Positions 1 through 39,717 of a stretch of DNA of 39,717 bases are shown piece by piece; within the stretch, counting starts at the first letter, position 1; each line of letters starts with the position of its first letter. This stretch comes from Bacteroidetes bacterium QS_8_64_10 (GTDB lineage Bacteria > Bacteroidota > Rhodothermia > Rhodothermales > Salinibacteraceae): NCBI GenBank assembly GCA_003022505.1, contig PXTQ01000124.1, positions 1 through 39,717 of the forward strand. Direction: 5' to 3'. The notes below the pieces were generated by a model that saw only the letters and a list, made by a program, of their open reading frames with translations, did not search any database and had not been told where the DNA came from. Both the position numbers and the translations under genes were made by a program.

Positions 1-293
1 AAGGCGCGGTTGTCAGCCAGCTCGTGGAAGTCGCGTACGATCACGACGCGCCGCTCGGCCATCGCGGGCAGGCCCGTGCACAGGTTGAGCACGCTCTGCG
101 CGTCCGTCTCCGCGCCGTACACCTTGTCGAGGTTGAAGTCGCGCTCGCCCGGCGCCAGCGCCTCCTCGATCAGAAGCGCCTGCAACTCGTCAATCAGGAA
201 CGTCTCCTCACCGTACAGAAAATACAGCGGCTCGAAGTTCTGATGCTCAAACGCCGTCCGCAGCTGCTCGTACGAGAGGTCTTTTTTTGCCAT
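1..293 (-). CDS. holA: DNA polymerase III delta subunit, N-terminal part (gene continues past the left edge)
   Basis: Not in the ORF track because it has no stop in the window. Reverse-complement translation from ATG (plus 'cat' 291-293) gives MAKKDLSYEQLRTAFEHQNFEPLYFLYGEETFLIDELQALLIEEALAPGERDFNLDKVYGAETDAQSVLNLCTGLPAMAERRVVIVRDFHEL. The FLYGEE..L, DFN...Y and RRVVIVRD pattern is typical of the HolA N-terminal domain. Confidence 0.7.
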   Translation of the reverse strand, partial: MAKKDLSYEQLRTAFEHQNFEPLYFLYGEETFLIDELQALLIEEALAPGERDFNLDKVYGAETDAQSVLNLCTGLPAMAERRVVIVRDFHELADNRA

Positions 294-336
294 TAGCTTT
301 GCGTGTCGCGTTTTCCCGTCTTCTGCTTGCCTTAGC

Positions 337-430
337 GCGCGTTGCGTGATGCGTGGTACGTGTTGCGTGAGGGAGCTTCGAGGAAATGTTCGGGGTGGCA
401 TCCTCACGCATCACGCAATACGCATTACGC
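337..430. repeat. Intergenic imperfect palindrome built from 7-nt repeats (GCGTGNT x5, 26-nt loop, NNCACGC x4)
   Basis: Left arm: gcgcgtt gcgtgat gcgtggt acgtgtt gcgtgag (337-371). Right arm: ctcacgc atcacgc aatacgc attacgc (403-430). Arms are about 80% complementary. Lies between the DinB-like stop and the holA start. Confidence 0.7.
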
Positions 431-497
431 TCGTTCAGGAAGGAGCAAGACGAATCGGACAGGCATCTTCGAGAAAGTTCGCTGGAGGCGTGCAAAA

Positions 498-1061
498 CTA
501 ACGAGGCACATCATGACCCGCAGCGGAGAGTTCGCTTTCGTGGAGGCGGCGCGTCATGCGGCGAAGGCGGTCGTAGTCGCGGCGGGCCACGTCGCGCGTG
601 ATCGCGTACACGTCGCGGCGGTCGGGGTCGTCGCCGTCGCCGAAGACGGCCTCGCGCTTCCACATGCGGGGCGGCAGTTCTTGCAACATCCCGACGAAGG
701 CTTTGCGCGCCTCCTGCACGCGCTCCATCAGATTCGTGATGTCGTGCGCGTTCCAGTCCGCGCCGTCGTCGCCTGCGGCCAGCAGCGCCTCCTCGTCCGG
801 CGGGTCCAGGCGCGGCTCATCCTCGCTGGCGATGCGCTCGACCCAGCGCGGATAGACGGCCTCGTCGAGGCGTGCCAGGAGCGCAAACGTCTCCTTGATC
901 GACCAGTCGTCGCCTGAGGGCGGGCGCTCGGTAAGCACAGCGTCGGGAACCTCCCCGATGATTTGCTCCAGCGCGTCGGCCTCGCGGGCGAGGTACGCCA
1001 GCTGGTCGAGGATGCTCGCGCGCGTCTCCTCGGAGTGCGGTGGCTGCGTGTCGTCGGTCAT
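498..1061 (-). CDS. DinB-superfamily-like protein (function uncertain)
   Basis: 187-aa ORF with normal composition. The WSIKETFALLARLDE and ...RKAFVGMLQELPPRMWKRE... layout resembles DinB_2-type four-helix proteins, but the usual His triad is not evident. The overlapping plus-strand ORFs are Arg/Ala-rich shadows. Confidence 0.5.
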   Translation of the reverse strand: MTDDTQPPHSEETRASILDQLAYLAREADALEQIIGEVPDAVLTERPPSGDDWSIKETFALLARLDEAVYPRWVERIASEDEPRLDPPDEEALLAAGDDGADWNAHDITNLMERVQEARKAFVGMLQELPPRMWKREAVFGDGDDPDRRDVYAITRDVARRDYDRLRRMTRRLHESELSAAGHDVPR

Positions 1062-1147
1062 GAGGCGTTGTTGCTGTCAGGCGATTTCCACGACGTAGCG
1101 CGCTGCATCGCTACGATCTCCCGCGCACCTGTTTTCCCACGCTCAAA

Positions 1148-1900
1148 TCACGGAGCTTCGGAGGCGCCGGGACCGGGCGAATCGTAGGACGACTCCGGCG
1201 GTCCCTCGCGCTTGCTGCCCCAGTCCATGTCGTCGGAGGGCGTCGCGGCCTCCTCGCGCGTGTGCGTCGTTTCCAGCTCGTCCATGCCCTCTTCTTTGAG
1301 CCACTGAAGGAAGTGCCGGTCCTTCAGACTGTGCAGGTTGTTATCTTTCTGAAACTCCCACTGCTCGCCGAACTGCGGATCGCGGTAGGATTTCAGGTAA
1401 TTCAGGCGGTCGATGAGCTGCTCGGCAGGCTGAAGCAGGCGCTCGATGCCGAAGACCGCCTCGTCGCGGCTCTGAAACGTCAGGTCGTATTCCTTCGACA
1501 TCACAATGGCCTCTTCGGGGCATACCTCCTCGCAGTAGCCGCAGTAGATGCACCGCAGCATGTTGATCTCGAACCACTGCGGCTCGCGCTCCTTCGGATC
1601 CGCCGGATCGTCGATCTCCTGCGACTGCATCGAGATCGCCATCGGCGGGCACGCCTTGGCGCACAGGTTGCACGAGACGCAGCGCGGGCTGCCTTCTTCT
1701 TCGACGAGCACGGGTCGCCCCCGGTAGCCGTCCGGCGGATACCACTGCTCCTCCGGGTACTGCTGCGTGTACTCCGGCTCGTTGGCGAATTTGTTGAAGG
1801 AGTAGCCGAGACCTTTGAAGATTTCCGGGAGGTAGAGGCTTTCCCAGAAGTTCAGCTCGCGCTCGCCTTCTTGGGCCGTATTGACGGGAGTGCCTGCCAT
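1148..1900 (-). CDS. nuoI: NADH-quinone oxidoreductase subunit I (2x[4Fe-4S] ferredoxin) with ~90-aa acidic C-terminal extension
   Basis: Two CxxCxxCxxxCP motifs (CVSCNLCAKACP, CIYCGYCEEVCP) in NuoI context (LYLPEIFKGLGYSF..., YPEEQW..P..YRGRP). Start taken at MAGTPVN (1900); the ORF is open to 1957. No other nuo genes are adjacent. Confidence 0.85.
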   Translation of the reverse strand: MAGTPVNTAQEGERELNFWESLYLPEIFKGLGYSFNKFANEPEYTQQYPEEQWYPPDGYRGRPVLVEEEGSPRCVSCNLCAKACPPMAISMQSQEIDDPADPKEREPQWFEINMLRCIYCGYCEEVCPEEAIVMSKEYDLTFQSRDEAVFGIERLLQPAEQLIDRLNYLKSYRDPQFGEQWEFQKDNNLHSLKDRHFLQWLKEEGMDELETTHTREEAATPSDDMDWGSKREGPPESSYDSPGPGASEAP

Positions 1901-2158
1901 AGATAAACCTGCGTGTGTGATCGGATGAGCGAGTGCAACGCCCCTCGAAGTCGCCACTCAACATAAACCAAACAACGGTCAATTGCACATCGGCGCGCGG
2001 TCAAAGTTCGCCGGGGAAGCGCTATTTTCGGTATCTTTTGAAAGCACCTGCGCATCGAACGATTGCAAAGGCGGCGCGTTCTCTTTCCGATTCTGACGTA
2101 TCAAAACGGTCTGTACGCAACCGCTGGCCGCAACGACGCCACTGCAAGAACAAACGAA

Positions 2159-2204
2159 CGTAAAACGTAGATGAACGGTACCCTTACGCATTACGTTTTA
2201 CGCA
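2159..2204. repeat. Perfect 11-bp inverted repeat (cgtaaaacgta / tacgttttacg) overlapping three 7-nt repeats TTACGYW
   Basis: cgtaaaacgta at 2159-2169 and tacgttttacg at 2192-2202. ttacgca ttacgtt ttacgca at 2184-2204. In the divergent nuoI/purQ intergenic region. Confidence 0.6.
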
Positions 2205-2273
2205 TCGCGCTGGTATGATGAAGGCGTCAGCATGTGCGGGCAGTCTCAACGTTCACCCAACCCACCAACGCTC

Positions 2274-2990
2274 ATGGCTACTTTCAGTGTCATTGTCTTT
2301 CCCGGCTCCAACTGCGATCACGACGCGTACCATGCGGCCAAGCACGTAATGGATCAGGAGGCGCGCTTCATCTGGCACAAAGAAGAAAGGCTGGGCGAGG
2401 GCGTGGACGTGGTGATCGTGCCGGGCGGCTTTTCGTACGGCGATCACCTGCGGGCGGGTGCGATAGCGCAGTTCTCCCCGATCATGAAAGACGTGATCCG
2501 CTTCGCCGAAGAGGGCGGTCTCGTCCTGGGCATCTGCAACGGGTTTCAAGTGCTGTGCGAATGCGGCCTGCTGCCGGGGGCGCTGGCGCGCAACGAGCGG
2601 CTGCGCTTCGTCTGCAAGGAGACGCCGCTCCGCACCGAGCGCACGGACACGCCGTTCACCAATGCGCTTGCGCCGGGACGGGTCATCCGCGTGCCAGTGG
2701 CCCACGGCGAGGGCAAGTACTACGCCGACGAGGAGACGCTGGATCGCCTCGAAGCCAACGATCAGGTGCTCTTTCGCTACACCGACGCCGACGGCAACGC
2801 AACGCCCGAAGCCAATCCGAACGGCTCGGCGCGGGGCATCGCCGGCATCGTGAGCGAAGCGGGGAACGTCTGCGGCCTGATGCCGCACCCGGAGCGCTGT
2901 GCGGAGACGCTCATCGGCAGCGGCGACGGCGCGCTCGTCTTCGAGTCGGTGCTGAACCACCTGGGCGAGCGCTCGCCCGTAGCGGCGTAG
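2274..2990 (+). CDS. purQ: Phosphoribosylformylglycinamidine synthase, glutamine amidotransferase subunit
   Basis: MATFSVIVFPGSNCDHDAYHA..., GGFSYGD.LR.GAIA, GICNGFQVL (nucleophile Cys) and MPHPER are collinear with PurQ over its full length. Start at ATG 2274; the ORF is open from 2232. Confidence 0.9.
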   Translation: MATFSVIVFPGSNCDHDAYHAAKHVMDQEARFIWHKEERLGEGVDVVIVPGGFSYGDHLRAGAIAQFSPIMKDVIRFAEEGGLVLGICNGFQVLCECGLLPGALARNERLRFVCKETPLRTERTDTPFTNALAPGRVIRVPVAHGEGKYYADEETLDRLEANDQVLFRYTDADGNATPEANPNGSARGIAGIVSEAGNVCGLMPHPERCAETLIGSGDGALVFESVLNHLGERSPVAA

Positions 2991-3018
2991 TTTTTACCAC
3001 AGAGCGCGCTGAGGGCGC

Positions 3019-3103
3019 GGAGAATAGAGAGTTGAGAATAGAGAATCGAGGATAGCGGGAACCTGTACGCTTGAGACCCCCTCCTCTATTCTCTATTTTC
3101 GAC
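3019..3103. repeat. Intergenic imperfect palindrome built from 7-nt repeats (GAGRRTN x5, then complementary arm)
   Basis: gagaata gagagtt gagaata gagaatc gaggata (3019-3053), about 25-nt loop, then cctcctctattctctattttcgacc (3079-3103). The reverse complement of that arm reads gaaaata gagaata gaggagg. Lies between purQ and the rhomboid gene. Confidence 0.7.
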
Positions 3104-3161
3104 CTACCGCAACCCGGTCTCTGCGGTAAGTCACTAAAACGACCAAACCCCTCAAACTTGA

Positions 3162-3797
3162 ATGGAATCCGCGCCCATCACGCTACTCTTGCTCGCCGCG
3201 AACGCGCTCGTCAGCGGCTACGCGTTCTTCATGGACCCGTCGCTGATGGAGCGCTTCTCGTTTCGCCCGCGCCGGGTGCTCGAGCACGAAGAGTACTACC
3301 GGTTCATCAGCGGCGGCTTCGTGCACGCGGGCATCGCGCACCTCGCGTTCAACATGATCACGCTCTACTTCTTCGGGCCGAACCTGGAGAGCTTGCTGGG
3401 TCCGCTTCGCTTTCTGGGCGTGTACTTCGGGGCGGAGCTGGCGGCGCACGCGGTGACGCTCTACATGCACCGCAACGATCCGCATTACGCGGCGGTCGGG
3501 GCGAGCGGGGCGATCAGCGGCGTGCTCTTCGGCTTCTGCCTATTTTACCCGTTCAGTAAGATTTATCTTTTCTTCGTGCCCATCGGTATCCCGGCCCTCG
3601 TTTTCGCGCCGGGCTACGTGCTGATCTCGATCTACGCCATGCGCGAGGGCGGACGGCAGAGCACGCGCGGTGGTCGCGGAGGCGGCGGGGGGATTGCGCA
3701 CGAGGCGCACGTGGGCGGCGCCATTGGCGGGCTGCTGCTGACGATTCTGCTGGAACCGCGCGCGATTCCGCTCTTCTTGCAGCAGCTTGGACTGTGA
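3162..3797 (+). CDS. Rhomboid-family intramembrane serine protease
   Basis: Six or more hydrophobic helices. HAGIAHLAFNM, the catalytic GASGAISGVLFG (GxSG) and the downstream HEAHVGGAIGG His motif. Confidence 0.85.
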   Translation: MESAPITLLLLAANALVSGYAFFMDPSLMERFSFRPRRVLEHEEYYRFISGGFVHAGIAHLAFNMITLYFFGPNLESLLGPLRFLGVYFGAELAAHAVTLYMHRNDPHYAAVGASGAISGVLFGFCLFYPFSKIYLFFVPIGIPALVFAPGYVLISIYAMREGGRQSTRGGRGGGGGIAHEAHVGGAIGGLLLTILLEPRAIPLFLQQLGL

Positions 3798-3935
3798 TAC
3801 GCGGGTTCAACTCAAAATGTCGTCAGGGTTTACTATGGGATACGGAGCGACGCAGCGCGCTTCGTCGCTACCCTGAAATTCCAGACCGGTATTCTGACAT
3901 CAACATTGGGATTCGGGACGACTGCCCCCCATCTC

Positions 3936-6785
3936 TCAGTTGCTTACCGGCTGCGCGGGCACGCCGGTCGTGTCCGCCGCTGGGGGCGACGGAGACGCCG
4001 CCGCCGTCGCTGAAGTATCGCTGCCCTGGGTCTCTTGCAGCACGCTGCCCAGGCGGTCGAAGCGCTCGCCGAACTGCGCGAAGTTGCCCTGCTGAAGCGC
4101 CTCACGGGCCTCTTGCAGGAGACGCCGCGCCTCGCCGAGTTCGGGTGCGGGCCGCCGCACCACGGTGGGTTGCCCCGCCTGCGCTCCCGTCGTATCGCTT
4201 CCGGCGGCAGCAATAGCCGGTTGCTTTTTTCGGCCTCCGAAGCCGCCACCGAAGATGGCCTGCAGCGCCTCGTTGAGCGTGGGCCGCATCGCCACCCGCT
4301 CCCCGTACGTTACGATCACGCGCTTGAGCTGCGGGATCTGCGCTCCCTCCGCAATCAGGAAGACCGGCTCCACGTACAGAAACGAGTCCTCAATGGGCAC
4401 CACGATCAGGTTGCCGCGCACTGCCCGCGAGCCTTCCTGGCTCCAGAGCGTAAGCTGGCGCGAAATGTCGGTGTCCTGGTCGATCTTGGCCTCGATCTGC
4501 GCCGGCCCGTAGATCAGCTTCTCTTTGGGCAACTCGTACGTGATCAGCTCCCCGTAGTTGGGCGGATCGCTTTTGGCCGCAATCCAGCCGATCATGTTGT
4601 CACGGTTGTTGGGGGTCACCGGCGTCATCAACATAAACTGAAGTTGATCGCTGTCCGGCAGGTGCGTCAGAATGTAATACGGCTCCATCTGCTGGGTATT
4701 GCCCTGGTACGTCTCGTTCGGCTTCGTCCACAGGTCCTCGTTGTTGTAAAACACCTTCGGGTTCGTCATGTGGTAGCGGTTGTACTTCGCCACCTGCACG
4801 TCGAAAAGATCCTGCGGATAACGCAGGTGCTTGCGCACGTCCTCGTTCATCGCGCTGATGGGCTGAAAGAGATCCGGGAAGGCCGACCGGTACGTTTGCA
4901 GCACCGGATCGTCCTCGTCCATCACGTAAAACGACACGTCGCCGTTGTAAGCGTCCACGACCACCTTCACCGAGTTGCGAATGTAATTGTAGCCGCGCCG
5001 GAAGCGCTCCTGCACCGGTTCGGAGTACGGAAACGTGCTGGCTGTCGTGTAGGCGTCCTGAATCCAGACCATCCGCCCGCCGGCGAGCGCGAGGTACGGG
5101 TCGCGGTCGAGCTTCAAGAACGGCGCGATCTTGTTGATGCGGTTCTGAATGCGGTTGTTGAACTGGATGCGCGTGTTATCTTTAATGTATTCGGAAAGCA
5201 GGACGTTGGCGTCTCCGGTGAACCACGTAAAGAGCGCCTGCCGCCAGAACGAGCCAATGCGCACGCCCCCGTGCCCGTCGTAGGTGACGTACACGTTGTC
5301 GTCGCCCTGCGGGTAGTCCAGTTCCGGCGCGTTGCTCGCCACGATGCGGTAGGTGGGCGTCTTCTCGCCGTAGTAGACAGCGGGCTGCTCGACGTTGAGG
5401 CCGGAGGGCGTGACGGGCGGGATGTCGCGGATGAGCAGATCCGGCGTGCCGCTCTGCCCCTCGCGGGCAACGGGGTTCATCGTGAGGCCGTAGCCGTGCG
5501 TGTACTGCAGGTGCCGGTTGAACCACGTGTCGGAGCCTTCGGGGAGGCGCCCGGCCAATTCGCGCGCGGAGAGCATCACCTGTCGGTACTCGCCGTTCAC
5601 CATGTAGCGGCCCACGTCCACGTTATAAAATTGATAATAGAGCCGAATCTCCTGAATCTGGCGGTAGGTATCGATGAGCAGGCGCGGGTCCCACAGCCGG
5701 ATGTTGCGGAGCGTCTCCTTTTCGTTTTGCACCTCGTCGAGCGTGAGATCCGGCTCGGCGGGATAGGGGTTCGACTGCACCTTTTCCAGATTGTAAGCCT
5801 CGCGCGTCATCTGGACGTTGTTTTTCAGGTAAGGCCGCTCCAGAGCGAGTTCGTTCGGCTCCACGGTGATCTGCTGCACGAGGCCGGGGACGAACTGGCT
5901 GGCGACGATCAGGATCAGGTACAGCGCCACGCCGGCGGCCAGGAGGCGCGGGCGCGTTCCGCGCAAATTGATAAGCACCAGCCCGATCAAGAGCAGCGTC
6001 AGCGCAAAGAGCGCCCACAGGAGCGGCACCTGCACGTTCACGTCCACATAGCTGGCCCCGTGCACGACGCCGCCCTCCGTGTACAGGAGATCGTAGCGCC
6101 CCAGCACGTAGCTCCAGGCCCACGCCGCCAGGAGCAGCACCAGGTTGACGGCCAGATGGCGCACGACGCGCGCGGGCAGGTGCAGGCTGCCTCGGCTTAT
6201 CTGAAGCTGTCCCAGCAGCACGTAGGCGGCGGCCACCAGCAGCAGACCCAGAAAGAAAAGGCCCACCAGGCTGCCCTGCACGGTCTCCACGACAGGAAGC
6301 TCCAGCAGGTAGAACGACAGATCGTTGCCGAAGACGGGATCCGTGCTGCCGTACGGCACAGCGTACCACCAGCGCAGCACGTCCTCCCACTGCGCCGCGA
6401 GCGTACTGGCAAACATCAGCCCGAAGAATGCCGACACCGCGCCCGCGATCAACTTGTAGCCGCGCACCGACGGCAGCTTGGTGGCAAGCTCGCCCTCGCT
6501 CGTCTGCCAGCGCACCCGGCCTTCTTCGAGCGCGTAGCGTACCGGATCGTGCCGCAGGACCATCCACAGGTTGACGCCCAGGTAGCCGGCCACCACCAGA
6601 AAGCCGAACCCAAACAACCCGGCCCGGATGCCCAGCGTCGTCCAGAACACCGAGGCGTAGCCGAGCGCCTGCATCCAGAGCAAATCCACCAGCGACGACG
6701 GCAGCGCGAAGAAAAGCACGACTGCGGCGACGAGAAGCGCGATGATCCAGCCGCGCCGGGAGCGGAGACGAGACAAAAAGGCCAT
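3936..6785 (-). CDS. UPF0182-family large membrane protein
   Basis: 949 aa. N-terminal ~300 aa carry about 7 TM helices, followed by a large Tyr/Asn/Asp-rich soluble region (YQFYNVD..., HLQYTHGYG..., LRYPQDLF..., LYVEPVFL) characteristic of COG1615/UPF0182. The antisense 918-aa ORF is an Arg/His/Val-rich shadow. Confidence 0.85.
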   Translation of the reverse strand: MAFLSRLRSRRGWIIALLVAAVVLFFALPSSLVDLLWMQALGYASVFWTTLGIRAGLFGFGFLVVAGYLGVNLWMVLRHDPVRYALEEGRVRWQTSEGELATKLPSVRGYKLIAGAVSAFFGLMFASTLAAQWEDVLRWWYAVPYGSTDPVFGNDLSFYLLELPVVETVQGSLVGLFFLGLLLVAAAYVLLGQLQISRGSLHLPARVVRHLAVNLVLLLAAWAWSYVLGRYDLLYTEGGVVHGASYVDVNVQVPLLWALFALTLLLIGLVLINLRGTRPRLLAAGVALYLILIVASQFVPGLVQQITVEPNELALERPYLKNNVQMTREAYNLEKVQSNPYPAEPDLTLDEVQNEKETLRNIRLWDPRLLIDTYRQIQEIRLYYQFYNVDVGRYMVNGEYRQVMLSARELAGRLPEGSDTWFNRHLQYTHGYGLTMNPVAREGQSGTPDLLIRDIPPVTPSGLNVEQPAVYYGEKTPTYRIVASNAPELDYPQGDDNVYVTYDGHGGVRIGSFWRQALFTWFTGDANVLLSEYIKDNTRIQFNNRIQNRINKIAPFLKLDRDPYLALAGGRMVWIQDAYTTASTFPYSEPVQERFRRGYNYIRNSVKVVVDAYNGDVSFYVMDEDDPVLQTYRSAFPDLFQPISAMNEDVRKHLRYPQDLFDVQVAKYNRYHMTNPKVFYNNEDLWTKPNETYQGNTQQMEPYYILTHLPDSDQLQFMLMTPVTPNNRDNMIGWIAAKSDPPNYGELITYELPKEKLIYGPAQIEAKIDQDTDISRQLTLWSQEGSRAVRGNLIVVPIEDSFLYVEPVFLIAEGAQIPQLKRVIVTYGERVAMRPTLNEALQAIFGGGFGGRKKQPAIAAAGSDTTGAQAGQPTVVRRPAPELGEARRLLQEAREALQQGNFAQFGERFDRLGSVLQETQGSDTSATAAASPSPPAADTTGVPAQPVSN

Positions 6786-6916
6786 GTTTGAGAGTCAGAG
6801 AGTCGGAAAAGCGGAGAAAGACGCCTGACAGCGTTCTCGTTTCCACACGTTCGTTACAGGTTGGCGCTGTCTTACGAGTCGAACGGGCTGTGGGTTTTGC
6901 GGATTAGCGGCAAAGA

Positions 6917-7004
6917 AGGTCGAAGGTCACAGGTCGGAAGGTCAGCAGGTCACAGGTCGCACGTCCTTCAGAAATTGAACCTTCCGACTTTCGACCTTTC
7001 GACC
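6917..7004. repeat. Intergenic imperfect palindrome built from AGGTC-containing 7-8-nt repeats
   Basis: aggtcga aggtcac aggtcgga aggtcagc aggtcac aggtcgc (6917-6960), then the complementary arm accttccgactttcgacctttcgacc (6979-7004). In the divergent UPF0182/ydbT-like region. Confidence 0.7.
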
Positions 7005-7050
7005 GATAAGCAAAAACAAGCCGGGTCGCTTCACGTAGCAGAAAGCCATC

Positions 7051-8337
7051 ATGGAGGCCGACGTATCTTCCTTGCAGACAGCGCAACGCCTGCATCCGGC
7101 GACACTGCTTCAGCACGTGGTAAGCAGCCTGCCTGCGCTCGCGGTGCTGCTCTTTTTTCAGTCGGCGGGCACCGAGGCGTGGATCTCCATCGGCACGGCG
7201 GTGGCCTACGGACTGGTGGCGCTGCCGCTCATCGTGCTGCGCTACCTGCGCTTCCGCTACCGCGTCGAGCCGCAAGAGATCGTCATCGAGCGCGGCGTCT
7301 TCAACAAACGGCATCGCAGCATCCCCATCGAGCGCATCCAGAACATCGCCATCGAGCAACCGCTCCTGGCGCGCATGGTGGGCGTGGCGAAGGTGACGCT
7401 GGAGACCGCCGGCAGCACCTCTACCGAGGGTACGCTGGAGTACGTCTCCCTGCAGACGGCGCACGCCTTGCGGCAGGTGGTGCGCTCCTACCAGCGCGAG
7501 CAAGACGAAGAAGCGACAGCTTCAGAAGAAGAGAACGCGCGCGGCGAGTTGTTGCACGCCATGCAGACGGGGCGGCTTGCGCTCTCCGGTCTGTTTCGAT
7601 TCTCGCTGCTGTATGTTGCTGTCATTTTTTCGGTGCTTCAGTACGTGGAGCCGGAACGCATCACGAACTGGTTCCGGCGCGGCGCGTTGCACCCGCTCGT
7701 CGAGACGGCCACAGCCTCCCCCGTGCTGGCGGTGCTCACCACAGTGGTGCTGGCCGTGCTCATCGGCTGGGTGACGGGCCTCGCCATGAACGTCAACCGC
7801 TTCTTTGACTTTCGGCTCTGGCTGGACGACGACAAGCTGCACAAGCGTCATGGCCTGCTCACGACGCGCGAGCGCACGGTCCCGCTCGGTAAGGTGCAGG
7901 CGCTCCTGGTGCGCTCCAATCCGCTCATGCGCTTCTTCGGGTGGTACCGGCTGGAGGTGCAGACGATGGGCATCGACGTGCAGGAGCAGGGTCATCAGGT
8001 GATCGCGCCGCTCGTGAACTGGGGGGAGGCGCAGGCGCTCGCCGATCACGTCTACGCCCTGGACGCCCCCGCTCCGATGGAGCGCGTCTCGTCGCTCACG
8101 ATTCGGCGCACCTTTGCGCGGTACAGCGCTGCGCTGGGGCTGGTTGGAGTCGTCCTCTGGTACTTCGCCGGGATGCAGGCGCTCTGGCTGCTGGCGGCCC
8201 TGCCGCTCGCAGGCGGACTGGCCTACCTGCAATACCGCTACCACGGCTACGCGCTGCACGGCGATATGCTGTACGTTCGGCGCGGCTTCTTCCGGCAGCA
8301 CCTGTGGGCCGTGCCCGTCGAGCGACCTGGAGGCTGA
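7051..8337 (+). CDS. YdbT-like membrane protein with bacterial PH (bPH_2) domains; third domain appears truncated
   Basis: Repeated TM-hairpin + bPH_2 units: RYRVEPQEIVIERGVFNKRHRSIPIERIQNIAIEQPLLARMVGVAKVTLETAG, then LHKRHGLLTTRERTVPLGKVQALLVRSNPLMRFFGWYRLEVQT. The third unit stops at YVRRGFFRQHLWAVPVER-PGG*. The expected C-terminal tail (DLEADTAERFAERLYARF...) continues in the +1 frame to 8410. Confidence 0.7.
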   Translation: MEADVSSLQTAQRLHPATLLQHVVSSLPALAVLLFFQSAGTEAWISIGTAVAYGLVALPLIVLRYLRFRYRVEPQEIVIERGVFNKRHRSIPIERIQNIAIEQPLLARMVGVAKVTLETAGSTSTEGTLEYVSLQTAHALRQVVRSYQREQDEEATASEEENARGELLHAMQTGRLALSGLFRFSLLYVAVIFSVLQYVEPERITNWFRRGALHPLVETATASPVLAVLTTVVLAVLIGWVTGLAMNVNRFFDFRLWLDDDKLHKRHGLLTTRERTVPLGKVQALLVRSNPLMRFFGWYRLEVQTMGIDVQEQGHQVIAPLVNWGEAQALADHVYALDAPAPMERVSSLTIRRTFARYSAALGLVGVVLWYFAGMQALWLLAALPLAGGLAYLQYRYHGYALHGDMLYVRRGFFRQHLWAVPVERPGG

Positions 8338-8481
8338 CACGGCGGAGCGGTTCGCGGAGCGACTCTACGCGCGGTTTCAGCGTCAGGCTGCACTCCCCAC
8401 CGTCCTTTGAAAAGACAGTGCGTTTCCGGGCGGGTGTGTTGCGAACATCGAGACCCGACACCTACGTTACACTTCCTCTAA

Positions 8482-9744
8482 ATGGATGATTTTCAGGCAC
8501 TCGCTATGGAAGTATCCTCTCCCGATTCCACTTCTTCGATGCAAAGCGACAACCGTACGGACCGCGAAGACCGCGCCGAAGAGACGCTGTGGACCGTGCT
8601 GGGCAGGCTGTACCGCTGGAAGTGGTTCATTGCGGGTGTCACGGCCGCCGTGGCCGTAGCCGCCGTCGTCATCAGCCTGATGCTGCCGGACTACTACCGC
8701 GCCTCCACGCGCGTGTTGCCGCCCGCCAACACCGGCGGGACCAGTATGTTGGGTTCACTCTCCGAAAGTTTGCCCAGCTCGGCGCAGTCGCTTTTGGGCG
8801 GCGAGACGGGAGAATACACGCGCCTGCTCGCCCTGCTGGACAGCCGCTCGATGTACGAGAGCGTTGTCGAGCGCTTTAATCTGGTGAAAGTCTACGAAAC
8901 GGATGATAGTACGACCCCTCTGGCAGATGCTGCCGAGACGCTCGCTGACAACGCCTCGTTTATGGTAGATGAGGAGTACAACTACATGTCAGTAAAAGTA
9001 ATGGACCGGGATCCGCAGCGAGCCGCCAAGATGGCGAACTTCTTCGTAGAGCGGCTGAATGAGATGAACGCGCGGCTTGCCTCGGAGAACGCGGGCAACT
9101 ACCGGCGTTTCGTGGAGCAGCGCTACCGCGAGACCGAGGCGCGATTCGACTCCGTCATGAATGCCACGACAGCCTTCCAGGAGAAGTACGGCGTGATGAA
9201 CCTGGAAGAACAGGCGTCCGCGTTTTTCGACAAGGCGGCGCAGCTCCGCTTCCGGGCGATTCAGGCGGAGATCAAATACGAACAGCTTCGCTCCAAGTAC
9301 GGCTCCGGCAACAGCCGCGTGCAGGCCGCCCGTCAGACCATGCAGACGGCCAACAACAAATACGAGCAGGCCATGGAGGGTCAGGAAAGAATGATGCCGG
9401 TGGCTCAGGAAGAATTGCCGGCAGCGGCGCGCCAGTATGCCGAACTCGAAAAAGAGCGCCGCATCCTGAAGAAGACTCTGGAATACATGCGTCCGCTCTT
9501 GGGGCAAGCTCGCTTCGACGAGCAGCGGCAGCGCCAGGCCGTGCAGGTCGTTGATAAGGCTACCCCGCCCACGCAAGACGCGTGGCCGCCGCGCGCCATC
9601 ATCTGCATCATGTCGACGCTTTCGGCCTTCATGCTGGCCGTGCTGTTCGTGCTCGTCTACGAGTGGTGGCGAGGTCATCACGGGTACTTCGCGCGGCGGC
9701 TTCAGGCGGCGGTGCGACGAGAGGATGAAAGGACGAGTGGATGA
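8482..9744 (+). CDS. Polysaccharide chain-length determinant (Wzz/PCP-like, no kinase domain)
   Basis: N-terminal WKWFIAGVTAAVAVAAVVISLMLPDYYRASTRVLPP (Wzz motif region), a long coiled-coil periplasmic segment, and a C-terminal TM (AIICIMSTLSAFMLAVLFVLVYEWW). The stop overlaps the next start (ATGA at 9741-9744). Confidence 0.75.
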   Translation: MDDFQALAMEVSSPDSTSSMQSDNRTDREDRAEETLWTVLGRLYRWKWFIAGVTAAVAVAAVVISLMLPDYYRASTRVLPPANTGGTSMLGSLSESLPSSAQSLLGGETGEYTRLLALLDSRSMYESVVERFNLVKVYETDDSTTPLADAAETLADNASFMVDEEYNYMSVKVMDRDPQRAAKMANFFVERLNEMNARLASENAGNYRRFVEQRYRETEARFDSVMNATTAFQEKYGVMNLEEQASAFFDKAAQLRFRAIQAEIKYEQLRSKYGSGNSRVQAARQTMQTANNKYEQAMEGQERMMPVAQEELPAAARQYAELEKERRILKKTLEYMRPLLGQARFDEQRQRQAVQVVDKATPPTQDAWPPRAIICIMSTLSAFMLAVLFVLVYEWWRGHHGYFARRLQAAVRREDERTSG

Positions 9745-11240
9745 AAGGAGGAGGGAAACGCCCAGACGCGCAACCCACCAACACGAAGCGCCCAAACGCG
9801 CAATCCGCAAACGCAGTGAACGGCAATCCCTTCACGTTTAAACTGACTCCCGCCGCGTTCTGGCGCTGGGGCCGCGTGGCGCTCGCCGGCGCGCTGGTGT
9901 TCATGTTGGCGCTGGTGCTCATGCTGGCGTGGAAGGCACCGATGGGACTGCTGGCGGTGCCGGTGTTGTTGCTGGCGGGCGTAGCGGTGTGGTGGCTGGT
10001 GCAACGCCCGCTCGTGCATCTGTGCGTGGTGCTGGGGGGAGGTGTTGCGTTCTTTGTCCAATCGAGCGGGGTGAGCGCACTTGAAGTGCTGTATGTCCTT
10101 TATCTGCTCGGCTACCTGGTGGGGTGGTTTGCCTACCACGGCCTGATCAGCGAAAAACGCATTCTTCGCACTCCCGCCGACAAAGCGCTCGTGCTTTTCA
10201 CTGCGTACGCCACGTTCACGCTGGGATTCAGCGTTCTCTACGGAGCTGACCCGGCATCGGCGATTCGCGTGTGGCTGCCGGTAACCATATGGGGAATGTA
10301 CTTTCCCATCAAAAAAGCGTGCCGACTCGACGGGACGAAGGCGATGAAAGCGCTTCTCGCCACTTTTGCGCTGCTAGCGTTCGTGGTAGCCGTGCGCAAC
10401 TTTCACATGTACTACAAGGGGCTGCAAAATGCTGAAATTATGGGAGAGATTATCATGGGCCGGGCGAAAACGAACGAACGCGCCCTGACGCTGGGCACGC
10501 TGGGCAGCCTGGTTTATCTCCTGCATGCTCGCAGAGTCGTAAGCGGGATTTTGTTCGGGGCTATGTTCGCGTTCTTTGTCGCGGGGGTAGTTGTCACCCG
10601 GTCGCGCAGCATCTGGCTGGCCGCGTTACTGGGCATGGCTGTTGTCTTCGTGCTGGTAAACAGAAGAATGAAAGCAAGGATGCTCTTAGCAGTCGTGGGA
10701 GGAAGCATTGTCGTACTTGTGGCGGGGGAGGTGGCGCTGGATAATTTTTTCGGTCTCGTTTTCGATAAGATAACCAGCCGTTTTCTCGGCATAGGAGAAG
10801 CGCTTACGTCCGACCTCTCTATGATTAACCGCTTTTACGAGTGGCAGTCCGTCTGGGAGTACATCAAGGTCAATCCCTTACTGGGATATGGACCCGGCGT
10901 GGAGTTCGAACACTTTAATCTCATTCTCAACGCGACGCAGGTCAAAACGCAGATCCACAACGGCTACCTTCAGATGTGGTACCAGTATGGGCTTGTGGGT
11001 CTGGGGCTTTTGCTTTTTACTTTCGTATATAACTTTCGGCAAGGCCTCCGGCTGCTGAGGCAAACCGCGACCGCCCGGACGACGCGGCTGGTGAGTCTGT
11101 TCGGAGCGGCCTCGCTTCTCGCTCTTGCCCTCGCTTCCACCACCGAGAGCATGCGTTACGACGACACTATCGTCGAGTTGTGCTTTCCGCTGGCGCTTCT
11201 GGCCGGGGCGTGGCAGCATCACTACCATCGGCCTGGTTGA
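9741..11240 (+). CDS. O-antigen polymerase / O-antigen ligase-family membrane protein (Wzy-like)
   Basis: About 10-12 TM helices. A Wzy_C-type core (TRSRSIWLAALLGMAVVF ... IHNGYLQMWYQYGLVGLGLLLF). About 50% GC. Confidence 0.75.
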   Translation: MKGGGKRPDAQPTNTKRPNAQSANAVNGNPFTFKLTPAAFWRWGRVALAGALVFMLALVLMLAWKAPMGLLAVPVLLLAGVAVWWLVQRPLVHLCVVLGGGVAFFVQSSGVSALEVLYVLYLLGYLVGWFAYHGLISEKRILRTPADKALVLFTAYATFTLGFSVLYGADPASAIRVWLPVTIWGMYFPIKKACRLDGTKAMKALLATFALLAFVVAVRNFHMYYKGLQNAEIMGEIIMGRAKTNERALTLGTLGSLVYLLHARRVVSGILFGAMFAFFVAGVVVTRSRSIWLAALLGMAVVFVLVNRRMKARMLLAVVGGSIVVLVAGEVALDNFFGLVFDKITSRFLGIGEALTSDLSMINRFYEWQSVWEYIKVNPLLGYGPGVEFEHFNLILNATQVKTQIHNGYLQMWYQYGLVGLGLLLFTFVYNFRQGLRLLRQTATARTTRLVSLFGAASLLALALASTTESMRYDDTIVELCFPLALLAGAWQHHYHRPG

Positions 11241-11244
11241 TTGA

Positions 11245-12546
11245 TTGGAGCAATTCTTGAAGCAGCAAGCGAAAAGAGCCATTGCGTCGTTGACTGACTA
11301 TCGCGACGTCTGGCGCAACGTTACGTGGCTGAGCGGGGTGAGCCTCGCCGTCAAGCCGTTCTGGTTTGCCTTCATCACCGTGGCCTGTGTGCGCGTGCTG
11401 GGTAAGGAAGGCTACGGGATGCTGGAAACTGCGCTCTCGCTCACGGCCATGACATTTTCGGTGACGGGCTTCGGGGTTGGCAGCTATACGGTACGTGAAG
11501 TCGCGGATGATCACAGCCGCTCCGCTCAGTTTTTTACGAACTTCGCAGCACTACGACTGGGCCTGACTGTCGTTGCCCTCGGCGCTGCTGTACTGACAGC
11601 GTACGTGCTGGGATATACCCCTGTGCTGTTCGCAACCGTCCTTGCCGCGTGCGGGTATCAAGCTGCGCATAGTTTCATGCAGTACGCCCGTAAGTACTTT
11701 CGCGCCTTCGAAGTACTGAAATATGAGGCTGTCTCCGTAGCAGTCGAAAAGGGACTGGTGATTGCCGGCGGCAGTGTTACGCTTCTCGCCACGCAAGCCC
11801 CGCACTGGACGCTCGTAGGCATGACTACCGGCATGGTAGCCGTCGCAGGCGGCACGGTGCTCTGGGTGGTGCGTCATCTCGCGCCCGTGCGACGTGATCT
11901 GCTGGACGCCTCCTTCATAAAACACTCCCTCTGGAAAGTCGCACCGTTCGGGCTGGCCGGTCTCTTCGGGGTACTCTTCTTCCGCATTGATACGGTGATG
12001 GTGCAAGCCCTGTTGGGCGATGCGGCCGCTGGACAGTATGGGTTGGCTTTTCGCATCGTAGCGGCGCTCAACATGCTGCCGCTCATCGTAGCGCGCGCAG
12101 CCGCTTTTCCGCGCCTCTCCTCATTGTACGGACAGGGAGAAATTGCAGATTTCCGACGCCTCGTGCGCTTTTCCGCGTGGGGACTGACGGGGGCCAGTCT
12201 GTTCATTACGGTTGGCATTACACTCACCGCCCCATTTATTATTGATCTCATGACGTCCGATCCCGGCTACGGACCGGCTAAGTCTGCCTTACGTATTTTG
12301 TGCTGGGTGTTCGCGCTCACCTGCGTGCGTAACATGCTCTACGTGGCGCTTCTGTCGATGAATGAGCAGCGTTTCGTAGCCGGTATTCTCGGCGGTGCTG
12401 TACTCTTTAACGTGGGGCTTAACGCTGTGCTTATACCAACGGTAGGTATCCTCGGAGCGGTGGCAGCTACTATCGCTTCGGAGGCCACGCTGCTCGGTGT
12501 CTATGCCGTACGCTATCGCCAACGTGTGAACGCAGTAGGCGGCTGA
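11245..12546 (+). CDS. Oligosaccharide flippase (MOP/Wzx family)
   Basis: 433 aa with about 12 TM helices and polysaccharide-biosynthesis-protein layout (..VRVLGKEGYGMLETALSL.., ..LLGDAAAGQYGLAFRIV..). The start in the track is a TTG at 11245, so the exact start is uncertain. Confidence 0.7.
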   Translation: MEQFLKQQAKRAIASLTDYRDVWRNVTWLSGVSLAVKPFWFAFITVACVRVLGKEGYGMLETALSLTAMTFSVTGFGVGSYTVREVADDHSRSAQFFTNFAALRLGLTVVALGAAVLTAYVLGYTPVLFATVLAACGYQAAHSFMQYARKYFRAFEVLKYEAVSVAVEKGLVIAGGSVTLLATQAPHWTLVGMTTGMVAVAGGTVLWVVRHLAPVRRDLLDASFIKHSLWKVAPFGLAGLFGVLFFRIDTVMVQALLGDAAAGQYGLAFRIVAALNMLPLIVARAAAFPRLSSLYGQGEIADFRRLVRFSAWGLTGASLFITVGITLTAPFIIDLMTSDPGYGPAKSALRILCWVFALTCVRNMLYVALLSMNEQRFVAGILGGAVLFNVGLNAVLIPTVGILGAVAATIASEATLLGVYAVRYRQRVNAVGG

Positions 12547-12568
12547 CAGGCGATCCACTCGCTGAGAA

Positions 12569-12592
12569 GAACGCGCGTACGTTCGCTTTTTT
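12569..12592 (+). terminator. Weak candidate intrinsic terminator after the flippase gene
   Basis: gaacg-cgcgta-cgttc stem-loop (12569-12584) followed by gcTTTTTT (12585-12592). The stem is only 5 bp. Confidence 0.3.
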
Positions 12593-12879
12593 AGACGTCA
12601 TACCTCTTTTTTTAATGAACACCCGTACCAAACATCTCATTCGTCAGGTTATCGATCTTTTGCCGGAAAGAGTGCGGCGTCGCATGCAATGGACGGGTGA
12701 AATCGTCGGGGCAGACGGATCTTCTTTTTATCAACGCCCGGTCGAGGTTTGCCCTCAGGCTGTTCTACGACCACGCAGATTGGTGCGACCAGCACGGTTT
12801 AGATCATGAGAAAGACATGTTGACCGGAGAGACCTGGAAGCCGATTGATCAATGAGAAGTAAACCTACAAAACCGTGCT

Positions 12880-14181
12880 ATGCGCATCCTCACCATCACC
12901 AAAGACTTAGCGTCGGGCGGCCAACAACGCACGGCGCAAAACTTCGTGCTGGGCTATCAGGAGCGCGGGCACGAGAACGCCGTCTTTAGCGTGCTGGCGG
13001 GCGGGCCTCGGGCAGAGGTGCTTCGAGAGGCCGGCGTGCCGATCTTTACGGGGAGCAACACACCGGAAGACAGAGAGGCAACCGCCCGGCAGGCTGCCCA
13101 CTGGCAGCCCGATGTGATTCACCTGCACAGCAAAGGCGCGATGATGCCTGCTATGGCACAGGCATTGCAGGCGCTTCAGTCGGCGCTGCCCGAACCTCGT
13201 CCCGTCATCGAGTCCAACTCCTTCGGGCGGCCCGATTACCAGCACGAGTGTCGGCTCGTAGACGTGCACATGCTCAAGTCACGCTGGATGCTCTGGAAGT
13301 GGCGCAAGTGGACGCAACACCTTCAGCCGCGTCCTATCGGCACAGTAATTCCGAACACGGTCGATACGGATAGCTTCTACCCTGCGCCGCAAGAAGAGCA
13401 GCGTGCCTTCCGCAACGAGCACGACGTGCCGCCGGAGGCTTTCGTCTTCGGATGCGTGGCGCGGCCCTCCGACCTCAAGTGGCCGCCTATCTTGTTTCAG
13501 GCTTTTGCGCGGGTAGCCGCCGAGCGACCAGACGTTTACTTGATGGCCGCCGGCCTGACGAGCCGCGCTCGTGACCGCGTGGGCAAGATGAAGCCGCAAG
13601 CTCGCAGGCGCATCGTGGAGCTACCGTTTATGGAGAGCGACAAGGTGCTACGCACTTGCTACAGCTCGATGGACGTCTTTCTGCACGCCTGCACGGCTGG
13701 TGAAAGCTTTGGGATGATTTTCGTAGAGTCAATGGCGTGCAAGACTCCAATCATCACGCTCAACACACCGGCCAAAAATAACAGTCAGTTGGAAGTGGTT
13801 GGGCACGAGCGAGGCGGTCTTATTGCCAATGACCGTCGGAGCATGATCGAGGCCATGCAGCGCCTGATGGACGATGCCCCCTTAAGGCGGCAGCTCGCCG
13901 AGGACGGAGCAGAGCACGTGCGCAGCACCTACACGCTGGAGCAAGTGATGCCGCGCTTGCTCCACCTTGCGAAGATCGCTGACCGGGCCGACACGCGGGA
14001 GGACCTCGAAGAGGCGCTGCTTGAAAATACGGCGTTCCCGACCGAAGTTTCTGACAAGGATGTCAACCACCTTCTTGCCAACACGCTGGGCCGGGTTTCT
14101 CTCACGCAGCGTGCGCTCATGCGGCTGGTGCACAGGCCGCGGCTGTACCGATTGTGGCACCGACTACGCTTTGGCTATTGA
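12880..14181 (+). CDS. Glycosyltransferase family 4 (GT-B, Glycos_transf_1) with ~70-aa C-terminal extension
   Basis: MRILTITKDLASGGQQRTAQ... N-terminus and an EX7E-type region ESFGMIFVESMACKTPII. Confidence 0.8.
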   Translation: MRILTITKDLASGGQQRTAQNFVLGYQERGHENAVFSVLAGGPRAEVLREAGVPIFTGSNTPEDREATARQAAHWQPDVIHLHSKGAMMPAMAQALQALQSALPEPRPVIESNSFGRPDYQHECRLVDVHMLKSRWMLWKWRKWTQHLQPRPIGTVIPNTVDTDSFYPAPQEEQRAFRNEHDVPPEAFVFGCVARPSDLKWPPILFQAFARVAAERPDVYLMAAGLTSRARDRVGKMKPQARRRIVELPFMESDKVLRTCYSSMDVFLHACTAGESFGMIFVESMACKTPIITLNTPAKNNSQLEVVGHERGGLIANDRRSMIEAMQRLMDDAPLRRQLAEDGAEHVRSTYTLEQVMPRLLHLAKIADRADTREDLEEALLENTAFPTEVSDKDVNHLLANTLGRVSLTQRALMRLVHRPRLYRLWHRLRFGY

Positions 14182-14202
14182 AAAACTCATCGCACCTGTC
14201 TT

Positions 14203-15153
14203 ATGGCACTGCCCATCATCTTCATCCATCAAGGCTATAACTGGTATCTCAATTTCTCGCTTCGACAAGCACAGGCCTCAAATCCAGAAGCGGACATTAT
14301 CCTGATCGGCGATCACACGAACGATAAGTTTGATTTTGTGCGCCACGTCGACATGGCCGACTATGACGACGAAGCCAAAGACTTTGCTGATGTATATGAG
14401 CACCTTACCACCAACCGATACAGACGCGCGCTTGTCTGGTCGCAGCGATGGTTTATCATGAAAGCCGTTTTGGAACAGTTCGGTATCGAAAAAGCGTTTG
14501 TAGCCGATTCGGATGTTTTGATCTACTCCGAACTGGCCCAGATTGAAGATAGCTGGTTTAAAAAATGCTCGCTGGGGCTTGTCATCCCGGAGCATCAGGA
14601 AAACTATCGTTGGAACGCCTCCCCTGAAGTTTCCTACTGGACCCAAGAGAGCTTGTCGAATTTCTGCACGTTCCTTATGAACTCGTACACACGTCCAGAG
14701 TTGAAGGCAAAGTACAAAGAAAAGTGGCGGTACCATCAAGAAAGCGGTAAGCCGGGTGGCGTCTGCGATATGACTTCGCTCTATTTGTTTGCCCAGGATC
14801 AGTTTCCCGAACCGGTGGCGAACCTAACGGAGGTGCGCGAAGGCGCCACTTTCGATTGCCGCATCAACCGCGCGGAAAACCGATTTAAGAACGAGTATCA
14901 GATGCAGGGCAACGAAAAGAAGATTGACTGGAAGGGTGGCGCGCCGTACGGCCAAAATGTTCGCCTCGGACAAAAAGTGCGTTTTCATACCTTGCACTTT
15001 CAGGGCCACGCCAAACATCTCATGCCCAGCTTTTACCGGGGGCCGGCCTTCGCAGGCATGAAACGCGCGCACCTGTGGCTGCGAGCGAAAGCAGGCGCTA
15101 AAAATATACTCTCCGGCGCTCGACGCGCTGTATGGAACGTCTTCCGGAGATGA
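14203..15153 (+). CDS. Hypothetical protein, possible GT-A-like glycosyltransferase (DxD-like ADSDV)
   Basis: 316-aa ORF with normal composition and about 45% GC. The N-terminal beta-alpha pattern (LPIIFIHQGYNWYLNFSLRQA..., ILIGD) and FVADSDVLIY resemble small DXD glycosyltransferases. No family was recognised with certainty. Confidence 0.55.
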   Translation: MALPIIFIHQGYNWYLNFSLRQAQASNPEADIILIGDHTNDKFDFVRHVDMADYDDEAKDFADVYEHLTTNRYRRALVWSQRWFIMKAVLEQFGIEKAFVADSDVLIYSELAQIEDSWFKKCSLGLVIPEHQENYRWNASPEVSYWTQESLSNFCTFLMNSYTRPELKAKYKEKWRYHQESGKPGGVCDMTSLYLFAQDQFPEPVANLTEVREGATFDCRINRAENRFKNEYQMQGNEKKIDWKGGAPYGQNVRLGQKVRFHTLHFQGHAKHLMPSFYRGPAFAGMKRAHLWLRAKAGAKNILSGARRAVWNVFRR

Positions 15154-15156
15154 CCC

Positions 15157-15609
15157 ATGACGACGCAAAAGCACGTTCGGGCTACAAAGCTACTGGTGCT
15201 CGCGGGTATTGTACTCAGCTGCGCCAGCTTTCCAATGGAGCACCTCGGCTTTGATCAGCCCTACCCGTTTTTCCACTGGCACCTCTTTGCCGAGCCAGCG
15301 GGCTGGGACGGCGCGCGCATATATCGCCTTTACTGGCAAGATCAGGCCGGCGCGTGGCACCGCCGCTCGCCAGCGGCACGCCCCAACTACACGAAGAAAG
15401 ACCAATCTTACCTGCTCAAGTCGCTGGTAAAGGCAACCACACGAGACACGCCTCACACGGAGCGCGAACGACATCGTCTGCGCACCTTCGCCCGCGAAAT
15501 CGTGCCGCGCGCCCAGGCTTACCGGGTCGTAGCCGAAACCTTTCAGCCGCTCATGCTCCTCCAAGACACCATGCGTTATGATACGACGACTGTGGTCCAC
15601 CTTGAATAG
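15157..15609 (+). CDS. Hypothetical small exported or membrane-anchored protein (possible lipoprotein)
   Basis: 150 aa starting 3 nt after the previous stop. N-terminal KLLVLAGIVLSC resembles a signal peptide with a lipobox-like VLSC. No recognisable domain. Confidence 0.5.
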   Translation: MTTQKHVRATKLLVLAGIVLSCASFPMEHLGFDQPYPFFHWHLFAEPAGWDGARIYRLYWQDQAGAWHRRSPAARPNYTKKDQSYLLKSLVKATTRDTPHTERERHRLRTFAREIVPRAQAYRVVAETFQPLMLLQDTMRYDTTTVVHLE

Positions 15610-16759
15610 CAAACGGCTTGCGGCCCTGCTGCGCGGCGAGCCAGCGGATGAGCGCGTGCGCCGCAGCGCAACGGGATGCCGCAACCGAAACCTGCGCGTC
15701 GCCTGGTCGGGCTACGTTGCCGACCGGGGACTGCTCGTGCTTACAGTGCTGTGGCTCGGATGGCGTCTCAAGCGACATGCCATGATTGCCGCACGCCCGG
15801 ACGTGCTCTACGAACCTGGCGTGGGGCTGGCGCGTCTCGTCTTTCCGTCTTTCCCGTCCGCTCCCGTCTACTACGGGCTGTTCGCGCTAACTGCCGTGGC
15901 GCTTCTCGTCTGTTTTCTGCGCCCTCGTCTCGTGGCCGCTCGCGCCGTGCTGGCCGTCGGCGTTGTACTGATTATTCTGCCGGAATTCGGCTACGGGAAG
16001 GTCGAGCACATTAATCACTTATTTCTGGCGGCCCACGTCTACGCCGTCTTCTTGCCGGTGCGTCGTCCCGCTCGCAGCAACAGCGACCTCGCAGCGCAAG
16101 CCGAGGCTACGCACTGGTACCAGGCGGGCCTGCTGTTTATCTACACCATGGCGGGGTTGTGGAAGTTCTTCGATCTGACGATCCGCTACGCCGTCAAAGG
16201 CGGCATGACGTGGCTGAATCCTGATGCGATGGTCATCACATCCATAACGAGCCTGCGCGGTTACGACTTTCCGCTAATCATCCCGCGATACGTGGCCGCA
16301 ATCAAAGAGGTTATTCCCCTCGGATATGTCATGCTGGCGTTTCTGTTTGCAGCCGCGTTCCTCGCAGCCTTCCGACGTCCCTACTTGCTCATCGTACTGC
16401 CAGCGATTGCAGCGTTCCACCTGATGAACATCGTCGTGCTCTACGTGCTGTTTGCCTCCACTATCGCCGTAGCTCTCGTTTTGTTCTTGCCATACGACCG
16501 ATTCGTGCCCGCCATCCAGCGACAACTGGATCCCTTTCGTCACACACGCTTCCGCGGGCGTGGCGCACAGGCGCAATACCGGCGGCGCTACGCCAACGGC
16601 GACGAAGACGTGTTTCGCGGATTTTACGCTTACCGCGAGCACCTGCGGGATCGCTCCTGGCTCATGGCCGCGCCGCTGTACTATCCGGGCCTCGCGTGGA
16701 TCACCACTCGGGTGCTTCGACGGTGGGATTTCGCTCGTGCCCCTGCCGCCTCCGAGTGA
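15578..16759 (+). CDS. Hypothetical polytopic membrane protein (8 or more TM; weak HTTM/SdpB-like impression)
   Basis: Multiple hydrophobic helices (VYYGLFALTAVALLVCFL, AVLAVGVVLIILPEF, WYQAGLLFIYTMAGLWKFF, VIPLGYVMLAFLFAAAFLAAF, LLIVLPAIAAFHLMNIVVLYVLF) and a basic ~80-aa C-terminal tail. The start is uncertain: 15578 overlaps the previous gene by 32 nt, and an alternative ATG lies at 15782. Confidence 0.55.
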   Translation: MIRRLWSTLNSKRLAALLRGEPADERVRRSATGCRNRNLRVAWSGYVADRGLLVLTVLWLGWRLKRHAMIAARPDVLYEPGVGLARLVFPSFPSAPVYYGLFALTAVALLVCFLRPRLVAARAVLAVGVVLIILPEFGYGKVEHINHLFLAAHVYAVFLPVRRPARSNSDLAAQAEATHWYQAGLLFIYTMAGLWKFFDLTIRYAVKGGMTWLNPDAMVITSITSLRGYDFPLIIPRYVAAIKEVIPLGYVMLAFLFAAAFLAAFRRPYLLIVLPAIAAFHLMNIVVLYVLFASTIAVALVLFLPYDRFVPAIQRQLDPFRHTRFRGRGAQAQYRRRYANGDEDVFRGFYAYREHLRDRSWLMAAPLYYPGLAWITTRVLRRWDFARAPAASE

Positions 16760-16785
16760 ACACGCCCGCCGCACCAAGTAACAAT

Positions 16786-17985
16786 GTGCGGTTGTTGTTT
16801 TATTGCCTGCGCTACCTGATGCCTGACGAGCACCCTGTTTTCTTTTTCCCGCGCGTGCTGCCGCTCAACTATCGCGTGGCCGTGTTGGAGCGCCTCAACG
16901 AACGCCTCAACGACCGCCTCGTCGTTTGTTCAGGCCGTCCGCCGGGCGGCTCCTCCCTCGAAAGTATTATCGGCGAGGAGGAGTACGCTTACCGGCAGGT
17001 GGAGTTGCCCAACTACTGGCTAAACGGAGAGACGGTACACGCCCAGCCGTTCGGACGTGCTTTTCGGTGCCACGGCACGCCGAGCGTCGTCATGATCGAG
17101 GAATCGCCGCGCACGCTCACGCAACCGTTTCTGCTTGCTTATGCGAAATGGAAAGGCGCAGGGCGCGTGTTGTGGGGACACTTTTCATCGAACAACCGCC
17201 CTTTTCGTCCCAATCAGCACTGGCAGGACCGCTACCGGCTCTGGACGGCGCACCGGGCCGAGGCCTGCGTCTGCTACACCGACGCGATGGCTGAGCTGCT
17301 ACGTCCTCATTTACCCAAAGAGCGCCTCTTCGTGGCGCGCAACACACTGGACACTGACACGCTTTTTGCGCTCTACGACAGCCTCAACGCCGAAGGCCGA
17401 GTTGCCGTGCGCCGCCGCCTGAACCTGCCGCCGAACGCCCCTGTGCTTACGTTTATCGGGCGGCTCATCCCGGAGAAAGGGACAGACGTACTCCTGAACG
17501 TGTTTGATCGTCTCCGGGCCGAACGGCCAATGACGCTTCAAGTGATCGGCGACGGCCCGGCGCGGCAAGAAATGGAGCGTCGCGTAGCACACGATGGAAT
17601 CAACGACGTGCGCTTTCTGGGAGCAATACGCGAGTGGGACGAGTCTGCGCCCTACTTGTACGCTTCAGACGTGATGCTGCAACCTGGCTACCTGGGCCTG
17701 AGCGTCAACCACGCCTTCTCGTTTGGCGTGCCCGTCGTTTCGCAGGCTGCGCCTGCATCCGGCGAGCGCTACCACAGCCCGGAGGCCCACTTCGTAGAAC
17801 ACGGCAAGAACGGAATGCTGGCCAAACACGGGAGTCTCGATTCGCTAACGTATGCTGTGCGGCGCGTGCTCACCGAGCAGGATCGATTCTCCGAGCACGC
17901 GCGCCGCTACGCCCGGAATCATCTGACCATCGGTCGCATGGTGGATGGGCTGGAGGCTTCCGTGCGACGCGCCGAGCGTTGCTGA
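16786..17985 (+). CDS. Glycosyltransferase family 4 (GT-B)
   Basis: FIGRLIPEKGTDVLLNVFDRL and the EX7E-like EAHFVEHGKNGML. A GTG at 16786, just after the upstream stop, is taken as the start; the ORF is open from 16696 and an ATG lies at 16819. Confidence 0.8.
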   Translation: MRLLFYCLRYLMPDEHPVFFFPRVLPLNYRVAVLERLNERLNDRLVVCSGRPPGGSSLESIIGEEEYAYRQVELPNYWLNGETVHAQPFGRAFRCHGTPSVVMIEESPRTLTQPFLLAYAKWKGAGRVLWGHFSSNNRPFRPNQHWQDRYRLWTAHRAEACVCYTDAMAELLRPHLPKERLFVARNTLDTDTLFALYDSLNAEGRVAVRRRLNLPPNAPVLTFIGRLIPEKGTDVLLNVFDRLRAERPMTLQVIGDGPARQEMERRVAHDGINDVRFLGAIREWDESAPYLYASDVMLQPGYLGLSVNHAFSFGVPVVSQAAPASGERYHSPEAHFVEHGKNGMLAKHGSLDSLTYAVRRVLTEQDRFSEHARRYARNHLTIGRMVDGLEASVRRAERC

Positions 17986-17994
17986 ATGCGATTA

Positions 17995-19617
17995 TTACGG
18001 CTCGCAGTTGAGAGGTGACGGCTCCGGCACTGAAACGGTGAGGTGCTCTTTCTCTATCCGATGTTGCCCGGACCAGGCGTTTGCCACCTTGAGCTTCACC
18101 TCGTAAGCTTCGACGGAATCATCGCATGCGAAGTCTGCTACCGGCACGGTGAGGTTGGGCGTATCGCTGTAATGCCAGTCTGAAGTTGTTCCGGAAGCAT
18201 GGCGCGTGCGGTAAGCGAAGATGACGTTGTAGTTGCCCGTAGCGCCTGACGTGTTCGGGGAGCCGTCGCCGACCTCGTGCGGGTATTCCTTGAAGATGCG
18301 ATACGAGTACGACGCATCCGTAGCCGCCCTTTTCCGGCGGGGTCCACTGATGGCGACACGGTATGGAAAGCCGGTAGCCTCCGTCCAGTCGAAGGTCAGG
18401 CCGGTCGTATTCACGCGGCTCAGGTTTTGGTCGCGCAGGTGCTGCACGTGGCGCTGCACGTCGCGGCGGCGAATGAGTTCGGGCGTGTAGTAAAACCAGT
18501 CTGCCTTCTGCTTCTTCGGCGTCTCGAGATCGTCGTCCGTGTCGATGTTGAAGCTCATTTTGGGAATCAAGTGTTCGTTGAGGCCGAGATTCCCGTGGAT
18601 ATACTTCAATTGCCCGTAGCGTGTCGCTCCTGTGCCAGCGCCGGCCCACAGGTCACTGTCCGCACGCCCGTTCCATCCATCGGCCCACATGCCGAAGCCG
18701 ACTCTGCCGCGCACCGTATCGACCTGAAGCACCAGCGTGAACCAGTTCTTCTCGATGAGCGATCCGCGTTCGTCGGAGACGCACTCCGGAAAACTGCGAA
18801 AGCCCTCCGCTGTGCGCAGCGTGCAATCCAGAAAACGACCTGTGCTGCGAAGCGGCCATTCGTGGAAGTTGATTTTCATCCTCGGCCTGCTGTCCGTTCG
18901 CTTCTGACCCGGCCCACCGCTAAAATGATTGTTGAACTCGAAGTCGATCTCGGTGCCCCATTGCCTGGTACACTGCCGGTTCTCCGCTCTGTACTCATCA
19001 AAGTCAATCGCGCAGTCTTGCTCCTTAGCATATTTCTTGTGCTGGCCGTCCTCGACGTACACGAAGTTGTCGCGGCGCGACCATAGCCAGAAAGCCTGGT
19101 TGAAGTTGTACCCGCCGTGCTTTCTGTTCTGCGGAGGGGCTTTATCGAACCAGATTCGTGCGGCGTACGTCCCGTGCCCGTGATGAGGGAAGAGAACGCC
19201 GCCAGCAATCTGGGGATCGTTGTTTTCGTCTGCGCCGTAGCCGGCCTGCCGCTCCAGGACGACGCGGTCAGACGAGCGCGACCGCTTCTCGACGTACACG
19301 CGAGTGCCCCGGCCCAGCGAGTTGTCGTCCCAATTGGATCGTCGCCAGAAACGATCCAGCGCCTTCGAGCGCGGGCCGGTCTGCCAGCGGTTACACTCGA
19401 AGATGCCGCCCGTGTCGGAGCAATTCTTCCGGCCCTGCGACTTGGCTTCGTTCAGGCCGGACTTTGCGGTGTACGCAAAGTCGTCGAAAATTGCTTTTCG
19501 TTCTCCCAGGTCGTAAGGTTGACCGGAGGCAGAATGGGCCCCAAGGCCCGTCAGCATTACGTGGCAGACGGCGAGGAGTAGCGTCAGTTGGGTGGGACGA
19601 GCATTTTTAGTTTTCAT
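17995..19617 (-). CDS. Secreted GH16-like (concanavalin-A-fold) glycanase with extra C-terminal beta-rich domain
   Basis: Signal peptide MKTKNARPTQLTLLLAVCHVMLTGLGAHSASG. The ordered GH16 signature is GTYAARIWF ... NQAFWLWS ... QWGTEIDFEFNNHF, with an ExDxE catalytic motif identical in form to the lichenase/XTH EIDFEF. Convergent with the GT4 gene, 9-nt gap. Start at 19617; the ORF is open to 19659, inside the inserted element. Confidence 0.65.
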   Translation of the reverse strand: MKTKNARPTQLTLLLAVCHVMLTGLGAHSASGQPYDLGERKAIFDDFAYTAKSGLNEAKSQGRKNCSDTGGIFECNRWQTGPRSKALDRFWRRSNWDDNSLGRGTRVYVEKRSRSSDRVVLERQAGYGADENNDPQIAGGVLFPHHGHGTYAARIWFDKAPPQNRKHGGYNFNQAFWLWSRRDNFVYVEDGQHKKYAKEQDCAIDFDEYRAENRQCTRQWGTEIDFEFNNHFSGGPGQKRTDSRPRMKINFHEWPLRSTGRFLDCTLRTAEGFRSFPECVSDERGSLIEKNWFTLVLQVDTVRGRVGFGMWADGWNGRADSDLWAGAGTGATRYGQLKYIHGNLGLNEHLIPKMSFNIDTDDDLETPKKQKADWFYYTPELIRRRDVQRHVQHLRDQNLSRVNTTGLTFDWTEATGFPYRVAISGPRRKRAATDASYSYRIFKEYPHEVGDGSPNTSGATGNYNVIFAYRTRHASGTTSDWHYSDTPNLTVPVADFACDDSVEAYEVKLKVANAWSGQHRIEKEHLTVSVPEPSPLNCEP

Positions 19618-19621
19618 GCCA

Positions 19622-19941
19622 CAATACTCCGTGCAGGTTTGAGACCGATTTGAAAGCAATTACCCCTCCCTTCACAATCGATTCGTTTTAGGACCCGTTT
19701 TGTGAGGTAAGAATGTATGGGGTTATGTCACTACAAGTAATGAGCTTATCATGCTAACCTCACTCTTCCTGTTCGGCAACTGGGTTAACCTTCCTCTTTT
19801 TCTCTATCCTCTTGCTTTCCAACCAACTTAGCTCCAGAGCCGAGTTGGAGGATTGATCTCTACGGGCCAATACGGATCTTTTAAGAGTCTATCCACCGCG
19901 ATTTGACTCGTAGATCCAAATTCAAGTTGCACGGAGTATTG
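19622..19941. mobile_element. MITE-like non-autonomous element, 320 bp, 14-bp perfect TIRs, flanked by 6-bp direct repeat ATGCCA
   Basis: CAATACTCCGTGCA (19622-19635) and its exact reverse complement TGCACGGAGTATTG (19928-19941). ATGCCA sits at 19616-19621 and again at 19942-19947. Interior is about 45% GC with no credible ORF. Confidence 0.6.
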
Positions 19942-20098
19942 ATGCCAAACAGTTTGGTTCTTCGGAAGATGACACCGATTTTGGATGCGGTACATCGTCT
20001 TGCGAGCGTGCCGAAAATCCATTCCGTCTCATACAAGCGCCTCGATTGCAAACGGCTGACCGTCGCAAATGATCGAGGCTGGCAAAGCCTTACCCTGC

Positions 20099-21289
20099 AT
20101 GCGCATTCAGGTTCACGACTTCGGCGGCTACCCGTATCCGGTGCAACTCAGCCGTCAACTTGCGCGGCGTGGCCACCGCGTCGAGCACGTCTTTTGCGCC
20201 TCGCTGCAAACGACGCCCGGCGGCGACCTCTCCGAGCAGCCCGACGATCCGGAGTCCTTCCGCATCGCTCCCGTCGAGCTGGATAAGCCGCTGGCGAAGT
20301 ATTCGTTCTTCAAGCGCTGGCGGCAGGAGAACGAGTATGGCCGCCGCGCCGCCGAGGCTGTCCATCGCTTCTCTCCGGACGTAGTACTCGCCGCTAACAT
20401 GCCGCTGGACGCGCAGAAGCGGCTCCAGAAAACCTGCCGCCGGCGCGACGTGCGCTTTGTCTTCTGGGTGCAGGACCTGCTCAGCATCGCCACGGATCGT
20501 ATTCTGCGCAACAAGATTCCGCTGCTCGGCCACGCCGCCGGCTGGTACTACAAGCGCATGGAGCAACGCCTGTTGCAGCGGAGCGATGCGGCGGTGCTGC
20601 TGACCGAGGACTTCAACCCGATTATGCGCGAGTGGAACGTGGACGAAGATAAAACGCACGTCGTCGAGAACTGGGCTCCGCTCAACGAATTGCCTACCCG
20701 CTCGAAGGACAACGCCTGGGCGCAGGAACGCGGTCTGCACGACAAGACGTGCCTGCTCTACGCCGGCACGCTCGGCATGAAGCACAACCCGGAGTTGCTG
20801 CTGCGCCTCGCCCGCCGGTTCGAGGAGCGAAGCGACGTGCGCGTCGTGGTGCTTTCCGAAGGATTGGGGACCGACTGGCTGCGCGAGAAAAAAGCCGAGC
20901 ATGATCTCGATAACCTCGTGCTGGATGGCTTTTACCCATTCGCGCAGATGCCGGAGATCATGGGCGCGGCGGACGTGCTGCTGGCCGTGCTGGGGCCGGA
21001 TGCAGGCGTCTTCTCGGTGCCCTCCAAGGTGCTGGCGTACCTCTGCGCCGAACGCCCGCTTCTGCTGGCGGTGCCGCCCGAAAACCTGGCCGCTCGCATT
21101 GTCACGGAACACGAAGCGGGGCGCGTCGTCGCGCCGGATGATGGCGACGGCTTCGAGCGGGAGGCGAAAACACTGCTCGAGGACGAGGCCTTGCGCCAAC
21201 GGCTCGGTGAAAACGCTCGCCGCTACGCCGAGAACACTTTCGCTATTAGCAACATTACCGACGAATTTGAACAGATCCTGCAAGCGTAG
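20099..21289 (+). CDS. Glycosyltransferase family 4 (WcaI-like)
   Basis: MRIQVHDFGGYPYPVQLSRQLARRGHRVEHVF... is a WcaI-type N-terminus. C-terminal GT-B half: YAGTLGMKHNPELLL ... PSKVLAYLCAERPLL. The antisense 450-aa ORF is a shadow. Confidence 0.85.
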   Translation: MRIQVHDFGGYPYPVQLSRQLARRGHRVEHVFCASLQTTPGGDLSEQPDDPESFRIAPVELDKPLAKYSFFKRWRQENEYGRRAAEAVHRFSPDVVLAANMPLDAQKRLQKTCRRRDVRFVFWVQDLLSIATDRILRNKIPLLGHAAGWYYKRMEQRLLQRSDAAVLLTEDFNPIMREWNVDEDKTHVVENWAPLNELPTRSKDNAWAQERGLHDKTCLLYAGTLGMKHNPELLLRLARRFEERSDVRVVVLSEGLGTDWLREKKAEHDLDNLVLDGFYPFAQMPEIMGAADVLLAVLGPDAGVFSVPSKVLAYLCAERPLLLAVPPENLAARIVTEHEAGRVVAPDDGDGFEREAKTLLEDEALRQRLGENARRYAENTFAISNITDEFEQILQA

Positions 21290-21401
21290 ATCGAAGCGAT
21301 TTCTCGTGAAATTAGCCCACCACGCAGCAGCGGCTTTTCTTTGCGCGACGTGATCTGTATAAAAAGCATCGCGCAGGTTTTGAGACGAATGTAGTTTGAG
21401 A

Positions 21402-22475
21402 ATGGCAAAGACCCTGCTCGTTACCGGCTCGTCCGGCCTCATCGGCGGAGAAGTATCCGACTACTTTGCCGAGCACGGCTGGATCGTGCACGGCGTGGAT
21501 AACAACATGCGCGCTCGCTTCTTTGGGCCGGAAGGCGACACCCGCTGGAATCAGTACCGGCTGGAGGAGACGCTCGGCGACCGCTTTACGCACCACGAGC
21601 TGGATATCCGCGACCGGGAGGAGGTGCTGGAGCTGCTGGAGACGATCCAGCCTGATGCTATCGTTCACACCGCCGCGCAGCCCTCCCACGATTACGCCGC
21701 CCAGGCCCCCTTCCAGGACTTCGATGTGAACGCGGTCGGCACCTCCAATTTACTGGAAGCCGCTCGCCGCCACGCGCCGGATGCTCCCTTCGTGCATCTG
21801 TCCACGAATAAGGTCTACGGCGACCGGCCTAACACGCTCGATCTCATCGAGAAGGAAACGCGCTACGACTTCGCCGACGATGCCTACCGGAACGGCATCG
21901 CCGAGGATTTTCCCATCGATCAGTCGAAGCACTCGCTGTTTGGCGCCTCGAAGCTGGCTGCCGACGTGATGGTGCAGGAGTACGGGCGTTACTTCGACAT
22001 AAAGACGTGCTGCCTGCGCGGCGGCTGCCTCACGGGGCCGGCGCATGGCGGCGTCGAACTGCACGGCTTTCTGAGCTACCTCGTCAAATGCAACCTGGAA
22101 GGGCGCAAGTATACTATCTTTGGCTACGAGGGAAAGCAAGTGCGCGACAATATTCACGCGCTCGACGTGGCACGCTTTGCGGAGCGTTTCATCGCGGAGC
22201 CGCGCTCGGCGGAGGTCTACAACCTGGGCGGAGGAAAAGGGAACTCGTGCTCTATCCTGGAAGCCTTTGAGCTTGCCGAGGAGGTAAGTGGCAACGAGAT
22301 GATCTACGACTACGACGAGCAAAATCGCTCCGGCGATCACATCTGCTATTACTCGGACCTTTCAAAGAGCAAGGACCATTACCCCGAATGGGAAATCAGG
22401 GTGACGCTCGACGACATCTTCGAGCAGATTCATCGCGGCTGGAAGGAGCGTAGCGGGACGGCTTCTTCCGCCTGA
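21402..22475 (+). CDS. NAD-dependent epimerase/dehydratase (extended SDR; CDP-paratose-2-epimerase-like subgroup)
   Basis: Rossmann motif [14 protein letters not shown], followed by [18 protein letters not shown] and YGASKLAAD (catalytic YxxxK). Confidence 0.85.
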
Positions 22476-22524
22476 GACGGCAAGTGACTTTACTGATGCG
22501 TGGGAAAATACGTAAACTCAGGCG

Positions 22525-22627
22525 GTCATTGCGAGAACCGACCGCAGGGAGGGACGTGGCAATCCCCACACGATCAGCAGCCTAACTGCGGGAGATCGCC
22601 GCGTTCGCTTCGCCCACTCGCGATGAC
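22525..22627. repeat. 103-bp imperfect palindromic element GTCATTGCGAG...GTGGCAATCC...GGAGATCGCC...CTCGCGATGAC
   Basis: Outer arms gtcattgcgag (22525-22535) and ctcgcgatgac (22617-22627). Inner arms cgtggcaatcccc and gggagatcgccgc. In the convergent epimerase/tsaD intergenic region. Confidence 0.6.
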
Positions 22628-22706
22628 TGACGGATCGGTAGAACCTTGGTCTCTGCATGTCACCAGTGCTCCCGTCGCGCATTCTGCCCGGTGCAAGCCG
22701 GGGGCC

Positions 22707-23645
22707 TCAACCGCCGGGCAGCGCGAGGCGAGGCTGCACGGAGAGCGAAAGCGGACTCGCGGCTTCGTGCTGAAGGCGATGGTAGCCGGCCACGGCAATC
22801 ATCGCGGCGTTGTCCATGCAGAACTTCATGGGCGGCACGTGAAGGCAAGCGCCCGCCTCGTCGCAGAGCGCCTCGGCCTGCCGCCGGAGCGCCGTGTTGG
22901 CCGAGACGCCGCCCGTAACGGCCACGTGCTCAACGCCGGTTTCTTCCATGCCGCGCCGCAGCGCTCCCACGAGCACGTCCACCACGGCCTGCTGGAACGA
23001 GGCGCAGAGGTCGGCGCGGTGCTCGTCGAGCAGGACGGCGCGCTCGTCGTCCGCGAAATCATCCAGATAGTAGCGCACCGACGTCTTAAGGCCGCTGAAC
23101 GAGAAATCGTAGTCGCCGGGCCGGGAGCGGGGAAAGTCGTGAAATCCGGCATCGCCGCGCTCGGCCAGGCGGTCGATCTCCGGACCGCCGGGATACGAAA
23201 GCCCCACGAGCTGCGCCACCTTGTCGAACGCCTCGCCCGCCGCGTCGTCGCGCGTGCGCCCCAGCACCTCGTAGCGGAACGGCTCGCGCACGAGCACGAG
23301 CTGCGTGTGCCCGCCGCTTGCGATCAGGTTCAGGTGCGGGAACGGCGGGCGCGGCTCCTCGATCATCACGGAAAAAAGATGCCCTTCGAGGTAATTTACG
23401 CCCGTGAAGGGCACGTCCAGGCCCAACGCCAACGCCTTTGCGACGCCCGCCTCGCGGAGCGCCCGCCGCGCCACGGGTACGACGAGCCGCTGATGCGCAC
23501 GCGAGGCCACTTCGGGCACGACGCCGCCGTACTTTTCGTGATCGGCCTGCGAGGAAACGACGCTCGCGCGGAGTTCGCCCTCCACGAGCACAGCGGCGGC
23601 GGTGTCGTCGCAGGAACTTTCCAGACCGAGCAGAACGTGGGACAT
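22707..23645 (-). CDS. tsaD: tRNA N6-adenosine threonylcarbamoyltransferase TsaD/Gcp homologue, atypical (internal ~26-aa gap, His-to-Tyr in metal motif)
   Basis: LLGLESSCDDTAAAV, YGGVVPEVASRAH, ASGGHTQL, DDAAGEAFDK, YPGGP, FSFSGLKT, GGVSAN and CMDNAAMIA are collinear with TsaD. The segment carrying the GPGL.GALLVG motif is absent between ...REAGV and AKALAL.... An alternative start lies at 23651. Confidence 0.8.
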   Translation of the reverse strand: MSHVLLGLESSCDDTAAAVLVEGELRASVVSSQADHEKYGGVVPEVASRAHQRLVVPVARRALREAGVAKALALGLDVPFTGVNYLEGHLFSVMIEEPRPPFPHLNLIASGGHTQLVLVREPFRYEVLGRTRDDAAGEAFDKVAQLVGLSYPGGPEIDRLAERGDAGFHDFPRSRPGDYDFSFSGLKTSVRYYLDDFADDERAVLLDEHRADLCASFQQAVVDVLVGALRRGMEETGVEHVAVTGGVSANTALRRQAEALCDEAGACLHVPPMKFCMDNAAMIAVAGYHRLQHEAASPLSLSVQPRLALPGG

Positions 23646-23761
23646 CGGCATAATTTATAGAATCGCAGAACAAAGCACATCGCGTTGTGTTATTAACGCC
23701 AATCAATCCCGGTTCGGCAATCGGGATCGTTTTTCAGACAATTCCCAGGCAACCACCCGCT

Positions 23762-24298
23762 ATGCAAAAGACGCTTCTCGTGCTGACCGTCGCCGTCTTT
23801 TTCGGTCTGAGCCAGCCCGCCACGGCGCAGCTTCGTTCCGACGTATCCAATCGCCAGGCGCGCGTGCAGCTTTACAGCCAGCAAAACGACGGCTTTTCGC
23901 TGGACCAGATTTTCCGCCCGGAGGATTTCAAGATGAGCCACTCGGTGTCGTTTTCATCCGGCTCGTTCGGCGGGGGCTTTGCGTACGGCATGTACACCAA
24001 CACAGTGGCGTGGCAGCCCAATCAGAAGCTGGCGGCGCGCGTGGACGTGAGCTATCTTCAGAATTTCGGCGGTACGTTGGGCATGGATTCGCGCTTCAGC
24101 GGGCAGCAGCAGCGGCAGTTTTTCGTGCGCAACGCGGAGGTCGCCTACCGGCCCACCGAGAACACGCAGTTGCACTTCCAGTTTCGGCAAAGTCCCTTCG
24201 GCGGCTACGCGCAACCGTTCGGGCGAAGAGCATCAGGGTATGGAGCCGGCCCGGCGACGGGCGGCGACCTGTTCTGGCGCGCTCCGGACGCTCGCTGA
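23762..24298 (+). CDS. Hypothetical secreted protein (possible small outer-membrane beta-barrel)
   Basis: Signal peptide MQKTLLVLTVAVFFGLSQPATAQ, then alternating-hydrophobicity, Gly/Ser/Gln/Phe-rich strands. The ORF is open from 23687. Confidence 0.55.
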   Translation: MQKTLLVLTVAVFFGLSQPATAQLRSDVSNRQARVQLYSQQNDGFSLDQIFRPEDFKMSHSVSFSSGSFGGGFAYGMYTNTVAWQPNQKLAARVDVSYLQNFGGTLGMDSRFSGQQQRQFFVRNAEVAYRPTENTQLHFQFRQSPFGGYAQPFGRRASGYGAGPATGGDLFWRAPDAR

Positions 24299-24655
24299 CC
24301 ACCTCACGCGAGGGCGACTCGGCGCATGAACACGTTCTCCGCCGCCGGTCAAGTCAACAGCGCACCGCTCGGTCCGGGCGGCGCGGCTTCTCGTGAAGCC
24401 GTGCTCACTCGACGGCGCGCGGCATCTCCGCGCTGGCAGTCTCGCCGTTTCCCGTTCGCATGTGGTCGCGTCTTTAAGCGCCTGAGTAAAAATTACCCGG
24501 TGTCTCGTCTGACAAACGAGCCGCAGGCGACCCACGTAGCGTAGCGAAGTAAATGACGACCGACGGTTGATGAATTCTGGGCGTTTTCGATTTCAATAAT
24601 TTGTACGCCGGCTTTTCTCGCATTTGATCGTTTCCAACCCGTCCTCCTCACATAG

Positions 24656-25114
24656 ATGGCTACCTCCAACGAATCGCTCGCCCCTTCTGAAAGCGCTTCA
24701 CGCACCGGGTCCGTTCCGGCCCGCGAGCTGGCCGCCTGCGCGCTCGACGCGGCAGCGGACCGCAAGGGGCGCGACCTCACGCTCCTCGACCTGCGCGAGG
24801 TAAGCAGCGTGGCTGATTTCTTCGTGCTCGCCACCGGCGACTCCGCGTTGCACATCCGCGCCATCGTCAGGGCCGTTGAAGAGCATCTGGAGGAGACGTG
24901 CGACGAGTCGCCGTGGCGCAACGAGGGGCGGGAGCACCGGAAGTGGGTGGTGCTCGATTACGTGACGATGGTGGTGCACGTCTTCACCGAGGAGAAGCGC
25001 GATTACTACGACCTGGAGCGCCTCTGGGGCGACGCGCCGAGCGAGACGTTCTCCGACGAAGCCGACGCCACGGAAGCAGAGTTGCTGGAACGCCTCGACG
25101 CGCGGGAGGAGTGA
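24656..25114 (+). CDS. rsfS: Ribosome silencing factor RsfS (Iojap)
   Basis: AADRKGRDLTLLDLREVSSVADFFVLATGDS..H.RAI and W.VLDY..MVVHVF....R.YYDLE.LWGDAP are canonical RsfS motifs. Confidence 0.85.
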   Translation: MATSNESLAPSESASRTGSVPARELAACALDAAADRKGRDLTLLDLREVSSVADFFVLATGDSALHIRAIVRAVEEHLEETCDESPWRNEGREHRKWVVLDYVTMVVHVFTEEKRDYYDLERLWGDAPSETFSDEADATEAELLERLDAREE

Positions 25115-25656
25115 TGAGCGAGCATCCCTTGCAATCGAGTGGAGGCTACAGTTTTAGCGCGGCGGTCGTGCTCGCGGTAGCCGTCGTGTTGGCGAGCGCC
25201 TGCGGCGGATCGAACCCCGAAAATGTGCCGCCCGACGAGCGCTTCGGCCATCGCTACGAGGGCGAGGGACCTGCCGAGCGCCAGACGGTCGTCGTCACGC
25301 CGCCGGAGGAGGAGCAATCGTACAATTACTACACGCCCTACATCGACTCGCTGCACGTGCGCCCGGCCCCCTTCGCGGAAGGCGTTCCGGCAAGCGAGCA
25401 GAAGGTGCCCGTCGAGATTCTCATCAAGGCAGCTTTTATCAACGGCTGCAGTGAGCTGGGCCGGGCCGACCCGGAGCGCTCCGGCAACACCGTCAACGTG
25501 GACTTTAAAGTGCGCTGGCCGAAAGGTGAGGTCTGCGCGAAGGTGAAGCGCCCCTTCCGGTTCTACCTGCGCCTGCCGGGCCGGTACGGTCCGGGCAATT
25601 ACACAGTCAAGATCAACGACGAGGACTACGCCTTTAGCATCGAGACGCCCTCGTAG
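25114..25656 (+). CDS. Hypothetical lipoprotein
   Basis: The ATG overlaps the rsfS stop (TGATG at 25112-25116). The signal peptide ends in the lipobox-like VLASAC. No recognised domain. Confidence 0.6.
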   Translation: MSEHPLQSSGGYSFSAAVVLAVAVVLASACGGSNPENVPPDERFGHRYEGEGPAERQTVVVTPPEEEQSYNYYTPYIDSLHVRPAPFAEGVPASEQKVPVEILIKAAFINGCSELGRADPERSGNTVNVDFKVRWPKGEVCAKVKRPFRFYLRLPGRYGPGNYTVKINDEDYAFSIETPS

Positions 25657-25853
25657 GTGGTTTCAGGTTGGCAGGTTGCGAGTTGGGCAGTGGACCTACT
25701 GCCCCGTGCATGGTCTTCTTTTGCGAGCATGGCGAGTGGATAGACAAACGCACGCCACTTCCCATCACACACACGTCCAAAAACAGTCAGCCTGGCTTTG
25801 GCTTTTTCGACAGGCACGAGCAAAAAGTTTAGCAACCCGCTCACGGCTCAGTA

Positions 25854-26231
25854 ATGGAACGACTTTTCCTCGCAGCGGGTGCTCTGCTGGCCGGATTGGG
25901 CGTAGCCGCCGGTGCGTTCGGGGCGCACGCGCTGGAAGCGTCCGTCTCGCCGGATCGCCTTCAGACCTTCGAGACGGCGGTGCGCTATCAGATGTATCAC
26001 GCGCTGGCGCTCCTCCTGCTGGGCGTTATGCCGGCGAGCGGAGTGGAGCTGGGCGCGCTCGGAACGACGGCGGGCGTCTGCTTCACGGGGGGCGTGGTTA
26101 TCTTCTCCGGCAGCCTGTACCTGCTCGTCCTGACGGACACGCCGTGGCTGGGCGCGGTGACGCCGCTGGGCGGCGCGGCGTTTCTGGCAGGCTGGGCGGC
26201 GCTCCTGCTCGCGGTCATCCGCTCTGTATGA
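25854..26231 (+). CDS. DUF423 (YgdD/TMEM256-family) small membrane protein
   Basis: GVAAGAFGAHAL....L..FETAVRYQMYHALALLLLG and four TM helices in 125 aa. Confidence 0.8.
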   Translation: MERLFLAAGALLAGLGVAAGAFGAHALEASVSPDRLQTFETAVRYQMYHALALLLLGVMPASGVELGALGTTAGVCFTGGVVIFSGSLYLLVLTDTPWLGAVTPLGGAAFLAGWAALLLAVIRSV

Positions 26232-26344
26232 GCAGCGGGGCGTCTTTTGCGCTACGCTGAAGAGATGAGAGTTGAAGGCCCAGCACGTCGGTCACGTCTC
26301 TTCGACCTGAAGGACTTGATAGACTTGATGGACGTGATAGCCAT

Positions 26345-26698
26345 TCAAAACGACTCCTCGCCCTCCAGCAGCGTGAAGCTCGGCAGCAGGCTGTGCTGCG
26401 TCGCCAGCATGACGAGCACCTCGGCAGCTTCTTCGGGCACGTCGTGGCGGCTGCGCTCGCGCGTCTCCGTGGCGAGGGCATAGCCGACGGCGTTCTCCTC
26501 CGGCACCTCGTCCTCCCAGGCGGTCGCTTCCTCCACGACGAACGCACCGTGTTCGGGCGCGAAGGCGGCGACGTAGCGCTCCCGCCCTCGCTCGGCGTCC
26601 ACGAGGCTCAGGCAGCCCAGCACGTCGAGTTCCTGATCGTAGAGCAGGGTCTCGGCAATCAGGTGGCGCGTAAACAGTTCCAGCATGAAACCTTTCAT
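26345..26698 (-). CDS. Hypothetical acidic cytoplasmic protein
   Basis: 117 aa from MKGFMLELF..., starting 16 nt downstream of the lipB stop on the same strand. No family recognised. The upstream extension of this ORF overlaps lipB and is not credible. Confidence 0.5.
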   Translation of the reverse strand: MKGFMLELFTRHLIAETLLYDQELDVLGCLSLVDAERGRERYVAAFAPEHGAFVVEEATAWEDEVPEENAVGYALATETRERSRHDVPEEAAEVLVMLATQHSLLPSFTLLEGEESF

Positions 26699-26714
26699 GG
26701 CGTGCGTTTCTCGT

Positions 26715-27440
26715 TCAGCGTTGCGCGTCTTTCGTCTCGTGGAACGCCTCCAGCACGTCGCTCGGGCGGTTGGCGCGGCGCACGTCCACCTCAAAGCAGT
26801 CCGCAAAGTGGCGAAGCAGGTGCGCTTGCACATCGTCCTCATCGACGGGCGCGCCCAGCTCGCGTTCGAGCGACGTGACGCCCCGGTCGTCAATACCGCA
26901 GGGCACGATGTGACCGAAGAAGCGGAGGTCGGTGTTGGCGTTGAGGGCGAGGCCGTGCATCGTCACCCAGCGGCTGCACCGGATGCCCATGGCGCAGACC
27001 TTACGCTCCGGGCCGCGCTCGTCCGGCCCAATCCAGACGCCCGTGCGCCCCTCCACGCGATTGCCGCGCACGCCGTACTCGGCGCAGGTGCGGATGACGA
27101 CCTCTTCGAGCGTGCGCAGGTAGCGGCCCAGATCCGTAAAGAGGCGGTCGAGGTCAAGGATCGGGTAGGCCACGAGCTGACCGGGGCCGTGGTAGGTGAT
27201 GTCGCCGCCCCGGTCGATCTCGTGAAACGACGCGCCGCGCTCGGCCAGTTCGTCCTCACCGAGCAGCAGGTTCGCCGGATCGCCGCTCTTGCCGAGCGTG
27301 TAGACGGGCGGGTGCTCCACCAGCAAGAGCAAATGAGGCACGGTTTCGCCGTCTCGCTTGGCCTCGATGAGCCGCTGCTGGAGCCGCTGCTGGAGCGACC
27401 ACGTGGGCGCGTAGTCGCGGCGGCCTAACTCGCAGGCCAT
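26715..27440 (-). CDS. lipB: Octanoyltransferase (lipoyl(octanoyl) transferase)
   Basis: [44 protein letters not shown]....TMHGLALN and PCGI are collinear with LipB. The start may instead be the upstream ATG at 27500 (basic 20-aa extension). Confidence 0.9.
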
Positions 27441-27563
27441 CACCCCGGCGGTGCGATGCGTTTCTTCGTTTCTGTGTTTTCGCGTCTTCGCCTTTTTCAT
27501 TCGCCTATCGCTCCTTCCGCTTCGTGACGTTTACAGCTGACACGCGCTGCTTGTTTTTGGGGA

Positions 27564-27583
27564 AGACGCGGCGTGCCGCGTCT
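27564..27583. other. Strong GC stem-loop (8-bp stem, 4-nt loop) between sprA and lipB
   Basis: agacgcgg-cgtg-ccgcgtct. A T-run lies 5' of it on the plus strand, which is an A-run 3' on the minus (coding) strand, so it is not a canonical intrinsic terminator for the sprA-lipB direction. Flanked by C/T-rich 7-8-nt repeats (27505-27529 and 27598-27634). Confidence 0.5.
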
Positions 27584-27634
27584 CTACGAACACGCTCCAT
27601 CGCTTCGTCCTTCCGTCCTCTCGTCCCTTCGTAA

Positions 27635-30600
27635 TCAGTTTTGGATGCTGACGCGAATGTTGACGCCGCCGTCGAGGCGGGTGGTGGAAGGGCGCTGGCT
27701 CTTTTCACTACTGAGCTTCTCGTAGGTCATTGTAAAGTCCGCCGAGACGCGGTTGCTGATGGTATACGAGATGCGCGGCGAGACGTTAATGCGCGAAGAT
27801 CGCTTCAGTTGATTCCGGTTGCTGCCCTGTTTCAGCGCGTTTCCGATGTCGTACTGATAGGGACCGGATTGAGCCGCTTCGCCGAGCGCGTTTTCGAGGC
27901 GATAGCGCGAGTTGTCGTTCAGGGCATAGGAAGCGGAAACCGAGAACTGAATCGTATTGTTGAGGCGCTCGATGGGCAAAAACGGGATGTTCAGGCCTTG
28001 TCGCTGGTACGAGGCATTGAACTGGATCTTGTTTTGCTTCTGCTCGCCGACGGTTTTGTTGCCGGGGCTGAACGAGTAGACGTTGCTCTTCGTCCAGGAG
28101 ATGCTGGTCTGCAAGTTGCCGTTCCAGGAAATGTCGAGGCCCACCAGCGGGCTGAACTGCTCGTTCACGTTCATCCGGCTGATGCGAAACGGCAAGGGAT
28201 CGTACTCCACCTGTCTGTTGGCAAACGGGAAGCTGGCCGTGGCGGAAGAGGAGAACTCGCTGCGATAGCCGGACTGATACGTGGCGTTGTAGCCGTGCTT
28301 GAGCGAGGCGCGCTGCACCCAGTCGGTGATGAAGGGCCACTGCGAGATGCCGGAGGAGGTGATGCGCCAGCCGGGCATGGGGAAGGGGAGAAGACCCCGA
28401 CCGTCTATCGCCCCGAAGCTGGTCACGTAGGCGCTGCGGAAGTCATTGATCGTCGTCTCTTCGGTCAGCACGGTGCGCCCGTCGCTGTTTCCGAGTGAGT
28501 CCTTGATGACGTTGCCGTCCTCCTGGAAGTCCCCCCGGAGCGCTTCAAGCTGGCTCTCGAAGAAGGAGCGGTAGGAGCCGCCGAAGGCCCACGTAGAGGC
28601 GCGGTTGGTACCGTTGCGGTTGGGTGCTTCGCCGATGCAGGCAGGGTTCTGAGTGGCCTGCTCAGTTTCACGCGGGGCAAAGCCGCAGCCCTGCCGATTC
28701 AGGTCCAAGTTGTAGGTCGTGCTGGAGCGCTGATCCCACTCGGTGTTCCAGGTCAGGTTGATCTGGAGGTTGTCGCTGGGCGAGACCGTGGCGTTGGCCG
28801 AAAGCTTGTTGCCGTTGGTCAGCTCGTCCTGCACGCGCAGCGTCGAGTCCATGACGCGGAAGCCCGACGTAGGGTCGAGTTGGCGGTTGAAACCGAACCG
28901 GTAGCTGAAAGGAGGAGCATTGCCCTGAAAGGCGTCCCAGAGGCCGTAGCCGCCCTCCACGCCCTCGATGCCGCCGCTCGAGCCGTACTGCGCGCGCCCC
29001 ACGTGGGAGGCGCTCCCCGACCGGTTGTTTGTGTAGTTGAGGCTTACGTTTTGCACGCTGGTAACGGCCAGCACGCTGCGGCGCAGCACGCTGCTCGGCT
29101 CCGGTAGGTAGGCGATCAGGTCGTCTATCACATTGCTGCTCAGGCTGTCGCTCGGCGCGCCCTTCTGCTGCCCGCCGCCGGCGGCGGCAGTAGTATCCGC
29201 CGGAGCCTGCCGGCCCTGGCCTTGCTGCTGATTCTTGTTTTGCTGCTCGCGCGCCTCGGCTTCGCGCTGCTTCTGCTTTTCGCGCTGCTCCGCCTTTTTC
29301 TGCTTCTCTTCCATTCGCGTGTAGAAATCAAACTTGCGCAGCAGCTTCTGCGGTTGAATTTCCAGCCCCGTCTTGATGCTGGAGTTGACGCTGATATTCG
29401 CGCCGGTGCGGTTGCCGATGGCCCCGTTCGTCCAGTTGTAATTCGCACTGTAATTCAGGTCCTGCGGCTTGATCCAGTCCAGCCATTTGAGGTCGCGCAA
29501 GAATTGCAGGCTCAGCGTCGTGTTGAAGCGCTGGCCGTGGCCTTTCGTATGCACGTCGCCGGGGTCGCTAAAGAGACGGTTCGCCACGCCGCGCGTGGAA
29601 ACCACGTTGAGGCTGTCGCGCTGGTAGGCGGTCATGCCACGGGAGAGCGTGTCTTCCACGTTGTTGGCGCGCGCGTCCGAGATAGTCCTCACGCGGCGGC
29701 CCGTAGAGTCGGTGACGACGACGCTGTACATCGAATCGGCGGAGAGCGGCTTGAGGCTCTGGTTGGTATTCGAGTCGAAGTTCATGCTGAGAAACTCGAA
29801 CGGGCTGTACCGGATGCCGCCGTTGCGTTTGTGCGTGAAGCCCTGCTGGTCGCGCAGTTCGTAGCGCACGCTGGGCGGCAGCGTGCTGGCGCCGGGGGTC
29901 GGGCTGGGACGATCCTTCGAGGCGCTGTAATGGCGCCGCGCCTGGCCCCCGAACCGGACCGAAGACGGGGCGTAGTTGAGCGCCAGATCCGACAGCAGGC
30001 CCACCACCGGCGCTCCCTCCAGAAAGCCGAAGGGGCTTACCGTGTGCGGATTGGCGCTCACTTTGTAATCGAGCGAGGCGTCCCACTCCCACGAGTCGTC
30101 GCGCTGCTCTCTTGGAGAAGCTGACGGACATGGAGCGCGACACCCGGTGCTTCTGGGCCGCGCGGAGGGCGTCATTGCGGGCTTCGGAGTCGTCCAGCTG
30201 GTCGAGGATCTCGGAGACGCGGATGTCGCCCCGGCTGGGCGCGAACTCCGGCGTCGAGGTGTTGGAACTGAGCTGAAAGCTGAAGGGGATGCGCCAGCCG
30301 TAGCGCGCCGGCAGCAACTTGTCGAGGTAAAATTGCGAGTCGAGCGTCCAGTTGAACCTGTTGACCTGCTGGCGGTCGCCGAGGGTGCTGTTGAGCGAGC
30401 CGAAGCCGGACGTGCGCCGCCGGAAGTTGCCGCGCAACGTGCCGAAGTCGGCCAGCTTGATGTTGGCGTTCGCCAGGCCCGCCCAGCCGGGTTTCTGATC
30501 GTAGCCGGCGACGCGCAACTCGTTGATCCACACCTCCAGGCGGCGCAGCGCGCGGCTGCCCACCTCGGCGTCGTAGCGCACGCCCACGACCATCGTCTCG

Positions 30601-33600
30601 ATCTTGCCCAGCGAGGGGTTGCCCTTCACGGCGAGGCGCGTTCCGGGCGGCGCAAAGCAGGTCGACACAATCGGCTCGCCGTCTTCCCCGAGCCGATCGC
30701 TCCAGAACAGGCTGTCGCGCGGGGCGCTACGGTTGTTGCGCACGAACTTGAGCTGGTTCAGGGCGCTGCGCTCGATGTTGACGGAGTTGAGGTCGAGCGG
30801 GCCTTGCCGGTCGGGGCAGGCGGGGTCGCCCCCGTCGTACGGCTGATTGGTCTGCCAGAGATCGTTTTGCTGCTGCACGGTGTATTCGCCGGCAGTCACC
30901 GTCGGCTCGCTGGGCGTAAGCGGCTGCTCGTACTCGTAGTAGTCGGTCGTCTGATTCGCGCCCAGCCGCACAAACAGCTTGACGTGCTCGCGCGCCTCCT
31001 CCGGGACGGTGCGGAGCAGCTGCCCGCCGACGCGCCCGTCCATGTGCACGAACATCCGCAGGTTGGAGTACTTGAGAAGGTTGAGACCTTGATTGAAGGT
31101 TTTGTAGATGGCGCGCTGCTGTTGCGGGCGTAAGTTTTCCACGCGCATCACCAGCGACTGCTCCCGCGTCACCTGCGCGCGCCCGCTGCCGCCCGCCGAG
31201 GGCGACTGATACTTGCGCACGGTGCCGAGCGGGGGGGCGTAGGTGCTGCTGTTTTCTTCGTTGTTGGCGCTGGAGATGGAGAGGCGTGTCTCGTCGGCAC
31301 CGGGAGCGCATGGTGACGGGATTGCGGTGGCCCGTCGTCCACAGCCGGAGGTTCTCGACGAGGCTGAAATCCTGCTTGTCGCCGACGTTGCGCGTGGGCT
31401 TCTGCACCGGGATGCGCACCAGATACCAGTCGTCGGAGGTCTGGCCGCTCTCGTTGCTAATTTTATTAATGACGTAGTCGTCCGGGTTATTGTTGGCCGC
31501 GAGTTCGTCCAGGCGGTCGGGCGCGAGCGGTAGCTCGTACTGAAAGTAGCTGTTGTCCGTGTCGAGCGAGGAGTTGCGGTTCAGGTCCTCACCGTCCGGA
31601 AAGCGCGAGTTGCCGCGCTCGCCGGGCCCGACCTCGTCCTGGCTCTCGTAGCTGTTGAGTTCCTGCCCGGCAAAGTAGTGCGTGAAGCGCTCCTGCAGGC
31701 GGCTCTCGCCGTTGAAGAAGTCGCTCGCGTAGTTGTGGTAGTCATCACCCGACGGGTCCTGGCGAGCGCGATCGACGGCCTCCTCGCAGGGGGCCGTCGT
31801 GCAGCTGTTCGCCATCTCGGTCAAAATCTGATCGTACACCGCCTGCTCGGACAGTTGTTGCCCGTCTTCGGTCACGTAATCTTGCGGAGCGTAAGAGGCC
31901 AGCCCGTCCAGGCCCAAGTCCTCGGTGCGCTGCGGCGAGTCTTCGCTGATGTCCAGCCCGCCGCTCACTGAACCGCCGCCGATCCGGCTCATGGAATCCA
32001 CCAGGCTGGTCGTGCTGAGATCGTTGATGCCGAGGCCGTCTTCCCGGTTGTACTCGCCGTTCGGAATCACGTCCTCAGAGACGGAGCCGAGGTCCAGGAC
32101 GAGGCGCCCGTCGGAGGAGGCGTTTTCGACGTGATACGGCTTGAAGACGAACTCGACGAACTCAATATTTTTGAGGTTAAAGTCGTTGTAGCCTTCGGGC
32201 AGGTTGAGCGTGATGCCGCCCCAGGTCTGTTTGGGGTTGTTGAGGAAGTCCTGGAGGTTGCGGTTGTAGTTGTAGGGGCCGCGCTCGTTCGGGTTGAAGT
32301 ACACGTCGAACGGACTGATCCGGTTGTCGCCGCGCTGCTGATCGGGCTTGTTGGGAAAGACCTGCTTTTGCGGGGGCCGCACGACGGCAGCCGTGAGGTT
32401 GGTGTCGTCACCGAGGCGCTGGACGATGTTCTGGTTGAGCTTGTACCAGCCCATCGAGGCGCGCCAGTTGGAGCGGGTGCGTTCGTCGCCCAGGCCGGGC
32501 CGAGGGGTGGGGAGACCTTCGAGCCGGACGGGGGCAGCGGAGAGGTGCCAGGAGCCGGGTGAGGTCAGCGAGAAGGTGTTCTCGAAGCCTTCGAAGTCGT
32601 CGATGTAGGATATGCCCTCCAGCTCGTCGGACTTAAAGTCCAGCCCTTCCGCTTGTAGCTTCTCGCGGGAGCGCTCGAAGGCGACCGTTTCGCCGTGGCC
32701 GGGGCGCAGGTGCGCCACCTCGCCGCTCACGCTGATGGCGCTGGGGGCTTTCGTCTGTACCAGCGGCAGCGCGTCTACGGCCCACGTGAGCCAGCGCGGT
32801 TCCAGCTCCAGGCTGCCGTCGATGCCCAGAATCGTGTTGGAAACGGGTTCTTCGCCGACGCGAAACTTGTCGACGGGCGAACGCTGCGTCAGGCGCATGG
32901 CCGTTGCGCCGAGCGAGAATCGCTTGCCGAGCTTGTAGTCAGCGCGCGCGCCCAGAAGCGTTTTCTTCTGCACGTTGAACAGCTTGTTTTGCTCGTAGTC
33001 GATCTGAATGTCGCTCCCGGAGGAGAGATAGCGCGGATTCGTAATCGTCACCGTGCCGCCCTGATAGTCCACCACGTAATCCTGGCCTTCCTGAAGTTCG
33101 GTGCCGTTGGAGGTGACGCGCACCGAGCCTTCGACGAGGCCGGAGAAGGCTTTCAGATCGTAGAAGCTGGGCTGGTCGCCCTTGTACGAGCCTTCGATGT
33201 TGTAGATGTTCTGATCGAGGTTTCGCTCGGCCGTCGACTTCTTTTCGAGATAAAGATCGTTAAAGACGTACTTGTTCACCAACTCGTCGCCGCCGCTTTC
33301 TTCCCTGACGACGTTTTCGAGACGCTTCCCGAACGGCTCCAGGTACGGAAAGATGACGAGGCCGTCTTGCTGATCAAGCGTGTACGGGGTCATGTCGAAC
33401 TCGGTGTCCGGTCCTTCCTGGCCGTCTGAGTTCTGGCGGTCCAGGCCCAGCTGATGAAGAAGCCGCTCGCTCGTAGACAGGCCCTCCAGGGTGGTTTGTT
33501 GCGTGGAGCCGGACGGCTCGTAGTAGATGTTGAGATCGAAGCTGGAGGGCTGCAGGTTCGTGGGCCGCAGGAGCTTGAGAACGAGGTGGTCTTCATCCGT

Positions 33601-35096
33601 CGACCCGGTGGACCCGCCGGACTCTTGCAAGAAGTCGCCGATCTTGACGGTGCCGCTGGTGGTTCCGTACTCGAAGGCCACGGCCAGGGCCTGATTCTCT
33701 TTGAGACGCTGATTGAGTGAGATATAGCCGAGGTTCTCGTGCAACTTGTAATCCTGATTCGGCTCCAACAGCTTAAAGTTAGTGCCGATCTGGTAGTTGT
33801 TGTCGCGCAGGTTAATCTCCTCGAAGAACGTCCGGGGATTGGCGTTGCCGGGCCGCACGCGATTTTCCAACTCGCTGGATTCGTACTGGTCCCGGCCCGG
33901 AGCCGGGAGGGCCTTCTGCGTGTAGTTGCGCGGGTTGCCTTCTAAAATCTCGTTGCTTTGCTCGCCGAGGTCCACCATCGCCACGGCGCTGCGCGTTTCG
34001 TCCTGCTGGTTGGTTTGCTGCAGGCGCCATACCTCAATGCGTTCGATCTTGTTAAAACCCTGCTGGAGCGTCAGCGTGTTGGAATTGGCGTGTGCGTCTT
34101 CCCAGGCGTTGCGGAAAAAGTAGCTCAGGAAGAAGTGCTTGCGATCGTCGTATTCGGTCGGCCCCAGCTCGAATTCCTGCTTCTGCACGCCGCCTTCGAG
34201 CGAGAGCGAGTTGGACTGCCCCTCTTGCTGGCTCGCAATGGTGGTCAGGCGCACGCCGCCGAACTGAAACTCGCTTTTGATGCCGAAGAGCTTCTGCCCG
34301 CCGTTAATCAGGGTGGTGGGCGTTTGCAGGAGCACGTTGCCAGCCTCTACGTTCTGGAGAATGTCGTCTTCGTAGCCGGTATAGTCGAGCTTGAGCTGGT
34401 TCTGGTAGTCAAACTGGCTCTGCGTGTCCCAGTCCACGTTCACGCGCAGCTTGTCGCCGATGGTGCCGGTGATGCCAAGCCGAAGGTCTTGCTTGAAAGC
34501 GGGATCGATGGAGCCGACCTGGCCGGTCTGGGCGGCAAACTGGTCGCTGTACCGGTAGTTGAAACCAGCGTGGACCTGCGCCTCGCCGCGAGCGCGCAGG
34601 TCCACCTGCGGCTTGCCGAAGATGGTAGAGAAGGCGCTGGAGCGCCCGCCCGGCACGTCGATGTTGAAGCCCAGCCCGCCGCCTTCTTCCTGGCGACGCC
34701 CGGCATGAACGGTCGCTGGCGAGGCGGGAGCGCGCTCGCCTCCTGCCCGAACAGGGAGTCGGTGCCGATCTCGCGGCGGTTGCGGATCGGCTTCAGGTAG
34801 CGCCGGGTGAGGCGAAACGAATCAATGGGGGCGGCGGCTACGGAGTCGGAATCGGCGGGCGCGGGCTGGGCCAGGCGCACCGAGTCTGAGTCGGCAGGCG
34901 CGGGCCGGGCGAGGCGGACGGAGTCGGTGTCGGCGGGGGCAACGGAGATCGAGCGCCACGACGGACGCACGGACGGAGCGGGGCTGGTGGAGGCCACGCT
35001 GAGCAGCGCGGCCACGATGACGAGCGCGGCAGCTGCGGGCATCAGGAGCATCCGCCGGAGCGCGCGCTTCCGGTTGCCAGGCGAGAAAAGAGGCAC
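27635..35096 (-). pseudogene. sprA: Type IX secretion / gliding-motility protein SprA, reading frame broken at three places in this sequence
   Basis: Four consecutive ORF pieces together give one ~2,480-codon SprA. Piece A (35096 to ~34740) has the signal peptide and RRYLKPIRNRRE. Piece B (~34680-31306) reads FNIDVPGGRSSAFSTIFGKPQVDLRARGEAQVHAGFNYRY...GDKLRVNVDWDTQSQFDYQNQLKLDYTGYEDDILQNVEAGNV...LFGIKSEFQFGGVRLT. Piece C (~31304-30113) reads ...EQSLVMRVENLRPQQQRAIYKTFN...LKYSNLRMFVHMDG. Piece D (~30112-27635) reads ...SWEWDASLDYKV... through to the C-terminal beta-barrel strands. Frames (end coordinate mod 3) run 2, 0, 2, 1. Confidence 0.85.
34840..34939 (-). repeat. 39-nt tandem repeat (about 2.5 copies) encoding PAPADSDSVRLA(R/Q) near the SprA N-terminus
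   Basis: Units at 34840-34878, 34879-34917 and partial 34918-34939. The protein reads DTDSVRLARPAPADSDSVRLAQPAPADSDSVAAAP. Confidence 0.75.
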
Positions 35097-35475
35097 GTAT
35101 CTGCGGCTTAAGCTTTGTTCGACAGGCCGACCTCGCAGTGCAAACTCACGCCGGCACTGCCAAAAACGGGCGGATAACTACGTATGGTCGCTGTCGTAAC
35201 GCTTTGCGCAAATATGCCGTTCTCTGCTTTGTTGAAAAAGTGCGCGCGCCAGAAAGGGTAAGCGCCTGAGCAAAAGTAACCGGCCCGCTGCTTTCTTCTG
35301 GCCTGAGACGTAAGTGGGCGAACGAGATAACTGCTACGTTTTACGACCCATTACCCGGTAAGGGCAAGCAGTAACAGGATCGTCGTTCTTTTGTTCGCAT
35401 CGTGCATCTTTTTTGACCCGTCCGGTTGCGCGAGCCGAACGGCCCCGTGGGGAGGGGAGCGGAATCGCCCGTCGC

Positions 35476-37165
35476 TTACTTGTTGTCGTTGCCACTCGTT
35501 GTCGGAGTGGGCGTGAGCTTAGTGCTCCGCTGCTGGGCGCCTTGCTCGCCGGCGTCGGAGATGCGAGCCAGCCTCTCGGCGCGCTCCCAGTGCCGAAGCG
35601 CCTCCTGCAGCTCGGCGTCTACCTTGTTGTAGATCGGGTACTGCGCCCCCGCGCCGTACAACTGACGCGCCACGTACGATTTCAGCCAGGTGCGGAAGAA
35701 CGCTGTGTTCGCGCGCACGTCCTGCGCCGCAAAGACGCCTTCCTCGATGTTGACGGAATCAGGGTTCTGGGTCAGGTCGAAGTCGTCGCGGCTCTTGGCG
35801 TAGCCGAAGAACTGATTGATCACGTCGGAGCTGACGGAGTAGTTGTTCACGTACTCGTTCTGCCGCTCGCTCCACTCGTTGCGAAGCCCATCCTCGTTGC
35901 GCAAGAACCAGTCGCGGGCGAGCAGGTCGAGGCCGTTTTGCCGGGCCACCTTCACGAGCTTCGCCTCGGTGCTGTCGTGCGGGATGAAGTAGTCCGGCAG
36001 GATGCCGCCTCCGCCGAAGACCGTGCGCCCGTGCTCGGTCTGGTACGTCAGCGAGTCGGGCACGCTCTTGCGGTATTCGCTCACGTTGTAAGCCGTCTCG
36101 CCGAGCGACTCGAACTTGTTCTCGTAGTACTCCTTCTTGTCGCCGTCCTCGTAGGGCGTCTGGATGAGGCGGCCCGACGGCGTGTGGTAGCGGGAGACGG
36201 TCATCTGCAGGACGCTGCCGTCCGAAAGCTGAAACGGGTGCTGAACGAGGCCCTTGCCGAAGGTGCGCTGCCCCACGATCAGGGCGCGGTCGTGATCCTG
36301 CAGGGCACCGGCTACGATCTCGGAGGCCGAGGCCGATTCCTCGTTCACGAGCACGATCACAGGCTTGCTTTCCACCGGGTCGTCGCTCGACGAGGAGTAC
36401 GATTCGTTGTAATCTTCGTTGCGGCCCTCCGTGTACACGACGGTCTGATCGCCCTTCAGCATGTCGTCCGCCATCGAGATGGCCGCATCCATGACGCCGC
36501 CGGGGTTGCTGCGCAGGTCCAGCACGAGGCGCTGCATCCCCTTCTCGTCCAGCTTGGTGACAGCCTTGCGAAACTCGTCGGGCGTGGTCTTGGCGAAGCG
36601 GCTGACGCGCACGTACCCGGTCTTCGCGTCCTCCATCATGTGGGCCGAGTTGACCGTCTTGAGCGGAATCTTGCCGCGCTCAATGGTGAAGTGAATCGGC
36701 TCGTTGCGCCCGCTGCGCTTCACGGTCACGTCGACCTCCGTACCGATCTCGCCCTTGAGGTGCTTCCGCACTTCGTTGGAGGAGAAGCCGATGGCCGAGG
36801 AGTCGTTGACGGCGATGATACGGTCTCCAGCCATTACGCCCACCTCCTCGGACGGGCCGCCGGGGATCGTCGAGATGACGCGCGCGGTGTCGTCGGGCAC
36901 GTCGCTCGACGCGCTTGGCGGAAATATACGAGGAATGCGGGTCCAGCTCTTCCAGCATCCCGTCGATGGCCTTCTTCGCTATGTTTTCGGAGTCGACCTT
37001 CTCCACATACTGCTTGTCGATGATGCGGAAGGCTTCGTTCAGCTTGCGAAGCTGCGCGAGCGTGTCGTCGTCGCCGAGGCTCGCTTCCAGCTTCATGCCC
37101 AGCCCCGTGCCGATGACGAGCAGGAGCAGGGCGGAGATGAGGTACAGCGTTTTTTTATTACGCAT
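35476..37165 (-). pseudogene. ctp: C-terminal processing peptidase (S41, Ctp/Prc family), frame broken once near 36900
   Basis: The N-terminal piece (37165 to ~36905) is MRNKKTLYLISALLLLV...AIDGMLEELDPHSSYISAKRVE. The C-terminal piece (~36900-35476) is PDDTARVISTIPGGPSEEVGVMAGDRIIAVND (PDZ) ...LVLDLRSNPGG..., VNEESASASEIVAGALQD and RTFGKGLVQ (S41 Ser/Lys region). The two pieces lie in different frames. Confidence 0.85.
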
Positions 37166-37854
37166 TGGCGAGGGACGTTCGTTAAGAGTCAGTGATAGCG
37201 GGCGCGACGCTGCAAGTCTAACCGCAACGCCGGCTTGAAGGTCCGTGCGACCTCTGCCAGCTGCAATAACTTTGCCGAATGGTGAGCCGTCGAGCGGGTT
37301 GCTGAAATCGACCGGGGTAGATAACGCAAGTTGTGCCTTGCCGAAATGATGTTGCCTCACGACGGCGGACCGCGGACGGCAGACCGCGCCCCATCATGGA
37401 ACCAACTCTCACAATCCGAGAACGGCGGCCAGCGGCGGTCCGCCGTCTGCCGATCACCGGCTTCTTGGCTACATGACACACAACTAATGAGGTGACATGC
37501 TAAATCACGTACATGTCGCGCCTCAACAGTATTCTTTCTCTTCTGAGGAATCATCCGGCAAGAGCAGACCTAACTGAACGGAACGCCAAGCGTGCACAGT
37601 CGTTTCGAGAGTCTATCCTCGGTTCCTGACAAAAACTGGACCGTAGAATGGCCCACAGATCTACGCGGATAAAACGGATAAATGTGGCTTGTTATCCCGC
37701 TATTTGATGTGATATTCCCCCTCTAATCCGCGCCTGTCTGTGTGCGCTTTTTTGTCGCGTACACGAAAGGAATCTGCCTGTCACGCTCATCAACTCACTC
37801 CGCCTATTTTCAACGCTACGACGCTCGCTCGCTTTTCGTCGTATCACCGTTCTT

Positions 37855-39717
37855 ATGCGTTGCCGCAATAGGTTCGCGTGCCGGCTGACTATCCTCGCCG
37901 GCCTCCTCGCCGCTGCCGTCGCCCCGCTCTCCGCTCACGCACAGGGCTGGGGCACGCTCGAAGGGCGCGTCACGAGCGCCGAGGATCAGGGGCCGGTTCC
38001 CGGCGCGTCCGTCCTGGTGGCCGGCACCAACTTCGGCACCGCCGCCGGCGGAGACGGCGCCTACGAGCTGAGCATTCCCGAAGGCGAGTACGTCATTCGC
38101 ATCACGGCGCTCGGCTACGAGGCGCACGTCGACACCGTTGTGCTGCGCCGCGACGAGACGACCCGCCTGAATGCCGCGCTCGAACGGTCGGTGGAGGAGA
38201 TCGAGGAGCTGACCGTGAGAGACTCGACCGTCGTGCGGGACGCCGGCGTCTACGAACTCGATCCGGAGGACGTGCGCGACATGCCCTCGCCCATCAACGA
38301 CGCGCTGCGCGCCCTGAAGGTGCTGCCGGGCGTGGCGACCAACAGCGAGTTGTCGAACCAGTATTCAGTGCGCGGCGGCGGCTTCAACGAGAATTTAATT
38401 TTTGTAAACGGCTTCGAGGTGTTCTTGCCGTTTCGCCCGCGCCAGGGCGAGCAGGAGGGCCTGAGCCTCGTCAATCCGGGGCTGGCCGAGCAGGTGACGT
38501 TTTACACGGGCGGCTTCCCGCCGCGTTACGGCGGTAAGCTCTCCTCGGCGCTGGACGTGCAGTACGTGACGCCGCGCGACCAGGAGTTGCACGGTTCGGC
38601 CTACGCCTCGCTGATGGGCGCGGGCGCTACCGTCAGCGGCGGCGCGCTTGACGGGCGGCTCGGCACGGCGCTCTCGGTGCGCAGCGCAAGCAACGGGCGG
38701 CTCTTCGGCACGCAGGAGCTGGAAGGCAACTACCGCGCCGACTTCAACGACGTGCAGGGGTTGCTCAACTTCAAGCTGGCCGATGGGCATCGCCTCCAGA
38801 CACTCGGCATGTGGGCCGACTACGACTATCGCCTGAAGCCCGACAACCGTCGTTCCTACTTTGGCATCGTCAGCCTCAATCCCGAACTCTCCGATACGGA
38901 TCTCAAATCGCTTCAGACCAGCTACGACGACGACTCCTTCGAGCGCGACGGCTACGAGACGCGCTTCGGGGGCGTGCGCCTCGAAAACCGGCTCTCCAAC
39001 CGGCTGCGCATCGAGCACGACCTCGCTTATTTTCAGACCATTGAGACGGAAGAGCTTTTCGTCAGCGGCGCCTCGACGCTCACGCAGGTCAACCAGGGGG
39101 GCACGCCCATCCGCCGCATCGAGTCGGGCACGCAAACCGACGCAGCGGACAACCGCGTGAGCGTGCGCTCGCTGACCGGCAAGGGGCGCTACCGCTACAC
39201 CGCCGGTCGCCACGCCGCCGAGGCGGGCTGGAGCCTGCGGCGCTTCCGCTTCGAGGACCGCCTCCGCGAGAAGACCGTGCTCAAAAATGCGGAGGTGTTC
39301 AACGTCGACGGCACCCTCGATACGACGTATCAACGCACCGTCGTCGACAGCCTCTACGACGACGCTCGCCTCAACGCGACGAAGGCCGGTGCGTACGTGC
39401 AAGACGCTACCAGCTTTCTGAACGACCGGTTCGTGCTCACCGCCGGGGTGCGCGCCGACTACTTTTCGTTTAACGACGAGTGGACCGCCTCCCCGCGTCT
39501 CTCGGCGCGCTATGAGCTTACTGACCGGACGACCCTGATGGGATCGGTGGGCCTCTACCATCAGGCCCCCACCTACCGCGAGTTTCGCGGGCAGACGCAA
39601 GTCGTCGCCAACATCGACAGCAACCTGAACCGCAATCTCGAAGCGCAGCGCTCGCTTCAGTTTGTGCTGGGCGGCGAGCACTTCGTGCCCTCGAAGCGCC
39701 TCTACCTGCGCGCCGAG
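37855..39717 (+). CDS. TonB-dependent outer-membrane receptor with N-terminal CarboxypepD_reg-like domain (3' end beyond window)
   Basis: Own translation, open to the window end and absent from the ORF track: MRCRNRFACRLTILAGLLAAAVAPLSAHAQGWGTLEGRVTSAEDQGPVPGASVLVAGTNFGTAAGGDGAYELSIPEGEYVIRITALGYE... This is a signal peptide plus CarboxypepD_reg domain. The plug region is LRALKVLPGVATNSELSNQYSVRGGGFNENLIFVNGFEV...TFYTGGFPPRYGGKLSSALDVQY, followed by barrel strands. The 428-aa minus-strand ORF is its shadow. Confidence 0.8.
   Translation, partial: MRCRNRFACRLTILAGLLAAAVAPLSAHAQGWGTLEGRVTSAEDQGPVPGASVLVAGTNFGTAAGGDGAYELSIPEGEYVIRITALGYEAHVDTVVLRRDETTRLNAALERSVEEIEELTVRDSTVVRDAGVYELDPEDVRDMPSPINDALRALKVLPGVATNSELSNQYSVRGGGFNENLIFVNGFEVFLPFRPRQGEQEGLSLVNPGLAEQVTFYTGGFPPRYGGKLSSALDVQYVTPRDQELHGSAYASLMGAGATVSGGALDGRLGTALSVRSASNGRLFGTQELEGNYRADFNDVQGLLNFKLADGHRLQTLGMWADYDYRLKPDNRRSYFGIVSLNPELSDTDLKSLQTSYDDDSFERDGYETRFGGVRLENRLSNRLRIEHDLAYFQTIETEELFVSGASTLTQVNQGGTPIRRIESGTQTDAADNRVSVRSLTGKGRYRYTAGRHAAEAGWSLRRFRFEDRLREKTVLKNAEVFNVDGTLDTTYQRTVVDSLYDDARLNATKAGAYVQDATSFLNDRFVLTAGVRADYFSFNDEWTASPRLSARYELTDRTTLMGSVGLYHQAPTYREFRGQTQVVANIDSNLNRNLEAQRSLQFVLGGEHFVPSKRLYLRAE

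Follow-up and report, generated by a model that had tools for sequence, protein, structure and literature searches.

Bacterial MITEs are non-autonomous elements with terminal inverted repeats (TIRs) that depend on an insertion sequence (IS) transposase acting in trans, as exemplified by the Correia/NEMIS elements of Neisseria and the IS-derived MITEs in ISfinder. Among the IS groups that bear on the present locus, target duplications are approximately 5 bp long in the IS701, ISH3 and IS1634 groups compared to approximately 10 bp in IS4 proper (PMC2266710). Here, a stretch of 39,717 nucleotides (the window) from an uncultured halophilic Rhodothermota (Salinibacteraceae-like) bacterium was analyzed. 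Positions 19622–19941 very probably constitute a MITE, that is, a 320-bp non-autonomous DNA transposon, presumably mobilized in trans by an IS4/IS701-like transposase. The MITE reading, already proposed in an earlier note on the DNA, is supported by the ends that the unit shares with IS elements, the DDE transposase encoded by these elements, the duplication lengths of the family and a second copy at another locus. Although the case for the element is good, mobile DNA of this type is commonplace and changes no general concept; the element documents a MITE and IS pair that was active in the past in uncultured halophilic Rhodothermota, a group whose mobile elements are poorly catalogued.

Anatomy and setting of the 320-bp unit

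The unit was assigned to the plus strand by matching its left end to the left end of related IS elements, which is the one nearer the transposase. It is bounded by perfect 14-nt inverted repeats, CAATACTCCGTGCA at 19622–19635 (plus strand) and TGCACGGAGTATTG at 19928–19941 (plus strand), each of which is the exact reverse complement of the other. Two copies of ATGCCA in direct orientation flank the repeats at 19616–19621 and 19942–19947 as the left and right copies of a target-site duplication, and both pairs of repeats were recovered exactly where the earlier note had read them. The arms are complementary at 14/14 positions and lie 292 nt apart, with pairing that ends exactly at the outer edges, where A stands opposite A. 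Extended complementarity of the ends amounts to 17/22 positions, one fewer than the 18/22 first given. The GC content is 44.7% inside the unit, as had been estimated (~45%), compared to 60–62% in the 1-kb flanks and 61.8% across the window, so that the ~65% quoted for the flanks was too high. The unit does not fully contain any open reading frame (ORF) of ≥40 aa; the 64-aa ORF previously placed there does exist (19828–20022, minus strand) but begins outside. The reported lack of a transposase gene in the window was upheld, including by tblastn with the partner transposase, and no second copy of the unit is present elsewhere in the 39.7 kb.

The left subterminal region (19622–19657, plus strand) was compared with the ends of IS elements and is presumed to be the transposase-binding end of the MITE. 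Its first 22 nt, CAATACTCCGTGCAGGTTTGAG, match IS left ends exactly and are followed by a second GATTTGAA motif, in a position where the IS copies likewise carry GGTTTGAA or GATTTGAA. The interior contains two hairpins, both on the plus strand. The hairpin at 19670–19707 (CTTCACAA...TTGTGAGG) is kept in the divergent second copy described below, in which one-sided changes preserve the pairing, a comparison of only two independent sequences. The central hairpin at 19823–19848 (CCAACTTAGCTC/GAGCCGAGTTGG) has a core, CAACTTrGCTCCAGrGCyGAG, that is conserved in the same copy.

Within the genome of this salt-loving bacterium, the MITE sits in a Wzx/Wzy-type surface-polysaccharide cluster, between two cell-surface sugar genes. 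Such clusters tend to vary between strains and are thought to be important for evasion of phages and predators. On the left lies a gene (17995–19617, minus strand) that encodes a secreted near-orphan protein of 540 aa with a concanavalin A (ConA)-like beta-sandwich fold. Its ATG (19617–19615) is 4 nt from the MITE and overlaps the left copy of ATGCCA, as originally observed, whereas the codon at 19659, thought to be an in-frame upstream ATG, is TTG. The earlier description of this protein as GH16-like is only partly supported. The protein has an EIDFE (ExDxE) motif, in which E223, D225 and E227 are invariant or nearly so. It has no Pfam match even at E ≤ 10, including to the GH16 profile PF00722, which is matched by only 1/20 of its remote relatives (at 2e-4). 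Among the structural matches of its AlphaFold model (pLDDT 76) are legume lectins and other proteins with a ConA fold, with E values of 1e-4 to 1e-6 and target TM scores of 0.4–0.5, and no GH16 structure is found in the top 50. To the right of the MITE, 121 bp of original intergenic DNA remain (19948–20068, 51% GC), and the reconstructed empty-site junction reads TTTTAGTTTTCATGCCAAACAGTTTGGTTC, with a single ATGCCA. Beyond this spacer, a GT4 glycosyltransferase gene (20069–21289, plus strand) is divergently transcribed from a start at 20069 or 20099.

All six population contigs (6/6) carry the MITE at the window site. An empty site with a single ATGCCA, for which a search had been suggested, was not found, as every contig encoding the neighboring orphan protein (all cluster members, six contigs) is occupied. 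Because this protein has no close homologue, there is no more distant orthologous locus to compare. Within the population, 10/320 MITE sites vary (3.1%), near the synonymous pS of 2.4%, with one of the changes in an arm. Two contigs, L056 and L057, break off within the MITE; an explanation by repeat-induced assembly breaks was rejected, as strain SNPs adjoin both break points. The insertion is old, fixed in every sampled haplotype and drifting about neutrally. The gene at 17995–19617 is intact in the six contigs with a pN/pS of 0.39, which speaks weakly against silencing by the MITE. With its whole upstream region now transposon DNA and the gene still intact, it offers an uncomplicated natural setting in which MITE-driven expression can be tested.

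Partner insertion sequences and a second copy

A search for a transposase gene bounded by the MITE inverted repeat, as the earlier note had advised, led to L009, which carries a 1,328-bp IS whose left 22 nt and right 14 nt are identical to the MITE ends. The IS contains a 420-aa DDE transposase that matches DDE_Tnp_1 (3.5e-13) and DDE_5 (3.3e-10). Relatives retrieved through the transposase protein alone have matching ends as well (L048–L054 and L058–L063), and the IS elements with MITE-type ends measure 1,318–1,399 bp and come from unrelated metagenomes. Identity to the MITE extends over 22/22 nt on the left and 14/14 nt on the right for the elements in L009, L048–L054 and L060–L063. Across 14 transposase homologues with 48–100% identity, D110, D200 and E326 are invariant, as is the Y319-x2-R322-x3-E326-x6-K333 (YREK) signature. 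Judged from its sequence, the partner transposase is IS4/IS701-like.

The target duplications of the partner elements agree with the interpretation of the 6-bp ATGCCA repeat as a footprint of transposition. The P0019 IS is present in ten copies at ten different sites of one long assembly, and duplications of 5 bp (four copies), 6 bp (four copies) and 8 bp (one copy) flank 9/10 of these, with none at the remaining copy. A 6-bp duplication also flanks the L053 IS copy in an NCBI genome. No duplication is present at the IS copies in L009, L048, L060 and L063, all of which are on short contigs. The duplicated targets are AT-rich (25/64 bases are G or C) and the IS insertions are mostly intergenic, a pattern that the insertion site in the window fits. 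The CAATACTCCGTGCAGGTTTGAG end together with a 5–6-bp duplication can serve annotators as markers for IS elements of this group and for sequences derived from them.

A search for additional 320-bp units found one. An exact-match pattern scan of 185,579 species genomes, a type of scan that is insensitive to diverged copies, returned only a single additional MITE, at 423–742 of JAAAOL010000077.1 (L003), a contig in a "Bacteroidetes" MAG from Great Salt Lake (GSL.Bin22). The L003 copy lies in another genome between a beta-helix ORF and rnc, a locus unrelated to that in the window. Its length is likewise 320 bp and its ends and 292-nt spacing are identical to those of the window unit, while the interior is homologous and diverged (101/280 ungapped matches versus 70.5 ± 7.2 for shuffles). 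Conserved blocks and the two hairpins are shared by the two copies, which are otherwise about 40–60% identical. The target duplication is absent from L003. Because L003 shares the length, the spacing and a homologous interior at a different locus, the 320-bp form is taken to predate the divergence and to have occupied at least two sites.

Other collections yielded no further copies. Paired arms (11 + 11 nt, gap of 277–307) gave 0 matches in the JGI metagenomes, and neither the paired-arm nor the 17-mer scans of these data detected another MITE. The 17-mer scan produced 33 matches, about the chance expectation, among which only L009 is real. Viral contigs scanned with the paired arms and with a 20-mer end contained none, and blastn of the 320-bp unit against plasmid and phage sequences was negative. 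The partner IS was also looked for in the samples holding the window population, with no overlap. Two loci with the full 20-mer end, L007 and L014, were rejected as coding-sequence coincidences, with that in L014 falling inside upp.

Taken together with the end comparison, a route of mobilization can be proposed. The 14-nt inverted repeats and ~36 nt of left subterminal sequence would be the recognition ends of the 1.32–1.40-kb IS group, and the single IS4/IS701-type DDE transposase encoded by such an IS would act in trans by binding the MITE at its two ends. The enzyme would relocate the 320-bp unit in a cut-and-paste reaction, with integration at a staggered cut of 5–6 bp, the repair of which would generate the ATGCCA duplication. 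The MITE inserted between two divergent genes, into a relatively AT-rich spacer that measured 125 bp beforehand and measures 451 bp now, and its insertion point precedes the ATG of the secreted ConA-fold protein by 4 nt.

Alternative readings of the insertion

Three other accounts of the 320-bp unit were weighed. The first, that an inverted and a direct repeat met by coincidence in ordinary AT-rich intergenic DNA, has some basis in the statistics of the arms. Of 200 approximately dinucleotide-preserving shuffles of the whole window, 72 (~36%) contained one or more perfect inverted repeats of 14 nt within 1.5 kb (mean of 0.56), and the real window contains three, the MITE arms and two others. 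The 14-nt inverted repeat is, therefore, not significant on its own. The abutting 6-nt direct repeat, however, contributes a factor of ~3e-4 (from base composition), which brings the joint chance to only ~2e-4 per window, and another 320-bp copy exists in L003. Coincidence is effectively refuted by the independent IS elements, found through their protein, that are bounded by the same 22-nt end, and we give it virtually no credence. A full-length IS that inserted here with the ATGCCA duplication, and whose transposase was later removed by an internal deletion or replaced, would leave a 320-bp unit that had never transposed. The same ends and the same duplication are expected from such decay in situ, and there is no empty site among the six contigs and no second copy in the window to show that the unit moved as such. 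Nevertheless, when the MITE interior was locally aligned with those of four IS elements, the scores were the same as for shuffles. With no detectable interior similarity, an origin of the MITE by simple internal deletion from one of the sampled IS elements was rejected. The unit in L003, at an unrelated locus in a different genome, has the same length, 292-nt spacing and a homologous interior. We thus consider decay in situ highly improbable.

More improbable still is that the unit is a conserved regulatory cassette or a structured non-coding RNA instead of a mobile element, with the 14-mers acting as operator or leader motifs, each containing GGAG, just upstream of divergent start codons. The arms do stand directly upstream of ATG codons (GGAG plus 9 nt for the minus-strand gene and GGAG plus 5 nt for a plus-strand ATG), and those of L003 also abut an ORF and an ATG. 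The retention of two internal hairpins and several blocks between such divergent copies would also suit this reading, as would the folding of the MITE single strand, which is better than that of shuffles (z = −3.84). A consensus fold of three MITE sequences, only two of them independent, retains the hairpins. However, the arms coincide with the termini of IS elements that carry a transposase, ATGCCA is repeated in direct orientation and without symmetry, and most of the folding energy is supplied by the paired termini. Population variation proceeds at a neutral rate and affects one arm. No Rfam family was detected for 19300–20300 (even at E ≤ 10) or for the whole window (at gathering thresholds), and no tRNA or tmRNA genes were found. 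Shine–Dalgarno-like motifs precede only ~1/4 of gene starts in the window, so no weight was placed on the GGAG of the arms, and its assignment as a Shine–Dalgarno sequence was set aside. The MITE contains no exact copy of the Bacteroidota-type −7 motif TAnnTTTG, a sigma-70-type promoter scan gave two weak plus-strand matches that are not conserved in L003, and the plus-strand ORF starting at 19942 is without family support.

A MITE could still have acquired a role at its present site. The unit may provide the gene of the secreted ConA-fold (GH16-like) protein, the native upstream DNA of which is displaced by 326 bp, with a promoter and/or leader, and the two conserved hairpins may be functional parts, such as a terminator, an insulator or a protein-binding site, as opposed to leftovers of ancestry. 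That the MITE has been co-opted as the working 5′ region of one or both flanking glycan genes and, separately, that its partner IS group represents an unclassified bridging lineage are speculative proposals and on balance unlikely.

Comparison with described element families

The window unit resembles bacterial MITEs in being small (320 bp), in having perfect terminal inverted repeats and in lacking coding capacity. Its ends are common to autonomous IS elements and its duplication is as long as those that the cognate IS produces. It is also intergenic, adjoins a start codon and could form a long hairpin if transcribed. It differs in that only two copies, in two different genomes, are known so far, in that its interior bears no relationship to those of the known partner elements and in that the hosts are uncultured halophilic Rhodothermota.

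As in IS701, the DDE transposase of the partner IS is encoded by a single ORF and matches the Pfam domains DDE_5 and DDE_Tnp_1, and the best NCBIfam match of this protein is an IS701 model. The IS701 end signature, YACT at positions 4–7 and Y at position 9, fits CAATACTCC, and the target duplication is short, at about half a helical turn. However, the NCBIfam scores are well below the family cut-offs (79.9 bits versus 170 for NF049999 and 55 versus 150 for NF033540), and the elements measure 1.32–1.40 kb compared to the quoted 1.40–1.55 kb. The duplications are 5–6 bp (one of 8 bp) as opposed to the near-invariant 4 bp of IS701, and YREK is complete although the tyrosine is absent from most IS701 transposases (PMC2266710). 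With IS4 proper, the partner IS shares the DDE triad and a complete, invariant Y-x2-R-x3-E-x6-K, 5′-CA ends and a single unframeshifted ORF, and IS4_1 is the second-best NCBIfam match of its transposase. In this case, the score is 77.6 bits against a cut-off of 115 and the 5–6-bp duplications contrast with 7–13 bp (Table 1, PMC2266710). The 5–6-bp AT-rich target duplication and ends starting with C recall IS1634, from which the partner IS differs in length (1.3–1.4 kb versus 1.5–2.0 kb), in the presence of the YREK arginine and in a negligible NCBIfam IS1634 match (E = 0.005, 15.8 bits). With its complete YREK and 5–6-bp duplications, the partner IS group would, on the bridging reading raised above, lie between IS4 proper and the IS701, ISH3 and IS1634 families.

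Structure of the 320-bp unit

Sequence reading placed ATGCCA at 19616–19621, the left arm CAATACTCCGTGCA at 19622–19635, the right arm TGCACGGAGTATTG at 19928–19941 and a second ATGCCA at 19942–19947, in agreement with the terminal inverted repeats and target duplication described in the earlier note. The arms, 292 nt apart, are exactly complementary (14/14 paired), and the pairing stops exactly at the outer edges of the unit. The imperfect inward extension is also present, although it covers 17 rather than 18 of 22 positions. The unit is indeed GC-poor (44.7%), but its 1-kb flanks are at 60–62%, not about 65%, and the window is at 61.8%. A 64-aa ORF exists as reported, but it begins outside the unit, and no ORF lies wholly within it. 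The minus-strand ATG at 19617–19615 opens the 540-aa ORF (17995–19617), the N-terminus of which is signal-peptide-like, whereas the in-frame upstream start proposed at 19659 is TTG, not ATG. After removal of the unit and one ATGCCA, the pre-insertion spacer between the divergent start codons of this gene and the GT4 gene (20069–21289, plus strand) is 125 bp.

A 14-nt inverted repeat on its own is no more than chance: when the window was shuffled 200 times with dinucleotides approximately preserved, 72 shuffles held at least one perfect example within 1.5 kb, and the real window contains three. For an inverted repeat with an abutting 6-nt direct repeat, the expectation calculated from base composition is ~2e-4 per window. 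The decisive evidence for the unit comes from outside the window.

Of the two other inverted repeats, one lies at 342–418, where TTGCGTGATGCGTG and CACGCATCACGCAA are separated by a 49-nt spacer in non-coding DNA downstream of a DinB-like gene (498–1061, minus strand), with an additional direct TTGCGTGA at 364–371; this pair may represent a terminator, a repeat element or a chance match. The third pair (30232–30245 and 30955–30968) is ~700 nt apart within coding DNA and is, given the shuffle control, most likely a chance match.

A second copy and an autonomous partner

A search of 185,579 species genomes for the inner 11 nt of both arms, with a gap of 277–307 nt, gave a single match, contig JAAAOL010000077.1 of "Bacteroidetes bacterium GSL.Bin22" (L003). 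This copy (423–742) is also exactly 320 bp, with identical 14-nt arms, first 20 nt and last 15 nt. Ungapped, the two interiors match at 101 of 280 positions (70.5 ± 7.2 in shuffles), and they are ~60% identical when gapped; the L003 interior is homologous to that of the window unit but strongly diverged. The copy is flanked by a beta-helix ORF and rnc, and this locus has no relation to that of the window. Of the further copies and empty sites considered in the earlier note, one 320-bp copy at an unrelated locus of another genome was found, but no empty site. The L003 copy has no target duplication at its edges. In L003 1–742, the adjoining right-handed beta-helix-like ORF is without its N-terminus and stays open ~22 codons into the element; an element-adjacent deletion of the 5′ part of the gene is therefore a plausible cause of the missing duplication.

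The window contains no transposase gene, as reported, and the unit had been taken to be non-autonomous. Scanning metagenomes for the 17-mer TACTCCGTGCAGGTTTG gave 33 matches, about the chance number, among which screening left one real relative, contig L009. Here a transposase gene does lie within the same terminal repeats, in a 1,328-bp unit (CAATACTCCGTGCAGGTTTGAG... to ...TGCACGGAGTATTG) with a single 420-aa ORF. The ORF matched Pfam DDE_Tnp_1 (3.5e-13) and DDE_5 (3.3e-10); its top NCBIfam matches, IS701_3 and IS4_1, were both under cut-off. More than 3,000 homologues were found at E <= 1e-10, mostly on 1.3–1.6-kb contigs, as expected for a multi-copy IS collapsing in assemblies. D110, D200 and E326, together with Y319-x2-R322-x3-E326-x6-K333, are invariant in 14 homologues (48–100% identity). 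The nearest annotated plasmid-borne relatives, from Leptolyngbya and Deinococcus (36–40% identity), are called only "transposase".

IS copies retrieved by protein alone had the same ends, with CAATACTCCGTGCAGGTTTGAG as the left end and either ...TGCACGGAGTATTG or ...TGCACAGAGTATTG as the right end. One such relative, the P0019 element (1,351 bp; transposase 68% identical to that of L009), occupies ten different sites in one assembly, chiefly between genes. Its copies are flanked by TATGC, TAGGTA, ACACTTAT, AGGTTA, CTGCTT, GTTAG, GAAAC, AACTAA and GGGGC (four of 5 bp, four of 6 bp, one of 8 bp), and one copy has no duplication. A copy in an NCBI genome (L053) is flanked by the 6-bp TTATAC. No duplication was found for L009, L048, L060 and L063, all short-read contigs whose flanks may stem from different copies. 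The duplications fall on AT-rich targets (G or C at 25 of 64 positions; genome GC 62–66%), and ATGCCA, within a spacer of 51% GC, therefore fits the footprint of the IS group.

Several features of these insertions were noted in addition. ENA assembly ERZ25070591 (L037–L046, L040 1–288) holds at least 11 copies of the 1,351-bp relative with identical transposases, some adjoining other IS types (IS3-like rve, DDE_3, DDE_Tnp_1_assoc), which points to recent amplification within an IS-rich genome. A further variant (L060–L062; transposase 78% identical to that of L009) carries CAATACTCCGTGCAGGTTTGAG as a perfect 22-nt repeat at both ends, whereas the other variants and the MITE share 14–15 nt. Directly outside the right end, an ATG triplet is present in 3 of ~16 independent insertion sites (window 19942–19944, L003 743–745 and L060 1880–1882), where GGAGTATTG-ATG combines an SD-like motif with an outward-reading start; the triplet may reflect target preference or chance. 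The plus-strand window ORF that it creates (19942–20286) is without family support.

The occupied locus and its neighbours

The 540-aa neighbour is a near-orphan with one 90% cluster of six members, found on five contigs (ENA, Logan and three JGI samples) besides the NCBI contig of the window. The element is at the identical position in all six contigs, representing at least four haplotypes, so the anticipated empty site is absent from this population sample. Within the population, 10 of 320 unit positions vary (3.1%), one of them within an arm, where two haplotypes have a T-to-C change. This diversity is close to that at synonymous sites in the neighbouring gene (pS 2.4%), and the element is drifting about neutrally.

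The earlier note held that the gene is parted from its original upstream region, and all native upstream DNA is indeed shifted by 326 bp. The gene is intact in 6/6 contigs, with 9 synonymous and 12 non-synonymous variable sites (pN/pS 0.39), which speaks weakly against silencing. The intact gene also implies that its transcription now begins in, or runs through, the element. A promoter scan of the element yielded nothing convincing and no exact TAnnTTTG; of two weak sigma-70-like plus-strand sites, neither is conserved in L003. GGAG in the arm lies 9 nt before the ATG, but carries little weight as an SD because SD-like motifs precede only about a quarter of window starts. Internal hairpins (19670–19677 paired with 19700–19707; 19823–19848) are kept in the divergent L003 copy, where some changes preserve pairing; with only two independent sequences, this is a lead, not evidence.

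The label "GH16-like" is plausible at the level of superfold and motif, but GH16 membership is not established. The protein had no Pfam match even at E <= 10 and no sequence match in the PDB. Exhaustive phmmer searching gave 27 remote relatives (<=39% identity); in an alignment of 20 of these, a T9SS C-terminal sorting domain is present in 11, CBM_4_9 in two and a weak GH16 match (2e-4) in one. Pfam detected no T9SS sorting tail in the window protein itself. E223, D225 and E227 (EIDFE) are invariant or nearly so among the aligned relatives, and an AlphaFold model (pLDDT 76, pTM 0.75) matches concanavalin-A-like lectin folds, with no GH16 structure among the top 50. The family of this protein is small and very divergent, and shares an invariant ExDxE motif and a ConA-like fold. 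Its start call differs between the NCBI record (520 aa, 20 codons downstream) and other sources (540 aa).

The surrounding DNA is a Wzx/Wzy-type polysaccharide cluster (about 8.4–23.6 kb) encoding Wzz, a flippase, a Wzy-like polymerase, an epimerase and several GT4 transferases; the window also holds UPF0182, purQ-like and SprA (T9SS) genes, and several ORFs of 190–850 aa without a Pfam match. The best named relatives of UPF0182 are from Salinibacter, Salisaeta, Longimonas, Salinivenus and "Bacteroidetes bacterium QH_2_63_10"; together with SprA, these relatives assign the host to a deep-branching lineage of halophilic Rhodothermota (Salinibacteraceae-like). Outside its own population, UPF0182 has no relative above 57% identity, and the lineage is therefore poorly sampled. 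A halophilic host is consistent with the MAG of the second copy, if its "GSL" label is read as Great Salt Lake.

Identity, proposed mobilization and relation to known IS families

The original observation is confirmed, and the unit is very probably a MITE: of the defining features tested, all are present bar an empty site. Of an IS4/IS701-type insertion sequence it retains only the ends recognized by the transposase: the 14-nt repeat at either side and, at the left, 22 identical nt with a second GATTTGAA motif after them, an order also seen in the IS copies. The other ~270 bp show no relationship to the IS interiors compared. The ends, the footprint and the second insertion site are direct observations. 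A transposase provided in trans would bind the two ends and excise or copy the unit, which it would then insert at a 5–6-bp staggered cut; repair of this cut would yield the duplication. We infer this trans-mobilization and its chemistry by analogy with DDE transposases of the IS4 group (PMC2266710).

A literature text search returned generic mentions of IS701-related MITEs only, and no description of this element. Its interest lies chiefly in a clean, documented pair of MITE and IS in uncultured halophiles, and in a natural case of a gene with its upstream region replaced by transposon DNA. Within the scheme of PMC2266710, the partner IS has the complete YREK motif and 5′-CA ends in common with IS4 proper, whereas its short ~5-bp duplication is that of the "emerging" families IS701, ISH3 and IS1634. 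Its end agrees in part with the IS701 signature (YACT at positions 4–7), and its transposase scores under the curated NCBIfam cut-offs of both IS701 and IS4. As the partner IS fits no one family in this scheme, it is described as IS4/IS701-like.
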